Program-made: the position numbers and the translations under genes | Notes under the pieces: generated by a model | Seen by the model: only the letters and a program-made list of their open reading frames with translations | Told to the model about the DNA's origin: nothing | The model's database searches: none | Shown: in pieces, positions 1-64,000 of the stretch | How positions within the stretch are numbered: position 1 is the stretch's first letter | Layout: each line of letters starts with the position of its first letter | Source of the DNA: an uncultured Spirochaetales bacterium | GTDB lineage: Bacteria > UBP6 > UBA1177 | DNA length: 64,000 bases | Reading direction: 5' to 3' | NCBI GenBank assembly: GCA_902774115.1 | Contig: CACYHH010000001.1 | Span: forward strand, 604,794-668,793

Positions 1-56
1 ATATGCAGATACTTGACTTTTTCTGCACATAAAATTAGAATTTATATGCAGATAAG
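1..56. repeat. Cassette-boundary repeat, copy A (unit X ATATGCAGATACTTGACTTTTTCTGCACATAAA plus tail TATATGCAGATAA)
   Basis: nt 1-33 are identical to 3616-3648. Tail 43-55 equals 2094-2106. Contains inverted half-sites TATGCAGAT / ATCTGCATA. Truncated by the window edge. Confidence 0.7.
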
Positions 57-65
57 GAGGTGAAT

Positions 66-1112
66 ATGCACAAATTTGACTATTCTTTTCTGAAATACGG
101 GATGCTGCCGTCGCAGCTTGTGAACGTTACGGCGGCTATTTCTTCTCTGGAAACGGCTTCTCAATTCAGAAAGAACTCTTTTCAGAAGGTTTTTACGGAA
201 CTTGAGAGCATTGCAAAAATACAGTCGGTAAAAAATTCCAATGAAATCGAAGGGATCGTGACGAGCGACGAAAGAATTTTTCAGATCGTTCAGCAGAACA
301 GTGCTCCCAAGAACCACAACGAGCAGGAAATTTCAGGCTACCGCGATGCCCTGAATCTGATCCACTCAGGCTTTGAAACCATTCAGTTCAACGAAAACAC
401 CGTGCTCAGCCTGCACAGAACGCTTCTTGCCGCAACTGATTACAATTACGGCGGAAAATACAAAACCGATGACAACGTGATTCTTGAAATAGATGCGCTC
501 GGTAACAGAAAAGTCCGCTTCGCGCCTACACCTGCAAAAGAGACAAAAGCCGCGATGGAACAGCTTTTTCTTGCCTATATGGAAGCAAACTCCGACCCTG
601 ACATAAACGCTCTGCTCCTGATCCCGTGCGTTATCCTTGATTTTTTGTGCATCCACCCGTTCAGAGACGGCAACGGCAGAATGTCGAGACTTCTTTCCCT
701 GCTGCTTTTATACAAAAACGGTTTCGATGCCGGAAAATACATCTCTTTCGAGGAACAGATCAACAAACACAAACTTTTGTATTACCAGTCCTTGAAAGAA
801 TCTTCCGCAAACTGGCACGAAAGCAGAAACGACTATGTTCCTTTCATGCAGAACTTCCTCGGCGTTCTTTATCAGTGTTATCAGGAACTTGACAGGCGTT
901 TTGCAGTCGTAAACTCAAATAAAGTCACGAAATCGGCCCGCATCGAAGCCACCGTTTTAAATTCGCTTCTGCCTATTTCAAAAGCCGAAATCTGCCGTAT
1001 TCTGCCCGACGTGAGCCCGACAACAATCGAAGCAGTGCTCGGAAAAATGGTAAAAAGCGGGATAATAACGACTCTCGGTTCAGGACGAGAAACGAAATAT
1101 GTTAAAAAATAA
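66..1112 (+). CDS. Fic family protein (class II type with N-terminal inhibitory helix)
   Basis: Fic motif HPFRDGNGRMSR. Upstream SNEIEG fits the (S/T)xxxE(G/N) inhibitory motif. AAGGAGG lies 5 nt before the ATG at 66 (the ORF opens at GTG 60). Confidence 0.9.
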   Translation: MHKFDYSFLKYGMLPSQLVNVTAAISSLETASQFRKNSFQKVFTELESIAKIQSVKNSNEIEGIVTSDERIFQIVQQNSAPKNHNEQEISGYRDALNLIHSGFETIQFNENTVLSLHRTLLAATDYNYGGKYKTDDNVILEIDALGNRKVRFAPTPAKETKAAMEQLFLAYMEANSDPDINALLLIPCVILDFLCIHPFRDGNGRMSRLLSLLLLYKNGFDAGKYISFEEQINKHKLLYYQSLKESSANWHESRNDYVPFMQNFLGVLYQCYQELDRRFAVVNSNKVTKSARIEATVLNSLLPISKAEICRILPDVSPTTIEAVLGKMVKSGIITTLGSGRETKYVKK

Positions 1113-1152
1113 TTTTGTGTATAATGCCTTGATTTTTGTGACGGAGAAAAAA

Positions 1153-1746
1153 ATGATTTTTAAAGAATCTCAAAACTCACTCGATTGTTTTCTGAAAAGC
1201 AGACTGAATAATAATGAATTTCCGGAAAGTCTGCGTGCTTTGGAATTCGCCGAAGAAAAGCATGAAGGACAGTTAAGAAAGCCGAAAGAGCTTGGAATCC
1301 CCTATATCACCCACCCGATGACTATGGCGAGTCAGGCTCTGGCAATGGGAATAAACGATGATATTCTGATTGCAGCGATTCTTCTGCATGATGTGGCTGA
1401 AGACTGCGGAGTGCAGCCCGAAAATCTTCCGGTATGCCGTGAAGCACAGGAAATCGTGCGTCTGGTAACAAAACCGAAAAACGATTTTTCCGAAAATGAA
1501 TATTACGATGCGATTGCAGAAAATCCCAAGGCCTGTTTCGTGAAATGCGTTGACAGATGCAACAATGTGAGCGGTATGGCGTTAGGTTTTTCGCAGGAAA
1601 AAGTACGGCAGTACATTGAAGAAACTGAAACTTACTATCCGAAACTGCTGAATGTTTTAAAAGAAATTCCTGAGTACAGCAACGCTGCATGGCTGCTCGG
1701 CTACCAGATCGGCAGTCTGCTCGAAACAGCTAAAAAAATCGGTTAA
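1153..1746 (+). CDS. HD-domain phosphohydrolase, RelA/SpoT-hydrolase-like (small alarmone hydrolase-like)
   Basis: THPMTMA ... LLHDVAEDC is a His...HD signature as in SpoT-type hydrolase domains. Single domain of about 197 aa. GGAG precedes the ATG at 1153; the ORF track start at 1099 overlaps the end of fic. Confidence 0.65.
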   Translation: MIFKESQNSLDCFLKSRLNNNEFPESLRALEFAEEKHEGQLRKPKELGIPYITHPMTMASQALAMGINDDILIAAILLHDVAEDCGVQPENLPVCREAQEIVRLVTKPKNDFSENEYYDAIAENPKACFVKCVDRCNNVSGMALGFSQEKVRQYIEETETYYPKLLNVLKEIPEYSNAAWLLGYQIGSLLETAKKIG

Positions 1747-1758
1747 AATGGAGGAACA

Positions 1759-2049
1759 ATGTCATTAGGAAAGGCTATCGTAAAAGATTCCGAAACAACT
1801 CTTTCAATATCCTGCGTGGATTACAATGTTGAGGTTTTCGGCGGTGCCGACTACGAATTTACCTATATTTTTGATCGTATAAACCGTAAAAAACTGATGG
1901 ATGTTCTTCAGGCGAACGGATTAAGCGGAACTTTATCCGAAATGATAATAAAAAAATTCGGGGAACATCTTGAATTATGCGGCGTCTCGGCTTTCTGTGA
2001 TCAGCACCAAATCAAATACGAAACTCATTCACGCATAATTCCCGATTAA
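1759..2049 (+). CDS. hypothetical protein (96 aa)
   Basis: ORF 12 nt after the HD gene with a GGAGG RBS. No recognisable motif. Confidence 0.5.
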   Translation: MSLGKAIVKDSETTLSISCVDYNVEVFGGADYEFTYIFDRINRKKLMDVLQANGLSGTLSEMIIKKFGEHLELCGVSAFCDQHQIKYETHSRIIPD

Positions 2050-2052
2050 GAA

Positions 2053-2107
2053 TCTGCACATAATTGACCTTATCTGCATAAAAAATCCCAGTCTATATGC
2101 AGATAAA
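2053..2107. repeat. Cassette-boundary repeat, copy B (unit Y TCTGCACAnnnTTGACCTTATCTGCATAAAAAATCC..TATATGCAGATAA)
   Basis: Aligns with 3649-3694 and with the tail of copy A. Starts 4 nt after the stop of the 96-aa ORF. Confidence 0.7.
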
Positions 2108-2142
2108 TTGTTTTAAGAGTTCACGTAAAAATTTGAAAACAA

Positions 2143-2221
2143 GGAGATTTTGTGATATTTTACATCTCGAAGCATGGAGATTTTGTGAAAATCACCATTG
2201 TTTAAGTTGGAGATTTTGTGA
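2143..2221. repeat. 3 x 33-bp phased direct repeat with core GGAGATTTTGTGA
   Basis: Identical 13-nt cores start at 2143, 2176 and 2209 (exact 33-nt spacing). They lie directly upstream of the ATPase start at 2238. Confidence 0.85.
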
Positions 2222-2237
2222 AAAATGAGGTTCTCGC

Positions 2238-3593
2238 ATGACAGAAGTCATATTAAAAAGAAAGATTTATGAAGAATTGCTAAAATGGAAAAGAGAGTAT
2301 GCGCCTGAATATGCCTTGTTTTTAAAGGGGGCGCGTCGTGTCGGAAAAACAACGATTGCGGAGGAACTCGGAAAAAACGAATATAAGTCTTTTGTAACAA
2401 TAAACTTCCAGTCGGCAAACGATACTGTCAGAGACCTTTTCGTAAACAGTCTTCTGGATCTGGATTATTTTTTCAATGTAATCCAAATGCAATACGGAGT
2501 TAAGCTTTACAAACGCAACTCATTGATCATTTTTGATGAAATACAGCTCTACCCGTTGGCGCGCCAGGCTCTTAAAACCTTGCTTGCAGACGGAAGATAC
2601 GACTATATCGAAACGGGATCGCTGGCAGGGATAAAAAAGAAAACCGAGAGTTCGGAAATCCTTATTCCATCCGAAGAATACGCGCTGGAATTGTTCCCTC
2701 TTGATTTTGAAGAATTTCTCTGGGCAACGGGCGATGAATTTACTTTCCCGATCATAAAAAGCAGTTATGAAAACACTAAGCCGCTCGGAAAACTGCACAA
2801 AGATATTTTCAGGAAATTCCGGGAATATATGTGCGTAGGCGGAATGCCTCAGGCTGTGGTAAAATACATCCGGACAAAAGATTTTGAAAAAGTCGATTTC
2901 GCAAAGAAAGAAATTCTGGCGCTTTACCGAAACGACATCAAAAGCCAGAAGGAAGAAAGCAGCACCTATCTTGGCAATATTCTTGACAATATCCCTTCAG
3001 AACTTTCCAAACATGAAAAAAGCAGTTTCACCCTTTCCCATGTGGATAAAAACGCCAGATACCGTGAATACAGAGAGCCTCTATCGTGGCTTTCTGAAGC
3101 GATGATTGTGAATCTTGCAAGAAATGTGACAGATCCGAGTCCTGCTCTTACTCTCAGCATGGACAGCGAGCGTTTCAAGTGCTACCTGCTTGATACCGGT
3201 CTGCTTATAAACCTCAGTTTCGGTGACGGAACATTCATGGATAACGAGTTTTATAAGGCAATTCTCACAGACAGGCTTCACATAAACGAAGGAATGTTTG
3301 TGGAAAATATCGTTGCACAGTGCCTTCGCAGCAACGGGCATAAAATTCTTTTTTATATTGAATACAACAATAAAGGCAAGCCTGTGATGGAAATAGATTT
3401 CCTGATCAGGAAAGATAAAAAAGTTATTCCGATAGAAGTAAAATCAGGCAGAGAACTGGCTGCTAAATCACTCAGGAATTTTAAAACAAAATTTTCCGAC
3501 AAAGTCGGATTTCAATATGTGCTTTATGACGGAGATATAAAACGGGAGGATGAAGTAATTTTCCTGCCGTATTACATGGCGGCGCTGCTATAA
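2238..3593 (+). CDS. AAA+ ATPase with DUF4143-type C-terminal region (COG1373-like)
   Basis: Walker A GARRVGKTT and Walker B-like LIIFDEIQ. Length of 451 aa and C-terminal layout are typical of the AAA_14/DUF4143 family. Confidence 0.8.
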   Translation: MTEVILKRKIYEELLKWKREYAPEYALFLKGARRVGKTTIAEELGKNEYKSFVTINFQSANDTVRDLFVNSLLDLDYFFNVIQMQYGVKLYKRNSLIIFDEIQLYPLARQALKTLLADGRYDYIETGSLAGIKKKTESSEILIPSEEYALELFPLDFEEFLWATGDEFTFPIIKSSYENTKPLGKLHKDIFRKFREYMCVGGMPQAVVKYIRTKDFEKVDFAKKEILALYRNDIKSQKEESSTYLGNILDNIPSELSKHEKSSFTLSHVDKNARYREYREPLSWLSEAMIVNLARNVTDPSPALTLSMDSERFKCYLLDTGLLINLSFGDGTFMDNEFYKAILTDRLHINEGMFVENIVAQCLRSNGHKILFYIEYNNKGKPVMEIDFLIRKDKKVIPIEVKSGRELAAKSLRNFKTKFSDKVGFQYVLYDGDIKREDEVIFLPYYMAALL

Positions 3594-3694
3594 TCTGCAC
3601 ACAAATCACAAAAAAATATGCAGATACTTGACTTTTTCTGCACATAAATCTGCACACACTTGACCTTATCTGCATAAAAAATCCGAATTTATAT
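3594..3694. repeat. Cassette-boundary repeat, copy C (partial TCTGCACA + unit X + unit Y)
   Basis: 3616-3648 is identical to 1-33. 3649-3694 aligns with 2053-2098. The last 6 nt overlap the comM stop codon region. Confidence 0.7.
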
Positions 3695-5224
3695 CCTTTG
3701 CCCTTCATTGAACATCGAGCGGTTGTAGTATTGGATCGCTTCGGCAATGTGAGCGCATTCGATCTGTTCTTTTCCGTCAATATCTGCAATAGTTCTCGAT
3801 ACTTTGAGAATCCGCGAATATCCTCGCGTCGAAATACCGAGTTTGTCCATGGCGTTTTTGAGAAGAAGTTCGGCAGCTTCGTCAAGACGGCAGAATTTGT
3901 CGATATCCGAAGCCTGCATCTTTGAATTTGTGAAAAACGGCGAATCTTTGAAACGCTCCCGCTGCACTGCCCTCGCCTGCTCCACTCTCTCCCGGATTTG
4001 AGCACTTGTTTCACCTGTTTCGCGGCTCCTGAGATCGTCGAAAGAGACCGAATTCACGACGATAGAAATATCTATTCTGTCAAGCAGAGGTCCCGAAATT
4101 TTCTGCTGATAGCGCTGAACTGCCTGAGTCGAGCAGACACACGGCTTTTTTTTGTCGAAAAGATAGCCGCACGGACACGGATTCATAGATGCAACAAGCA
4201 TGAAATTCGCAGGATAACGGATGGTATGAGTCGCCCGCGATATCGAAACATCGCCGTCTTCCATCGGCTGCCGAAGCACTTCGAGGGCATTTCTGCTGAA
4301 CTCTGGAAGCTCGTCCAGAAACAGAACTCCGTTGTGAGACAGACTCACTTCGCCAGGTTTCGGCGGATTCCCGCCTCCGACAAGGGCGATATGCGAACAC
4401 GATGAATGAGGAGACCGGAATGGACGTTCGTTGATCAGCCCGTTTCCCTGCATAAGATTGGCAACACTGAAAATCTTTGTCGTTTCGATGCTCTCTTCCC
4501 GCTCAAGTTCAGGCAGAATAGTCGGAATACGCCGTGCAAGCATCGTTTTTCCGCTTCCCGGAGAGCCTACCATAAGAATATTGTGACCGCCTGCCGCCGC
4601 GATTTCTATCGCCCTTTTTGCCTGCTCATGACCTCTCACTTCGGCAAAATCAACTATATATTTTTTCTCTTCCGTCTTCGTTTCGGAATGAAAAAACTCT
4701 TTCGGTCCTTCCTTCAGAAGATAGAAAATATCATCGAGATTTTTAACCGTGACAACATTTATTTCCGTTATCGCGGCAGCCTCACCGCCGTTTTCTTCCG
4801 GCACGATTATTCCTTTCAAACCGCATTCCTTCGCGGTTATAGCCAGACTCAGCACTCCGGTCACAGGCTTTATTTCACCGTTCAAAGCGAGTTCTCCGAC
4901 TATCATGAAACCGTCGACTTTATCTGTTTCCATGCTGTAAATCGAGGCGATTATCGCAGTCGCGATCGGAAGATCGAAGCCTGCCCCCTCTTTTCTGATT
5001 CCGGCAGGAGCAAGATTTATCGTTATCCTGTTCTGCGGAAAAAGGTGTCCGCTGTTGATTATAGCCGTTCTAACGCGCTCCTTCGACTCTTTCACCGCAT
5101 TGTCAGGCAGCCCGACGATAGAAAATGCAGGCATTCCCTTTGAAATATCGACTTCGACATCGATTACATTTCCGTCTATTCCTGAAACCGAACCGCTTTT
5201 TAATATTGTAAACATACGACTCAC
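3689..5224 (-). CDS. comM: YifB/ComM family Mg-chelatase-like ATPase
   Basis: 511 aa. Has a Lon-like N-terminal domain, Walker A GSPGSGKTM, a ChlI-like core (VLFLDELPEF) and a C-terminal ComM-type tail. Confidence 0.9.
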   Translation of the reverse strand: MSRMFTILKSGSVSGIDGNVIDVEVDISKGMPAFSIVGLPDNAVKESKERVRTAIINSGHLFPQNRITINLAPAGIRKEGAGFDLPIATAIIASIYSMETDKVDGFMIVGELALNGEIKPVTGVLSLAITAKECGLKGIIVPEENGGEAAAITEINVVTVKNLDDIFYLLKEGPKEFFHSETKTEEKKYIVDFAEVRGHEQAKRAIEIAAAGGHNILMVGSPGSGKTMLARRIPTILPELEREESIETTKIFSVANLMQGNGLINERPFRSPHSSCSHIALVGGGNPPKPGEVSLSHNGVLFLDELPEFSRNALEVLRQPMEDGDVSISRATHTIRYPANFMLVASMNPCPCGYLFDKKKPCVCSTQAVQRYQQKISGPLLDRIDISIVVNSVSFDDLRSRETGETSAQIRERVEQARAVQRERFKDSPFFTNSKMQASDIDKFCRLDEAAELLLKNAMDKLGISTRGYSRILKVSRTIADIDGKEQIECAHIAEAIQYYNRSMFNEGQRI

Positions 5225-5325
5225 CTCAAAAACAACAAGAAAGCCGGGACAATTTTATTTATTTTTGAAAGCAAGTCAAATTTAAAATAAATATTTTATC
5301 TGTTTTTCTTTAAACAAATACGATT

Positions 5326-6372
5326 TTATGTGTAAAGGAAGAGCGAGAAAACTGCATCAATTGCAACAACCATGAATATCGAAACAACAACAGATTCCGT
5401 AGTGGCGCGACCGACTGCATCTGCTCCGCCGCGGACATTAAGCCCTTTGAAACTGCCGACTGCAAGAATTACCCACGCAAACGAGATACTTTTCATCGTG
5501 CCCCAGAATATATCCTTCATTTCGATGGATTCTATCACATCAACAAGAAATGAAGTCGGGGGAATATTGTATGCCGAAGCGATCAGGAATCCGCCGAAAA
5601 TTCCGGCGATATCGGCAATCAGCGTGAGAACCGGCATGACTGTCGTGAATGCCCAGAATTTGGGAACCAGCAGGAATTTCAAAGGCTTTACTCCCATCGT
5701 TTTGAGTGCGTCGACCTCTTCCATAACGACCATCGTACCAATTTCCGCAGCAATCGAACTTCCGGTACGCCCGGCAATGATTATCGCCGTGATAAGCGGT
5801 CCCAGCTCTTTTGTCATAACCATCGTGCTCATCATCGCGATCATGCTCTGACCGCCCATTTTGGCAAGCTGTATTGCCGCCTGCAACGCAATCGTAAAGC
5901 CGATAAGGAACGCGAGCAGGAAAACTATCGGAACAGCTAAGTAACCGATATAATAAGCGTTTTTCGTTGTATCGTTTTTAAGTATGAACTTACGGTTGAA
6001 AATCGATTCCAGCGAATAGAAAATCATGTCAACCATGATAACGAAGAAGTAGAAAATGACATCCCAGAGCTTCAGCAGCCTGCCGCCAAGTTTTTCAATA
6101 CGCGGCTCGGCAGGTTTTTCCGCATCTTCTTTTTCGCTTTTACCCTCGTCTTTCAGATAAAAAATATCGTTTTTAAGCTCTTCCGGAACTATCAGCTGGT
6201 CAGGATGTTCCTCAGCAAGCTGCCTGATGAGCGCCTTTGTTATCGAATTGAGCTGAATATTGCGGTCAACTTCGAACGCAGCACCTTTTGCAAACTGCTT
6301 TGAAAGCTCCGAAAAGGCAGCCTTGCTGTTTTCTATAGTCAAGTTATCTGGAATATTAAGTTTTTCAGTCAT
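5326..6372 (-). CDS. MlaE/YrbE-family ABC transporter permease with extended N-terminus
   Basis: The C-terminal 250 aa carry GPLITAIIIAGRTGSSIAAEIGTMVVMEEVDALKTMG, typical of MlaE. An N-terminal soluble extension of about 90 aa is present. Confidence 0.85.
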   Translation of the reverse strand: MTEKLNIPDNLTIENSKAAFSELSKQFAKGAAFEVDRNIQLNSITKALIRQLAEEHPDQLIVPEELKNDIFYLKDEGKSEKEDAEKPAEPRIEKLGGRLLKLWDVIFYFFVIMVDMIFYSLESIFNRKFILKNDTTKNAYYIGYLAVPIVFLLAFLIGFTIALQAAIQLAKMGGQSMIAMMSTMVMTKELGPLITAIIIAGRTGSSIAAEIGTMVVMEEVDALKTMGVKPLKFLLVPKFWAFTTVMPVLTLIADIAGIFGGFLIASAYNIPPTSFLVDVIESIEMKDIFWGTMKSISFAWVILAVGSFKGLNVRGGADAVGRATTESVVVSIFMVVAIDAVFSLFLYT

Positions 6373-7260
6373 TTACTTTGCCATATCTCTAACGTAATCC
6401 GCAAACTGCAAAAGGATTTTCATCCATTCGTTTTCCTTAAACGCCGAAGAAAGCGCGGCTTTTGCCTTTTCAGTCCTCTCGGCAACTGCGCGGCGGGCAC
6501 CGTCAAGTCCCATCAGAGCCGGATAGGTCATTTTGTTGAGTTCGGCATCGCTTCCTACTGGTTTTCCGAGTTTTTCAGTCGTCGATGTTATATCTAAAAT
6601 ATCGTCTGAAATCTGGAAAGCTATTCCCGCTTCGGCTGCAAAATCCTCAAGCGCCTTAACTTCTTTTTCATCCGCATCGAGCCAGGCCGCGGCACCGGCA
6701 GTAGCGGCAATGAAAAGTTCCGAAGTTTTGTAGTAGTTGATGAAATCAAGTTTTTCCGCGGTTCTTTCGTTTTCGGGAATCGTGCAGTCGTAAATCTGCC
6801 CCAAAGTCATTCCTCTGCCGCCCACAGCCTTTGCGAAGTAGCGTCCGGCACGCTTGATGTTGCCTTCGCCGAATTCGAAAAGAAGCGAAAAGGCGTCGGT
6901 ATTGAGCGCGTCTCCGGCCAGAATCGCGATATCTTCTCTGAAAGCCTTATGGCAGCTCGGTTTGCCGCGGCGCAGATCGTCGTTGTCAAGCGCAGGAAGA
7001 TCATCGTGGATAAGCGAAAACGTGTGGACAAATTCAAGGGCGCAGGCATAAGGCATGATGAGCTCTTTCGGCTTTCCGAGCATGTTGCAGACAGCTATCG
7101 AGAGAAACGGACGCAGCCTTTTTCCGCCGGCACTTAGGCTATAGGACATCGCCTCGTGCAAAACTCCGGGAATATGAAGCGAGTCAAGATAAAACTTCAA
7201 GTGTTTCTCGATATCTGCCTTCTCGGCACTGATTGCTTCCAAAAAAGTGAGCTCTGACAT
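6373..7260 (-). CDS. ispA: polyprenyl (farnesyl/geranylgeranyl) diphosphate synthase
   Basis: First Asp-rich motif is HDDLPALDNDDLRRGKP and the second is SDDILD. GGAGG lies 5 nt upstream of the ATG at 7260 (the ORF opens at 7281). Confidence 0.9.
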   Translation of the reverse strand: MSELTFLEAISAEKADIEKHLKFYLDSLHIPGVLHEAMSYSLSAGGKRLRPFLSIAVCNMLGKPKELIMPYACALEFVHTFSLIHDDLPALDNDDLRRGKPSCHKAFREDIAILAGDALNTDAFSLLFEFGEGNIKRAGRYFAKAVGGRGMTLGQIYDCTIPENERTAEKLDFINYYKTSELFIAATAGAAAWLDADEKEVKALEDFAAEAGIAFQISDDILDITSTTEKLGKPVGSDAELNKMTYPALMGLDGARRAVAERTEKAKAALSSAFKENEWMKILLQFADYVRDMAK

Positions 7261-7310
7261 TTCAGCCTCCGCAAAAATCAAAACCGCCGTAAAATAACAG
7301 TTTTGAAAAA

Positions 7311-8165
7311 CTATTCCAGTATATTTTTTATTTCTTCGATGATTTTAGTGAAACGCGGTCCTGGAAGGCTCCAGAAATCCTCGGTTTTGATAAAAACTTT
7401 GCCGTTTTTAACTGCGTTTATATCGAGGTTCGACCAGCTTTTTGCAATAAAATCGAGCTTTTCCGGGGTAAGACCGGAAGCGGTGATAATATCGATCACA
7501 ATGTCGGGGTTGAGCGAAAGGATCCCTTCGAGCTGGATTTTGGGATAAGCCATATTCCCTGAGTATGCATTTGTCGCACCGCACAAGTTGATGATTTCAT
7601 TAAGGAATCCGTCGTCACCGACTGCGTATGCGTCTTTTATCGAGCTGTTCTCGTAGTCACGCCCTACAAGAATGAGGATTTTCTTTTTTTCGCCATCTTT
7701 TTCGGCTTTTTTCAGATAAGGCTCAAATTTCGCCTTGAAATTTTTCCCCTTCTCTTCGATTTTGCAGGTCTTGGCGACTACATCTATCGAATCGACAAAA
7801 CCCTGAACGCTCGTCTGGTCCAGAATCACGGTTTTCATCCCGGCAGCATTCATTTTCGAAGCAAGTTCGCCGTATGCGCTGAGGACAAAAACGATGTCGG
7901 GTTTGAGTGCGACGACCGCTTCGCTGCTTACCGAAAAGGCTTTTCCGATTTTCGATTTGCTTTTGACTTCTTCTGGATAGTGGCAGTTTTCGGTGACGCC
8001 GACGATATTTTCGCCGAGTCCGAGGTCGAAGAGCGTTTCGGTTATGCTCGGAGCGGTGCTGACGATTCTTTTGCACGGAACTTCGCTTTCTTCTTTCGGC
8101 TTGGCAGGCTGACTGCACGCTGCAAAAACAAAAAGAACCAGAAAAAAACAGATTTTTCTAATCAT
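7311..8165 (-). CDS. ABC transporter periplasmic binding lipoprotein, BtuF/FhuD-like (cobalamin/iron-complex type)
   Basis: Lipobox FVFAAC. RIVSTAPSITETLFDLGLGENIVGV and KPDIVFV are typical of the Peripla_BP_2 family. Confidence 0.75.
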   Translation of the reverse strand: MIRKICFFLVLFVFAACSQPAKPKEESEVPCKRIVSTAPSITETLFDLGLGENIVGVTENCHYPEEVKSKSKIGKAFSVSSEAVVALKPDIVFVLSAYGELASKMNAAGMKTVILDQTSVQGFVDSIDVVAKTCKIEEKGKNFKAKFEPYLKKAEKDGEKKKILILVGRDYENSSIKDAYAVGDDGFLNEIINLCGATNAYSGNMAYPKIQLEGILSLNPDIVIDIITASGLTPEKLDFIAKSWSNLDINAVKNGKVFIKTEDFWSLPGPRFTKIIEEIKNILE

Positions 8166-8793
8166 TTTCAGCTCCGGCTTTCAATTTTTCAACCAATTTC
8201 CCGGGATCTGCACACTTCATAAAACCGCTCATAATACAAACTCCGAAAGCCCCTGATCCTATCGCTGAAGCCGCATTTTTTTCATCAATTCCCCCTATCG
8301 CGTAAACCGGAATTTTCACCGCGCGGCATACATTTTTCAAAGCGTCAAGTCCTCTCGGAAGAAGCCCTTTTTTGCAGTCGGTCGCAAAAACGTGACCGAA
8401 AGTGATGTAGGAAGCACCCAGTTTTTCCGCTTCGAGCGCATCTTCAACAGAGTGGCAGGAGACTCCGACTTTGCTGAAAAAACCTTTTTTTTCGCTGCTC
8501 AGATCCTTAAAAACGGGAAGCGGAAGATGAATCGATTTTACACCGAGCTCAATCGCCGCATCAACATAAGTATGCAGGACCGCTTCGACTTTGCGTTTTT
8601 CACAAAGTTCAACGAATTTTTTGGCCAAATCAGAATATTCGCTTTCAGAAAGATCCTTTTCACGCAGGATTATCGCCTTTACACCGCTTGAAGCGATTTT
8701 CTCAATCCTTTCAAAAAAATCACCTTTGCAAAGGCTTCTGTTGGTTACGCAGATTATGTTTCGATTATCCATCAAATTGCCGTCTTCATACAC
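8158..8793 (-). CDS. thiE: thiamine-phosphate synthase (ThiE/TenI family)
   Basis: 211 aa. ILREKDLS, SCHSVEDA, GASYITFGHVF and VYAIGGI are landmarks of the ThiE TIM barrel. Overlaps the next gene by 8 nt. Confidence 0.75.
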   Translation of the reverse strand: MYEDGNLMDNRNIICVTNRSLCKGDFFERIEKIASSGVKAIILREKDLSESEYSDLAKKFVELCEKRKVEAVLHTYVDAAIELGVKSIHLPLPVFKDLSSEKKGFFSKVGVSCHSVEDALEAEKLGASYITFGHVFATDCKKGLLPRGLDALKNVCRAVKIPVYAIGGIDEKNAASAIGSGAFGVCIMSGFMKCADPGKLVEKLKAGAEND

Positions 8794-8901
8794 AAAAATC
8801 CGTTACTTTATAATTATACTTTTAATAAAGTCGAAATTTTTTAAAAAATCATTATGATTTCCCGTTTTGTGTTTGTTCCGGATTTTTTTAAGGAGTGAAA
8901 A

Positions 8902-10263
<1,362 letters not shown>

Positions 10264-10308
10264 TAAAATCAATCAGCGTTTTTTGGAATCATAGGATAAA
10301 AGAAAGAC

Positions 10309-10351
10309 GGCGCGCTCCGGAATCAGGAAATCCCGGTAAAATCAGCGCGCC
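10309..10351. terminator. hairpin between convergent pfk and argF (possible bidirectional terminator)
   Basis: GGCGCGCT (10309-10316) pairs with AGCGCGCC (10344-10351). The U-tracts are weak. Confidence 0.4.
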
Positions 10352-10360
10352 CTAAAAGAC

Positions 10361-11359
10361 TTATTTTCCGATCGTAGCGCACATAACCGCTTTGATCGTG
10401 TGCATTCTGTTCTCTGCTTCGTCGAAAACTTTCGAGTATCTGCTTCTGAAAACTTCGTCGGTGACTTCCATCTCTTTGATGCCGAACTTGTCGAAAATCT
10501 CTTTGCCGACTTTCGTGTTGAGGTCGTGGAAGCTCGGAAGGCAGTGAAGGAAAATAACGTCCGGATTTCCGGTAGCCTTTATCATCTTCATATTTACCTG
10601 ATAAGCCTTGAGCTGTTTGATTCTCTGCTCGAAAAGAGCTTCTTCGCCCATCGATACCCAAACGTCGGTGTAGATGACGTCAGCGTCTTTTACAGCTTTG
10701 ATCGGATCTTCAGAGAATTCGATTACAGCGCCGGTCTCTTTAGCGACTTCCTTCATCTCTTTTACGAGGTTTTTGTCGGGCCAGAGAGCTTTCGGAGCAC
10801 ATGAAACGAAGTGCATTCCCATTTTAGCGGCACCGATCATAAGGCTGTTGCCCATGTTGTTTCTTGCGTCGCCGCAGTAAACGAATTTAACTTTGTTGAG
10901 AGGTTTCGCAACGTGTTCTTCGATCGTGAGGAAGTCAGCGAGGATCTGAGTCGGGTGGTAAAGGTCGGTAAGACCGTTCCAGACCGGAACACCTGCATAT
11001 TTTGCGAGTGTTTCAACGGTTTCCTGTTTGAAACCGCGGAATTCAATACCGTCGAACATTCTGCCGAGAACTTTCGCGGTGTCTTCGATCGACTCTTTTT
11101 TGCCCATCTGGCTGTCGTTCGAGCCGAGGAATGTTACGCCTGCGCCTTCGTCCATTGCGCCAACTTCAAAAGCGCAGCGGGTTCTTGTCGAAGTTTTTTC
11201 GAAAAGAAGGACAATGTTTTTTCCTGCAAGCAGATCGCCTTTGATACCTGCTCTTTTCTTTGCCTTGAGGTCGTGAGCAAGGTCGAGAAGATAGCGGATC
11301 TCTTCGGGTGTAAAGTCTTTAAGTGTCAAAAAATTTCTTCCTTTAAGATTAACAGCCAT
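10361..11359 (-). CDS. argF: ornithine carbamoyltransferase
   Basis: Contains [18 protein letters not shown] and HCLPSFH motifs. GGAGGA RBS precedes the ATG at 11359; the 27-aa N-terminal extension in the ORF track is unlikely. Confidence 0.9.
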
Positions 11360-11494
11360 TTTTTCCTCCAAAAAAACATGGTTAAACAAAAAACGCAGAA
11401 TTATAGGAAGCGAAAATAAAAAAGCAACATGGAAGTACAAAATAAAATTGATAAGATTTTTTTATTATGGTATATCCGCGCGGATTTTGGAGGA

Positions 11495-13255
11495 ATGATG
11501 AAAAAAATACTCTTTATCTTTCTGTTTTTTCTTTTTCTTTTCTCCCTTTCGGCTGAAACTCTGCATATCGATGCCTTCAACAATAAAGATTTCATTTCAG
11601 ATATAAACAACGCGCTCTTAAGCGAATCGCCGGAAATTCTCGTCAAAGCGGCATCCCCTTATCTTTCCAAAATACACGAACTTAACATTCCCAACTGCTT
11701 CGGCTGCTCGCTTTATCTCATAAAGATGACTGAAAACGCAGATCCTGAAATGCAGCTTGCCGCAGCAGACCTCGCCGTAAAATTTTCAGACGATCTTCCC
11801 GAGGTTCATCACCACTATCTCGTGCGTCTTTTTCATTTTGCTCCGAACAGACCTGATAAAATAATCGCTCATTTCTTCAAAGCGGCAGACAGATCGCTGC
11901 GTTTTGCTTTTGCGAACTCGGTGATTTATCTCTTTATCGGTAAATTATCGGCAATATGCCTTATATTTTTCATAATTTTCATTGCCGTAATGTTCCTGAA
12001 ATACACCAGCCTGGTTGTTCACAAATACAGACATATCGTCGGTTTTTCAAAGTTCTACGGAATAGGCATTCTGATCACTTTTTGTGTTTCGATGTGGCTT
12101 GTCGGCAAAAACTTCAACAACATGGTTTTCCTGCTTATACCTTTCCTGATATTTTTCGGAGACTTGGGAACACGCTCCGAAAAAGCGGCTCTCCATATCA
12201 CGATTTTACTTTTTATACTGACGTCCGCCGTCTCGATGACTGCCGAAAAAAGCAAACCGGCTCTATATAATCAGGATGTTGCCTATAATCATCTTACTGC
12301 CGTAATCTCTCCCGACCTTCTTCCGGAAGAAAACATCGACCTCTCTCAGCCGGGAGCTTATATGGCGAAAGGTTTCCTGTTTCTTTACAACGGAAATTTC
12401 AGCCGCGCCGCATTCAACCTGAACAAAGAACTCTCTTCAGTCAAAACTCCGGAAATCAAAACGATGCTTTCAAACGCTCTGGGAGTCGCTCTCGCTTCAA
12501 ACGGAAAACAAAGAGAGGCGATTCCTTATCTGAGAGAGGCTTACGAAATTTCAGGCAACCCGAAGATCGGCTACAACCTTTCAAAAGTTTTAGATGAAGC
12601 CGGATTCAAGGACGAGAGTTCGAAAATTGAAAAAAAACTGATTTATTCAGCTTCCTCCGAATCATTCTCCTACCCTTCCATATATTTTTCCAACGCTTCC
12701 GAAATATGGCACTACCTCTGTTACGGAAACGAAGTAACAAACATGAGAAATATAATAAATTCCGGTGTTTACATTGTTATGGCAATTCTTTTTTACCTTT
12801 TCATAATTCTGCTGAAATACTGCTATTTAGGCTCATTCAAACTTTCAAGATGTCTTGAGTGCGGCAACATAATGTGTTCAAAATGCAATGTCGGCGGGAA
12901 CGATGTTTGTGCCGTCTGCAAACTCATGAAAGCCGATTACACGCTGTTCAAACGCGGCGAACGTGAAATTTACGAAGCAAGAAGAGACAACTTTTTCAGA
13001 CGGCGTTCAATAATAATGAATATACTCACCTTTACGATTCCTGGCGGAGGTATGCTGTTCATCGACAAAACTCTCGAAGGTTCGGTCTACCTCGCCGTTC
13101 CTCTTACGGTAACTCTTGTATATTTCATGAATACGATGGGGCTTGTTGTTGACAAATCAGACAGCTTTCTGATGAAAACAATAATAATTTCAGTGGATTT
13201 ATTTATTTATTGTGTCTCTGTCATCAGGGCTCTGTTTGCCGTCAGGAGAGATTGA
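11495..13255 (+). CDS. multi-pass membrane protein with TPR-like segment and CxxC...CxxC zinc ribbon
   Basis: Signal-like MMKKILFIFLFFLF after a GGAGG RBS. Has several hydrophobic helices. Contains CLECGNIMCSKCNVGGNDVCAVCK. Confidence 0.6.
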   Translation: MMKKILFIFLFFLFLFSLSAETLHIDAFNNKDFISDINNALLSESPEILVKAASPYLSKIHELNIPNCFGCSLYLIKMTENADPEMQLAAADLAVKFSDDLPEVHHHYLVRLFHFAPNRPDKIIAHFFKAADRSLRFAFANSVIYLFIGKLSAICLIFFIIFIAVMFLKYTSLVVHKYRHIVGFSKFYGIGILITFCVSMWLVGKNFNNMVFLLIPFLIFFGDLGTRSEKAALHITILLFILTSAVSMTAEKSKPALYNQDVAYNHLTAVISPDLLPEENIDLSQPGAYMAKGFLFLYNGNFSRAAFNLNKELSSVKTPEIKTMLSNALGVALASNGKQREAIPYLREAYEISGNPKIGYNLSKVLDEAGFKDESSKIEKKLIYSASSESFSYPSIYFSNASEIWHYLCYGNEVTNMRNIINSGVYIVMAILFYLFIILLKYCYLGSFKLSRCLECGNIMCSKCNVGGNDVCAVCKLMKADYTLFKRGEREIYEARRDNFFRRRSIIMNILTFTIPGGGMLFIDKTLEGSVYLAVPLTVTLVYFMNTMGLVVDKSDSFLMKTIIISVDLFIYCVSVIRALFAVRRD

Positions 13256-14232
13256 TGCCGGTAGCTATAATTCAAAAATCAACAGTAAAAATCGCATTCG
13301 CCGGAGAGATCCGTGACAAAAAACTGATCGATGCCTTCACCGAAGCCTCTATTTTAGGACTTACGGGCATTCTGAAACTGAAAGTGTCGCGCAACGAATA
13401 CTATTTTTATTTTGTAAAAGGCTCGCTCATCTACTCTTCCAACATGAAAAAAACGATGGATCAGACAGTTCTCGAAATCATCAAATATTCAGGGTTCATT
13501 TCAAGAGAAAAACTTATCAAATGCGAAAAAGAAAAAAGCAAGGCGATGAAAACGATCCTTGAAATGCTGATAGACGAAGGTTTTGTCTCGATGCTGCTCT
13601 ACTCCAAAGTCATAAGTCTCGCAATGAGGACGAACGTAATCGAAGCAATGCTCGAAACCGAGGGAAACTACAGTTTTGAAATCAAGACCAAGATAGAATC
13701 GGTTCACGGAGTCAGACCCATATCCATTACGCAGCTCAAACCGATAAGCACATTGATCGAAGAAAACCGCGCAGCTGTGAAAGAAGTGGCGGCTTCACTA
13801 TACTCCAAAATAGACAAATGCAACGGAGCGACTTACCTGAAAGCGAATCAGTCGTTCCTTCACAACGCGATTACAGCCGACATGGACTACCTGAAATTCT
13901 TCTCGGTTGCCGTTACCGACTTCATTGACAAAAAATGGTCGTTTCCGAGCTTTTTCCTCAAAGACAAGCTTTTGAACTCCATAGCCGTATATACTTTCAG
14001 GGCCCTTATCGTAACCGGCATGTGCACTTTTCTCTACCTCGCCATAATGACCACGACTTTCGACCTCAAAAATGAACAAATAAGCGGAAAAGACTTCTAC
14101 TTTATCCGCGAAAAACTCACGGAATCACTGCAGAACTTTCAGACTCATGACAAAAAGCAGATCCAGAGAAAAGCTGCCGGACCAAAAGAGAAGGACGAAA
14201 AAAACACAAAACCGAAAAACGTGAAAAAATAA
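13255..14232 (+). CDS. DUF4388-like domain protein with C-terminal TM segment
   Basis: The ATG overlaps the upstream stop (ATGA). LTGILKLKVSRNEYYFYFVKGSLIYSS resembles the DUF4388 (PatA-N-like) core. Confidence 0.5.
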   Translation: MPVAIIQKSTVKIAFAGEIRDKKLIDAFTEASILGLTGILKLKVSRNEYYFYFVKGSLIYSSNMKKTMDQTVLEIIKYSGFISREKLIKCEKEKSKAMKTILEMLIDEGFVSMLLYSKVISLAMRTNVIEAMLETEGNYSFEIKTKIESVHGVRPISITQLKPISTLIEENRAAVKEVAASLYSKIDKCNGATYLKANQSFLHNAITADMDYLKFFSVAVTDFIDKKWSFPSFFLKDKLLNSIAVYTFRALIVTGMCTFLYLAIMTTTFDLKNEQISGKDFYFIREKLTESLQNFQTHDKKQIQRKAAGPKEKDEKNTKPKNVKK

Positions 14233-14317
14233 TTCTATTATATTTGATATTTTCATAATTTTTATTATGATCCACCGTTTTTTTTGAATTTGTCTGACAA
14301 TTTAGGGAGATTAAAAG

Positions 14318-16072
14318 ATGAGTACAGTAGATTTCATTGAAGCCGGAACAAGAAAAAACGTTTCAGAAATTCAGGCTTTGGCTCTTACGATCATGAATGC
14401 GCCGGCGACTTCGGCTGTTTCGGTAAAAGATCTTTATACAGCGGCAATGCAGCAGACAAGCGCCGTATTTTCAAACCAGACAATGCCGAAAATCGATGAA
14501 AGTTTTCCGGAGAATGCAAATGTTATTTCGAATTTCACAGGCGAAGACACCTGCGAAACCGACTGGTTCGTAAAAATAGTTCCGACGACGGAAGAAGCTG
14601 TCACAAATCCCGATTCGGCTGAAGAAAGAGAAGAACTTCTCGACATAATCAGAAGAGCTTCATACGACCTTGTCCAGCGCGAAATGTTTATTCATTCCGT
14701 TTACCTTACCGACAATCCCGATTTCAACTGCAGAATAGATATTACGGCTCCTGTCCAGTTCCCGAAACTGCTTCTTGACGCTGCGATCCACTACTACCCG
14801 ATCGATGACAAAACCTCGAAGAACTATGCGAAAAGCCGCAAACTCGATATGCCGTCGATAAGAATCGTATGCTACCCGGAATGGGAAAACGAAGAGTGGC
14901 TCTACTGGAAATCGAAAGCTCACAACGAGACCGAAGACGAGCCTGAAAGACTCATGATGATCTACGACACCGAAACAAATACCGCTTTCCTGCTCGGCGC
15001 AAAGAATTTCTCGGAAATCAGAAAAGCCGTAAAAGTTTTGGCTTGGAACACTTCGATCGAAGCGACCAACGGTGAATTCCTTCCGGTAAACGGAACGGCT
15101 AAAACGATATCTATCAAAAAGACCGTCAACAAAAAGAGCGACACCTCTTCCGCTACTTTCCTTACGGTTTCCTGCTGCGAAGACGAAAGAAGTTTCTTCG
15201 GTCTTAACGTCCACGCTTCGGAAACTCCGGCAAAAGGCGAAGAAATTACAGTCACGACAAGCGGCGACTCTGGACTTCTTCTGATCGCTTCGGCTCAGAA
15301 CAAAAAGAAATTCCTCGTCAACTTCGGAAGAAACGGATTCGGCTCGATCGACAGCGTAATCGCAGGATCGAAAGAGACTCCGCAGATAATTTCCGCTGAA
15401 AATTTAGCTCTCGTAAAGACCGCGGAAGATAAAAAAGAGTTCCTTCTCAACCCGATGCTTTCCCCGAACGCAAAAATCCACACTCAGCTCAAACAGGAAG
15501 ACAAAGATTTCCCGATGCCTGAATACGTAGTTCTCATGGTCAATGACAGTGCGCTTCCTCCCGTAACTATGATAAAGGACGCAGACCTCATGACTTCGAT
15601 GTGGTTCTCCTACACCACCGAATGCGACTGCTGCTCCGATTCGGAAGTAATCCCGAGCGGAAATTCAGACGCGACATGGGAAGTTGAAAAAGAAATCGAA
15701 ATTTTCAACAAAATCGCAAAAAGAGGCAAATTCAAACTTATCGTTGTAAATACAGCACCTTACAGTGACAGCACCCGCGATGCTCTTGCAGACGAGCTCA
15801 TCCTTTCGGTCTACACGAAAATCGCAAGAAACGAGATCGCATGGAAAGAATGGAAAGCTCTTCCGGGCTTCAACCTTCCCGACAAAGGAACATTCAAGAA
15901 CATCAAAAAGGATTTCGACACCGTTTACGACACCATGAAGTTCTCGGCTGATCCGATATACAAAGACCTGCTCCGCGATTCGCTCGAAATGAAGATAGAA
16001 TATCTCAGAACGATCGATGCTCCGCAGGCTCTCATCGCTCCTTTCTACAAAATACTCGCGAAACTTGTCTAA
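14318..16072 (+). CDS. hypothetical protein (584 aa)
   Basis: Long ORF with a GGGAGA RBS. I recognise no family. Confidence 0.6.
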   Translation: MSTVDFIEAGTRKNVSEIQALALTIMNAPATSAVSVKDLYTAAMQQTSAVFSNQTMPKIDESFPENANVISNFTGEDTCETDWFVKIVPTTEEAVTNPDSAEEREELLDIIRRASYDLVQREMFIHSVYLTDNPDFNCRIDITAPVQFPKLLLDAAIHYYPIDDKTSKNYAKSRKLDMPSIRIVCYPEWENEEWLYWKSKAHNETEDEPERLMMIYDTETNTAFLLGAKNFSEIRKAVKVLAWNTSIEATNGEFLPVNGTAKTISIKKTVNKKSDTSSATFLTVSCCEDERSFFGLNVHASETPAKGEEITVTTSGDSGLLLIASAQNKKKFLVNFGRNGFGSIDSVIAGSKETPQIISAENLALVKTAEDKKEFLLNPMLSPNAKIHTQLKQEDKDFPMPEYVVLMVNDSALPPVTMIKDADLMTSMWFSYTTECDCCSDSEVIPSGNSDATWEVEKEIEIFNKIAKRGKFKLIVVNTAPYSDSTRDALADELILSVYTKIARNEIAWKEWKALPGFNLPDKGTFKNIKKDFDTVYDTMKFSADPIYKDLLRDSLEMKIEYLRTIDAPQALIAPFYKILAKLV

Positions 16073-16116
16073 AATTTTAACCAATCTATTTTATTCAACA
16101 AATTGAGGAATCTTTC

Positions 16117-16929
16117 ATGAAAGATATTTCACTTTTAGAGAAAATTTTAGGTAAATTTCTCTCGCACGAACAAATTACGGCTCTGACTGAAGAAATCTCG
16201 AAAGGGGTATCTCTCGCAAGCAGCATCATGGATAAAAACGAAAAAATAAAGGCAACAAAAGAGCTTGTCGTAGAAACATTCAAGTCGGTTGACAAAATGA
16301 TCGCTCAGTCGAACAAAATTCCTGCAACCTTCAAACTTTTTTACGATACGGCGAAAACAAAAATCCATGACCTTCTTGAACCGATAATCACCGGAATGGT
16401 TATGGAAAACGACTTTTCCGATCTTGACGATATTCCTGATGTAAAAAAATCGGACAACGCTCCGAAGCAGGAAAACAACGAAAAACACCAGGAAAACCCG
16501 AACAACAGTCAGCAGCAGAACGGCGGTGAACAGAGCGGCAGACGCAGAAGACGCAGACACGGACGCAACAGAAACAATAACCACAACGTAGAGACGTTTC
16601 CTGAAACGTCTCAGGCAAAGCCCGAACCCAAACCTGTACAGACGTCACCTGAAATGTCTCAGGCAAAACCGATGACACAACCGGAACCAAAACCTGTACA
16701 GAAACCCGAATCGAAACCTGTACAGACGTTTCCCGAAACGTCTCCTGTCAAACCCGAACCGGAAGCAAAACCAAAACCGGCGAGACGCGGCAGAACTGCA
16801 AAAAAAACTGCGGAAACACCGGCACCGAAACCGGAAACAAAACCCGTAGAGATGTCATCCGAAACGTCTTCTGCAAAACCGGCAAGAAGAGGCAGAACAT
16901 CCAGAAAACCGAAAGAGACAAACGAATAA
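16117..16929 (+). CDS. hypothetical protein, helical N-domain plus Arg-rich and Pro/Lys-rich repeat tail
   Basis: Contains RRRRRRHGRNRNNNHN followed by about 4 repeats of ETFPETSQAKPEPKPVQ. Also has two KPARRGRT motifs. Confidence 0.6.
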   Translation: MKDISLLEKILGKFLSHEQITALTEEISKGVSLASSIMDKNEKIKATKELVVETFKSVDKMIAQSNKIPATFKLFYDTAKTKIHDLLEPIITGMVMENDFSDLDDIPDVKKSDNAPKQENNEKHQENPNNSQQQNGGEQSGRRRRRRHGRNRNNNHNVETFPETSQAKPEPKPVQTSPEMSQAKPMTQPEPKPVQKPESKPVQTFPETSPVKPEPEAKPKPARRGRTAKKTAETPAPKPETKPVEMSSETSSAKPARRGRTSRKPKETNE

Positions 16930-16930
16930 G

Positions 16931-18301
16931 ATGAAAAAATTCATTTTTGTTTTTTTAGCTCTTTTTTATTCTCTCGCCTACGCCGAAGAAACTCCTGCTT
17001 TCGATTTTTCACCCGTTTCGGAAGATAACGTTTCGCTTGTCCTTTACGACATTGAAACGCAGAAAAATGTTCTTAGCATAAACGCCGACAAACCTTTCCT
17101 GTACGCTTCGAACCTCAAACTTCTCACTTCCGCAGTCGCTTTGAAACAGTTGGGCGGAGGATTCAAATTCCTTACCCTCTTTTCCTTCGATAAAGAAAGC
17201 GGAACCCTTTATATCAAAGCCGGCGGCGATCCCGAAATGGTCATAGAAAAACTCTGGGTTGTCGCATCAGACCTCAAAAGACTCGGCGTAAAAGGGATAA
17301 AAAAAGTCGCAGTCGATGATTTTTTATACGGAAAAAAGAGCGCACTGACGGCAGAAAGCGGTGATAAGGGCGACAACGGATACCTTGCTTTCATCTCGCC
17401 TCTCAGCCTGAATTACAATGCCGTTGCAATATTCGTCAAAGCGCGTGAAGCAGCCCGGCCGGTCGAAATCACCCTTTCGGCACCGAGCTCCTATTTCTCG
17501 ATCAAAAACACCGCAACAGGCACGGCAGACGGCAACAACCAGCTTGTAGTCGGAGCACAGAAAGCGGGAAATCAGACAGAAATCGTCGTAAAAGGCTCGC
17601 TCGGAGCAGCAAGAACGAAACACGAAGCCGTATTCAAAAGAGTCGCTGATCCGACACGCTACTACATTGTGACGCTGCTCAATCTCATGGGCGAAAACGA
17701 GGAGACCCCGATCGAACGCGCGCAGCTTGAAGATTCGTTTTTTACTGCGAAAGAGCGGATAAATTTTACCTACAAAAGCAATCCTCTGCGCGACATAATC
17801 CGCACGATGAACCTCTATTCCTCGAATTTCATCGCCGACAGCCTTCAGTTTTACCTCGGTGCGACTCTCCGCGGAGACACAAAACAAGGTGTTGAAATTC
17901 TTAAAGAATTTTCTAAAAAAGAACTTAACGAGACAATTGACATCGTAAACGGCAGCGGGCTTGGCAACGACAAAAATTATCTTACAGGAAATTTTTACAT
18001 CAAACTGCTGAAACTTGTTTTCTCCGATTACTACGGCAGCATCGATTTCTTCTCATCTCTTCCTGTAATGGGTGAAGACGGAACTTTGAAACGTGCCAAC
18101 ACAAGCAGCGAAAATTCAGGGTTTGTCCGCGGCAAAACAGGTTCTCTCACAGGTGTCGCGGCGCTTTCAGGCGTCATGAAGGCAAAAAGCGGAAAACTCT
18201 ATCTTTTCGCATTCTCGATAAACGGATTCCCTTCAAAAAGTTTCAAACCGATGTGGGCGCTTCGTGACAGAGTCATGAACGAAATCTGGGAGAAATATTG
18301 A
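16931..18301 (+). CDS. dacB: D-alanyl-D-alanine carboxypeptidase/endopeptidase (PBP4, peptidase S13)
   Basis: Signal peptide present. SxxK is SNLK, SxN is SSN, KTG is KTGSL. Confidence 0.85.
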   Translation: MKKFIFVFLALFYSLAYAEETPAFDFSPVSEDNVSLVLYDIETQKNVLSINADKPFLYASNLKLLTSAVALKQLGGGFKFLTLFSFDKESGTLYIKAGGDPEMVIEKLWVVASDLKRLGVKGIKKVAVDDFLYGKKSALTAESGDKGDNGYLAFISPLSLNYNAVAIFVKAREAARPVEITLSAPSSYFSIKNTATGTADGNNQLVVGAQKAGNQTEIVVKGSLGAARTKHEAVFKRVADPTRYYIVTLLNLMGENEETPIERAQLEDSFFTAKERINFTYKSNPLRDIIRTMNLYSSNFIADSLQFYLGATLRGDTKQGVEILKEFSKKELNETIDIVNGSGLGNDKNYLTGNFYIKLLKLVFSDYYGSIDFFSSLPVMGEDGTLKRANTSSENSGFVRGKTGSLTGVAALSGVMKAKSGKLYLFAFSINGFPSKSFKPMWALRDRVMNEIWEKY

Positions 18302-18843
18302 TTATGCTGATACATTCAGCGCAGCATATCACCTATTTGGGAAGACACCTTAAAATCAACTCGCCTTCCGAATTTTCAAGCGATTCGACGATACTCGTCC
18401 TGACAAAAAACATAAAAATTCCGTTCAACATCAAGGAAAAAACAAGAATAACTTCGGAAGAGATCGCAAAATCGGCAGGACTCAGGAAATTTCTCAAACT
18501 TTCGGAAGAAACCGCTGTAAAAGTAGGCAGTTTTGAGATCGGAATGGCGGAAATCGCCGAAGATAAGAGCAGATTCAACTTCTTTATCAACAACGAGCTT
18601 TATTTCATGACGTTCGTTCCAGAAATATGCTTTCCTTTTCCGGAAAACCTGACTCTGCTCATTCAGACCGACTCCGATTATTTTCAGGAAGATGATTTTG
18701 AAAAAGTTCAGGCTTTTATCTCCAAAAGCCAGCCTTCAAAAACCGTAATATCCGGGAATTATTCTGAAAAATGGTTTTCAGCTCTTAAAATCAGAAAAAA
18801 CATCGAAGTACGCAACGAAATATCGCAGCAGAGCATATTCTGA
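18298..18843 (+). CDS. hypothetical protein (181 aa)
   Basis: ORF overlaps the dacB stop. No recognisable motif. Confidence 0.45.
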   Translation: MIMLIHSAQHITYLGRHLKINSPSEFSSDSTILVLTKNIKIPFNIKEKTRITSEEIAKSAGLRKFLKLSEETAVKVGSFEIGMAEIAEDKSRFNFFINNELYFMTFVPEICFPFPENLTLLIQTDSDYFQEDDFEKVQAFISKSQPSKTVISGNYSEKWFSALKIRKNIEVRNEISQQSIF

Positions 18844-18915
18844 TTTTTCCTTATTGATTTAAAATCCCTATTCTATATAATCGTACGGTTTTATTTTGGT
18901 TTTACGGAGGTTTAC

Positions 18916-20691
18916 ATGAAAAAGTTATCAATCTGCCTGATTTGTTTTTTCTTATTCTTCGGGTTTGTTTCATGCGGTGCGGATGAAGACGAGGAAACAG
19001 ATACGGCTGTTTCCGGCGACACAGACAATCCCGACACTACCACCGACACAGGTTCGGGAGATACGGATTCAGCCGACAGTGACAATTCCGATACTGCCGA
19101 TACGGTTTCAGGAGATACAGATCCCGCGGATACTGTCAATGATCCTGAAGATCCGGAAGATCCTTATAAAGACTGCGGCTGCGGTCTCGAGGATCAGGAC
19201 TATGACGGTGACGGAATACCGAACAGTGTTGAAGGCTGCGAAGATTTTGACGGAGATTCTCTGCCCAACTGCATGGATACCGACAGCGACGGCGACGGCT
19301 TCCCCGATAGTGGAGAGTGTCCGGCTCAGCCCTGCAAAGACACTGACGGCGACGGAATACCTGACTTTTTGGACAAAGACAGCGATAACGACGGACTTAC
19401 AGACAAAAAGGAAAAAGAATACGGCACAGATCCCTGCAACAAAGATACCGACGGCGACGGCGACGACGATATGGCCGAAGTAGCCTTCAACACCGATCCG
19501 CTTGATGACAACAGCCATGTTCCTGCCGGCAGCATGTATGTCGTCCTTCCCTACAATGCAAACTGGAATGCAAGCAGAACTTGGGAATTCGATACCGACA
19601 TTTCAAAAATAGACGTTGCTTTCATGCTTGATCTTTCGGGCTCAATGGAAGAGGAACAGCAGAACCTTAAGGACAAAATCAAAACTGACGTTGTGGAAAA
19701 AGTTAAAACTCTCCATGAAGGCACGCTTGATGCCGCCTATGCTTTCGTCCACTTCATGGATTTCGGTAACGAAATGGACAAGGTTTACAAAGTCGATACG
19801 CTTGTAACGACCGATATTGACGAACTCAAAGCGGCTATCGACAGCACGCCGACACCTTACGGCGGCACGGAATGTGACTGGCTCGTTCTTTACGCTGCAA
19901 CCATAAGCGAAGATATTTACGGACCGTGTTCGACAGAACCTGAAGTAGCCTGGATGCCGGGCATGTCATCAGAAAAGGCGACATGCAACATTCCGCTTCC
20001 CGACTGTACTGGTCGCGAAGGCAACCGCGCAGGTCTCTGCTTCCGTGAAAAGGCGATGCCTATCCTCATTCAAATCACCGATGAAGGACCGACTGACACA
20101 TATATGCCTCCTTACAATGAAAAGGCTTCCGATCTGGCTATTCAGACAATGGCTGCACAAAATGCCAAATTTATAGGAATCGATTCTTCAAAAACAAGCG
20201 GTACCAAGGTAATAACCGATTATTTTGAAGCGGTTGCAAGCGCCACCGGAACTCTTGATGCAAGCGGTAAATCATTCAATTTTGCAGTCGGAAGCGATGC
20301 TATTGCAGCTGACGGAAAGGCAATGAGTGAAAAAATAGGCGAAGCGATCGAATCTCTCACCTCTTTTGTTCAGATGGACGTATGGGTCGCAGGAAACTCG
20401 AACGAGCTCTGCAACGGAACAGACATGAGCGTAGCAAACTTCATCCTCGGCGGTATTCCTGTAAAGGCCGAGCCGCCGGAAGGTGCTTCAATAGATACGG
20501 CAAACATGAAGTTCCGCGATGTAAATCCGGGAACAGTCGTAACTTTCGACGTTCAGTTCCACAACGACTTCTGCCCGAATCCGACGAACGCTCCGGTTCT
20601 TTACAAAGCCGAGGCAATGGTTCTTGGCGAAGGTGCATACCTTTCCAAGAAAGAAGTTCAGATCATCGTTCCCGAAAGCGAAAACAAATAA
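18916..20691 (+). CDS. secreted lipoprotein with thrombospondin type-3 (Ca-binding) repeats and a vWA domain
   Basis: Lipobox GFVSCG. Repeated DxDxDGxxD units (DTDSDGDGFPD, DTDGDGIPD, DSDNDGLTD). MIDAS-like DVAFMLDLSGSM. Confidence 0.8.
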   Translation: MKKLSICLICFFLFFGFVSCGADEDEETDTAVSGDTDNPDTTTDTGSGDTDSADSDNSDTADTVSGDTDPADTVNDPEDPEDPYKDCGCGLEDQDYDGDGIPNSVEGCEDFDGDSLPNCMDTDSDGDGFPDSGECPAQPCKDTDGDGIPDFLDKDSDNDGLTDKKEKEYGTDPCNKDTDGDGDDDMAEVAFNTDPLDDNSHVPAGSMYVVLPYNANWNASRTWEFDTDISKIDVAFMLDLSGSMEEEQQNLKDKIKTDVVEKVKTLHEGTLDAAYAFVHFMDFGNEMDKVYKVDTLVTTDIDELKAAIDSTPTPYGGTECDWLVLYAATISEDIYGPCSTEPEVAWMPGMSSEKATCNIPLPDCTGREGNRAGLCFREKAMPILIQITDEGPTDTYMPPYNEKASDLAIQTMAAQNAKFIGIDSSKTSGTKVITDYFEAVASATGTLDASGKSFNFAVGSDAIAADGKAMSEKIGEAIESLTSFVQMDVWVAGNSNELCNGTDMSVANFILGGIPVKAEPPEGASIDTANMKFRDVNPGTVVTFDVQFHNDFCPNPTNAPVLYKAEAMVLGEGAYLSKKEVQIIVPESENK

Positions 20692-20703
20692 GTCAAAAAT
20701 TAC

Positions 20704-20731
20704 TTGCAAAACACATTTTTTTTCTTATATT
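20704..20731 (+). promoter_or_regulatory. putative sigma70-type promoter of tRNA-Ala
   Basis: TTGCAA (20704-09), 16-nt spacer, TATATT (20726-31), then the GC-rich discriminator CCGCGCCGCG before the tRNA 5' end. Confidence 0.45.
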
Positions 20732-20742
20732 CCGCGCCGCGT

Positions 20743-20818
20743 GGGGCAATAGCTCAGCTGGGAGAGCGCGTGCTTCGCATGTACGAGGTCGCCGGTCCGA
20801 ATCCGGTTTGCTCCACCA
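20743..20818 (+). tRNA. tRNA-Ala (anticodon CGC), CCA encoded
   Basis: Hand-folded cloverleaf: acceptor GGGGCAA/TTGCTCC with the G3:U70 Ala identity pair, D-arm GCTC/GAGC, anticodon loop TTCGCAT, T-arm GCCGG TCCGAAT CCGGT, 3' ACCA. Confidence 0.9.
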
Positions 20819-20851
20819 TTCTTTTGTTTTCCCGCAATTTTTGGAGAGTTT

Positions 20852-22192
20852 ATGACAAAAAAAGCGGTCGATTTGCTTAAAGACAAACCTTCGAAGGCAA
20901 TTCTATCGCTCTCCATCCCGATAATCCTCCTCAACATCTTAAAAGGCGGCTTCAACATCGTCGACATGTTCTGGCTCGGGAGGCTCGGAAAAGATTTTCT
21001 TGCCGGTGTCAGCGCGTCTGTTTTTATGGTCTGGGCTGTAAACGGTCTCACCTCGCTCGTCACGGTCGGAATAGTCGCAGGAGTTTCGAGAAATATCGGC
21101 GAAGGCAGGATCGAAACGGCAAAAAGCAACTGCATGAGGGCGCTTGAACTCACATTTCTTCTCGGCGCTGCGTGCTCTGTTTTTCTTTTTCCGCTGATAA
21201 ATCCGCTTGTCGACATGATAAAACTTGAATCAACAGCCAGAACCGCCGGAATCGAGTATCTCCAAATAATGATCGGAACTTCCTTCGTTGCATTCATGAT
21301 GTTTTCGCTCCACTCCATCCTCATCGCGTGGGGAGACACAAAAACACCGGTAATAGTTGAAATCATTACATTTATTTTTAATATAGTGTTAAGTCCGCTC
21401 CTCATGTTCGGCTACGGTCAGATACCGAGACTTGAAACTGTCGGAGCCGCGGTCGCAACAATAATATGCTACCTGATAGCATCACTCCTCTACCTTTACA
21501 TCATCGTCAGAAACAAATGGATCCGCCTTGCAAGAACCGGAGACGAGATAAAATTCACCCGCTACATAACGCTCGGCTGTCCGGTCGCGCTTTCGAGCAT
21601 GTTTTTCTCATTCATCTACTTTTTCATTGCCAAAGTTACCGCAATTTTCGGATCAGGCGCGATCGGCGCAATGGGGATCGGCCACAAAATAGAATCTTTC
21701 ACCTACTTCATCGCCCACGGTTTCGCATCGGGTCTCTCGACTTTTGTCGGCAGAAACATCGGCGCAAAACTGGAGGAGCGGACTTTCGAAGCCTCGATAT
21801 TCTCATTCAAAGCGGTATGCCTCGTGACCGCGCTTTTTTCGCTTGTTTCGATCATTTTCGCTAAAGAATTTGTCGGTATATTCAACACCGACCCTGACCT
21901 TCTGCACCATGGAGTGCGCTACCTCTGGTTCGTAATGCCGGCTGAAATAATCCAGTGCGGCGGAATAGTCTTTGAAAACGGCACATTCGCAGGTTCCGGC
22001 TACACGAAACCGTCGTTTTACGTCGCTATGCCGATAATTTTCGCCCGAATTCCCCTTTCATGGTTTTTAGCAATAAAAATGGGGCTCGGCGCAAACGGAA
22101 TCTGGCTCACAATCGCACTCACCATGCTCCTTACGAACGGGATTTTCTGCGTTTTATACAGACAGAAAAAGTGGATCAAAACGAAAATCTGA
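20852..22192 (+). CDS. MATE family efflux transporter
   Basis: 446 aa with about 12 TM segments. N-terminal SIPIILLNILKGGFNIVDMFWLGRLG is typical of MatE. Confidence 0.85.
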   Translation: MTKKAVDLLKDKPSKAILSLSIPIILLNILKGGFNIVDMFWLGRLGKDFLAGVSASVFMVWAVNGLTSLVTVGIVAGVSRNIGEGRIETAKSNCMRALELTFLLGAACSVFLFPLINPLVDMIKLESTARTAGIEYLQIMIGTSFVAFMMFSLHSILIAWGDTKTPVIVEIITFIFNIVLSPLLMFGYGQIPRLETVGAAVATIICYLIASLLYLYIIVRNKWIRLARTGDEIKFTRYITLGCPVALSSMFFSFIYFFIAKVTAIFGSGAIGAMGIGHKIESFTYFIAHGFASGLSTFVGRNIGAKLEERTFEASIFSFKAVCLVTALFSLVSIIFAKEFVGIFNTDPDLLHHGVRYLWFVMPAEIIQCGGIVFENGTFAGSGYTKPSFYVAMPIIFARIPLSWFLAIKMGLGANGIWLTIALTMLLTNGIFCVLYRQKKWIKTKI

Positions 22193-22237
22193 ATTTTTGT
22201 TTTTTTTGAACGTAAAGGAAAATTTAGCTGAAGGAAC

Positions 22238-23446
22238 TTATTTTTTGCCGAACTTCTCTTCGTAAAGTTTCTTGGAATCCCTTGCAAGAACCAGTTCTTC
22301 GTTGGTCGGGATGACCATGACTTTAACTTTGGAATCGTCGGTGCTGACGACTGCTTCGCTTCCGCAGATCGTGTTGTTGAGTTCTTTGTTCATCTTGATG
22401 CCCATGAACTCAAGTCCTTCGACCGATCTTTCGCGGATCTCGCCGACATTCTCGCCTATTCCGCCGGTGAAGATGACTACATCGACTCCGCCCATTGCTG
22501 CAGCGTAGGAAGCGATGTACTTCTTGATTCTGTATGTGAACATTGCAAGAGCGAGAGCAGCACGTTTGTTGCCTTCGTCACGGGCTTTGCGGATATCGCG
22601 CATATCGTTGGAAATGCCGCTTACACCGAACAAACCGCTGTTTTTGTTAAACATTTTGTTAACTGCCTGATGTCCGCCCTCTTTATCGGCAAGGAAGAAG
22701 ATAACGCCCGGATCAACGTCGCCCGAACGGGTTCCCATCATTACGCCTTCAAGCGGAGTCATACCCATCGTGGTGTCGATCGACTTTCCGCCGTCAACTG
22801 CAGCCATCGAGCAGCCGTTTCCAAGGTGGCATGTAACGATCTTGAGGTCTTTGATGTCTTTTCCGAGCATCTCAGCGGCTCTGTTCGAAACGAAGAAGTG
22901 GCTCGATCCGTGGAAGCCGTATCTGCGGACTCTGTATTTTTCGTAGTATTTGTAGTCGATCGGATACATATAAGCGTAATCGGGCATCGTGTGATGGAAA
23001 GCGGTGTCGAAAGTTCCCGACATGAAGGTATCCGGGAAAAGTTTCTGGCAGGTTCTGATACCGATGATGTTTGCCGGAATGTGAAGCGGAGCGAGGTCGT
23101 TGCATTCCTGGATCCTGAAAACGACATCGTCCGTAACTTCAACGCTGCCGTGGTAGTATTCGCCGGCATGAACAAGTCTGTGAGCGATCGCCGTGATCTC
23201 CGATTTGTCTTTGATAACGCCGTTTTCGGTCATCATATCCATGATTTTGTTCAGAGCGACCGAATGGTCAGCAAGAGGAAGATTGACTTCGATCTTGTTT
23301 TTGGGATTGGTGATTTTAAGCTCGATGTGACCTTCGGGATTTCCGATTTTCTCTGCAAGACCTTTCGCGATGACAGTTTCGTCCGTCATGTCGAAAAGCT
23401 GGTACTTGATTGAAGAACTTCCGCAGTTGAGAACAAAAATTTTCAT
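22238..23446 (-). CDS. ackA: acetate kinase
   Basis: MKIFVLNCGSSSIKYQLF N-terminus, HRLVHAG, RYGFHGSSH and IFTGGIGEN. Confidence 0.95.
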   Translation of the reverse strand: MKIFVLNCGSSSIKYQLFDMTDETVIAKGLAEKIGNPEGHIELKITNPKNKIEVNLPLADHSVALNKIMDMMTENGVIKDKSEITAIAHRLVHAGEYYHGSVEVTDDVVFRIQECNDLAPLHIPANIIGIRTCQKLFPDTFMSGTFDTAFHHTMPDYAYMYPIDYKYYEKYRVRRYGFHGSSHFFVSNRAAEMLGKDIKDLKIVTCHLGNGCSMAAVDGGKSIDTTMGMTPLEGVMMGTRSGDVDPGVIFFLADKEGGHQAVNKMFNKNSGLFGVSGISNDMRDIRKARDEGNKRAALALAMFTYRIKKYIASYAAAMGGVDVVIFTGGIGENVGEIRERSVEGLEFMGIKMNKELNNTICGSEAVVSTDDSKVKVMVIPTNEELVLARDSKKLYEEKFGKK

Positions 23447-23514
23447 GAGAGCCTCCTAAAAAATTGTTAAAAGAATCCAAAGACGGCGGATAGTAGCCTA
23501 TCGGATTTTCATTT

Positions 23515-24417
23515 TCAAGAAAAAATCCTTTCGCAGTTGGCAAAATGTGTCTTTGCGATCTTATTCAGGATCTCTTTGCCGTAAGTGGCTGATATTTCTT
23601 CCAGAAGTTTGTCGGATTCTGCTCCGCTTCCGGGAACGAGCCTGAATTTGTTTTCAAGCACGGTTTCGCTTATCTGGTTCAGCGAAATCAGGTATCCGGC
23701 ACGCGCTATGACAGAGGCTATGGCGACCGCAGGATCCTGCTCGGCGCGTACCTGAAAATTGACCGGATTTTTGCCCGCAGCCGCGATTATCCTTGCATTT
23801 GCGGAATATGAAGTGGTGAATTTATCGACCAGAACCCGCTTTATGTCATCTCTTTTTGCGACAACATTGGCAATAGCCTTGGAATGCGCCCAGGCAAGAA
23901 GATCGGTGAGGTTCTTTCCCTGCTCGGAGAGATTCTGATAGAATGAATTGTATCTTTCGGGCATGATGCGAACCATCGAAAAAGAGTCACGGAAATCAGC
24001 GTTTATTTTTTCATAAATATCCAATATTTCTTCATTTTTCATTCTTTTGCTGTCTTTCGCACCGAGTTTCATCAAAGCCTCCTCTTTTTTTCCCAGCAAA
24101 AACGAGCAGACAACAAGCGGTCCGAAAACGTCGCCCTTCCCCGCTTCGTCGCTTCCTAAAGTTCCGATATTCGTGATGAGCGAAAGAAGCAGCGATTTTA
24201 TCTCAGGATCATTTGTAACCACGGAAAAACCTTTCTTTTCGGTGTGGTAAATCGCGACAGAAACTAACTTGTCCTCGCTCTTTCCTGTTTTAAGTGTCAC
24301 GCCGTAAGGAATTTCCTTAATATTTTCACTGTTTATCGTGTACGAAGCCTCAAGCAGTTTTATATATGCCTTCTCGACAAAATCAGAAAGAATCTTATCT
24401 TGGGAAAACAAATTCAA
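23515..24417 (-). CDS. rnhC: ribonuclease HIII
   Basis: 300 aa. N-terminal TBP-like domain followed by GSDEAGKGDVFGPLVV, the RNase HII/HIII catalytic motif. Confidence 0.8.
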   Translation of the reverse strand: MNLFSQDKILSDFVEKAYIKLLEASYTINSENIKEIPYGVTLKTGKSEDKLVSVAIYHTEKKGFSVVTNDPEIKSLLLSLITNIGTLGSDEAGKGDVFGPLVVCSFLLGKKEEALMKLGAKDSKRMKNEEILDIYEKINADFRDSFSMVRIMPERYNSFYQNLSEQGKNLTDLLAWAHSKAIANVVAKRDDIKRVLVDKFTTSYSANARIIAAAGKNPVNFQVRAEQDPAVAIASVIARAGYLISLNQISETVLENKFRLVPGSGAESDKLLEEISATYGKEILNKIAKTHFANCERIFS

Positions 24418-24428
24418 AATGACCTCTT

Positions 24429-24806
24429 TTACAAATAAAATTGAATGGTTTCCAGTATTTTATCGTAGTCTACGGGCTTGATGAAAACATCGTCGAACCC
24501 CTGCGCGACAAAGTGTTTTCTGTCTTCTTCGAAAGAGTATGCCGTCATCGCGAAAATAGGAACAGATATTCTTGTCGACTCCTCTTTCGCCCTCATTTTA
24601 TGCATCATTTCGATCCCGTCCATTCCCGGCAGCTGAATATCGGTTATTACAGCGGACAAACCGGCAGTTTTGTCATAAATCTCCATTGCATCGAATGCAT
24701 TAGCCGCGGAAAAAACCTCGATATTTCTCCGCTCGAAACTTTTGACGGAAACAATCAGATTCGCCGGATCGTCTTCAACTATGAGAATTTTCAGTCTTTC
24801 AGCCAT
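24429..24806 (-). CDS. single-domain response regulator (CheY-like receiver)
   Basis: Contains ILIVEDDP and ITDIQLPGMDG with the phospho-acceptor Asp. 125 aa, no output domain. Confidence 0.9.
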   Translation of the reverse strand: MAERLKILIVEDDPANLIVSVKSFERRNIEVFSAANAFDAMEIYDKTAGLSAVITDIQLPGMDGIEMMHKMRAKEESTRISVPIFAMTAYSFEEDRKHFVAQGFDDVFIKPVDYDKILETIQFYL

Positions 24807-24933
24807 ATCTTCTCCAAAAAACGCCTGATATTAAGCATTCTCCGATTTTTTTCAATGAAAAAGGATTCTTATTTGCAAATTTCCCGTTTTTGTGAAATCA
24901 TCAGCCGTTGTGGATTGAAAAACGGAGGCATTC

Positions 24934-26253
24934 ATGAAAAAGTATTTGATTTTATTACTTCTTTTTTGTTCATTCACTGTTTATGCAGACATTTACAAAG
25001 ATGAGGCAAAAAAGATAACTGCCGACAAAAAACGAATCTCGGAAATCGGGAAAAAACTTTCGACCGACGAAAAGGAATGCGAAAATCCTTCAAAAAACGA
25101 TCTTTCGAGAAACGTTGTCAGCGAACTTAAAATCTACTGCGAAGCCCGCGAATCGGCAAAATCGCGTATTCCCGACATAAAAAATCTGCTCGCCGAATAC
25201 GAAAATATTCTCAAAAACTATCTTGATGAGTGCAAAACCGTCGATACAGACGAAAAATATTCGAAATGCGAGTCGCTTGACCAGCAGGTGGCAGCTTCAG
25301 CAGAGCGTCTCAACGACGAAAAAGAGAAGTTCAACAGTGAAATCGACACGATGGAAAACGCCGCGGCAAGAGCCAAAGAACTTAACGAAAGAAGCAATGA
25401 CGCAGGCAGAGAGGATTTCAAAAGAACTGTGACAAACAACCTGAACGCGAAGAAAGAACTCGTGCAGGCTATGCAGAAAGGACTGGAAGAAGACAATAAA
25501 GTTTTCAAGACATCAAAAACCAAATTGAATCAGTCTCTTAAGAACGATTCCCCCGATTCGGCAAAGATAGGCAAAGATTTTCTTGGCGGTCTCAACAGCA
25601 TTCTGCTCCAGAACAACAACCTGCGCCAGATCTGCGCTTCGATGCTGAAAACAATAAACGAGGCTCAGAATGTCTGCGTCACCAAACTGAACATGGATAA
25701 ATGCCGGAAAGAGGAAACAAAACTGGAAAATCTTTTCAACGACGGCAATTCAAAACTTTCAGCTTACAAAGACGAGAAAAACAATTTAGTCGCGATCGAA
25801 AACGACTATCACAAAGCGGGAATGGGAAACATCCTCGCAAAAACCGAGAACGCGCAGAAGACGATTTCGAACTATCTGCAGGGTCTGAAAGAGCAGAACA
25901 GCTATCTGAACCAGCAGTTGGGAATGAGCGATAAAAACACTGAAATTGTCAAAAGCAGAAACAACAAAAAGCTGCTTGACACATATCTCAAACTTGTCGC
26001 GACGATGAAGGAACTTGAGAAAGAAAGTGCTGAATTTATAAAGTTTTACGAAGAATATCTTAGTAAAATCAACAACTTTACTGCAACATGCGTCAACGGA
26101 AAATCAGAATTTACAACCGAATGCAAAATCGAAGGCGACAAAATCGTGAACGATATCAATACTCAGGAACCCAAAATCATGAAATACGGGGAAAATCTCA
26201 ACAAATTCAATAAAGATTTCGCTGATTTTTTTAATAAATTCAACAAAAATTAG
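24934..26253 (+). CDS. secreted coiled-coil protein, hypothetical
   Basis: Signal peptide MKKYLILLLLFCSFTVYA. Lys/Glu/Asn-rich heptad-like sequence throughout. Confidence 0.6.
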   Translation: MKKYLILLLLFCSFTVYADIYKDEAKKITADKKRISEIGKKLSTDEKECENPSKNDLSRNVVSELKIYCEARESAKSRIPDIKNLLAEYENILKNYLDECKTVDTDEKYSKCESLDQQVAASAERLNDEKEKFNSEIDTMENAAARAKELNERSNDAGREDFKRTVTNNLNAKKELVQAMQKGLEEDNKVFKTSKTKLNQSLKNDSPDSAKIGKDFLGGLNSILLQNNNLRQICASMLKTINEAQNVCVTKLNMDKCRKEETKLENLFNDGNSKLSAYKDEKNNLVAIENDYHKAGMGNILAKTENAQKTISNYLQGLKEQNSYLNQQLGMSDKNTEIVKSRNNKKLLDTYLKLVATMKELEKESAEFIKFYEEYLSKINNFTATCVNGKSEFTTECKIEGDKIVNDINTQEPKIMKYGENLNKFNKDFADFFNKFNKN

Positions 26254-29200
26254 AGAGTAAGAAGCGCGCAGCCGCCTTTTCCGCCTTTTTCTTCATCAGA
26301 TTCAGAACTTTCGGAAGTCTCTGTTGAATCTGAAGTAGAATCTGTTGGATCTGCGCTGTCGGACGAATCGGAAGTATCGGCTGAATCTGAGGAATCAGCC
26401 GTATCAGACGGATCGGACAAGTCCGAAGTATCAGTTTTATCAGAAGTATCCGTATCACTTGAATCAGCCGGATCTTCACCTGGTTTTTCGTCTCCGGTGT
26501 CAGCAGTGTCCTCATCATTTTCGTCTCCGGTATCCGATGAATCAGCATCCGGATTTTCGTTTTCCGTGTCGCTTGTATCAGCCGGATCGTCATCATTTTC
26601 AGGAGTTATTTCAAACTCATCAAGGACAAACTGCAACAAATTGATTTTATTATCTTTTTCAAGAACAGTCTCAAACGGGAATCCCATAACGAAAACTTTT
26701 TTGCTGTCGGTTTTCGTCAGAATTCCGGCACCAAGAGTCTTTGAATTGTCATAGAAAAGAACTTTTTTACCGGCATTTTCGTCAAACGGAGCGAGAACAT
26801 CGGCATATTCAGCCTGATAAATATATGTTCCGTCATCAAAACTTCCCGATATTGTTGAAAAATCATCTGCTCCAAAGAAAGTGTACAGTCCCGATTCGTC
26901 AGCGACATACTTTGCATTCAGAGTTTCGTTGAAAAATGATTTGTCGTCAGCACTGCCTTTGTAGTCAAGATCCCATCCTATTTCGGCACCGCTTACGAAA
27001 AGTGCTCCGCCGTTATTGAGATATTCCGCAATTTTTTCCTGTTCTGCATGATTGAAAGTCTCGTTTTCGGTACTCTGCTCGCCCAGGAACCATAAAATCA
27101 TATCGTATTTTGAAAGATCCATTCCTGCAACATTGGCTCTCTGCGTGAAATCAAGGGAATATCCGAGTTCGGCGAGTAACGGCGCATAGTATTTTGCGTA
27201 ATCAAAACTATTAACATTTTCAAGAATATAACGGTGATTTGCGCTGTTTCCTTCATTAAAGCGCGGCATTGAGTTGTCTATCCTTTCAAAACCGTCAACA
27301 AGAAGGATCTGTGCACCCGTTTTAACCGGAACCGCTGCCGCGACCGCGCTCGGAAACGAGACACCGCCTGCGTTGTAGGCGACGACTCTGAAATAAACCG
27401 GCATGTTCTCTTCAAAATTTTTAGTCCATTCAAGCACATTTCCGACATTTACGCCGTCATTGAAAGCAACTCCGTCAGTTGAAGTCTGAACATAATAACC
27501 TGCCGCCGGATGACCTTTGTAATAATTGGGAGAATCGCTTTCCGGAGCGTCCCAGGAAAGCGTTACCGAGCCGTCTGCATTACTTTTTGCCCTTAAATTA
27601 CGCGGACTTCCCGGAAGAAATACGGGCGTTGTGCCGTCTTTGTCAGCATAATACCGGACAATCGCCTGATAAGCCGCACGCATCGCAATATCGCGGTATT
27701 TCGGGTTTCTAAGCATTTTAGAATCGCTTTCAGATGTGTGGAAAGCGAGTTCAACAAGAACTGACGGCATTTCGGGATTGTTATTTTTATTTATTTCGCC
27801 GAAATATGCACTGTAAAGCCCGTTTCCGTATACTTTATAGTTTGAATTAAACAATGCTTTGACAGAATTGAGAATCCTGTTGTGGACAAGTGATGCAAGT
27901 TCTTCGCTTCCTTCGGCAGCATAACCCGGCGTATAACCGACTCCGCCGCCCTGCCCCGGACTGTAAATATAAGTTGAAAGCCCGGTAACGCTTGTATCGC
28001 TGACAGCATTGGAATGGATTGCGATATAAAGCGAATCATCACTTTCCTCATTTTCCCACGCAGCCCAGCGGCTTCTCGTCGAGACATCGTCATCTCTGTC
28101 GTTGTATGCCGTATCGGAACGATGATAGACAGAACCGCTCGTTCCGCCCAAGAACTGTACATTGTGGACTGCCGACTCTTCCCAGCGCGGCTTGCCTGAA
28201 ACTGTCGGAGTCTTGGTTTTTCCGCGCTTGATAAGCCCCGTTCCGCCGCCGAAACGAACTGCATCTGCGATCAGATAAGCACCGCTTTCGCCTGAATCGC
28301 TCAAAGTTACAGAGCCGTTTTCCTTGGACAAACCTTGACGGAAATAGTATCTGCCGAGGTCGATCCAGGTAGATCCGTGATGCTGCTGGTTTACCGTGAC
28401 TTTACTTGTGCCGCCGGCATGTTTGATTGTGTAAACCGCCTTATCGCTTCTGTTCTCACCTCTTCTGTAAGCGACATAAACATGATAAAATCCGTCTTCG
28501 GGAATGTTTGCCGTCCAGCGGGCCCAAGCTCCGTTTCCGGTCGCTGCAAAACGGTATTTGCCGCTTCTCAGAGGATTGACATCGATCGCGATCGGATATG
28601 TAGTCCGAGCGTAACCGAAACCGTCACTTCCTTCGTCTGACCAGCTGCCGCTTTCTTCGTAAATTCCGTCAGAATCTGCGTAATTTGTTCCGTCGGCTTC
28701 GTCGATTATCACCATTTTTTCCTGACGGTCCCTTTCGCGTGCCGAAAAAACCATACCTCCGGCATTCTGAAGATAAGGAATCAGAAAATAACTCACCATT
28801 TCGGCATTTGAATCGTCTTCGCGCATTCCCTGCGAAACATCGCGCTGAGTCCGCCAGCCTGGTTCGCTTACAAATGCATCCGAATCATCATAGTTGATAG
28901 TGTAGGTCCAGCCGTGCCCTGCGCTTACAAAAAGTGTTTTCCCGGAAAGCGCGCCGGTGATGTTTCCGTGCTGCACCTGAGGAGAAAGAGATTTTATCTT
29001 TTTGGTTTTCGGCTTCACACCGCCGTTTTCTTCCTCTTCTTTTGTGACAACAGGAGGTTCTTTCGGCAGAAACTCCGTCGCCCTTTTGTATTCACCCGCG
29101 TCATCAGTTCTCAAGAGAATGTGAAGATGCCTGAAACCGACATTCAGCGAAACAAGAGTGTTCAGGTAGAAACGGCTCAGTTTTTCAAGTTTTATGTCAT

Positions 29201-29390
29201 TGAAATCATGGAGATAACTTTCAGGAACGGTGACAAAAAACGAAGCCTCGTTTGTTTCAGTGTTCACAACAATTCTGTCAATCGAAATTCCTTTCACATC
29301 AAAATTTTTGAGCGGAATATCAAGTTCGGCCGCAAAAAGAGCGGAAAAACAAAAAAACATAAAAACAAGAATGAAAAATCCTTTTTTCAT
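26250..29390 (-). CDS. large secreted N-acetylmuramoyl-L-alanine amidase-like protein (split Amidase_3, FN3, GATase1/ThuA-like domain, acidic tail, Cys tail)
   Basis: Signal peptide after a GGAGG RBS (ATG at 29390). Amidase_3 landmarks are SAGHGWT ... IAIHSNA ... LVELAFHTSESD. FN3-like segment PRNLRAKSNADGSVTLSWDAP. Has a D/S/T acidic tail and ends GGCALLTL. Confidence 0.7.
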   Translation of the reverse strand: MKKGFFILVFMFFCFSALFAAELDIPLKNFDVKGISIDRIVVNTETNEASFFVTVPESYLHDFNDIKLEKLSRFYLNTLVSLNVGFRHLHILLRTDDAGEYKRATEFLPKEPPVVTKEEEENGGVKPKTKKIKSLSPQVQHGNITGALSGKTLFVSAGHGWTYTINYDDSDAFVSEPGWRTQRDVSQGMREDDSNAEMVSYFLIPYLQNAGGMVFSARERDRQEKMVIIDEADGTNYADSDGIYEESGSWSDEGSDGFGYARTTYPIAIDVNPLRSGKYRFAATGNGAWARWTANIPEDGFYHVYVAYRRGENRSDKAVYTIKHAGGTSKVTVNQQHHGSTWIDLGRYYFRQGLSKENGSVTLSDSGESGAYLIADAVRFGGGTGLIKRGKTKTPTVSGKPRWEESAVHNVQFLGGTSGSVYHRSDTAYNDRDDDVSTRSRWAAWENEESDDSLYIAIHSNAVSDTSVTGLSTYIYSPGQGGGVGYTPGYAAEGSEELASLVHNRILNSVKALFNSNYKVYGNGLYSAYFGEINKNNNPEMPSVLVELAFHTSESDSKMLRNPKYRDIAMRAAYQAIVRYYADKDGTTPVFLPGSPRNLRAKSNADGSVTLSWDAPESDSPNYYKGHPAAGYYVQTSTDGVAFNDGVNVGNVLEWTKNFEENMPVYFRVVAYNAGGVSFPSAVAAAVPVKTGAQILLVDGFERIDNSMPRFNEGNSANHRYILENVNSFDYAKYYAPLLAELGYSLDFTQRANVAGMDLSKYDMILWFLGEQSTENETFNHAEQEKIAEYLNNGGALFVSGAEIGWDLDYKGSADDKSFFNETLNAKYVADESGLYTFFGADDFSTISGSFDDGTYIYQAEYADVLAPFDENAGKKVLFYDNSKTLGAGILTKTDSKKVFVMGFPFETVLEKDNKINLLQFVLDEFEITPENDDDPADTSDTENENPDADSSDTGDENDEDTADTGDEKPGEDPADSSDTDTSDKTDTSDLSDPSDTADSSDSADTSDSSDSADPTDSTSDSTETSESSESDEEKGGKGGCALLTL

Positions 29391-29424
29391 CACCGCCTCC
29401 ATACCAAGAGCTATATTCTAATAT

Positions 29425-29465
29425 AAAAAAAATCCGTACAACACACAAATGTGCATTGTACGGAT
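29425..29465 (-). terminator. Rho-independent terminator after pruA
   Basis: 10-bp stem ATCCGTACAA / TTGTACGGAT (29432-41 / 29456-65), followed on the minus strand by T8. Confidence 0.75.
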
Positions 29466-29491
29466 AAAGTGAAAAGAATCAAGCGGTTAGA

Positions 29492-31126
29492 CTATTTCTC
29501 TTTAAGGAATGCGTATTCGTATGAGGTCGGAGAAACAAGGCTTTCCTTGATCGCTCTCTGGCTTGTCCATCTGAGAAGGTTGACGCTGCTGCCCGCCTTG
29601 TCGTTTGTTCCGCTGCCTCTTGCGCCGCCGAAGGGCTGCTGGCCGACAACTGCACCGGTCGGTTTGTCGTTGATGTAGAAGTTGCCTGCGCAGTGTCTGA
29701 GTGCGTCCTCAGCCTGAGCGACTGCCTTTCTGTCGTTTGCGAAGATCGAACCGGTAAGAGCGTACGGAGAAGTCTTGTCGCAAAGTTCCATCGTCTCTGC
29801 GAATTTCTTGTCGTCGTAGACATAAACTGTAAGAACAGGTGCGAAGATCTCTTCTTCCATCGTTACGAAGTGCGGATCAAGTGCTTCGATGACTGTCGGC
29901 TGAATGAAGTATCCTTTCTTCTTGTCGCCGGTTCCGCCTGCAACGATCTTAGCGTCTTTGGACTTCTTAGCGGTGTTGATGTAGTTCATCGTGTTGTCGA
30001 AGCTGTTTTCGTCGATGACTGCGCCCATGTAGTTTCTGAAATCGGTAACATCGCCGACTTTGATCGTGCTGATCATATCGCACATTCTGTCTTTGATCTG
30101 CTTCCAGAGCGACTTCGGAACGTACATTCTCGAAGCTGCCGAGCATTTCTGACCCTGATATTCGAAAGAACCTCTGACTGCCGCAACTGCGACTTCGTCA
30201 ACGTTTGCCGAACTGTGGACGAATATGAAGTCCTTGCCGCCTGTTTCGCCGACAATTCTCGGATATGAACGGTAAATGTCGATGTTGTTTGCCGATCTCT
30301 TCCAGATCGATTTGAAAACAGAGGTCGAACCTGTGAAGTGAAGACCTGCGAATTCCGGAGAATCAACAGCCGGATCGCCGATGCTGCCGCCGCGGCCCGG
30401 AAGGAAGTTGATAACGCCGTCCGGAAGTCCTGCTTCCTGGAAGATCTTCATGAGGTAGTAGTTCGAAAGAAGAGCGGTAGATGCCGGTTTCCAGAGAACT
30501 ACGTTGCCCATAAGAGCCGGAGACATCGGAAGGTTTCCTGCGATAGAGGTGAAGTTGAAGGGAGTTACTGCGAGAACAAAGCCTTCGAGAGCTCTGAATT
30601 CGACGCGGTTCCATGTTCCTTTATCGTTGTGAAGATCCTGTCTGCGGTAGATTTCCTGCATATAGTGAGAATTGAAACGGCAGAAGTCGATGAGTTCGCA
30701 GGTCGAGTCGATCTCAGCCTGGTGGCAGGTCTTGCTCTGGTTGAGCATCGTAGCCGCGTTCATTTTGTAGCGGTATCTCTGCGAAATGAGCTCGCCCGCC
30801 TTCATGAAAATGGCAGCTCTCTGGTGCCAGTCCATGTTCTCCCACTCTCTCTTTGCTTCGAGAGCGCATTTGATAGCCTTCTGGACTTCTTTTTCGCCGC
30901 CAAGATGGCATACGCCGAGAACGTGTTTGTGATCGTGCGGAGCGACGACTTTCATCGTTTTGCCCGTTCTGATCTCTTTGCCGCCGATGATAAGCGGGAT
31001 CTCGACTTCCTGTTTGAGCTGTGCAGCAAGTTCGTCTTTCAGAAGTTTCTTTTCAGCAGAACCCGGAGCATAAGCGTAAACGGGTTCATTCTGCGGACGC
31101 GGAATCGAATAGATAGCGTTTGTCAT
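29492..31126 (-). CDS. pruA: L-glutamate gamma-semialdehyde (1-pyrroline-5-carboxylate) dehydrogenase
   Basis: 544-aa ALDH. N-terminus NAIYSIPRPQNEPVYAYAPGS and overall layout are typical of long-form P5CDH. Catalytic region is FEYQGQKCSAASR. Confidence 0.8.
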   Translation of the reverse strand: MTNAIYSIPRPQNEPVYAYAPGSAEKKLLKDELAAQLKQEVEIPLIIGGKEIRTGKTMKVVAPHDHKHVLGVCHLGGEKEVQKAIKCALEAKREWENMDWHQRAAIFMKAGELISQRYRYKMNAATMLNQSKTCHQAEIDSTCELIDFCRFNSHYMQEIYRRQDLHNDKGTWNRVEFRALEGFVLAVTPFNFTSIAGNLPMSPALMGNVVLWKPASTALLSNYYLMKIFQEAGLPDGVINFLPGRGGSIGDPAVDSPEFAGLHFTGSTSVFKSIWKRSANNIDIYRSYPRIVGETGGKDFIFVHSSANVDEVAVAAVRGSFEYQGQKCSAASRMYVPKSLWKQIKDRMCDMISTIKVGDVTDFRNYMGAVIDENSFDNTMNYINTAKKSKDAKIVAGGTGDKKKGYFIQPTVIEALDPHFVTMEEEIFAPVLTVYVYDDKKFAETMELCDKTSPYALTGSIFANDRKAVAQAEDALRHCAGNFYINDKPTGAVVGQQPFGGARGSGTNDKAGSSVNLLRWTSQRAIKESLVSPTSYEYAFLKEK

Positions 31127-31142
31127 TTTCTTCTCCTACAAA

Positions 31143-32690
31143 TTAAATTTTGAAATCAATGCCCTGTGCCAGCGGAAGCGTTTTGCCCCAGTTGATCGTG
31201 TTGGTCTGACGGCGCATATAGACTTTCCAAGCATCGCTGCCCGATTCTCTTCCGCCGCCCGTCTCTTTCTCGCCGCCGAATGCGCCGCCGATCTCAGCAC
31301 CGCTCGTTCCGATGTTGACATTCGCGATACCGCAGTCCGAACCTGCGTGTGAAAGCCAGAGTTCAGTGTTGGGAAGCGATGTCGAGAAGAGTGCCGAGCT
31401 GAGTCCCTGCGGAACTTCGTTGTTGTAGAGAATAGCGTCTTCGATCTTATCGAATTCGATTATGTAAAGAAGCGGAGCGAACGTTTCGTGCATAACGATC
31501 GGAAGGTCATGTTTTACTTCTGCGATCGTCGGCTCAACGTAGAAACCGCCTTCGCAGCCTTTAACTGTGACTTTCTTGCCGCCGTAAAGGATTTTGCCGC
31601 CCTGAGCCTTTACCTGTCTGATCGATTCCATAAGGTCGTTTACAGTCTGTTCGTCTACAACAGGTCCCATGATGTTGTCATCGTCAAGCGGGTTGCCGAT
31701 TTTGACCTGTTTGTATGCATTGATGAGCGATTTTACGAATTTCGCCTTGACCGATTTCTGGATGATTACTCTTCTTGTCGTGGTGCATCTCTGGCCTGCC
31801 GTGCCGACAGAACCGAAAACTACAGCTCTGAGAGCCATATCAAGGTCAGCCGTTTCGTCGATAACGACTGCGTTGTTGCCGCCGAGCTCAAGAAGCGATC
31901 TGCCGAATCTCTTTGCAACAGCTTCGCCGATCTGACGACCCATCTTCGTGCTGCCGGTCATGCTGATAAGCGGAATGCGCGGGTCGTTTACGAGCGTGTC
32001 ACCGACATCGCTGCCTTTGCCGATAACGAGCGAGAAAATGCCGTCGATATCGTATTTGTCAACGATCGGAGCGATGATGTTCTGAACTGCGATTGCGGTA
32101 AGAGGAGTCTTTGAACTCGGTTTCCAGATTACAGCGTCGCCGCATACAGCTGCAAGAAGAGAGTTCCACGACCATACTGCTACCGGGAAGTTGTAAGCGG
32201 TGATAACGCCGACAACACCGAGCGGATGATACTGGTCGTACATTCTGTGGTTTTCTCTTTCGCTGTGCATCGTGTAGCCGTAAAGCTGACGGCTGAGGCC
32301 GAGTGCGAAATCGGAAACGTCGATCATTTCCTGAACTTCGCCTTTTCCTTCGACTGCGATCTTACCCATTTCGAGAGTTACAAGCGCGCCAAGGTCGCTT
32401 TTGTACTTTCTGAGAGCGTCACCGATCTCACGAACGATAAGTCCGCGTTTCGGAGCAGGCATCATTTTGAATTTTTCGAATGCCTCTTTCGCCTTTGCAG
32501 CAACGGTCTCATACTCTTTTTTCGTTGCCTGAACGACAGTTGCAATCACTTTGCCGTCGATCGGGGAAATGCTGTCAAGCTCTTTCCCCGTCGTTTTGAG
32601 CCAACCTTTCGAAGAACCGGTCGTTGCACCGTAGTTTTTCTTCTTGATTCCAAGCCTTTTCAAAAGTTCCTGAACGTTAACTGATTTCAT
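31143..32690 (-). CDS. aldehyde dehydrogenase family protein (ALDH7 / aminoadipate-semialdehyde dehydrogenase-like)
   Basis: ALDH motifs LELGGNNA and GTAGQRCTTTRR. The N-terminus resembles antiquitin-type enzymes. Lies 16 nt upstream of pruA. Confidence 0.7.
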   Translation of the reverse strand: MKSVNVQELLKRLGIKKKNYGATTGSSKGWLKTTGKELDSISPIDGKVIATVVQATKKEYETVAAKAKEAFEKFKMMPAPKRGLIVREIGDALRKYKSDLGALVTLEMGKIAVEGKGEVQEMIDVSDFALGLSRQLYGYTMHSERENHRMYDQYHPLGVVGVITAYNFPVAVWSWNSLLAAVCGDAVIWKPSSKTPLTAIAVQNIIAPIVDKYDIDGIFSLVIGKGSDVGDTLVNDPRIPLISMTGSTKMGRQIGEAVAKRFGRSLLELGGNNAVVIDETADLDMALRAVVFGSVGTAGQRCTTTRRVIIQKSVKAKFVKSLINAYKQVKIGNPLDDDNIMGPVVDEQTVNDLMESIRQVKAQGGKILYGGKKVTVKGCEGGFYVEPTIAEVKHDLPIVMHETFAPLLYIIEFDKIEDAILYNNEVPQGLSSALFSTSLPNTELWLSHAGSDCGIANVNIGTSGAEIGGAFGGEKETGGGRESGSDAWKVYMRRQTNTINWGKTLPLAQGIDFKI

Positions 32691-32822
32691 GTTTCCCCCT
32701 TGCGAAACCGCAAAAAAATTGTCATTAAAAACAAAAAAACGATGCTGAGTAACACAAAATGAAAGAAAAGTAAAATTGTTAGAGGTTATTAAACAGATTT
32801 TTTAGAAGTTTTTTTGGAAAAT

Positions 32823-35800
32823 TTAGAAGATTTTTTTTCTGAGGAGAGCAAAACCGAGCATTGCAGCTGCCGAAAGAACTGCCGCAATGACGATTATGTT
32901 CGTGTTGTCTGACTCGACTTCAAGAACAGCGCAGCCGCCGCTTTTCTTCTTTGCAGTTTCGCAGCTGGAATCACCTTCCTTGCATTCGTAAGCGAACACT
33001 TTGGAATTAAGCGGAACCTCATATACGGTTGCCGAGGTGTCTTCAAGCGAGATTCCGCCTTTCGGAACAATGATTTTGCCGTACATTGCAGGATCAGCCT
33101 GAACCATGTTGAAATCGACTTTGACGACAATATATTTTTCTTCGTCAGCAATATAGGTCAACGGCTGCGAGAAATCACCGGATTCAAACGCGATAGCCGA
33201 GGATTCGCCCGATTCGAAACTTGTTTTTTCGGCAATTTTGATATCGCCGGTTCCGTCGTTGTTGGTGTCAAGCCAGAGCGAAATGCCTGTGATACCGTTC
33301 TTTTCGCCGAATTTTACCGAGCCGTTCGAAACTTTGAATTTAAATTTATTGATCGCGTTATTCTTCCCTATCGACTTCGTCTTGATCTGCATAACCGGAA
33401 TGTTTTTGTTCATCTCGGAAATCGCAGGAACAGCCGGATCGTGCGGACCGCTCGTAAAGATGAAATAATCTCCCGTCGGCTCAAGATAGAATGTTGCAAA
33501 TTCAAAACCGTCATCACCTTCAACAATCTCAGCCTGACCGTTGCTGCTTATCTTTACAGCGCTCGACTGGAGATAGAAATTGAATCCGGTATTTACCGGA
33601 ACATCCTTATCCTTATAATTTACCTTTGCACGGATAATAAAGTAGTTAAGCGATTTTCCGATATATTTCTTTGCGTTTCCCTGAAGCGACATATAAACGT
33701 AATTTACGTTCTGAGTCGTAAGATCCGGGTTGCTTACAACGGAATCAATAAGTTCGTCATAAACACCGTTTCCGTCGACATCCCAAACCAATTCGAAATC
33801 GGAGAACTCGAACTTGGAATTGTTTCTCGTGTTGAAGTGAACGCGGATATCGTTGAAATTGAACACTTTTTCTTCATCACAGCCGGAAGCCTGAAGAGTG
33901 AACTGACCGAGAACAAGAGGCTGGCCGCCGTTGTCTTTCGGAATGATGATCGTATTTTCCGACTGAGGAGTGTTTTTGCCGAGAGCAAGCGTTACTTTTG
34001 CATCGCTGCACATACTTTCAGGATTGTCGACACATTTGAAGTTTTCGCAGAGATATCCCGTCGGGCAGTCAGGAAGTCCTTCGCCGCACTCACGGTTGTC
34101 TTTTACGCCGCCGCACATTTCGGCAGTCGGTGAAGAACATTCGTCGTCAGGAACACAGCTTCCCGGTTTAAGTTTAAGCGGATAGGAAGTATTGGTTTTG
34201 TACGGAATTTCGCTCTTTGCGTCCTTGATTTCAGCAATATTCGAGAATACATAGTTCTTTGCAATTCCGGTTTTAGGACGGACTTTGTATCTTACAAGAA
34301 TTTTGTCCGGGCAGGAATTTTTGTCGCACGGAGACATTTTATCTGCAAGTTTGAAACCGCTGCCTGAAAGCGGGAATTTCTTGTTGCCTTCACCGTCTTT
34401 GTCTTTAATGATTTCCCAGTTGGTTCCGTCACCTTTTTCGTTGAACTGGGTTGCGTATTCGGTCGTTCCAGGAACGTAGTCAAGCTGTGCGTCAAGCTCA
34501 TCGGAAATAGAAACGGCTTTGGTTTCGTCCTTTCCCCAGTTCTGAACTTTTACCAGATAGTAGAATTCTTTGCTTCTGTTTACATAAGGACAGTAGTAAT
34601 TTTCCGCTTGCGGATCGGAAGCAGGACATGCGCAGAAATACTTTTCGTCTTCGTCAGGAATATCGAAGTCGGAACCTTTGATGTCAACCGAAAGAACCAT
34701 GTAGTTCGTGAAAATAGCATCCTGGTTGACCGAAAGTTTGATATTCATCAAAGTGTTTCCCTTTTCGAGATGCTCCTGAAGATTGATCTCCTTTTCGCTG
34801 TCAAGAAGGAAGGTATCAACGTCGATACCGTAATTGTACTGCGTGCCGGAGTCGGTATCTTTCTGTCCGCCCTCGATACACTGGATCTGGTCGTCGCCTT
34901 CAGCATTCGGATCCCAGCTTATGATGGAGGATTTTGAATTGTAAACTTCGACATACGTGCTTGTTATCGGGTTGCACTTGTTGTTGATCTTGTAAGTTCC
35001 GTTGAGGTAGAGACCTTCAGGCGGAAGCACCGGATTGGTAAGACTCGGGTCACCTTCGGCAATCATTGTCGTAAGACGGACAGCCGGATTGAGCGGAAGT
35101 TCGAAACCGCTTACTTCTGCAACAGATTCAACACCGTAAACAAATGCGAGACCGTTGTAGAAATAGATCTTTTTCGGTCTGATGTTCTTCGATCTGTAGA
35201 TGAAGAAAATCGACCATGCGCTGACCATCGTCGTTTTGCATTTGTAAGCATCGTGATCTGTGCATTCGAGATCGCTGAAAGTATAGGTTCCGTAATATTC
35301 ACCCGTACCTTCCTGATGTCCGGCAGTCTTGTTGATTTCGTAAATTTCCTTAAAGAAGTCGGTTACATCGACACGATACGTGAAGTAGCCGATTTCGAAA
35401 TCGGAAGCCGGAGTACCCTCTGAAGTCTCCGAACAGCCGAGCTGTACATCGTCTTTGAATTTGATTCCTTCGAAATCGAAAGAAGGAGCCGCAGTAAGTT
35501 TTTTGCCGTTTTCGCCAGCTTGTATGTCAGCGGCGTATTCTACATTCGAATCGGCAGTCTGAGTGAAAGCAAGATGGACTTTGTTGTCCGTCGGATCGTT
35601 CAACTTTTCAGGATCGACAGCACCCATCCAGACAAGGTAAGCCTTTTCGATGATAGCATCTTCCGGGATGTGGAATTTGTTAAGAGTGAATGAACTTTTA
35701 TCAACACAGGTGTCGCCTTGAGGGTTCTCGACTTTAAGACATTCACCGGTCGTCTCGTCTTTCTTTACACAAGTTTCGTCTGCAAGGATAATTTTGTCGT

Positions 35801-36074
35801 CGATGTTTGAATTGAACATAACGAAGAAATCCTGGCCGCCGTCTTCCCAGCTCATTGCCGGATCGCCGCCGATCATGTGACCTTTGCCGTTGTCTACAGC
35901 GGGTTCTTCACTGTCAGGAACTTCACTGTCCGGAGTTTCCGCATCCTGATCTGCCGGGTCAACGACATCCTGATCTGCCGGGTCAGTAACATCCTGATCC
36001 GGTTCTTCCTGGGCAAAAGCCAGAAAAAAAGCAAAAATAATGGAAAAAAGCACTAAAAATTTTGTGTTTTTCAT
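32823..36074 (-). CDS. 1083-aa secreted adhesin-like protein with DUF11-like repeat and tripartite Cys-containing C-terminal sorting-type signal
   Basis: Signal peptide present, then acidic PADQDV repeats. DUF11-like segment YYLVKVQNWGKDETKAVSISDELDAQLDYVPG. C-terminus is KKKSGGCAVLEV, a TM helix, then RKKIF. Confidence 0.7.
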   Translation of the reverse strand: MKNTKFLVLFSIIFAFFLAFAQEEPDQDVTDPADQDVVDPADQDAETPDSEVPDSEEPAVDNGKGHMIGGDPAMSWEDGGQDFFVMFNSNIDDKIILADETCVKKDETTGECLKVENPQGDTCVDKSSFTLNKFHIPEDAIIEKAYLVWMGAVDPEKLNDPTDNKVHLAFTQTADSNVEYAADIQAGENGKKLTAAPSFDFEGIKFKDDVQLGCSETSEGTPASDFEIGYFTYRVDVTDFFKEIYEINKTAGHQEGTGEYYGTYTFSDLECTDHDAYKCKTTMVSAWSIFFIYRSKNIRPKKIYFYNGLAFVYGVESVAEVSGFELPLNPAVRLTTMIAEGDPSLTNPVLPPEGLYLNGTYKINNKCNPITSTYVEVYNSKSSIISWDPNAEGDDQIQCIEGGQKDTDSGTQYNYGIDVDTFLLDSEKEINLQEHLEKGNTLMNIKLSVNQDAIFTNYMVLSVDIKGSDFDIPDEDEKYFCACPASDPQAENYYCPYVNRSKEFYYLVKVQNWGKDETKAVSISDELDAQLDYVPGTTEYATQFNEKGDGTNWEIIKDKDGEGNKKFPLSGSGFKLADKMSPCDKNSCPDKILVRYKVRPKTGIAKNYVFSNIAEIKDAKSEIPYKTNTSYPLKLKPGSCVPDDECSSPTAEMCGGVKDNRECGEGLPDCPTGYLCENFKCVDNPESMCSDAKVTLALGKNTPQSENTIIIPKDNGGQPLVLGQFTLQASGCDEEKVFNFNDIRVHFNTRNNSKFEFSDFELVWDVDGNGVYDELIDSVVSNPDLTTQNVNYVYMSLQGNAKKYIGKSLNYFIIRAKVNYKDKDVPVNTGFNFYLQSSAVKISSNGQAEIVEGDDGFEFATFYLEPTGDYFIFTSGPHDPAVPAISEMNKNIPVMQIKTKSIGKNNAINKFKFKVSNGSVKFGEKNGITGISLWLDTNNDGTGDIKIAEKTSFESGESSAIAFESGDFSQPLTYIADEEKYIVVKVDFNMVQADPAMYGKIIVPKGGISLEDTSATVYEVPLNSKVFAYECKEGDSSCETAKKKSGGCAVLEVESDNTNIIVIAAVLSAAAMLGFALLRKKIF

Positions 36075-36254
36075 AATCCCTCCAAATTTAAAAAAATCAA
36101 CGTACCGAAATCACTTCGATCAAAATTGGATTATCTTATATAAAATCAATTAAAAATCAATTTTAATTTTACGGCGCAGACCGGCGGTAAAATTGGATTT
36201 TTTTCCAAAAAAGATCACAATTACCGGCAATTTTTGATTTTTCGGAGGTTTTGT

Positions 36255-37508
36255 ATGAAAAAATTTCTGCTTTTTACTATTTTGATTTTCCCGTTCATCT
36301 TCGTTTCTTGCGGCGGCAGCAATGACAAGAACAACGAAATTCCCGACGAAGATTTCTCAGATACCGGCACCCAGAATACAGAAACGGCGGACACTGGTTC
36401 CGGTTCCGGCGATACGGAATCTCAGGACGACGGAGATACCCTTCCCGGCAGCGACACGCCCGAAAACCCGGACAGCGAACCGGAAGAGCCTGAAAAAAAC
36501 GCTGAAGGATGCTATGTTTTCACAGTTGACAGCGCGACTTTCGGCAAAGTTTACAAAAACACCTACTACGGCGACGTCAAAGACAACATTTTAGGCGATG
36601 CGACCGAGCGCGACGTCTTCGGCATCGACCTCTTCCAAACCTTTGACGGTACGTCTATCCCCGGAACTTACGACTTGAGCGGCGGCACGAACAAAAGCTA
36701 CCTTGACTGCACCGAATGCGTCAGGGTCTGGCAGGATCACGACAACAAAAACAAAGTCAGAATATTTTTTCAGGAGAGCGGAGAACTCGTTATCGATGAA
36801 GTCGACCTGAACAATGAAATCAAGGGAACCCTCACAGCTAAACTCATTGAAGTCACTGTCGATCCCGACACGAGAGAAGCTGCTCCGGTAGAAGGCGGCG
36901 AGTGCATCGCAATCGAAAACTGGGCTTTTGACACCGGAATCTGCGTTCCCGACTGTATAGGCAAAGTCTGCGGTCCTGACGGATGCGGCGGAACCTGCGG
37001 CGAAGGATGCAACGGCGACCTCACCTGCTCGGAAGACCAGAAATCGTGCGTTCCGTTTGAATGTTACGAAATAACTCTCGGTCAGGTCGAATTACTCAAT
37101 GATTACGACACATATTACTACGAGGCTTATGCGACCGGCAGAAGCGCGGGCAGCACTGATTTCGACGACATTTTCAATCTTTACTTCTATGATGAAGACG
37201 GCAACTCCGCCGAAACGCTCGCTTCCGGAGTCGTAAATCTTGGTTCAGGACTTAACGCCGAATATGCAACCTGCACCGAATGCATACTCTTCTATGAAGA
37301 TATCAATGAAGATGAAGAATATCAGAAAACATACTTTCCCCAGAGCGGAGAACTCGTTTTCGAAGAGGTCAAGGAAGGAACTTTTGAATCCAGAGGTCAC
37401 GGTCACTTCAGACTTGTCGAAGTTGACGAATTCGACAATTTCAAGCCTGTTCCGAACGGAAAATGCTACGAAGTGAAAAACCTTGAATGGAATACAATCC
37501 AGCCTTAG
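36255..37508 (+). CDS. paralogous surface lipoprotein 1 (two modules, one Cys knot)
   Basis: GGAGG RBS and lipobox FVSCGG, then an acidic linker. Cys knot CVPDCIGKVCGPDGCGGTCGEGC. Landmarks YFQESGELV / YFPQSGELVF. Confidence 0.75.
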   Translation: MKKFLLFTILIFPFIFVSCGGSNDKNNEIPDEDFSDTGTQNTETADTGSGSGDTESQDDGDTLPGSDTPENPDSEPEEPEKNAEGCYVFTVDSATFGKVYKNTYYGDVKDNILGDATERDVFGIDLFQTFDGTSIPGTYDLSGGTNKSYLDCTECVRVWQDHDNKNKVRIFFQESGELVIDEVDLNNEIKGTLTAKLIEVTVDPDTREAAPVEGGECIAIENWAFDTGICVPDCIGKVCGPDGCGGTCGEGCNGDLTCSEDQKSCVPFECYEITLGQVELLNDYDTYYYEAYATGRSAGSTDFDDIFNLYFYDEDGNSAETLASGVVNLGSGLNAEYATCTECILFYEDINEDEEYQKTYFPQSGELVFEEVKEGTFESRGHGHFRLVEVDEFDNFKPVPNGKCYEVKNLEWNTIQP

Positions 37509-37605
37509 TTTCCGCAGCAGATGCACCGGAATAAAAAACTTTCTTAAAATAAAAATCTCACTATAATATTCTGTTTTGTTCATTAACTTTTTATGGAGAT
37601 CAAAC

Positions 37606-39363
37606 ATGAAAAAACTTTTTGTTTCGGCATTTGCAATTTTTGCATGCCTGCTTTCCTTCAACCTTTTCGCTGACAGCGGGTGTACCGGTATTTCCATCGA
37701 AAATATCGACTACGACGGTTCTAAACTTGTCAGCACGGATGTGACCGGTCTGGTTCTTGCAGACGGCGAGTCCGTCCAGTTCAGAATTGAATTTTATGCA
37801 GACGAACTCACAGCCGGTTCTTACGACCTTGGTTCGGGAAAAAACGCCAACTACAAAACCTGTGACGAATGTGCCCGCCTTTATCACATTAACGCGGCAG
37901 GTGACGGTCTTGTCACACAGTATTTTCAGGAAAGCGGAACGCTTGAACTTTCCTATGTTGACACCGAGGGCGCTTCAAACGGCGTCATTTCGGCGAAACT
38001 TGTTGAAGTAACAATCGACAGCAGCAACGGTTATCAGTCAACACCGGTTGAGAACGGAAAATGTGTAGAAATTGAAACTGCTGCATGGGAAACGGCTTGC
38101 ATTCCTCAGTGTGAAGGCAAAGCATGCGGCAACGACGGCTGCGGCGGATCATGCGGAACATGCGACGGTCAGGCATGCGGAGCTGATTTCCAGTGCGTTG
38201 CATTCAACTGCTCGGAACTTTCGATAGGCGAATTCGAGCTGGTAGTCGAAAATTCCTATTATGGAAATTATTACTACTATGATGCTTACACAACGGGCAA
38301 CGGAATCGGCAGCGCTTCTGTTCCGGATCTGTTCGAAATCAACTTTAGGGCAGAAGAACTTACAACCGGTATAGTTGACCTCACCGGCGACAAAGAAAAT
38401 ATAGGCGATGCTTATGTAATTCTGTATGAAGACTATGATACAGAAAATTATTCCGCAGCAAAATACTATTTCCAGGAAAGCGGTTCTCTTAATTTCACCG
38501 AAGTTAAGGAAGGAACTTTTGAATCAAAAGGAACCGGTTCTGTAAGACTTGTCGAAGTCGATGCGGATATAGTTCCGGTAGCAGGCGGAAAATGCTACAC
38601 AGTTAACAGCTTTGCATGGGATACCGTTTGTGTTCCGAACTGCGAAGGCAAACAGTGCGGCTCGGACGGTTGCGGCGGAACCTGCGGCGCAGGCTGCAGC
38701 GCTGACCAGACCTGCAATGCAGAATTCCAGTGTGTTGCTGACAGCTGCACGACCATCACTCTTGACAAAGCAAACGTCACTTTCGATGACTACTATATGA
38801 CTTACGAAATGCCCTACACACCGAACAGCGGCGGTGAATATGATATGTTTTCACTTCAGCTTTTCTATGTTGATCCTGTAATCGGAACACACGAACTTGC
38901 AGGAACGAATTATTCCGATGAAACTGGAATTTTCATTTTCGTTTACGACGAAACCGACAGCGAAGAGTACAAAATTTACTTCCAGAAAAAAGGACAGGTA
39001 AAAATCTCCGCTTATGACGAAGAGACAGGAAATATCACCGCAGAACTTAAAGATGTAAAACTGGAACAAGTTACTATAAACGAGAACGATTACTCGACTA
39101 CACCTGTTGCAGGCGGAAAATGCTACAACGTCAAAGATGTTAAATTCTCTTATCCCGCAAGTGATACAGACGATGATCCGGCTGACACCGGCGACACTGA
39201 AGTTCCCGGCGATGATACCAGCGATACCGGCAGTGCTCCTTCTGACGGCGACACAGACACGACTCCGGCTGACGGCGATGAAGAACCGGCTGACGGCGAT
39301 GAAGAACCGGCTCCGACTAAGGAAAGTAAAAAATCCAGCGGCTGCTCGGTCGTAACACTCTAA
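37606..39363 (+). CDS. paralogous surface protein 2 (three modules, two Cys knots, acidic tail, Cys tail)
   Basis: Signal peptide present. Cys knots CIPQCEGKACGNDGCGGSCGTC and CVPNCEGKQCGSDGCGGTCGAGC. Ends KKSSGCSVVTL. Confidence 0.75.
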   Translation: MKKLFVSAFAIFACLLSFNLFADSGCTGISIENIDYDGSKLVSTDVTGLVLADGESVQFRIEFYADELTAGSYDLGSGKNANYKTCDECARLYHINAAGDGLVTQYFQESGTLELSYVDTEGASNGVISAKLVEVTIDSSNGYQSTPVENGKCVEIETAAWETACIPQCEGKACGNDGCGGSCGTCDGQACGADFQCVAFNCSELSIGEFELVVENSYYGNYYYYDAYTTGNGIGSASVPDLFEINFRAEELTTGIVDLTGDKENIGDAYVILYEDYDTENYSAAKYYFQESGSLNFTEVKEGTFESKGTGSVRLVEVDADIVPVAGGKCYTVNSFAWDTVCVPNCEGKQCGSDGCGGTCGAGCSADQTCNAEFQCVADSCTTITLDKANVTFDDYYMTYEMPYTPNSGGEYDMFSLQLFYVDPVIGTHELAGTNYSDETGIFIFVYDETDSEEYKIYFQKKGQVKISAYDEETGNITAELKDVKLEQVTINENDYSTTPVAGGKCYNVKDVKFSYPASDTDDDPADTGDTEVPGDDTSDTGSAPSDGDTDTTPADGDEEPADGDEEPAPTKESKKSSGCSVVTL

Positions 39364-39389
39364 TTGTTACAATCACCTTCAGGTTTTCA

Positions 39390-39413
39390 GGGCGCTTCGG
39401 CGCCCTTTTTTTT
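39390..39413 (+). terminator. Rho-independent terminator
   Basis: GGGCGC TTCG GCGCCC followed by T8. Confidence 0.85.
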
Positions 39414-39509
39414 GCCCTTCACTTTCATTTCCACAAAATTTGATTTAACTCTTTCTTTTACTAAAATATTGCGCTTTTTTGTTTATCAACATTTTTTGGG
39501 AGTTATATA

Positions 39510-40916
39510 ATGAAAAAGTTTTTCACGATCGCGCTTGCGCTTATCGCAGCACTCATGCTTACCGCGTGCAGCGGCAAAAATCTTGATGAGCTGATCGAGG
39601 TTCCGGACACGGATGATACCGCTGATTCTTCCGAAACATCGGATCAGAACGACACTGACCAGAACGGCGATACGAACGCCGATCCTACTGAACAGACAGA
39701 TAACACTGACACGGCTGACACAACAGATCCTACTGAACAGACTGATAACACTGACACAGCTGACACAACAGATCCGACTGACAACCCGACAACCGAACCT
39801 ACAGATGAACCGACTGGTGAGCCTACTGAGCCGACTACAGATCCGACTGATCCGACTACAGATCCTACCGATCCGACCACAGATCCAACCGACCCGACTA
39901 CAGATCCGACTGATCCGACTACAGATCCTACCGAGCCGACCACAGATCCGACTGAGCCGACTACAGATCCTACCGAGCCGACTACAGATCCTACTGATCC
40001 GACCACAGATCCGACTGAGCCGACTACAGATCCTACTGAGCCGACATCAGACTGTGTCGGAATTTCAATCGACTGGGATACTTTTGTCCTTTACGAAGGT
40101 GCCTTCGATGCCGACATAACGATGGGAAATCCTGATAAAATCGATGATTTAACGATTGAGTTCCATCAGTATGACAATGACAAAGTCAATACCGGAACCT
40201 ATAATCTTGGCAACGGTGCGAACGCGAACTACAAAACCTGCACCGAATGCGTCAGCGTCGCACAGGACTGCACACTGCTTGACGGATTCTACCTTGATGA
40301 GTGCACCTATTACTTCCAGGAAAGCGGAACTCTGACCGTCTCCGAAGTTGACCTTGATGGCAATATCAAAGGCTCCATTTCGGCAAAACTCAGAGAAGCG
40401 CACGAATCAGGCTATGCCGAAGACTACACTTTGATTACTGACCCAAACGGTGCCTGCGTTGAAATCGAAGCAGGATTCTTCGAAAGCACGAAAGACTGCC
40501 TTGAACTCGAACTCGATACTGATAATGTAACTTTCGGTAAGAACGGCAGCAGACTCAATTACTCGATGACTTACGACAAAAAGACCGGAAACTATTTCGA
40601 AAATGACATATTCCGTATGCAGCTTTACAATCTCGGTGACGGAGTTCTCGGAGAACACAGCCTCGCAGGAACGAATTTCGGCGATGCAAGCGGTATTTTC
40701 TTTGTAATTTACGAAGATATGGGCGAAACATACTTCTTCCAGAAATCGGGAAGCGTCAATGTCACGAGCTACAACTCATCCGACAACAAAATCTCGGCTG
40801 AACTTCACGACTTAGTGCTCGAGGAAGTCACAATACAAAGCGGCACTCAGACATCGGCAAAAGTTCCTTACGGCAGATGCCTTAAAATCAAAAACAACAC
40901 GACAATCACTTACTAA
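39510..40916 (+). CDS. paralogous surface lipoprotein 3 (PT-repeat linker, two modules)
   Basis: Lipobox LTACSG. Ten TDPT(D/E)PT units. Module landmarks GTYNLGNGANANYKTCTEC, YFQESGTLTV and YFFQKSGSV. Confidence 0.75.
   Translation: MKKFFTIALALIAALMLTACSGKNLDELIEVPDTDDTADSSETSDQNDTDQNGDTNADPTEQTDNTDTADTTDPTEQTDNTDTADTTDPTDNPTTEPTDEPTGEPTEPTTDPTDPTTDPTDPTTDPTDPTTDPTDPTTDPTEPTTDPTEPTTDPTEPTTDPTDPTTDPTEPTTDPTEPTSDCVGISIDWDTFVLYEGAFDADITMGNPDKIDDLTIEFHQYDNDKVNTGTYNLGNGANANYKTCTECVSVAQDCTLLDGFYLDECTYYFQESGTLTVSEVDLDGNIKGSISAKLREAHESGYAEDYTLITDPNGACVEIEAGFFESTKDCLELELDTDNVTFGKNGSRLNYSMTYDKKTGNYFENDIFRMQLYNLGDGVLGEHSLAGTNFGDASGIFFVIYEDMGETYFFQKSGSVNVTSYNSSDNKISAELHDLVLEEVTIQSGTQTSAKVPYGRCLKIKNNTTITY
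39819..40046 (+). repeat. in-frame 21-bp tandem repeat (about 10 units, TDPT[DE]PT)
   Basis: Unit ACAGATCC(G/T)AC(T/C)GA(T/G)CCGAC(T/C), repeated head to tail from about 39837. Confidence 0.9.
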
Positions 40917-41091
40917 TAGCAGCTCGCCGCAAACGGGATGCGTCAGAACGCGTCTCTAAGAAATTTGATTTAATTTCCGGCATATTAAATTATGGTATTT
41001 ATTTTTAAAATATTATGAGTATAATATAGTGTTTTTGATTATTGGAATTTGTTATAAGAAAGTTTTTAACTACCTAATTCAGGAGAGAAAA

Positions 41092-42255
41092 ATGAAAAAC
41101 TTTACGATTTTATTAACGCTTATTGCGGTTACGGCATTTCTTTCGTGTTCGAAAATTAATGACGCTGATGTGTACGGCAACTACGATGATTACGTAGACG
41201 ACACAGGCGATTCAAGTGCTTCGTCCGACACTGACATCGAAAACCCGGATACGGCAGACCCGACCGATCAGGCTGACACCGAAAACCCGGATGATCCGAA
41301 CAACCCGGACGACCCGAACAACCCGGATGATCCGAACAATCCTGACAATCCGACAAATCCGGATGATCCGAACAACCCGGACAATCCGACCAACCCGGAT
41401 GATCCGAACAACCCGGAAAATCCGACAAACCCGGATGATCCGACCAACCCGGATGATCCGACCAACCCGGATGATCCGACCAACCCGGATGATCCGACCA
41501 ATCCTAATGATCCGACCAACCCGGATGATCCGACCAATCCTAATGATCCGACCAACCCGGATGATCCGACCAACCCGGATGATCCGACCAACCCGGATAA
41601 CCCGACCAACCCGGATGATCCGACGGAGCCTCCCTGCGTTCCGAACTGCGATGGCAAAGAGTGCGGCGAGGATGCTGATGGTTGCGGCGGAACTTGCGGC
41701 GGATGCGCAGCGGATAAATTCTGCAATTATGAATACAAATGCATCCCGACCGAATGTGCTACGGTTACAGAAATCGAACTGACCTCCGCTCTGGAGCTGG
41801 AAAGTGTCACCTATTCGTCTGAATCTGCAATATTCAAGACGACCTACTCACCCAACACAGGTTCCAACGCGGCAGACACTTTCTTTGTAAAGTTTTCGAA
41901 CCTCGAAAATTATAAAGGAACATTTTACCTTCAGCATACAAATTGGGGTAACGAGAGCGGATTTTTCCTTTATGTCAAGGAAGACGGCGGTGAAAAAATC
42001 TACTTCCAGAAAGACGGAACCGTGGAAACGGATTACAACGATGAAGATGACGGATGGACGGAAACAGAAACGATCAGCGTAAAATTTACAGGCGTAATGC
42101 TTGAAGAAGTCACAATCGCAAATAACCAGTCAACAAGTGTTCCCGGCGGTGCATGCCTTAACCTTAAAAATACGACAATTGAATTTGAGAAATCGGATCA
42201 GACCTACAGCTGGTTCTATGAATTGCTGGAACTCTTGACTGACGGATGGAGCTAA
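41092..42255 (+). CDS. paralogous surface lipoprotein 4 (NPDDPT repeat linker, Cys knot, one module)
   Basis: AGGAGA RBS and lipobox FLSCS. Cys knot CVPNCDGKECGEDADGCGGTCGGC. Landmark IYFQKDGTV. Confidence 0.75.
   Translation: MKNFTILLTLIAVTAFLSCSKINDADVYGNYDDYVDDTGDSSASSDTDIENPDTADPTDQADTENPDDPNNPDDPNNPDDPNNPDNPTNPDDPNNPDNPTNPDDPNNPENPTNPDDPTNPDDPTNPDDPTNPDDPTNPNDPTNPDDPTNPNDPTNPDDPTNPDDPTNPDNPTNPDDPTEPPCVPNCDGKECGEDADGCGGTCGGCAADKFCNYEYKCIPTECATVTEIELTSALELESVTYSSESAIFKTTYSPNTGSNAADTFFVKFSNLENYKGTFYLQHTNWGNESGFFLYVKEDGGEKIYFQKDGTVETDYNDEDDGWTETETISVKFTGVMLEEVTIANNQSTSVPGGACLNLKNTTIEFEKSDQTYSWFYELLELLTDGWS
41284..41625 (+). repeat. in-frame 18-bp tandem repeat (about 19 units, NP[DN][DN]P[TN])
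   Basis: Unit AACCCGGATGATCCGACC, repeated head to tail. Confidence 0.9.
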
Positions 42256-42295
42256 AATCCACTAATCACGTTTTTTATTTTGTTAGGAGAGAAAA

Positions 42296-43339
42296 ATGAA
42301 AAACTTCATGATTCTGCTTACACTTCTTGCAATTGCGACATTTGTTTCATGCAGCGGCAAAAATCTTGATGATCTGATTGAGGTTCCTGACACGGATGAA
42401 ACCGCAGATTCTTCCGAAACATCGGATCAGAACAACACTGATCAGAACGGCGATACGAACGACAATCCTACTGAACAGACGGATAACTCTGACACGGCTG
42501 ACACAACAGATCCTACCGATGACCAGACAACCGAGCCAACGGTAGAACCTACTGATCCTACCGAACCGACCACAGATCCTACCGAACCGACTACAGATCC
42601 TACCGATCCGACTACAGATCCGACTGAGCCGACTACAGATCCGACTGAGCCGACTACAGATCCGACTGAGCCGACTACAGATCCGACCGAGCCGATCACA
42701 GATCCAACCGAGCCGATCACAGATCCAACTGAGCCGACCACAGATCCGACCGAGCCGATCACAGATCCGACTGATCCGACTATAGATCCGACCGATCCGA
42801 CCACTGATCCTACTGAGCCGACTACAGATCCTACCGAGCCGACCACAGATCCGACCGATCCGTTTGCGAAATGCACTGAAATCACTCTCAGCAATACCGA
42901 GCTCAGCTACTACAAGCACTCACACGGCTCGGAAAAATACGACATATTCAAAGCTACCTACACTCCGAATACCGGCTCAGCGACCTCAGACACTTTCTAT
43001 CTTAAATTTTACGGTCTTTCCGAGTATGATTATACGGACAATTTCAATCTTGCAGAGATAAACCAGGGAAGCGACAGAGGACTTTTCTTATATGTTAACG
43101 AAGACGAATACTGCGATTCTTACAGCGGCGACTGCACTCACGGCAAAACCTACTTCCAGAAAGCGGGAACAGTTAAGGTCATAAGCGCGGAATTTAATTT
43201 CGCCGTAACAGAAATGAACCTGCTTTCCGCGAAATTTAACGGCGTGGTGCTTGAGGAAACCAGCACAAATGAATCGACAAAAGCCTGCCTTAAAATCAAG
43301 GATGATCCGACGGTTGAATATCACGGGTATTATTATTAA
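42296..43339 (+). CDS. paralogous surface lipoprotein 5 (PT-repeat linker, one module)
   Basis: Lipobox FVSCSG. About 14 TDPTEPT units. Landmark TYFQKAGTV. The N-terminal 55 aa are near-identical to lipoprotein 3. Confidence 0.75.
   Translation: MKNFMILLTLLAIATFVSCSGKNLDDLIEVPDTDETADSSETSDQNNTDQNGDTNDNPTEQTDNSDTADTTDPTDDQTTEPTVEPTDPTEPTTDPTEPTTDPTDPTTDPTEPTTDPTEPTTDPTEPTTDPTEPITDPTEPITDPTEPTTDPTEPITDPTDPTIDPTDPTTDPTEPTTDPTEPTTDPTDPFAKCTEITLSNTELSYYKHSHGSEKYDIFKATYTPNTGSATSDTFYLKFYGLSEYDYTDNFNLAEINQGSDRGLFLYVNEDEYCDSYSGDCTHGKTYFQKAGTVKVISAEFNFAVTEMNLLSAKFNGVVLEETSTNESTKACLKIKDDPTVEYHGYYY
42548..42862 (+). repeat. in-frame 21-bp tandem repeat (about 14 units, TDPT[DE]P[TI])
   Basis: Same unit family as 39819-40046. 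Confidence 0.9.
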
Positions 43340-43468
43340 TCCGGCAAAATCAAACGAACGTCTGCGGTAAATTCTGCAAAACCGGCTATTTTAAAACTCA
43401 AAAATCATAATTGACGAAAATCTTCTTTTTTGTATCATCACCCGAAATTGATTTTTTGAGGTCATTTA

Positions 43469-45874
43469 ATGAAAAAATCTATTTATCATGCAATATTTCT
43501 TCTTTCGCTTGCCGGCCTTGCGCTGGAAAACATCCTCACAAGAATTTTCAGCATAACCATGTGGTATCACTACGCTTTTATGGCGATTTCGGTGGCTATG
43601 CTCGGAATGAGCACCGGTGCGGTAAAAGTCTATCTGGCCGACTTCGCTTCAAAAACTGACGACGAGCTTGAGACTCTGATCTCGAAATACAGCAGGCTTT
43701 TCGCGCTTTCGCTGATCACTTCACTTCTGACACTTCTTTCGATTCCGTTCGTTCCGCGGCCGACAGGGATCGGATATTTCACGACCGCGCTTATATACGC
43801 CGTTGCGGCGGTCCCCTTTTATTTTGAAGGTGTTGCGGTATCGCTTATTCTTGCAACAAAATACATAAAACAGGCCAACAGGCTCTATGCCGCTGACCTT
43901 GCAGGCGCCGCAACAGGCTCTCTTGCGTTTTTCTCGCTTCTTTCGGTGACAGACGCCGTCAGTGCGGCAATTTTCATTGCAAGTTTCGGATTTTTCGCTG
44001 CTCATGCCGTTTCCAGGAAAAAACGGGATATGGTCATCGCTGTCTGTATCTTAGTTTTTTCGTTTTTCAACTACTTTGGAAGGATCTTCAGGATCGAGTG
44101 GACGAAAGTTGACGAGGGTGTTCTCAGTGCGACTGTCGAACACGATCTTGAATGGGAAAGCTGGACTCCTTTTTCACGCATCACAGTTGCCGATATAGCG
44201 CACAATATCGGCTTCGGATGGGGAATTTCAGACAAAATGATGTCGCAGTTCCCCGAATACAAAGTCGAGCAGAAAAACCTCACGATAGACTCCGCTGCGG
44301 CGACTGTTATCACCAGAAACACAATGCAGATCTCCAAACTGCTGCATCTTCACTATGACAGCACGAACTTCGCCCACTACCTCTTCCCTAATTCGAAAGT
44401 CGGCATTATCGGCGTCGGAGGCGGCAGGGACATTCTCTCAGCCCTTCACTTCAACCAGAAGGAAATCTGGGGGATCGAAATAAACGGGCGCATTATTGAC
44501 GCTCTGACCAAAGTTTACGCAGGCTACACTTACAACATTTCCGCACTTCCGAATGTTCACATTATAGAAGACGAAGCCCGCAATTTCTTTGAAAAGAACG
44601 ACATGAAGTTCGACATAATCCAGGCAAGTCTCATCGACTCGTGGGCAGCCACGGCTTCAGGAGCGTTCGTCCTCACCGAAAACTCGCTCTACACCATCGA
44701 AGCGTGGAAGACCTTCTTCTCCCGACTTTCAGACAACGGCGCGATAACGATGAGCCGCTGGTATTACCCGAAACGCCCTGGCGAACTTCTCCGTCTCGTA
44801 AACCTTGCATATCAGACTTTGCTTGAATCAGGGATAAAAGAGCCTGCAAAGCACATCATTCTCGTTGCCGTCGACTATATCAAACCCGACAAGCCGCTTG
44901 AAGATCACTTCGGCTCAGGAACGATAATCGTGTCGAAAAAGCCGTTCAAGCCTGAAGCAATCGATAAAGCTCTAAATCTCGCCGACGAATACGGCTTTGA
45001 AATACTGATCGCAGGCGGCAAAGAGAACTACTCCGCTTTCAAAGACATCATAACTCCGGGAAAACGCGAAATATTCATGGCGAATTACCCGCTTGACCTC
45101 ACCCCGCCGACAGATGACAACCCGTTCTTCTTCAACATGCTCAAACCTTCTGCTGTAATAAAAGGAATGAATGTCGAATCGGAAGGAGTGCTTTCAACCA
45201 ACCTCATGGCTATCCACAATCTGCTCTGGCTCATCGCAATAGTCGTTGTCCTTTCGCTTTTCCTCATCATAATCCCGCTTATCTCAAAGATGAAAACCGG
45301 TGTCACAAAGGCTGTTTTCAACCGCTACACGCTCTATTTCACCGCTTTGGGAACAGGTTTTATGCTTATAGAAGTCTCACTTATACAGAAATTCGCCGTA
45401 TTCCTGGGACATCCGACATACAGCATTCTCGTCGTTCTTTTCACTATGCTTCTTTTCAGCGGGCTTGGCAGTTTTGCAAGCAAAAAACTGCGTGAGAAAG
45501 TCGGAGTCAAAGGACTTTTTATACTGCTCATTTTAGTTGTCGCGACAGTCGGCTCGGCAAATATGTTCGTTCTTCCGTTCTTCAACTCATGGCCGATACT
45601 TCCGCGCATAATTTACAGCTTTGCGACGATGGCCCTTGCCGGATTTTTCATGGGCATGCCCTTCCCGACCGGACTTTCGCTCCTCAACAAAAAAGTCAGA
45701 GAATCGGCTCCGTGGTTCTGGGGAGTAAACGGCGCGGCAAGCGTCGTAAGCTCGGTCGTAGCGACGGCGATATCGATTTTCTACGGCATTTCGGCAACTT
45801 TCTTTACAGGCCTTCTCTGCTATTTCGCGGCTTTTGCGGCCGGGATCCTTATCGAAAAAGCGGCAGACAAATAA
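43469..45874 (+). CDS. polytopic membrane protein with central spermidine-synthase-like (class I SAM/dcSAM-fold) domain
   Basis: About 7 N-terminal and about 5 C-terminal hydrophobic helices flank GIIGVGGGRDILSAL ... DIIQASLIDSW, which fit spermine/spermidine synthase-like motifs. Confidence 0.5.
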   Translation: MKKSIYHAIFLLSLAGLALENILTRIFSITMWYHYAFMAISVAMLGMSTGAVKVYLADFASKTDDELETLISKYSRLFALSLITSLLTLLSIPFVPRPTGIGYFTTALIYAVAAVPFYFEGVAVSLILATKYIKQANRLYAADLAGAATGSLAFFSLLSVTDAVSAAIFIASFGFFAAHAVSRKKRDMVIAVCILVFSFFNYFGRIFRIEWTKVDEGVLSATVEHDLEWESWTPFSRITVADIAHNIGFGWGISDKMMSQFPEYKVEQKNLTIDSAAATVITRNTMQISKLLHLHYDSTNFAHYLFPNSKVGIIGVGGGRDILSALHFNQKEIWGIEINGRIIDALTKVYAGYTYNISALPNVHIIEDEARNFFEKNDMKFDIIQASLIDSWAATASGAFVLTENSLYTIEAWKTFFSRLSDNGAITMSRWYYPKRPGELLRLVNLAYQTLLESGIKEPAKHIILVAVDYIKPDKPLEDHFGSGTIIVSKKPFKPEAIDKALNLADEYGFEILIAGGKENYSAFKDIITPGKREIFMANYPLDLTPPTDDNPFFFNMLKPSAVIKGMNVESEGVLSTNLMAIHNLLWLIAIVVVLSLFLIIIPLISKMKTGVTKAVFNRYTLYFTALGTGFMLIEVSLIQKFAVFLGHPTYSILVVLFTMLLFSGLGSFASKKLREKVGVKGLFILLILVVATVGSANMFVLPFFNSWPILPRIIYSFATMALAGFFMGMPFPTGLSLLNKKVRESAPWFWGVNGAASVVSSVVATAISIFYGISATFFTGLLCYFAAFAAGILIEKAADK

Positions 45875-45932
45875 CAGAAACCATCTTCTTTTAAAAAATT
45901 TTCCGATTTTTCATTTTTCTTAAATTTTTTCC

Positions 45933-45973
45933 TTGACAGTTAGCCATTGCTAATTATAGTTAGTTTCAGCTAA
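45933..45973 (+). promoter_or_regulatory. feo promoter with two tandem TTAGC-N4-GCTAA type palindromes
   Basis: TTGACA (45933-38), 16-nt spacer, TATAGT (45955-60). TTAGCCATTGCTAA lies at 45940-53 and TTAGTTTCAGCTAA at 45960-73, 20 nt apart. Confidence 0.55.
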
Positions 45974-46018
45974 CTTGATTGCGTTCTTTTAATTACGAAC
46001 TTTTTTAAGGAGAGAAAG

Positions 46019-46231
46019 TTGATACCCTTAGTTTTGGCAGATGCCGGAAATGAACAGGTTATTAAGAAAATCGGCGGCAGCGACGAAGTAAAGCACCATC
46101 TTGAAAATTTAGGTTTCACAGTCGGCGCGACTGTCACGGTCGTAAATTCCCTTGCCGGGAACGTAATTGTCAAAGTCAAGGAGTCCAGGGTCGCGATAAA
46201 CGAGGAAATGGCCCGCAAAATCATGGTTTAA
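46019..46231 (+). CDS. feoA: FeoA family protein
   Basis: 70 aa with a TTG start after AAGGAGAG. SH3-like FeoA pattern (LGFTVGATVTVV). Confidence 0.8.
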   Translation: MIPLVLADAGNEQVIKKIGGSDEVKHHLENLGFTVGATVTVVNSLAGNVIVKVKESRVAINEEMARKIMV

Positions 46232-46256
46232 AGTCTAATTTTTTTGGAGGTATAAA

Positions 46257-46478
46257 ATGAAAACTTTACGCGAAGCAAAAATCGGCGAAACGGTGAAAGT
46301 TGTAAAACTTCACGGCGAAGGCGCGGTAAAAAAGCGCATCATGGACATGGGTGTTACCAAAGGCGTTGAAATTTTCGTGCGGAAAGTCGCTCCTTTAGGC
46401 GATCCGATCGAAGTCACTGTCAGAAACTACGAGCTTTCTTTGAGAAAAGAAGATGCAGAAATGATCGAAGTTGAGTAG
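46257..46478 (+). CDS. feoA: FeoA family protein (second copy)
   Basis: 73 aa. Contains RIMDMGVTKGVEIFVRKVAPLGDPIEV. Confidence 0.85.
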   Translation: MKTLREAKIGETVKVVKLHGEGAVKKRIMDMGVTKGVEIFVRKVAPLGDPIEVTVRNYELSLRKEDAEMIEVE

Positions 46479-46487
46479 GAGGAAAAA

Positions 46488-49019
46488 ATGGCTGAACAAA
46501 TTAGAATCGCACTTGCGGGAAACCCCAATTCGGGAAAGACTACCCTTTTCAACGCTCTCACAGGCTCGAACCAGTTTGTCGGAAACTGGCCGGGAGTAAC
46601 AGTCGAGAAAAAAGAGGGAAAACTCAAAAAACATGAAGGCGTTATCATTACTGACCTTCCCGGCATCTATTCGCTTTCACCTTATACTCTGGAAGAAGTC
46701 GTTGCAAGAAACTATCTTATCGGCGAGCGTCCTGATGCAATTTTGAACATCGTCGACGCGACGAACCTTGAAAGAAACCTTTACCTTACGACCCAGCTTG
46801 TCGAACTCGGAATTCCGGTCGTTATCGCCCTTAACATGATGGATCTTGTCAAAAAATCGGGCGATAAAATAGATGTAGCCGAACTTTCGAGACAGCTCAA
46901 ATGCAGAATTGTCGAGATTTCCGCTCTCAAAGGCGACGGAATTACGGAAGCGGCTGAAGCGGCTATCAAAGCGGCGAAAGAGACAAAAACTCTTCCGCAG
47001 CACTCTTTCTCCGGCCCGGTCGAGCACGCGATCGCACACATCGAGGAAGCAGTCGTTCACGGCATGCCCGAAGAACAGCAGAGATGGTATGCGATCAAAG
47101 TTTTCGAGCGTGACGACAAAGTCCTTGAAATGCTCAAAATCGAAAAAAGTCTTCTCGACCACATCGAAGCGGACATCAAAGCGGCCGAAAAAGAGCTTGA
47201 CGACGACGCGGAAAGCATCATCACGAACGAGCGTTACATCTATATCGCCGAGATTCTGAAATCGAGCTACAAAAAGGCGAATGCAGGCGAGCTCTCCAAT
47301 TCTGATAAAATCGATAAAATCGTGACGAACCGCTGGCTCGGCCTTCCGATTTTCGCGATCGTCATGTTCCTTATCTATTACATTTCAATGGTAACAGTCG
47401 GCGCGGACGCGACTGACTGGGCTAACGACTGCCTTTTCGGCGACGGCTGGCACATGTTCGGGATCGGAACTGGCGACTACGAGGAAGAAGCTGAAAAATA
47501 CGATGCCGCACACAACGCTTTTGACGCTTACGAAGTCATCGTAACAGCCAAAAATGAAGAAGGCGAAGAGGAAATCAACGCTGAAGAAACTATGAAAGCC
47601 GCAAAAGAACTCCAGCCCGAAAAACAGTATATAGCTTACGATGTCGAAGACGAGGAAACTCTTGAACATTCAAATATCAACGTTTTCTACGACGGCGAAG
47701 TCAAAGTGGCGGAAGACGACGCGGAAAACGAAGCCAACGGAATGTCTTTCAAAGAGGCTCTCTCCTACTTCGAGGAAAAAGGCTTCGACGAGCCCGATCC
47801 TGCTGATTACGGCGCATGGGTTCCCGGTGTTCCCGTTCTCGTTGAAAAAATCCTCGACGCAATCGGCTGCGCAGAGTGGCTCAAAGGGCTCATCCTTGAC
47901 GGTATCGTTGCCGGTGTCGGCGCAGTTTTAGGTTTTGTTCCGCAGATGCTTGTCCTCTTCTTCCTGCTCGCATTTGTCGAAGCATGCGGATATATGGCTC
48001 GAATCGCATTCGTTCTTGACAGGATCTTCAGAAAATTCGGACTTTCAGGCAAATCTTTCATTCCGATGCTCGTAGGAACCGGCTGCGGCATCCCCGGCGT
48101 CATGGCAAGCAGAACTATAGAAAACGAGCGTGACCGCAGGATGACGATCATGACGACGACTTTCATCCCGTGCGGTGCGAAAGTTCCTTTCATCGCAATG
48201 GTCGCAGGGGCTATTTTCGGAGGCTCGGCATGGGTCGCGACAAGCGCATACTTTGTCGGAATGGCAGCGATCATCATCTCCGGCATCATGCTCAAAAAGA
48301 CAAAAATGTTCGCAGGAAACCCTGCTCCTTTCGTAATGGAACTTCCTGCTTACCATATGCCGACACTCGGAAACGTTCTCAGGTCAATGTGGGAGCGCGG
48401 CTGGTCGTTCATCAAAAAAGCTGGAACGATCATCCTTGTTTCAACGATCCTCGTATGGTTCACATCGTTCTTCGGCTGGACTGACGAAGGTTTCGGAATG
48501 CTCGCCGAAGACCAGCTCGATTCTTCGATCCTAGCATATATCGGCAAAGGCATTGCATGGATCTTCGCTCCGCTCGGCTGGGGAAGCTGGCAGGCGGCTG
48601 TCGCATCGGTCACAGGACTTGTCGCAAAAGAAAACATCGTCGGCACGATGGGCATTCTCTACGGCGCAGGCGATATGACGGCTTGGGAAGCTATGGCTCA
48701 GGCATTCACGGGAATCACCGGATATTCGTTCCTGGTCTTCAACCTTCTCTGCGCTCCGTGTTTTGCTGCGATCGGTGCTATCAAGCGTGAAATGAACAAC
48801 ACGAAATGGACATGGTTTGCAATCGGCTACCAGTGCGGTTTCGCTTATGCAGTCGCACTTATGATCAACCAGTTCGGCAATCTGTTCACAGGCAACTTCT
48901 CTCTCTTCAATGTAATATTCATGATAGCCGCTTTCGCTTGCCTTGCAGGAATGATCTACATGCTTTTCTTCAAGCAATACAGTGAAGCGACAAAACTTTC
49001 AGTTACGGCAGGTAAATAA
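46488..49019 (+). CDS. feoB: ferrous iron transporter FeoB, with an acidic insertion of about 115 aa
   Basis: G1 motif GNPNSGKTTLFNALTG, DLPGIYSL, NMMD and gate-motif membrane domains. An extra acidic segment is encoded at about 47472-47815. Confidence 0.95.
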   Translation: MAEQIRIALAGNPNSGKTTLFNALTGSNQFVGNWPGVTVEKKEGKLKKHEGVIITDLPGIYSLSPYTLEEVVARNYLIGERPDAILNIVDATNLERNLYLTTQLVELGIPVVIALNMMDLVKKSGDKIDVAELSRQLKCRIVEISALKGDGITEAAEAAIKAAKETKTLPQHSFSGPVEHAIAHIEEAVVHGMPEEQQRWYAIKVFERDDKVLEMLKIEKSLLDHIEADIKAAEKELDDDAESIITNERYIYIAEILKSSYKKANAGELSNSDKIDKIVTNRWLGLPIFAIVMFLIYYISMVTVGADATDWANDCLFGDGWHMFGIGTGDYEEEAEKYDAAHNAFDAYEVIVTAKNEEGEEEINAEETMKAAKELQPEKQYIAYDVEDEETLEHSNINVFYDGEVKVAEDDAENEANGMSFKEALSYFEEKGFDEPDPADYGAWVPGVPVLVEKILDAIGCAEWLKGLILDGIVAGVGAVLGFVPQMLVLFFLLAFVEACGYMARIAFVLDRIFRKFGLSGKSFIPMLVGTGCGIPGVMASRTIENERDRRMTIMTTTFIPCGAKVPFIAMVAGAIFGGSAWVATSAYFVGMAAIIISGIMLKKTKMFAGNPAPFVMELPAYHMPTLGNVLRSMWERGWSFIKKAGTIILVSTILVWFTSFFGWTDEGFGMLAEDQLDSSILAYIGKGIAWIFAPLGWGSWQAAVASVTGLVAKENIVGTMGILYGAGDMTAWEAMAQAFTGITGYSFLVFNLLCAPCFAAIGAIKREMNNTKWTWFAIGYQCGFAYAVALMINQFGNLFTGNFSLFNVIFMIAAFACLAGMIYMLFFKQYSEATKLSVTAGK

Positions 49020-49381
49020 TGGGAACAATCCTTGTGCTGGCAATATTGATGGCGGTGGTTGCCGCCATCATCCTCAATCTTGTAAAAAACAAGAAACAGG
49101 GAAAATCCTCATGCGGCGGAAACTGCGGCTGCTGTCCGATGTCAGGAAGCTGCCACACTTCACAACACCTTACCGTCCTTGAAATCGAAGGAATGATGTG
49201 CGGCATGTGCGAAAGCCATGTCAACGACGCGATCCGCAACAATTTCAAGGTAAAAGAGGTCAAATCGTCGCACAAAACAGGCCTCACTCAAATAACAAGC
49301 GACGAACCGCTTGACGAGGAAGAACTGAGGAAAGTAATCAAAAGCACAGGATACGGAATAAAGAGCATTGCAAAACGTTGA
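49019..49381 (+). CDS. FeoB-associated Cys-rich membrane peptide fused to a heavy-metal-associated (HMA) domain
   Basis: TAATG overlap with feoB. TM helix followed by KKQGKSSCGGNCGCCPMSGSC, then the HMA motif GMMCGMCESHV. Confidence 0.7.
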   Translation: MGTILVLAILMAVVAAIILNLVKNKKQGKSSCGGNCGCCPMSGSCHTSQHLTVLEIEGMMCGMCESHVNDAIRNNFKVKEVKSSHKTGLTQITSDEPLDEEELRKVIKSTGYGIKSIAKR

Positions 49382-49427
49382 AAAAGTTCATTTACAAAGT
49401 GACTAACAACTCCTCCGTGTAATAAAA

Positions 49428-49490
49428 GGGAAAGAACTTTTCGGACTAATAAACCGCACCGTCCTTAAGATTCTTTCCCTTCGTTTTTTT
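49428..49490 (+). terminator. putative Rho-independent terminator of the feo operon
   Basis: GGGAAAGAA (49428-36) pairs with TTCTTTCCC (49471-79), followed by TTCGTTTTTTT. The loop is long. Confidence 0.5.
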
Positions 49491-49630
49491 GATCTGCTCT
49501 TTTAAAATTTACTCAATAGAAAAACAAATAAGAGATACCATGAGAGACAGCGACTACAAAGATTTATCAATCAAGGAATTTTCCAAAGCGGCCTCTTTTT
49601 ATTGCAAAAACTGATAAGAACGAAGATTTT

Positions 49631-50896
49631 TTATTTTCTGACTTCTTTTTCAATTTCTTTTCGAAGCCATTCTGTCAATTTCTCTTCAGAAGGAAGATTG
49701 AGTTTGTATTTTTGGATAAAAAGATTCGTATCAATGCCGTCGGTGGCATATTTAACCAGCTCTTTTCCTGCTTCGGTACACATAAGGATTCCAATCGGCG
49801 GATTGTCATCACTCTGCATTATATTGTGCCTGTAGTATGAAAGATAAAGGTTCATCTGCGCAATATCGTCATATTTGATTTTTTTCGCTTTCAGATCAAT
49901 CAGGACGTGGCACTTTAAAATACGGTGATAAAAAACCAAATCGCAGAAAAAATAGTCATCGTCAATAAGGAACCGCTTTTGGCGTGTTTCAAAACAGAAA
50001 CCGTTTCCGAGTTCGAGAATGAATTTTTCAAGATGATTTACAAGTGCTTCTTCCAAGTCAGATTCTTCAATTATCTCGTCGGCGAGTTCCATTTTTTCTG
50101 AACCGGACTGGATATATCTGCTCATTTTTTCAGGATTTCTGCTGATAGCACTCCGCTCAAAATAATTTGTCTGAATCTGTCGTTTCAATTCACGCACAGA
50201 CCATGTGCCTTTGATTATTTCAAGTTCGTAAAAAACTCTTGCAAGAGGATTTTCTACGCTCAAAATCAACGAAAAGTGTGAAAACGAAAGATGTGAAAAG
50301 AGTTTTTCCGGCGGAATTTGAAGCTTGTCATCAGATTGGGCAATCAGTGATTGCCCAATTGGTGCTTGAATTTGGCAGACACTGTTTGCCAAATTACTTT
50401 CAGCGAGATCATGTTTTAATTGTGCAGACGCTGTTTGCACAATTTGGCAATCACCGATTGCCAAATTACTTTCAAGGAGTTCCTGTTTTGATTGGGCAGA
50501 CGCTGTCTGCCCAATTGTGCAATCACTGATTGCAGTATTGTCAAGGCTCAACTCTATTGTTGGAATAAGCCTTTCATCTGTTTTGAACTCGTTCAGGACA
50601 TAGTCAAAAATCGGTTTTTTAAGAGTTCTGAAATCCAGAAAAAATTGACGATAAAGGCGCAAATTCCTGTATGAAAGAGATTTTTTGTTCAAATCTTCCG
50701 CGAGTTTTTGGAGAGTTCTTTCTCCATATTTAGCCCTGTCTTTGCCGTTCTGCTCGTAGTTTACGATATAAAAGCCGATGAGCCAGTTCCGCGCTGTGAT
50801 ATTTCTGTTTATCGCTTTTGCCGTGTTCTCTTCAAAAACAAGGTTGAGGGAACTTATTGAATTTTCAAGTTGATTGAAATCAATATTTTTTGTCAT
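49631..50896 (-). CDS. YhcG/DUF1016 family PDDEXK nuclease-domain protein
   Basis: N-terminus NRNITARNWLIGFYIVNYEQNG. Mid region FYELEIIKGTWSVRELKRQI. C-terminal DLVFYHRILKCHVLIDLKAKK is PD-(D/E)xK-like. ATG at 50896 follows GAGG. Confidence 0.8.
   Translation of the reverse strand: MTKNIDFNQLENSISSLNLVFEENTAKAINRNITARNWLIGFYIVNYEQNGKDRAKYGERTLQKLAEDLNKKSLSYRNLRLYRQFFLDFRTLKKPIFDYVLNEFKTDERLIPTIELSLDNTAISDCTIGQTASAQSKQELLESNLAIGDCQIVQTASAQLKHDLAESNLANSVCQIQAPIGQSLIAQSDDKLQIPPEKLFSHLSFSHFSLILSVENPLARVFYELEIIKGTWSVRELKRQIQTNYFERSAISRNPEKMSRYIQSGSEKMELADEIIEESDLEEALVNHLEKFILELGNGFCFETRQKRFLIDDDYFFCDLVFYHRILKCHVLIDLKAKKIKYDDIAQMNLYLSYYRHNIMQSDDNPPIGILMCTEAGKELVKYATDGIDTNLFIQKYKLNLPSEEKLTEWLRKEIEKEVRK
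50335..50534. repeat. six palindromes of about 25 nt embedded in-frame in the yhcG-like ORF
   Basis: Examples: ATTGGGCAATCAgTGATTGCCCAAT (50335-59), ATTTGGCAATCaccGATTGCCAAAT (50442-66), ATTGGGCAGACgctGTCTGCCCAAT (50491-515). On the minus strand each reads IGQxxxAQ. Confidence 0.85.
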
Positions 50897-51482
50897 CACT
50901 GACCTCAATCACACAATTTTTCTTCAAATTTTTTATATCAAAAACTATCCCCTCACAGAAGGGCTCTCCTTCATGAGTCATATAAAAAGTTGTGTGAGGA
51001 ATATCCGTTTCATAAGACCACGGAATGATTTCCCAATCATCGGTGATTTTGCTTTTTTCATACCATTTTGCCGAGATATTGTTACACTTGCCGAGTCCTT
51101 CTTTAAGAATCCAACGACCGTCTTCTTGTTCCAAATGAAAATCACCTCCGTTAAAGCAGTCTCCTTCCGCAAATATGGCACCATAGAAATCAATCACATC
51201 ATCAGAATGCCCGCATACAATGACAAGATCGTTCCTCTCTGCACATTTTCTTTCAAATTCGCAAAAACCATCCTCATCGTCGCGATTATTCAGACAAAAA
51301 GCCATTGATTTTACGGTAAATTTTTCTGTTCGCAAAAGAAGCAAATAATCAACAAGCTTTGAATAATTCCTCCCGAATTTTTCCTTTGCTTTTTCTGCAA
51401 TGATTTTGTTGTCACCGCAAACACTTGAGGCTCCTTCGATAAAAAGTTCAATCTCTTTAACGATTTGATTCAGCTTACTCAT
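50880..51482 (-). CDS. hypothetical protein (200 aa), overlapping and co-oriented with the yhcG-like gene
   Basis: GGAG RBS. Acidic and Cys-containing. Has LVIVCGHSDD but no family I can name. Confidence 0.55.
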   Translation of the reverse strand: MSKLNQIVKEIELFIEGASSVCGDNKIIAEKAKEKFGRNYSKLVDYLLLLRTEKFTVKSMAFCLNNRDDEDGFCEFERKCAERNDLVIVCGHSDDVIDFYGAIFAEGDCFNGGDFHLEQEDGRWILKEGLGKCNNISAKWYEKSKITDDWEIIPWSYETDIPHTTFYMTHEGEPFCEGIVFDIKNLKKNCVIEVSDDKKY

Positions 51483-51776
51483 TTCAGCACTCCAAAATAA
51501 AAATTAACATTCTTACAAACAATCTTAAATTTTCACATTTAAACAAACAATAATTTTTTTACTATAAAATATATAAATACAGTAAAAGTCACTCAACACA
51601 ATATTGAATTCCAACATAAAAGTCAAATCATTTTTAGATTTTTATTTTAAAATAATTTCAGAATTTTTGTCTGATGATTTGCAATCCTTACAGCCCCTCA
51701 GCCACCGAAAAATCTGCCAAATCATTAGATATATCTCAAACAAATTAGATAAAGCTAAAAAAATCCCCCGACCCTC

Positions 51777-51830
51777 TTGACAAAACTTTTTTAAGGGAGT
51801 AATGATTAGTTGTTCATTTGTTCAACTAAT
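51777..51830 (+). promoter_or_regulatory. promoter plus palindromic operator upstream of the ArsR-family gene
   Basis: TTGACA (51777-82), 17-nt spacer, TAATGA. ATTAGTTG-N10-CAACTAAT lies at 51805-30 and contains the TGTTCA direct repeat typical of ArsR/SmtB operators. Confidence 0.5.
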
Positions 51831-51847
51831 AAAAGAGGAGGTCTAAA

Positions 51848-52231
51848 ATGGTAGATTCGGAGTCTTTGTGTACTTGCAATGTGATACACGAAAACATCGT
51901 GAATGATGTCAGATCAAAAATGGTGTCAGATGATGAATACTTGAACCTGGCGGATCTGATGCAGCTTTTCGGCGACTATACAAGAGTTAAGATCCTGCAC
52001 GCTCTCGAACAGAGCGAAATGTGCGTCTGCGACATCGCCGTGCTGTTAGGGCTCACAAAATCGGCGGTTTCGCACCAGCTGAAGGCTTTACGTCTTGCGG
52101 GACTCGTGAAATTCCGGCGCGAGGCGCAGATAGTCTACTACTCGCTGGCTGACGAGCATGTCAAAAAAATTATCGACACCGGCTTCGAGCATCTCGAAGA
52201 ACTGATGCCGGACTACCGGGAAACGCACTGA
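51848..52231 (+). CDS. ArsR/SmtB family metalloregulator
   Basis: wHTH with the metal-site CVCD (SEMCVCDIAVLLGLTKSAVSHQLKALR). Confidence 0.9.
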   Translation: MVDSESLCTCNVIHENIVNDVRSKMVSDDEYLNLADLMQLFGDYTRVKILHALEQSEMCVCDIAVLLGLTKSAVSHQLKALRLAGLVKFRREAQIVYYSLADEHVKKIIDTGFEHLEELMPDYRETH

Positions 52232-52244
52232 TCAGGAGGCACTT

Positions 52245-54188
52245 ATGGCACACGAACATCACGAACACGAATCTTGTGAACACGAACACGGATGCCGCTG
52301 CTGTCACGCCTGCGACCATCATCACGAGCATGAACATTCCGGCGGCAAAAAACTGATCTTACGCCTCTCTATCGGAGCTTTTGTCTATCTTGCAGGGCTT
52401 GTGCTAACTTTTACGGCAGATGTTCCGCTGCACATCGAACTGGGTTTCCTGATTGCGGCATACATAATTCTCGGTTACGACGTTGTCCTTGAAGCACTGG
52501 AAAATATCGCTCACGGACAGGTTTTCGACGAAAATTTCCTGATGACGATCTCTACTGTCGGGGCTTTTGTCATCGGCGAATATCCCGAAGCTGTAGCGGT
52601 AATGCTTTTTTACCAGATTGGAGAATTTTTCCAGTCGCTCGCAGTGAAACACTCGAAAGAATCGATTTCAGAACTCATGGATATCCGTCCCGACCACGCC
52701 ACAGTGCTGCGAGACGGCGTTTCCGAGACTGTTTCTCCCGAAAATGTCGCTTTAGGAGAGACAATTATCGTGAAACCGGGCGAAAAGATCCCTCTCGACG
52801 GCATTGTACTTGAAGGAAACTCGATGATCGACACGAAGGCTCTGACCGGCGAATCAGTTCCGAAAAGTGTCCGCGAAGGCGACGAAGTCCTCTCGGGATG
52901 CGTAAACCAGAGCGGCACTCTGACGATCAGAACAACTAAAATTTTCGGAGAATCGACAGTTTCCAAAATCATAGACCTCGTTGAAAATGCTTCTGAAAGA
53001 AAAGCAAAAACGGAAAATTTCATAACAAAATTCGCAGGTTACTATACTCCAGTTGTCGTAATCCTCGCCGCGCTCTTAGCTGTGCTTCCTCCCCTTCTTC
53101 TCGGAGGTGAATGGATCGACTGGATCCACCGAGGATTTGTTTTTCTTGTTGTATCATGTCCATGCGCCCTTGTAATTTCGATCCCTCTCACATTTTTCGG
53201 AGGTATCGGAGCCGCTTCAAAACACGGCGTGCTTGTGAAAGGAAGCAACTATCTTGAAGCACTTGATAACCTTAAAACCGTCGTTTTCGATAAAACTGGA
53301 ACTCTCACCAAAGGGGTTTTCAATGTCACGGAAATCATTCCGTCTGACGGCTTTACCAAAGAAAAAGTGCTTGAATACGCCTCCGCTGCCGAATATTTTT
53401 CCAACCATCCTATCGCAAAATCAATTTCTGCGGCTTACGGAAAAGAAATCGGAAACGGCCTTGTTTCCGCTCATCAGGAAATTCCGGGGCGCGGCATCTG
53501 TGCGCTCTTCGGCGGTGAAAAAGTCCTCGCCGGCAATGCAGAACTTATGAAAGATGAAAATATCGCCTTTCAGCCGTGTAATGAAACGGGAACAAAAGTC
53601 TATCTTGCGGCTGACGGACGCTATGTCGGCTGCATTCTGATAAGCGACGAAATCAAGGAAGACAGCTTCAAAGCGGTATCGGGGCTGAAAGAACTCGGTG
53701 TAAAAAATATCGCAATGCTCACGGGCGACGACGAAAAAATCGCGCAAGCCGTAGCGGAGAAACTGAAAATCGACGAATACTATTCGCAGCTTCTTCCCGG
53801 AGAAAAAGTCGAAAAGATCGAGATCTTAGAGAAAAATAGCGATGGCTCGGGAAAACTCGCCTTTGTCGGCGACGGAATAAACGACGCACCGGTACTGGCA
53901 AGAGCCGATGTCGGTATCGCCATGGGAGGTCTCGGCTCCGACGCTGCAATAGAAGCCGCCGATGTAGTCCTCATGACGGACGAACCTTCCAAACTTCTCG
54001 AAGCTATAGATGTTGCAAAAGCGACAAAAAGCATCGTTATCCAGAATATCGCCTTAGCTCTCGGAATAAAAGGTGTTTTCCTTGTTCTCGGAGCTTTGGG
54101 CATCGCCGGAATGTGGGAAGCGGTTTTCGGTGATGTCGGCGTCACAGTGATAGCGGTTCTCAACGCGATGAGGATTCTTAAAAAGTAA
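52245..54188 (+). CDS. heavy-metal (Cd/Zn/Co-type) translocating P1B-type ATPase with His/Cys-rich N-terminus
   Basis: Contains SCPCALV (CPC), DKTGTLT and GDGINDAP. N-terminus HEHHEHESCEHEHGCRCCHACDHHHEHEH takes the place of an HMA domain. Confidence 0.9.
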   Translation: MAHEHHEHESCEHEHGCRCCHACDHHHEHEHSGGKKLILRLSIGAFVYLAGLVLTFTADVPLHIELGFLIAAYIILGYDVVLEALENIAHGQVFDENFLMTISTVGAFVIGEYPEAVAVMLFYQIGEFFQSLAVKHSKESISELMDIRPDHATVLRDGVSETVSPENVALGETIIVKPGEKIPLDGIVLEGNSMIDTKALTGESVPKSVREGDEVLSGCVNQSGTLTIRTTKIFGESTVSKIIDLVENASERKAKTENFITKFAGYYTPVVVILAALLAVLPPLLLGGEWIDWIHRGFVFLVVSCPCALVISIPLTFFGGIGAASKHGVLVKGSNYLEALDNLKTVVFDKTGTLTKGVFNVTEIIPSDGFTKEKVLEYASAAEYFSNHPIAKSISAAYGKEIGNGLVSAHQEIPGRGICALFGGEKVLAGNAELMKDENIAFQPCNETGTKVYLAADGRYVGCILISDEIKEDSFKAVSGLKELGVKNIAMLTGDDEKIAQAVAEKLKIDEYYSQLLPGEKVEKIEILEKNSDGSGKLAFVGDGINDAPVLARADVGIAMGGLGSDAAIEAADVVLMTDEPSKLLEAIDVAKATKSIVIQNIALALGIKGVFLVLGALGIAGMWEAVFGDVGVTVIAVLNAMRILKK

Positions 54189-54256
54189 AAGGCACTCCGG
54201 AAGTTCTCTTTGCCTGAAAGACAGCTGAACATTTTCAAAAAAATAATTTTTTTCTG

Positions 54257-54296
54257 TTGACAAACAAAAAATTTCAACTATGTTAGCTTTTGCTAA
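54257..54296 (+). promoter_or_regulatory. promoter with TTAGC-N4-GCTAA palindrome upstream of the porin-like gene
   Basis: TTGACA (54257-62), 16-nt spacer, TATGTT. TTAGCTTTTGCTAA lies at 54283-96. Confidence 0.5.
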
Positions 54297-54397
54297 TTTA
54301 ATTGCTCTTTAGAAATTTGATTTTTTATTACGAAATTAGTTTGAACTTTTCTTTTTGGTTTATTTTTTTAACAATTTCAATTTATTGGAGGTTTTTC

Positions 54398-55753
54398 ATG
54401 CGTAATTTCTTTTTTGCGGCAATGATTTGCTGCGCGGCATCTTTTTCACTCTATGCAGAGGATAAGGCTCCTGCAAACGAAGAAACAAAAGAATCAACAG
54501 TCGAAGCTGCTGAAGCTCCCGCTGAAGGAGAAGCAGCAGAAGCTGAAGAAGAGGAAGACAAACTCGCTTTCGAGCGTAACCCCTACTTCAATGCGACTGT
54601 TTTCGGCGGAGTTTCTGCAGGAATCAACATCGAAGACGGCGATGTAAACAAGGAAGAAAGCTACGAAATCGGTCTTGACAACCTGATCCTTGACTTGCAG
54701 GGCGGCGACAGGATGTTCAACGGCCGCGCAGTTGTCGATTTCGGCTCGGTCGATGAGGAAGGCAAAATGACGCTCGATGTCATCAAAAACGTTTCTTTCA
54801 GAATGCAGCATCCCTCTTTCAGGAACTCAGCCGGAACTTTCGGGCTCGATGTAAACCTTGAAGCGGGTCTTTTCTCGATGCCGTTCGGAATCGAAAACGG
54901 CTACGACCATGAAGTCGCTTTCGCAAATTCGGCGATAAAGGAGGACTTTTTCGGCGGAGCCTTCAACGATCTCGGCGTTTCGCTCGGCGTTGACCTCATT
55001 TTTTCTAAGGAATCCGACCTTGCGATCACCCTTTTCGCTTTCAACGGCGGAAATGAAACCGTTCTTGACGGCGAGGAAAACCTTTTCCGCGCACCGGCAT
55101 TCGGCGCAGATATCCGCTTCAACAAAACAGGCGATTTTTTCGCTACCGCAGCGGCTTCTCTTGTTTTCGGCAAGGCTTACAGAAACTACGGTTTCGATGT
55201 TTACAACCTTTCGGAAGAAGGCGAAATAGAATCCTATAAAAACGGCGAAAGTCTCGATCAGGACAAAAACAACGTCCTCATGGCGATAGGAGCAGATCTC
55301 GGCTACAACGTTAGCGACGACATTTCTGTCGGCTTCAAAGCTGAGTTTGGCCTTGCTCACCGCGCACTCTACAACCCCGATTTCGAGAAAGGCAAACTCA
55401 TTTCCGACGGTGTCAAAGACGCTGATTCCGCATTGACTTCTTGGGGACTCTTCGCAATGCCTTACGCGACACTCTGGGATGTCGACATGATGGCGAGAGT
55501 TTCATACTTCAAGGCTCCGTTCTATGAAGAAAACATCATCAGCAAGGACAATTCGAATCTCGGCGTAAATATCGCAATAATCTACAACTTCTGCGATTAT
55601 GCGGGAATCGAACTGGACTATGATTTCAACAAAACCACATTCCACGGATACGGCGAAAAGAACGAAACCGTTTCCGAATCTTTGAACACCCACGCAATCG
55701 CTCTCGCACTCAGCGGTGCATTCGATTTCCTCTGGGAAGAAGAAAAGAAATAA
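54398..55753 (+). CDS. putative outer-membrane beta-barrel (porin-like) protein
   Basis: GGAGG RBS and signal peptide MRNFFFAAMICCAASFSLYA. Acidic linker followed by alternating-hydrophobic, Gly/Asn/Phe/Tyr-rich strands. Confidence 0.5.
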   Translation: MRNFFFAAMICCAASFSLYAEDKAPANEETKESTVEAAEAPAEGEAAEAEEEEDKLAFERNPYFNATVFGGVSAGINIEDGDVNKEESYEIGLDNLILDLQGGDRMFNGRAVVDFGSVDEEGKMTLDVIKNVSFRMQHPSFRNSAGTFGLDVNLEAGLFSMPFGIENGYDHEVAFANSAIKEDFFGGAFNDLGVSLGVDLIFSKESDLAITLFAFNGGNETVLDGEENLFRAPAFGADIRFNKTGDFFATAAASLVFGKAYRNYGFDVYNLSEEGEIESYKNGESLDQDKNNVLMAIGADLGYNVSDDISVGFKAEFGLAHRALYNPDFEKGKLISDGVKDADSALTSWGLFAMPYATLWDVDMMARVSYFKAPFYEENIISKDNSNLGVNIAIIYNFCDYAGIELDYDFNKTTFHGYGEKNETVSESLNTHAIALALSGAFDFLWEEEKK

Positions 55754-55765
55754 GGGATTTGAGCA

Positions 55766-56563
55766 ATGGATTTGCAGTTAGGCGATGTTCAGACAACCGC
55801 ACTTATTCCGCTGGCGGTGAAAGCAAGCGAAAGCAGGCGTGAAAATCCGCGTGTAATCGACAAAAAAGCCGTGGAAATCGTTGAAGCTCTCGGCATTGAC
55901 ATCTCAAAGTATGACAAGTTTATGTCTCACGAAGGAGTTATTGCCCGCACGATCATGCTTGACAGGCAGCTGAAGGAGATAATCAGAAAAGCTCCCGAAA
56001 CAGTGGTCATAAATCTCGGAGCCGGATTCGACGACCGGTTTTCCCGCGTTGACAACGGAAAGATCCGCTGGTTCGACCTGGATCTGCCCGATGTGATCAC
56101 GGCAAGAAAAAAGGCTTTCCCTGAAAAAGAGAGAGTAACGATGATTGCCGGAGACATATTGGATCCGTCTTGGTGCAAGCCCGTTCAGGAAGCCCTTTCA
56201 GAGAAAAAAACAAAGCCAGTATTCCTGGCTGAAGGCCTTTTCATGTATCTCACAATGGAACAGATCCAGAGTTTTCTGAATGTCCTGAAGGATAATTTCC
56301 CCTGCGGAGGAACTCTTATCGCAGAGCAGAACAATAAACTTATGGTAAAAAACGAGAAATTTCACGACACAGTAAAAAACACGAACGCCCATTTTGTCTC
56401 AGGCACCGACTCAGGTCAGGAGATAGCCGATCTCGTCAAAGGATTCCGCCTTGTCGAGGAACACAGCTTCAACGAAGAAATGAGAAAACACAGCATCCGC
56501 GGAAAACTGTTTGCGTTTCTGCTGCCTAAAATGAATGACCGATGGGCGACATTCGAGTGGTAA
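55766..56563 (+). CDS. class I SAM-dependent methyltransferase (LCM/TcmP-like O-methyltransferase family)
   Basis: VVINLGAGFDDRF is SAM motif I, followed by WFDLDLPDV. 265 aa. Confidence 0.7.
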   Translation: MDLQLGDVQTTALIPLAVKASESRRENPRVIDKKAVEIVEALGIDISKYDKFMSHEGVIARTIMLDRQLKEIIRKAPETVVINLGAGFDDRFSRVDNGKIRWFDLDLPDVITARKKAFPEKERVTMIAGDILDPSWCKPVQEALSEKKTKPVFLAEGLFMYLTMEQIQSFLNVLKDNFPCGGTLIAEQNNKLMVKNEKFHDTVKNTNAHFVSGTDSGQEIADLVKGFRLVEEHSFNEEMRKHSIRGKLFAFLLPKMNDRWATFEW

Positions 56564-56624
56564 GGAATTCCAAAGTTTCAGAATTTATTTTCTGTCATGG
56601 TAATTGTCATTTGAAATAGAAACT

Positions 56625-56745
56625 GTCGGAGCGCGGGCGGCTCGCCCGCAACTCGTCATGTCGAGCAAAGCGAAACATCTATGACCTCTCCGTCACTGCG
56701 TGACACCTCCCCTGCCTCATGGGAGGCAAGAAGCGGTAGAAACAT
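56625..56745. other. GC-rich multi-hairpin element in an AT-rich intergenic region
   Basis: Hairpins: GCGGGCG gct CGCCCGC (56633-49), GTCAC tgc GTGAC (56692-704), GCCTC atgg GAGGC (56714-27). Confidence 0.5.
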
Positions 56746-56753
56746 CCCAGCTT

Positions 56754-56787
56754 TTGAACGGAAACAGGAATTATTTTGGGGAGTTAT
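56754..56787 (+). repeat. 34-bp direct repeat, left copy (TTGAACGGAAACAGGAATTATTTTGGGGAGTTAT)
   Basis: Identical to 57718-57751. The two copies bracket the PIN-DinJ pair. Confidence 0.9.
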
Positions 56788-56947
56788 TCTTGGCTAAAGC
56801 TGGTTTTCAGTTGCTAAGTCTGTCTCCAATTTTAAGATATTTTCTCTAATTGTTGAACTTTAAATATAATTTTATGATTAAAAACTTTACTTTATTTTAT
56901 GGCAATAAATGATTTTGTAGTTTATTTCTTTGAAACAGAGGTGAAAA

Positions 56948-57367
56948 ATGAACTTTTATGCCGTCATTGATACAAATGTTGTTGTTTCTGCCATGCTGAA
57001 ACGCGATTCTGTTCCGGCAAAAATTATTGATTTGCTGCTTGCAGGAATAATAATTCCGGTCTTTAATGAAGAAATATTGAGTGAATACGAGGAAGTTTTA
57101 CTACGGCCGGAGTTCGGTTTCGCACAGGATGATGTTAATAAATTTATGGATTTCATGAGAAAAAACGGAATCTTTCTTGAAAAAAATCTTTCCGATGAAA
57201 AATTCAATGATCCGGACGACGCTGTTTTTTATGAAATTGCACTGTCCGCAAGAAAAAGCAGAGAAGCCTATCTTGTTACCGGAAACATCCGGCATTTTCC
57301 GCAAAAAGAATTTGTTGTTACACCTCGCGACATGCTCAATATTGTATTGAGTTATATTGACAAATAA
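56948..57367 (+). CDS. PIN-domain toxin (PIN_3 / TIGR00305-like)
   Basis: FYAVIDTNVVVSAML ... ILSEYEEVLLRPEF ... DPDDAVFYEIAL fits the PIN acidic residue pattern. GAGGTG RBS. Confidence 0.8.
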   Translation: MNFYAVIDTNVVVSAMLKRDSVPAKIIDLLLAGIIIPVFNEEILSEYEEVLLRPEFGFAQDDVNKFMDFMRKNGIFLEKNLSDEKFNDPDDAVFYEIALSARKSREAYLVTGNIRHFPQKEFVVTPRDMLNIVLSYIDK

Positions 57368-57403
57368 TTTGTTTATAAGTATAAAACATTTGGAGGTGGT
57401 GAC

Positions 57404-57688
57404 ATGAGCTATACAATTCAAGTCAGAATAGATGATGATTTAAAAACCCAGGCGACTGAAGTTTTCGACCGTCTCGGTCTTGATTTTTCAACAGCAATCC
57501 GAATTTTTCTGAAAAAAAGTGTTGCGGTGAACGGCATCCCGTTCGAACTCAGAAACGAAACTCCGACGGAAGCAGCAGCCGCAGTCGAAAACATGAGGGC
57601 ATCCGCGGAAGAAAACGACATCGCGGATCTCACCCTTGATAAAATCAACGGAATCATCAACAAGGTCCGCGAAATCAGAAAAAAATAG
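57404..57688 (+). CDS. RelB/DinJ family antitoxin
   Basis: IQVRIDDDLKTQATEVFDRLGLDFSTAIRIFLKKSV is the ribbon-helix-helix DinJ signature. GGAGG RBS. Confidence 0.85.
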   Translation: MSYTIQVRIDDDLKTQATEVFDRLGLDFSTAIRIFLKKSVAVNGIPFELRNETPTEAAAAVENMRASAEENDIADLTLDKINGIINKVREIRKK

Positions 57689-57723
57689 GTCTTCGTCTAA
57701 GGTCACAATTTGTGACCTTGAAC
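57669..57723 (+). repeat. 55-bp repeat with hairpin, copy 1 (spans the 3' end of the antitoxin gene)
   Basis: GCGAAATCAGAAAAAAATAGGTCTTCGTCTAAGGTCACAATTTGTGACCTTGAAC. The hairpin arms are AAGGTCACAA / TTGTGACCTT (57699-57719). Confidence 0.85.
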
Positions 57724-57751
57724 GGAAACAGGAATTATTTTGGGGAGTTAT
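57718..57751 (+). repeat. 34-bp direct repeat, right copy
   Basis: Identical to 56754-56787. Confidence 0.9.
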
Positions 57752-57814
57752 ATGCTCCGGTTTCTATGATTTAGTGTTGTATTCCTTGCTCTTTTCTTCA
57801 AGAAGTTTGAACCC

Positions 57815-57840
57815 AAAAAAAAGGCTTTCCGAAGAAAGCC
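57815..57840 (-). terminator. Rho-independent terminator (strong on the minus strand, weaker on the plus strand)
   Basis: GGCTTTC cgaa GAAAGCC (57823-40), preceded by A8 on the plus strand, which is T8 after the stem on the minus strand. Confidence 0.7.
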
Positions 57841-57986
57841 TCATTTTGAATCGTCCACTGAGCAGGACCACTCTTTAGTTTGGTAATATACTCAAGAATA
57901 TTGTTTTGTCAATACTAATTTAGAAAAATTTTAAAAAATTATTTTATTGTGTCTTGTTTTGACCGAGCACGGGCTTGCCAAAAATC

Positions 57987-58013
57987 GAACTGTCGCAAAT
58001 TTTGCGACAGTTC
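57987..58013. repeat. perfect 13-bp-arm palindrome GAACTGTCGCAAA t TTTGCGACAGTTC
   Basis: Same GTCGCAA/TTGCGAC core as the hairpins in the 55-bp repeats. Confidence 0.8.
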
Positions 58014-58038
58014 AAAATGAATGTGGACGTTTGGTTGA

Positions 58039-58093
58039 GCGAAATCAGAAAAAAACAGGTATTCGTCTAAGGTCGCAAATTGCGACTTTGAAC
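58039..58093 (+). repeat. 55-bp repeat with hairpin, copy 2 (no associated gene)
   Basis: 49 of 55 nt match copy 1. The stop TAG is changed to CAG. The stem change A..T to G..C is compensatory. Confidence 0.85.
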
Positions 58094-58193
58094 AGATATC
58101 CAAATAAATTTAGATGGTTATTGTTTAAATTCAAGAGTTCGGCTTTCGTTGGATTTGATTCAATGAGTGGGATTGTTGGGTTTGTTCCAGAAC

Positions 58194-59126
58194 TTATTTT
58201 TTAATCCCAGATTTATAAAAGAGTTCTTCAATAATAGCTCGATATTTAAGTATATGAGGTTCTAAATCTCCTTTAGTGCAGCTATACCAAATTTTATGTG
58301 CAGAATAATTACCCAAATCTTTAAAATGTCTCATGTCGTTTTTTGTGCTTAACGAGAGAGCTAATTTTGAATTATTAACTGCATTTTTTATCATAGAGTC
58401 AAGCGGAACATGATGTTTTCCATCACTGGCCATTATTTCATTCTCAATGTTAGCTTTTTGATAAGATAAAACTAGCAAAATTTCTAGTAAATGGCGCATC
58501 ATTACTGCCGTGCAATCGTAAAGATTATTTTCGTAACTTGCATTGATTTGTTTACAAATGGAACCAAAACTATGTGGCAGTTCCACAAAAAGTCCTTCTG
58601 GTAAAATCGTTCCGGATTGCTTGATAGTTCTATTATCGTTTTTTATCGACTTCTTAATCTTATTATTAAATTTTTTAATTTTTTTGAACCATGTAGACCA
58701 CTCTACATTTCTCGTCTCGGTCAAAGTTTCCTCTAGAAATTCTTTTACTATTCTTTCGTTTGACCATCTTAATGACTTCAATCCCTTGACGCAAGCCTGT
58801 AACAAAACACAAGCTTCTTGCGAGTCCCACTCCATAACATATTTTTTTCCCATATTATCTATATGAACAATCTTTTGCTCAATTAGCGGAAGAGATTTAT
58901 TATGAGCGATGCTATCGATTTTTTTTAAGAATCGTTGTATTGACGCTTCGATTACTTGCCCATTCTCATCATATTCAAGATATTTTGTAGCATCATCAAT
59001 GCTGTTTACAAGCAATCTATAAGAATATTGCCGAGACAACTGATCCAAAAAGTCACGGTCCTTGTCTTTAAGTAAAAAAGGTTTGATTTTATCTTTGACT
59101 ATTGTTTCAACTTTCTTTCGCGCCAT
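58194..59126 (-). CDS. hypothetical protein with C-terminal DUF4145-like (HEPN-like helical) domain
   Basis: 310 aa with a GGAGGTG RBS, 27 nt after the upstream gene. C-terminus CTAVMMRHLLEILL ... MRHFKDLGNYSAHK fits the R..GN..aH core of DUF4145. Confidence 0.6.
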   Translation of the reverse strand: MARKKVETIVKDKIKPFLLKDKDRDFLDQLSRQYSYRLLVNSIDDATKYLEYDENGQVIEASIQRFLKKIDSIAHNKSLPLIEQKIVHIDNMGKKYVMEWDSQEACVLLQACVKGLKSLRWSNERIVKEFLEETLTETRNVEWSTWFKKIKKFNNKIKKSIKNDNRTIKQSGTILPEGLFVELPHSFGSICKQINASYENNLYDCTAVMMRHLLEILLVLSYQKANIENEIMASDGKHHVPLDSMIKNAVNNSKLALSLSTKNDMRHFKDLGNYSAHKIWYSCTKGDLEPHILKYRAIIEELFYKSGIKK

Positions 59127-59153
59127 GCAAGTACACCTCCGTAATTATTTACC

Positions 59154-60056
59154 TCAAAACAATCCTTGTATTTTCGATTGAATTAGTGCGGCTGTAATAC
59201 CAGCTCCGACTCCAATCAGATAGTCTTTCAAATCTAAAAGTGCAGATTTCACAATATTCTGCTTTTCATGCTGCGACACTTTTTCTTTGATCTCTGCTAT
59301 CATTTTCATAATAGTTTCTTTATCTTCAGACAAAATATTTTCGCTGTTTAAAGAAGACTCTATTTCAGACAGTGCTTTATTCGCTTTTTCAATAGTGTAT
59401 TGAATCTTGTTCTCATCGCCTGCAACAAATACAGAGTCTTGGACATTACCATTGATAACATTTGTATTACCATAATTATTGTAATTAATTATCTGCTGAG
59501 GAATCCGTTTCGCCGCTTCTTTTTCTTCAGAATTAAATTGCATTTCTTCTCCCAATATTCCTTCTTTTTCAAGTTTAATTGTCCATTCCAATATTGTGTT
59601 TTTCACCTGTTCAATTATTGACTTTATTTGATGTGTGCTGCAATGAAGGCAAAATTGCGTCGGCCTTTGGCACTTACACAGAGAATTTAACATTGAGTTT
59701 TCTTTAGCAGAATAATAAATTTCAAACATATCAGAATTTTTATCAAGTCCAATCAGATCACCAAGTGACTCTGTCATTTTATAATTACAGAATTTATCTT
59801 CTGTTATTTTTTTATCTATAACAACCTGAACCCATTCACTATGAAGATTCAATCCTTTCACTATCCCCTTTACCAATCGATATTCAGGAACTAGACAATC
59901 TTTGTTTGTATAACCATACAATTCTGACTGAATCCATTCATCGAATTGTTCAAAATTAAGTTTTGCAGCAATAAGATGCGCTTTTCTTAAAAGATTTAAA
60001 ACATCGCAATCTTCCTTCATCACTTCTTTTTGAAGTTCCAAAACTAGGCTGCCCAT
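59154..60056 (-). CDS. AbiTii-like N-terminal domain protein with coiled coil and C-terminal Gly-rich hydrophobic helix
   Basis: SLVLELQKEVMKEDCDVLNLLRKAHLIAAKLNFEQFDEWIQSELYGYTN..VPEYRLV matches the AbiTii-domain pattern as I remember it. The tail is YLIGVGAGITAALIQSKIQGLF. Confidence 0.65.
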   Translation of the reverse strand: MGSLVLELQKEVMKEDCDVLNLLRKAHLIAAKLNFEQFDEWIQSELYGYTNKDCLVPEYRLVKGIVKGLNLHSEWVQVVIDKKITEDKFCNYKMTESLGDLIGLDKNSDMFEIYYSAKENSMLNSLCKCQRPTQFCLHCSTHQIKSIIEQVKNTILEWTIKLEKEGILGEEMQFNSEEKEAAKRIPQQIINYNNYGNTNVINGNVQDSVFVAGDENKIQYTIEKANKALSEIESSLNSENILSEDKETIMKMIAEIKEKVSQHEKQNIVKSALLDLKDYLIGVGAGITAALIQSKIQGLF

Positions 60057-60426
60057 TTTTCATCTCCTTCAATCAATCCTACACCTTTCCTATCCTTCAA
60101 TTCCAACATCCGACCTCCAATGCGAATCAAATTGCGTTAGTTTACATAATTAGGAAGAAAAGTCAATAGTTTTTTTCAAGATATTGTGGGAAAAAGTTGA
60201 TGTAAACACAATATGCTGTTGATCGTTAAATTTTAGAGGCTGTTTCACAACAAACGGTTGATTTTTGAACAGTTTTCTTGAGGGTTTTGATGCTTTTGTT
60301 CAATGTTTTTAAGAACACATCTTTTAACAGACTGAAATCATTAAATATTTTCATCAACCATTTGTTGGTAAAGAGCCATTTTAGAACGTCTTTATTAACA
60401 TCAATAAAATGGTTGGGCAATGCTAT

Positions 60427-61323
60427 TTACCGGACGCAACAAACAGCACTTCTAGAATATTTTTTTGGAGATAAATAAAAGATTCCGGTGTGTAAAAATA
60501 TCCTGTAAGCACCCCCGTCATTTGATGTTTCTGATGACCAAAAAGAAATTTCATTATAAGGATATTGTATTCCACAGATATATCTTATTTTATATATTAT
60601 TTCGGATTCATCTTTCGTTGGAAAATGCCAATCACTATAACCGCCCAAATTAAGATTTTTTGCATATTCCATCGCTTCATCCCATTCCATACTATTTCCT
60701 ATATTTTTTTGAATCATTCTTATTGTACCGATCGGTTTTCGGAATTTTATGTAATTGCCGCAATCAATAAAATTATCATTTAATTCTTGTGCAGAAGTCC
60801 ATCCTACATCTTTCAAAAACATGCTTACAAACGCAAGCTTCTCTTGCAATCTTTCTTGTTTTCCTTGTTCCGTTACTCTTACGCAGCGTAAATTTATACG
60901 ATCAGTTACTCTTCTATCTGGAAGAGTTACACCACCTAATTGTAATTGATCTTCCTCATCATTTATTAGAAATGACATTTCCCAAAAAACCATATCTTTG
61001 TTTTTAAATGAATAAGGAGCTAAAGTAGACGACCAAAAAAATTCGTCACTTGCCTTAAATCCGTAAACATCCTGAATTTTATACATTATCCACAATTCTT
61101 CTTTTGTCGGGATGCTCCAATCATTATAACCGCCTAAATTAAGATTTTTTGCATATTCATTAGCCTCCCACCAATTTAAAGGCTTGTCAGAAAATCCTTT
61201 CTGAATCATTAGAATATTACCAAAAGGAACATGGAATTCTATATAGCTTCCATGATCAACAGCGAGCTTTTTAAATTTTCTGCGTTCAAAAAAATTAAAA
61301 ATACCTGACATTTTTTCCTCCAT
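60427..61323 (-). CDS. tandem DUF1566 (Lcl C-terminal-like) domain protein without signal peptide
   Basis: Two copies of MIQK....W.EA.EYAKNLNLGGY.DW..PTK.E. The N-terminus MEEKMSGIFNFFERRKFKK is not hydrophobic. Confidence 0.65.
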   Translation of the reverse strand: MEEKMSGIFNFFERRKFKKLAVDHGSYIEFHVPFGNILMIQKGFSDKPLNWWEANEYAKNLNLGGYNDWSIPTKEELWIMYKIQDVYGFKASDEFFWSSTLAPYSFKNKDMVFWEMSFLINDEEDQLQLGGVTLPDRRVTDRINLRCVRVTEQGKQERLQEKLAFVSMFLKDVGWTSAQELNDNFIDCGNYIKFRKPIGTIRMIQKNIGNSMEWDEAMEYAKNLNLGGYSDWHFPTKDESEIIYKIRYICGIQYPYNEISFWSSETSNDGGAYRIFLHTGIFYLSPKKYSRSAVCCVR

Positions 61324-61527
61324 TTAAGTTATATATTTGCACCTTGTTTTTCATCCATCCAAACTTCAAAGAACCCGCAAAAGATTTTCAATTTTACTCA
61401 TCAACTCCGGCATATAGTGCCTGAGATGAAATTTTTGTTCGTATTTTGAAGCAAAAACGACAAAAAAAACGAAAAATTATAGAGAAAAGATGTGATTGTG
61501 CAAGTTAAAGCCCCGCTCCAACACAAA

Positions 61528-61575
61528 TATTTGGCAGTCACTGATTGCCAAATTGTGCAGACGCGTCTGCACAAT
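61528..61575. repeat. two intergenic palindromes of the same family as those in the yhcG-like ORF
   Basis: ATTTGGCAGTCAcTGATTGCCAAAT (61528-52) and the perfect AATTGTGCAGACG|CGTCTGCACAATT (61550-75). Confidence 0.85.
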
Positions 61576-61672
61576 TAGAATCGACTGCTACCAGCTTGAT
61601 GCCCGGTTTTCTAAACTAATCGGCATTTGAACTCGTCCCATGCCGAGACTGTGCAAAAAAATGGCAAGGTTT

Positions 61673-63235
61673 TTATTCGTCTGATTTTTGCGTATTATTT
61701 ACTTCCCAATGACCGCCGTTTGATTCACCTTTTCTTTGTATTCTGCCTGTTTCTTTAAGTTTTTTGATAGCTATTTCAGTTTGTTTTTTTGTTATATTCA
61801 AAGATGTCATTATCTCTGGTATTGTTATATCATTTTTTGAGGAAATAAGCAGAAGAACAGCGTCCATTCTCTGTAGGATCTCATCATTTTTCTTAAGCCC
61901 TTTTTTATCGCCTTTTTTATCGCCTTTTTCAGAAAGGAGATAACTTTCATCTTCTGTCACATCGTCAAAACCCTCTTTTACAAACAGTCTTGTCACAAAA
62001 TAACTGTGGTCGGCATCAGTGATAAATTCGGGCAACGGAGATCCGTTCTTTTCCAACGCCCTCAATATTTTTCCAAAACCTGTATTTCTTCCCTCTGTCA
62101 AATGAAGTTCTTTCAGGTAGTCGCCTATGCGTCTGTTGCGGTATCTTCTTGCGCAGACAGAAAAAGTTTTCAATGCATCGACTGTCACAGATCTGTCAGG
62201 TCCGGGAAAACTCAATATTTCTATTTTTTCTCTGGTAACACGCACTTCTATCGGCTCTCGGATGTCGTAAGCCTTGTGATAAACAGCGTTGGCAAGACTT
62301 TCTTCTATCGCCGCGTAAGGAAAATTATAGAATCTGTCTGCTTCGGCACGATCCGGATGTTTCACTATTTTTTCTTTGATAACATTGTTCCGGATATATC
62401 TTAGCGCATCCCGCAGCTGCTGATGCAACGGACCTCTGAATATTGTTTCAACGATATCGTCGCCTCCGACACCGTCAGGAAATTCAACTATATCAATCTG
62501 GGTGCACGGTATATACTTTTCGGGTTCCATGCTGAAAAAAAGAAGCCCGACATTTTTCGGTTTCATATACTCCGGCATCGAATTGGATATATCCATTTTC
62601 ATGCACAGCTGATTAAAATCCATTTTATCGACATCGTTGACTAAATCACTCCCGATTTCTTTCAGGTAAGCCTTGATCAGAGTGATATTCAGATCGGTCA
62701 TGTCGGCTTTGTGGCATATCCGGTCGTCGAACGGAATCTGATTCGACAAGGAAAAAAGTTCTGTCGTTTCTTGTTCGGAAGGACGCACCGTGCTTGCCAT
62801 CTTTCTTATCCAGTAAACCGTTTCCTTTGAGTGCTTTGCCGTTCCTTTGTCATAACTAAAATCCGCCGGAGAGCGGTAAGGTCTCAAAACTCCGCCCGGA
62901 CACCATATAACGATCAGTTTTGTGTGATCATCATAATCAACAGGTTCAACTATCGGCAGATAATCGGGGCTGATAAGTTTGCACTTGTTGAGCAAATCCT
63001 TCATAATATTGTCGATTTCAGACAAATTCAGTCCTTTAACCGGATATTTCGGAATTCCGTTTTCTTCCTCTACACCAAGAATAATGTAGCCGCCGCCCCA
63101 GTTATCCAAATCATTGGCAAAAGCGGTAATTGTTTTGAGTGACGCTTCTGGTTTCCATGATTCCTTGAATTCTATTCTTGCCCATTCAACAACATTTCCC
63201 GAAAGCAAGGTGTGAATATTTGTCGGTAATGCCAT
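61673..63235 (-). CDS. AlbA_2 (Schlafen-like) / HATPase_c_4 domain protein with C-terminal wHTH (often mis-annotated as RecG-like)
   Basis: EWARIEFKESWKPEASLKTITAFANDLDNWGGGYIILGVEE is the AlbA_2 core. ANAVYHKAYD is present. C-terminal HTH is ITIPEIMTSLNITKKQTEIAIKKLKETGRIQRKG. GGAGAA RBS precedes the ATG at 63235. Confidence 0.75.
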   Translation of the reverse strand: MALPTNIHTLLSGNVVEWARIEFKESWKPEASLKTITAFANDLDNWGGGYIILGVEEENGIPKYPVKGLNLSEIDNIMKDLLNKCKLISPDYLPIVEPVDYDDHTKLIVIWCPGGVLRPYRSPADFSYDKGTAKHSKETVYWIRKMASTVRPSEQETTELFSLSNQIPFDDRICHKADMTDLNITLIKAYLKEIGSDLVNDVDKMDFNQLCMKMDISNSMPEYMKPKNVGLLFFSMEPEKYIPCTQIDIVEFPDGVGGDDIVETIFRGPLHQQLRDALRYIRNNVIKEKIVKHPDRAEADRFYNFPYAAIEESLANAVYHKAYDIREPIEVRVTREKIEILSFPGPDRSVTVDALKTFSVCARRYRNRRIGDYLKELHLTEGRNTGFGKILRALEKNGSPLPEFITDADHSYFVTRLFVKEGFDDVTEDESYLLSEKGDKKGDKKGLKKNDEILQRMDAVLLLISSKNDITIPEIMTSLNITKKQTEIAIKKLKETGRIQRKGESNGGHWEVNNTQKSDE

Positions 63236-63474
63236 ATATTTTCTCCACATTAACAAACCGTCAAATTTAATACTAAAAATTTTAATTATAAAATCAATAA
63301 AAAATTATTATTGCAAAATTTATTGATAATTTCTAAAATTTAATCGCAACAATATTGTCAAAAAACTTGTTTTTAGTTTTTGAAAATGGAAAACGGATAG
63401 CAATCCAGTATCTGCCAACCCGCCCCCCCTACAAAGCAGCAAATTCATAACCTGAAAAATTCTGAAAATTTTTG

Positions 63475-63528
63475 TTGACAATTAGCATAAGCTAAATATT
63501 TTTCTAAAAGGCTAATTTGATTTTAGCC
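63475..63528 (+). promoter_or_regulatory. promoter with TTAGC-N4-GCTAA palindrome plus inverted GGCTAA-N7-TTAGCC upstream of the ybaN-like gene
   Basis: TTGACA (63475-80). TTAGCATAAGCTAA lies at 63482-95 and GGCTAATTTGATTTTAGCC at 63510-28. Confidence 0.45.
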
Positions 63529-63560
63529 AGCAAATCGTTTTTTGACGTGCGGAGGCTGCT

Positions 63561-63950
63561 TTGAAAAGAAGGATCTACATAGTTCTCGGTTTTGTTTTTG
63601 TTACACTGGCTTCGGTTGGAGTTTTTCTGCCGCTGCTTCCGACTGTGCCGTTTTTACTACTTGCGGCGTGGTTTTTCGCCGGTTCTTCCGAAAAATTCCA
63701 CAAATGGCTGCTCAATCACAGGATCTTCGGCGAATATATCCGCAACTACAAAGAGAAAAAAGGGATGCTTCTGCGTCATAAAATCCAGAGTCTTGCCCTT
63801 CTCTGGGCCGGGATCGGATATACTTTCTTCTTCGCTATGAAAGATCTCGATCCGAACAAACTTTTCTACATCAGAATTTTCCTCGCCGTCGTTCTTATCG
63901 GTGTCACCACTCACCTTCTCATGCTTAAAACGGTAAAAAATGATAAATAA
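63561..63950 (+). CDS. ybaN: YbaN family (DUF454) inner-membrane protein
   Basis: TTG start after GGAGG. Contains GVFLPLLPTVPFLLLAAWFFAGSSEKFHKWLLNHRIFGEYIRNY. Confidence 0.85.
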   Translation: MKRRIYIVLGFVFVTLASVGVFLPLLPTVPFLLLAAWFFAGSSEKFHKWLLNHRIFGEYIRNYKEKKGMLLRHKIQSLALLWAGIGYTFFFAMKDLDPNKLFYIRIFLAVVLIGVTTHLLMLKTVKNDK

Positions 63951-64000
63951 AAAACTTCTGAAATATGCGGCAAAAGTAAAATCGGAGCTTTGCATTGCCG

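Follow-up and report, generated by a model that had tools for sequence, protein, structure and literature searches.

Organization of the locus

The window, by which we mean the whole analyzed stretch of 64,000 nucleotides, contains two neighboring open reading frames on the minus strand, here called gene 1 and gene 2. The ORF listing confirmed the coordinates and the strand that an initial annotation had given for both genes, as well as the 27-nt separation between them (59127-59153). The genes and their flanking features are as follows.

59154..60056, minus strand: gene 1, an ORF of 300 aa with an AbiTii domain, a linker and an AbiTi-like tail
58194..59126, minus strand: gene 2, an ORF of 310 aa with a helical N-module and a DUF4145-like HEPN domain
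59127..59153, minus strand: 27-nt spacer between gene 1 and gene 2, carrying the ribosome binding site (RBS) of gene 2 and located inside the recombination junction zone
57985..58015, minus strand: terminator-like hairpin 3' of gene 2, a 14-bp stem followed by a T-run
60139..60206, minus strand: two weak sigma-70-like promoter matches 5' of gene 1 (TTTACA-17-TATCTT and TTGACT-16-TAAACT)
60427..61323, minus strand: Lcl_C (DUF1566-like) gene 5' of gene 1 (Pfam Lcl_C, E=8.2e-19), listed for context only

Inspection of the sequence located the RBS claimed for each gene: GAAGGAGA at 60063-60070, 6 nt 5' of the ATG of gene 1, and GGAGGTG at 59134-59140, 7 nt 5' of the ATG of gene 2. A terminator scan of the region found no terminator-like site in the interval between the genes; the region as a whole contains nine such sites, as compared to 2.0 expected. 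The total number of promoter-like matches in the region was not above that in shuffled sequence. The two genes are probably co-transcribed.

What had been said of the surroundings also agreed with our analysis. The block 58001-60000 is the GC minimum of the window (0.329), and the adjoining toxin-antitoxin (TA) cassette consists of PIN_3 (E=3.4e-19) and RelB (E=1.8e-15). The peptide features quoted for the two proteins are all present in the sequence, though only some of them are conserved. The repeats flanking the cassettes were considered as integron attC sites and rejected, as they consist of a second copy of the RelB 3' end together with a short hairpin and a direct repeat of 34 nt, structures unlike attC.

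Domain structure of gene 1

Gene 1 was divided into three parts.

59502..60050, minus strand: AbiTii alpha+beta domain, residues 3-185 (Pfam match; AlphaFold pLDDT 80-94)
59406..59486, minus strand: Asn-rich linker, residues 191-217, predicted to be disordered (pLDDT below 50)
59160..59393, minus strand: AbiTi-like four-helix bundle, residues 222-299 (PADLOC AbiTi and AlphaFold)

The AbiTii assignment proved strong, with E=2.7e-43 against Pfam PF18864 (148.8 bits at a cut-off of 27.6, residues 3-185) and 3.9e-44 against the AbiTii model of PADLOC. AlphaFold predicts mixed helices and strands for this domain (pLDDT 80-94), and residues W41, E45, G48, Y49, P57, Y59 and R60 are invariant in the family alignment. 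The 384 full-length homologs measure about 298 aa. The linker is weakly conserved, with many indels in its alignment columns. The cysteine cluster CKCQRPTQFCLHC highlighted in the initial annotation is indeed present, but it is lineage-specific and not conserved across the family, where the consensus at this position reads ..P.PTQYALH.S.H. A zinc site was rejected because the cysteines vary across the family.

Residues 197-297 align to positions 3-111 of 114 of the PADLOC AbiTi model, at a modest score (E=3.1e-4). The match was found in 36 of 37 relatives, the best of them at 6.6e-9, and a standalone 301-aa homolog from a Brevibacillus plasmid matched both AbiTii (6.4e-53) and AbiTi (3.2e-13). 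These profile matches indicate that the tail is an AbiTi homolog, and since AbiTi is the second AbiT component, gene 1 represents a fused single-chain AbiT. AlphaFold places the helices of the tail at residues 222-237, 243-261, 266-283 and 286-299. The C-terminal helix, LIGVGA..TAALIQ.K.QGLF, is conserved in the family alignment, and G284 and A285 are invariant. According to a recent review, AbiTi weakly resembles an endoribonuclease domain in its structure (PMC13064643).

NCBIfam gave a meaningful match for neither gene 1 nor gene 2, and PHROGs gave none for gene 1. Comparison of the gene 1 model with the PDB by Foldseek yielded no significant match, the tail recovering generic four-helix bundles only. 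With gene 1 as the query, tblastn of a plasmid collection returned matches on 130 plasmids, all restricted to the AbiTii domain; AbiTii-domain proteins of approximately 300 aa occur as standalone genes on plasmids. The annotated Lactococcus abiT locus was not recovered by this plasmid search, and the AbiTi likeness rests on the PADLOC model.

Domain structure of gene 2

The AlphaFold model of gene 2 comprises two helical domains (mean pLDDT 87.5), the second of which contains a candidate catalytic motif.

58632..59126, minus strand: N-terminal all-helical module, residues 1-165, which has matches in proteins without the C-domain
58197..58613, minus strand: DUF4145-like HEPN domain, residues 172-310 (DUF4145/DUF5677 matches; Foldseek 2hsb)
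58296..58322, minus strand: candidate catalytic motif K269-D-L-G-N-Y-S-A-H277, with K269, N273 and H277 invariant

We identified 365 homologs, mostly of 309-314 aa, and the family includes 1,323 representative clusters (E<=1e-3). The DUF4145/HEPN assignment proposed earlier holds at the level of the family: DUF4145 was matched by 37 of 37 relatives in the same region (best E=1.7e-5) and DUF5677 by 36 of 37, and for some relatives there is a precomputed assignment to PF13643 or an entry at NCBI under the name "DUF4145 domain-containing protein". The window protein itself, however, remained below the Pfam DUF4145 cut-off (13.1 bits vs 23.1, E=0.1). The C-domain is very highly conserved in the family alignment. 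A Foldseek comparison of the model with the PDB recovered the HEPN protein 2hsb (prob 0.84, TM 0.67 on the target, rmsd 3.7 over 128 columns) as the sole non-spurious match, with a poor E-value due to the two-domain query. The predicted structure matches the helical-bundle fold of HEPN proteins.

The initial annotation had pointed to an R/H pair, but R266 in RHFKDLGNYSAH is not conserved, and the motif is instead K269-x7-H277. Across 76 C-domains of the wider family, the first motif position is occupied by R in 55 cases and by K in 17. The gene 2 clade has K269, a fusion protein described below (P0254) also has K at the Arg position, and H277 is invariant. In the wider family of gene 2, the x7 spacing equals that of R146/H154 in RAZR, a protein whose DUF4145 domain has proved to be an active HEPN RNase that relies on an R-x7-H dyad (PMC13017515). 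By analogy with RAZR, gene 2 is predicted to encode an HEPN-type RNase. The catalytic Arg...His dyad of HEPN proteins has the form Rx4-6H, or R-x7-H in DUF4145/RAZR. Since the gene 2 clade has K in place of the catalytic R, the predicted RNase activity is not assured.

The N-terminal module occurs in several other settings. Among 149 listed representatives, it was found alone in 22 proteins of about 165-230 aa, in the middle of 24 proteins of about 430 aa and together with another C-terminal domain in 14. Fusion partners include HNH (P0282, P0286), Pkinase (P0293) and NAD_synthase plus DnaB_2 (P0382). This distribution suggests a promiscuous adaptor- or sensor-type domain. The HNH-fused form matches phrog_16986 (2e-64); gene 2 itself gave only a marginal match to a "DNA binding protein" in PHROGs (E=0.0076). 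Searches with the gene 2 profile against PDB sequences returned chance matches only (E>=0.24), Foldseek of the model against the viral structures of BFVD returned nothing, and tblastn searches of the plasmid and phage collections with gene 2 as the query gave zero matches. A 168-aa ORF located 3' of a 244-aa AbiTii gene (L158) was tested as a solo gene 2 N-domain and ruled out.

Genomic context and separability of the two genes

Restriction-modification (R-M) genes lie directly upstream in 10 or more of the 21 full-length gene 2 loci and in 17 or more of the 32 gene 1 clusters. These genes encode HsdR, HsdM, HsdS or an N6_N4 methylase and often overlap. In the window itself, R-M genes do not adjoin gene 1 or gene 2. 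The presence of DUF4145 genes in R-M operons has been described earlier (PMC3710099). Since both families are mostly found as accessory genes at the 3' ends of R-M operons, we suggest that they represent second-line modules that would become active upon failure of restriction.

The proposal of a two-gene module was largely contradicted by the survey of neighboring genes. An AbiTii gene was located within 6 kb in 1 of 57 reference-genome gene 2 loci, and a gene 2-like gene in 1 of the 80 loci surveyed for gene 1, which form 32 clusters at 90% identity. Pairing is restricted to a few related rumen contigs and a further locus, L072. The PADLOC system models gave no match to the pair, in line with the initial annotation, in which the pair was not known as a named, characterized defence system.

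Where the pair recurs, it does so with a spacing of 19-27 nt and in four allele combinations: the window, L146-149, L001-4/L009 and L072. The DUF4145 protein of L072 has a different N-terminus, and the HEPN part alone is held in common. In the related rumen contigs, the Lcl_C gene is the conserved anchor of a variable slot. It is located upstream of gene 1 and gene 2 in L146-149, is followed by gene 2 only in L010, and is followed by gene 1 and then AbiD (PADLOC 1.6e-79) in L151. Locus L150 has gene 2 without gene 1, in a RelB/LCM flank with 93-95% DNA identity to the window.

The alleles of the two genes are mosaic. At the protein level, gene 1 and gene 2 are 91% and 62% identical to their counterparts in L146, as compared to 62% and 98% in L009. 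The DNA identity to L146 is 96-100% at 59369-60418, 83-87% at 59069-59368 and 53-64% at 58628-59068, which corresponds to the gene 2 N-domain, and the DNA identity to L009 is 98-100% from 59066 downwards. The alignments thus place a breakpoint at the gene 1 tail and gene 2 start, indicating that the alleles recombine at the gene junction.

The two domains also occur in one chain. In P0254, an AbiTii domain is fused to a C-domain of the gene 2 type, whose identity to the gene 2 family is 60-70%, and the gene is located within an hsdM-hsdS (type I R-M) operon. This protein is a singleton cluster and was down-weighted for that reason. An assembly artefact was rejected, the identical protein being present on contigs from three independent datasets. 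AbiTii-HEPN fusions have also been published (PMC3710099), and given such fusions a functional coupling of the AbiTii and HEPN genes is possible.

Interpretation of the locus

Because each family usually occurs without the other, we interpret the locus as two stacked modules and not as a new obligate pair. Our preferred reading, which we hold with moderate confidence, is that two separable Abi-type genes, probably co-transcribed, are stacked in a recombination-prone defence slot and do not form an obligate two-component system. In Lactococcus, mutations that escape AbiT fall in the major capsid protein and in early genes, and on this basis the AbiTii domain of gene 1 is presumed to be a phage-sensing module. 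Gene 2, once activated, would cleave RNA in the manner of the DUF4145 RNase RAZR, and this cleavage may lead to translation arrest and an aborted infection. The recurrent pairing at 19-27 nt, P0254 and the published fusions count against stacked modules, in that they fit a functional link better than coincidence.

Such a link is at the center of a tentative alternative, a split AbiTii-HEPN two-component system in which the AbiTii domain of gene 1 would sense a phage product and activate the HEPN RNase of gene 2 in trans, making the pair a two-gene counterpart of the AbiTii-HEPN fusions. The tight 27-nt spacing, an RBS on each gene and an interval free of terminators are consistent with this arrangement, as are the succession of a gene 1-family gene and a DUF4145-like gene in four allele combinations, including L072 with its common HEPN part, and the joining of AbiTii to a gene 2-type C-domain in P0254 inside an hsdM-hsdS operon. 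However, about 98% of the surveyed loci have one family without the other, and the syntenic locus L150 keeps gene 2 without gene 1. Alleles have been exchanged at the junction and show no sign of co-adaptation, P0254 forms a cluster with a single member, and each protein looks self-contained, gene 1 with its AbiTi-like part and gene 2 with its own N-module. We consider the split system rather doubtful.

A broader version, which we regard as unlikely, is that AbiTii proteins and DUF4145-type HEPN RNases are plug-and-play partners, acting as sensor and effector either in cis (P0254, c2405) or in trans (the window, L146, L009 and L072). The alleles would then be interchangeable, the partners would serve as guards in R-M operons that fire when restriction is bypassed, and the gene 2 N-module would dock to a partner or bind the trigger. 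Such a guard partnership would follow the logic of PrrC with wholly different components; the N-module is one that also occurs in phage HNH proteins and kinases.

The effector model of the initial annotation, in which the Gly-zipper-like helix at the C-terminus of gene 1 kills the cell by membrane disruption, now appears improbable. LIGVGA..TAALI is a conserved motif in which small residues follow a small-xxx-small spacing and G284 and A285 do not vary, and the tail helix has a 13-residue core with a hydropathy of 2.2. The best 19-residue windows, however, score 1.27 in the window protein and average 1.46 in the family (range 1.11-1.78). The family average is under the usual transmembrane threshold of 1.6 and similar to the value of the soluble-looking gene 2 (1.36), which the window protein does not exceed. 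AlphaFold predicts this helix to be the fourth and last of a compact four-helix bundle (pLDDT 76-89), the region is homologous to AbiTi, and AbiTi has been likened, weakly, to an endoribonuclease domain structure and not to a membrane protein (PMC13064643).

A toxin-antitoxin-like pair, in which one protein, be it the HEPN RNase of gene 2 or a RosmerTA-type toxin in gene 1, would be constitutively toxic and neutralized by its partner until infection, is very improbable. In its favor, HEPN proteins are frequently TA toxins (PMC3710099), a PIN/RelB cassette adjoins the locus, and 15 gene 1 relatives are located 43 nt 5' of an RmrA-like HTH+M78 antitoxin-type gene (PADLOC RmrA, 8.4e-21), suggesting that members of the gene 1 family can act as the toxin of pairs like RosmerTA. 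Against it, both families usually occur without each other or another conserved small partner, a situation in which an unneutralized toxin would be lethal, and Pfam, PADLOC and NCBIfam revealed an antitoxin-type domain in neither protein.

Gene 2 defines a sizeable, uncharacterized family in which a DUF4145-type HEPN domain is attached to a mobile helical module. A functional AbiTii-HEPN link would connect two poorly understood Abi families and extend the idea of RNases that guard R-M systems; otherwise, the locus represents an ordinary case of stacked genes in a defence island. Although AbiT was known by 2002, to our knowledge its mechanism has not been established. A widespread family of about 300 aa with both AbiT components in one chain offers a simpler, single-gene handle on AbiT.

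Comparison with known systems

The tail of gene 1 resembles the PADLOC candidate system PDC-M14, in that it matches PDC-M14B (E=1.7e-3 for the window protein, and down to 8.2e-11 in relatives). Only the tail region aligns, to model positions 168-252 of 267, and gene 2 matches no PDC-M14 component, which shows that the pair is not PDC-M14.

PrrC and RloC are anticodon nucleases embedded in type I R-M operons, a group discussed in PMC3710099. Similarly, the gene 1 and gene 2 families and P0254 are typically located within type I R-M operons or at their 3' ends, which would imply a latent RNase as a back-up to restriction in a putative guard relationship. Unlike PrrC and RloC, gene 1 and gene 2 have no ABC-ATPase domain, and they show no sequence similarity to either protein.

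RAZR (PD-T7-4; PMC13017515) has a DUF4145-like C-domain in common with gene 2, and the R-x7-H spacing of the wider family is that of R146/H154. In both, a non-catalytic N-module is followed by a C-terminal HEPN domain, and gene 2 is a predicted Abi RNase. However, RAZR begins with a Cys4 zinc-ribbon, whereas the N-module of gene 2 is unrelated, all-helical, about 165 aa long and without a Cys4 motif. In addition, K replaces R in the gene 2 clade, and gene 2 had no PADLOC PD-T7-4 match at E<=1.

In AbiTii-HEPN fusions of the c2405 type and the Ymh type, the DUF4145-like HEPN domain keeps the H and has no R (Anantharaman et al. 2013, PMC3710099). The HEPN domain of gene 2 likewise has the H without the R (K269-x7-H277), c2405 being compared by description only. 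The AbiTii and HEPN domains are on separate ORFs in the window, the fusion being found elsewhere as P0254, and they are accompanied here by extra domains, namely the AbiTi-like tail of gene 1 and the helical N-module of gene 2.

The AbiT system of Lactococcus lactis consists of AbiTi (127 aa) and AbiTii (213 aa) (Bouchard et al. 2002, according to PMC13064643). In Lactococcus these are two genes, abiTi followed by abiTii, whereas gene 1 is a single chain of 300 aa with the AbiTii part before the AbiTi part and an added Asn-rich disordered linker. Two separate, required genes are thus absent here, and PADLOC shows no AbiTi similarity for gene 2. The source of gene 1 is an uncultured rumen bacterium. 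Common to gene 1 and AbiT are an AbiTii domain (E=2.7e-43), an AbiTi-homologous region (family best 6.6e-9), a low GC content, the defence-island context and a presumed abortive-infection outcome.

Organization of the locus

The two genes are located on the minus strand in the 58–60 kb block, which is the block of lowest GC in the window (0.329).

59154–60056, minus strand: gene 1, AbiTii-like ORF, 300 aa
58194–59126, minus strand: gene 2, DUF4145/HEPN-like ORF, 310 aa
57985–58015: 14-bp stem followed by a T-run, 3' of gene 2
60427–61323, minus strand: Lcl_C (DUF1566-like) gene, upstream of gene 1

The two ORFs are separated by 27 nt, and no terminator-like hairpin was observed in this gap. 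GAAGGAGA ends 6 nt ahead of the gene 1 ATG, and GGAGGTG is present 7 nt ahead of the gene 2 ATG. One flank is a PIN_3/RelB cassette, and the opposite flank contains the Lcl_C gene and a Schlafen-AlbA_2/HATPase_c_4/HTH gene. The ORF positions, the spacing, the low GC content and the toxin-antitoxin neighbour all agree with the initial annotation.

A perfect 34-nt direct repeat (56754–56787 and 57718–57751) brackets the PIN_3/RelB cassette, and the RelB 3' end with its hairpin (GGTCACAATTTGTGACC; 57669–57751) is copied at 78% identity directly beside the gene 2 stop codon (58039–58121). The repeat and the copy look like a scar left when the cassette was inserted or duplicated. RelB directly abuts gene 2 in L150, a syntenic contig, and no PIN gene is present there. 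A 25–26-nt palindrome (ATTTGGCAGnCACTGnTTGCCAAAT) gave 11 matches as compared to 0 expected. Five copies (50335–50516) fall in the linker-encoding part of a YhcG/DUF1016 PDDEXK-nuclease gene (49631–50908, minus strand), and a sixth (61529–61553) lies exactly at the limit (61529) of the DNA homology that the window shares with the rumen contigs L146 and L151, upstream of Lcl_C. The 527-aa Schlafen-AlbA_2, HATPase_c_4 and wHTH protein (61673–63256, minus strand) matched the PADLOC pAgo-associated and SIR2-PNTD models (2e-17 and 8e-13), and its gene is a further defence-island-type gene adjoining the locus.

Domain architecture of gene 1

The first 185 residues of gene 1 represent an unambiguous AbiTii domain (Pfam 2.7e-43; PADLOC 3.9e-44), as initially annotated. 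The tail (residues 197–297) aligns with the PADLOC model of AbiTi, which together with AbiTii makes up lactococcal AbiT. The window protein itself matches only weakly (3.1e-4); the model is matched by 36 of 37 aligned relatives (best 6.6e-9), and a standalone 301-aa homolog on a Brevibacillus plasmid scores 3.2e-13. Thus, judging from these profile matches, gene 1 is an AbiTii-AbiTi protein in a single chain. The family is large (384 matches, almost all approximately 298 aa).

The AlphaFold model (pLDDT 82) contains, from the N- to the C-terminus, an AbiTii domain of alpha+beta type, an Asn-rich linker that is disordered (residues 191–217) and a four-helix bundle; a Foldseek search of the model against the PDB gave no informative match. 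The segment previously interpreted as a membrane-active Gly-zipper tail is the final helix of this predicted bundle. The most hydrophobic 19-residue window has a family mean of 1.46, short of the value normally required of a transmembrane segment and not above that of gene 2. The Cys cluster highlighted earlier is not conserved in the family. A 2026 review treats the mechanism of AbiT as still unsettled, places the escape mutations in the major capsid protein and in early genes, and notes that AbiTi resembles an endoribonuclease domain in structure only weakly (PMC13064643).

Domain architecture of gene 2

Gene 2 has 365 close homologs of approximately 310 aa, and its AlphaFold model (pLDDT 87.5) consists of two all-helical domains (residues 1–165 and 172–310). 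Conservation is extreme in the C-domain (QINASYENNLYDC, MRRLLE and FKDLGNYSAHKIWY). The proposed DUF4145/HEPN-like assignment holds for the relatives, all 37 of which match DUF4145 in the same region (best 1.7e-5) and 36 of which match DUF5677, and for the fold, with the HEPN protein 2hsb as the sole real structural match (probability 0.84, TM 0.67), but the window protein itself, at 13.1 bits, does not reach the Pfam cut-off for DUF4145. The R selected in the initial annotation, R266, is not conserved; the conserved motif is K269-x7-H277. A search of 1.84 billion representative proteins supplied 76 C-domains; R occupies the first motif position in 55 of them and K in 17. The wider C-domain family thereby has spacing identical to that of the catalytic R146/H154 (R-x7-H) of RAZR, a DUF4145 protein with demonstrated ssRNA nuclease activity that is switched on by phage (PMC13017515).

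The representative-protein search identified the N-module and the C-domain as independent modules. The N-module is found alone (approximately 165–175 aa), mid-chain in HNH-nuclease proteins of approximately 430 aa (phrog_16986, 2e-64), N-terminal to a protein kinase and C-terminal to NAD-synthase/DnaB_2, a fusion pattern typical of sensor/adaptor N-terminal domains of conflict systems (PMC3710099). The C-domain also occurs in proteins of approximately 243 aa with another N-terminus. Relatives of the HEPN domain of approximately 245 aa are present in Cyanobacteria, Acidobacteria and Proteobacteria (L031–L064), usually downstream of a partner gene of approximately 190–230 aa that lacks a Pfam match and with which they share 4 nt (L035, 5246–5827 and 5827–6552; L036, L042, L050, L051, L064), and may form a conserved two-gene operon of their own.

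Separability of the two families

A profile scan for gene 2 using one genome per species returned 57 loci, of which only L009, a UBP6 MAG, had an AbiTii-family gene within 6 kb. In the metagenome profile scan for gene 1 (80 loci, 32 clusters at 90% identity), a gene 2-like gene beside a gene 1 relative was likewise seen once (L072), with only the HEPN domain in common. The initial annotation had named non-conservation of the neighbours as evidence against its two-gene module; such non-conservation is what both surveys revealed, and an obligate pair is also contradicted by the closest relatives, some of which carry only gene 2 or only gene 1, and by the shuffled alleles. In contigs L146–149, the order Lcl_C, gene 1, gene 2 is retained, as is the 27-nt spacer. 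L150, with a RelB/LCM flank 93–95% identical to the window DNA, has gene 2 without gene 1; in L010, gene 2 alone comes after Lcl_C, and L151 has Lcl_C, gene 1 and AbiD. Protein identities to the window are 91% (gene 1) and 62% (gene 2) for L146, and 62% and 98%, respectively, for L009, with the DNA identity switching at the gene 1 tail/gene 2 start.

In related rumen contigs (L146, 3740–4630; L151, 2350–3249; L010, 4860–5750), Lcl_C constantly precedes a defence slot of variable content, which holds both genes, gene 2 only, or gene 1 and AbiD. The protein contains two internal repeats and lacks an obvious signal peptide; in L012 (2281–4206) it is longer, and its gene shares 19 nt with the gene 2 homolog. 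Lcl_C may be an anchor gene or a member of the system.

Both families are mostly located at the 3' ends of R-M operons. HsdR, HsdM, HsdS or N6_N4 methylase genes lie directly upstream, often with a stop/start overlap; this holds for at least 10 of the 21 gene 2 loci that are full-length and for at least 17 of the 32 clusters of gene 1. The 3' neighbours of gene 1 relatives vary: RmrA-like HTH+M78 (15 loci), DUF2971/PDC-S31 (7), HEPN_Apea (4), AbiD and DUF4145. The RmrA-like peptidase gene (384 aa; PADLOC RmrA 8.4e-21) follows the gene 1 relative after 43 nt (L077, L087–L091 and L115, among others). These 15 direct adjacencies suggest that AbiTii-AbiTi proteins are able to act as the toxin partner in RosmerTA-type systems. 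In L067 (2193–5201), HsdS is followed by two complete tandem gene 1-family copies and a third ORF that matches only the linker/tail.

Association of AbiTii with HEPN domains

The association of AbiTii with HEPN domains is a recurrent evolutionary theme. DUF4145-like genes follow gene 1-family genes by 19–27 nt in four allele combinations. In P0254, a 336-aa representative protein, an AbiTii domain (Pfam 6.9e-23) is joined directly to a gene 2-type C-domain (60–70% identity to the gene 2 family); this singleton cluster is present in three independent datasets, within an hsdM-hsdS operon. AbiTii has also been reported in fusions to Ymh HEPN domains and to the DUF4145-like HEPN "c2405", with a "conserved H but lacks R" (PMC3710099; 2013 survey). 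The fusions and the tight pairs would agree with gene 1 and gene 2 being a trans-acting version of this association, but the near-complete separation of the families in the surveys makes this rather unlikely. In L154 (4210–6321), a 704-aa gene with no Pfam annotation on record follows P0254 at the place expected for hsdR.

Proposed mechanism and relation to known systems

We lean towards the interpretation that each of the two genes is an Abi module complete in itself, and that the two are putatively co-transcribed and stacked in a slot prone to recombination. Gene 1 would sense a phage product via its AbiTii domain and act via the AbiTi-like bundle. Gene 2, a putative latent HEPN RNase with K in place of R in its motif, would be controlled by the N-module and stop translation once active. 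The analysis shows the domain architecture, the separability, the linkage to R-M genes and the mosaic alleles; co-transcription, RNase activity, triggers and phenotype are inferred. The habitual position behind R-M genes suggests that both families serve as back-up immunity, presumably with an abortive phenotype.

None of the catalogued system models in PADLOC matched the gene pair. Gene 1 is a fused variant form of the already known AbiT, and gene 2 is a new architecture inside the DUF4145 HEPN family.
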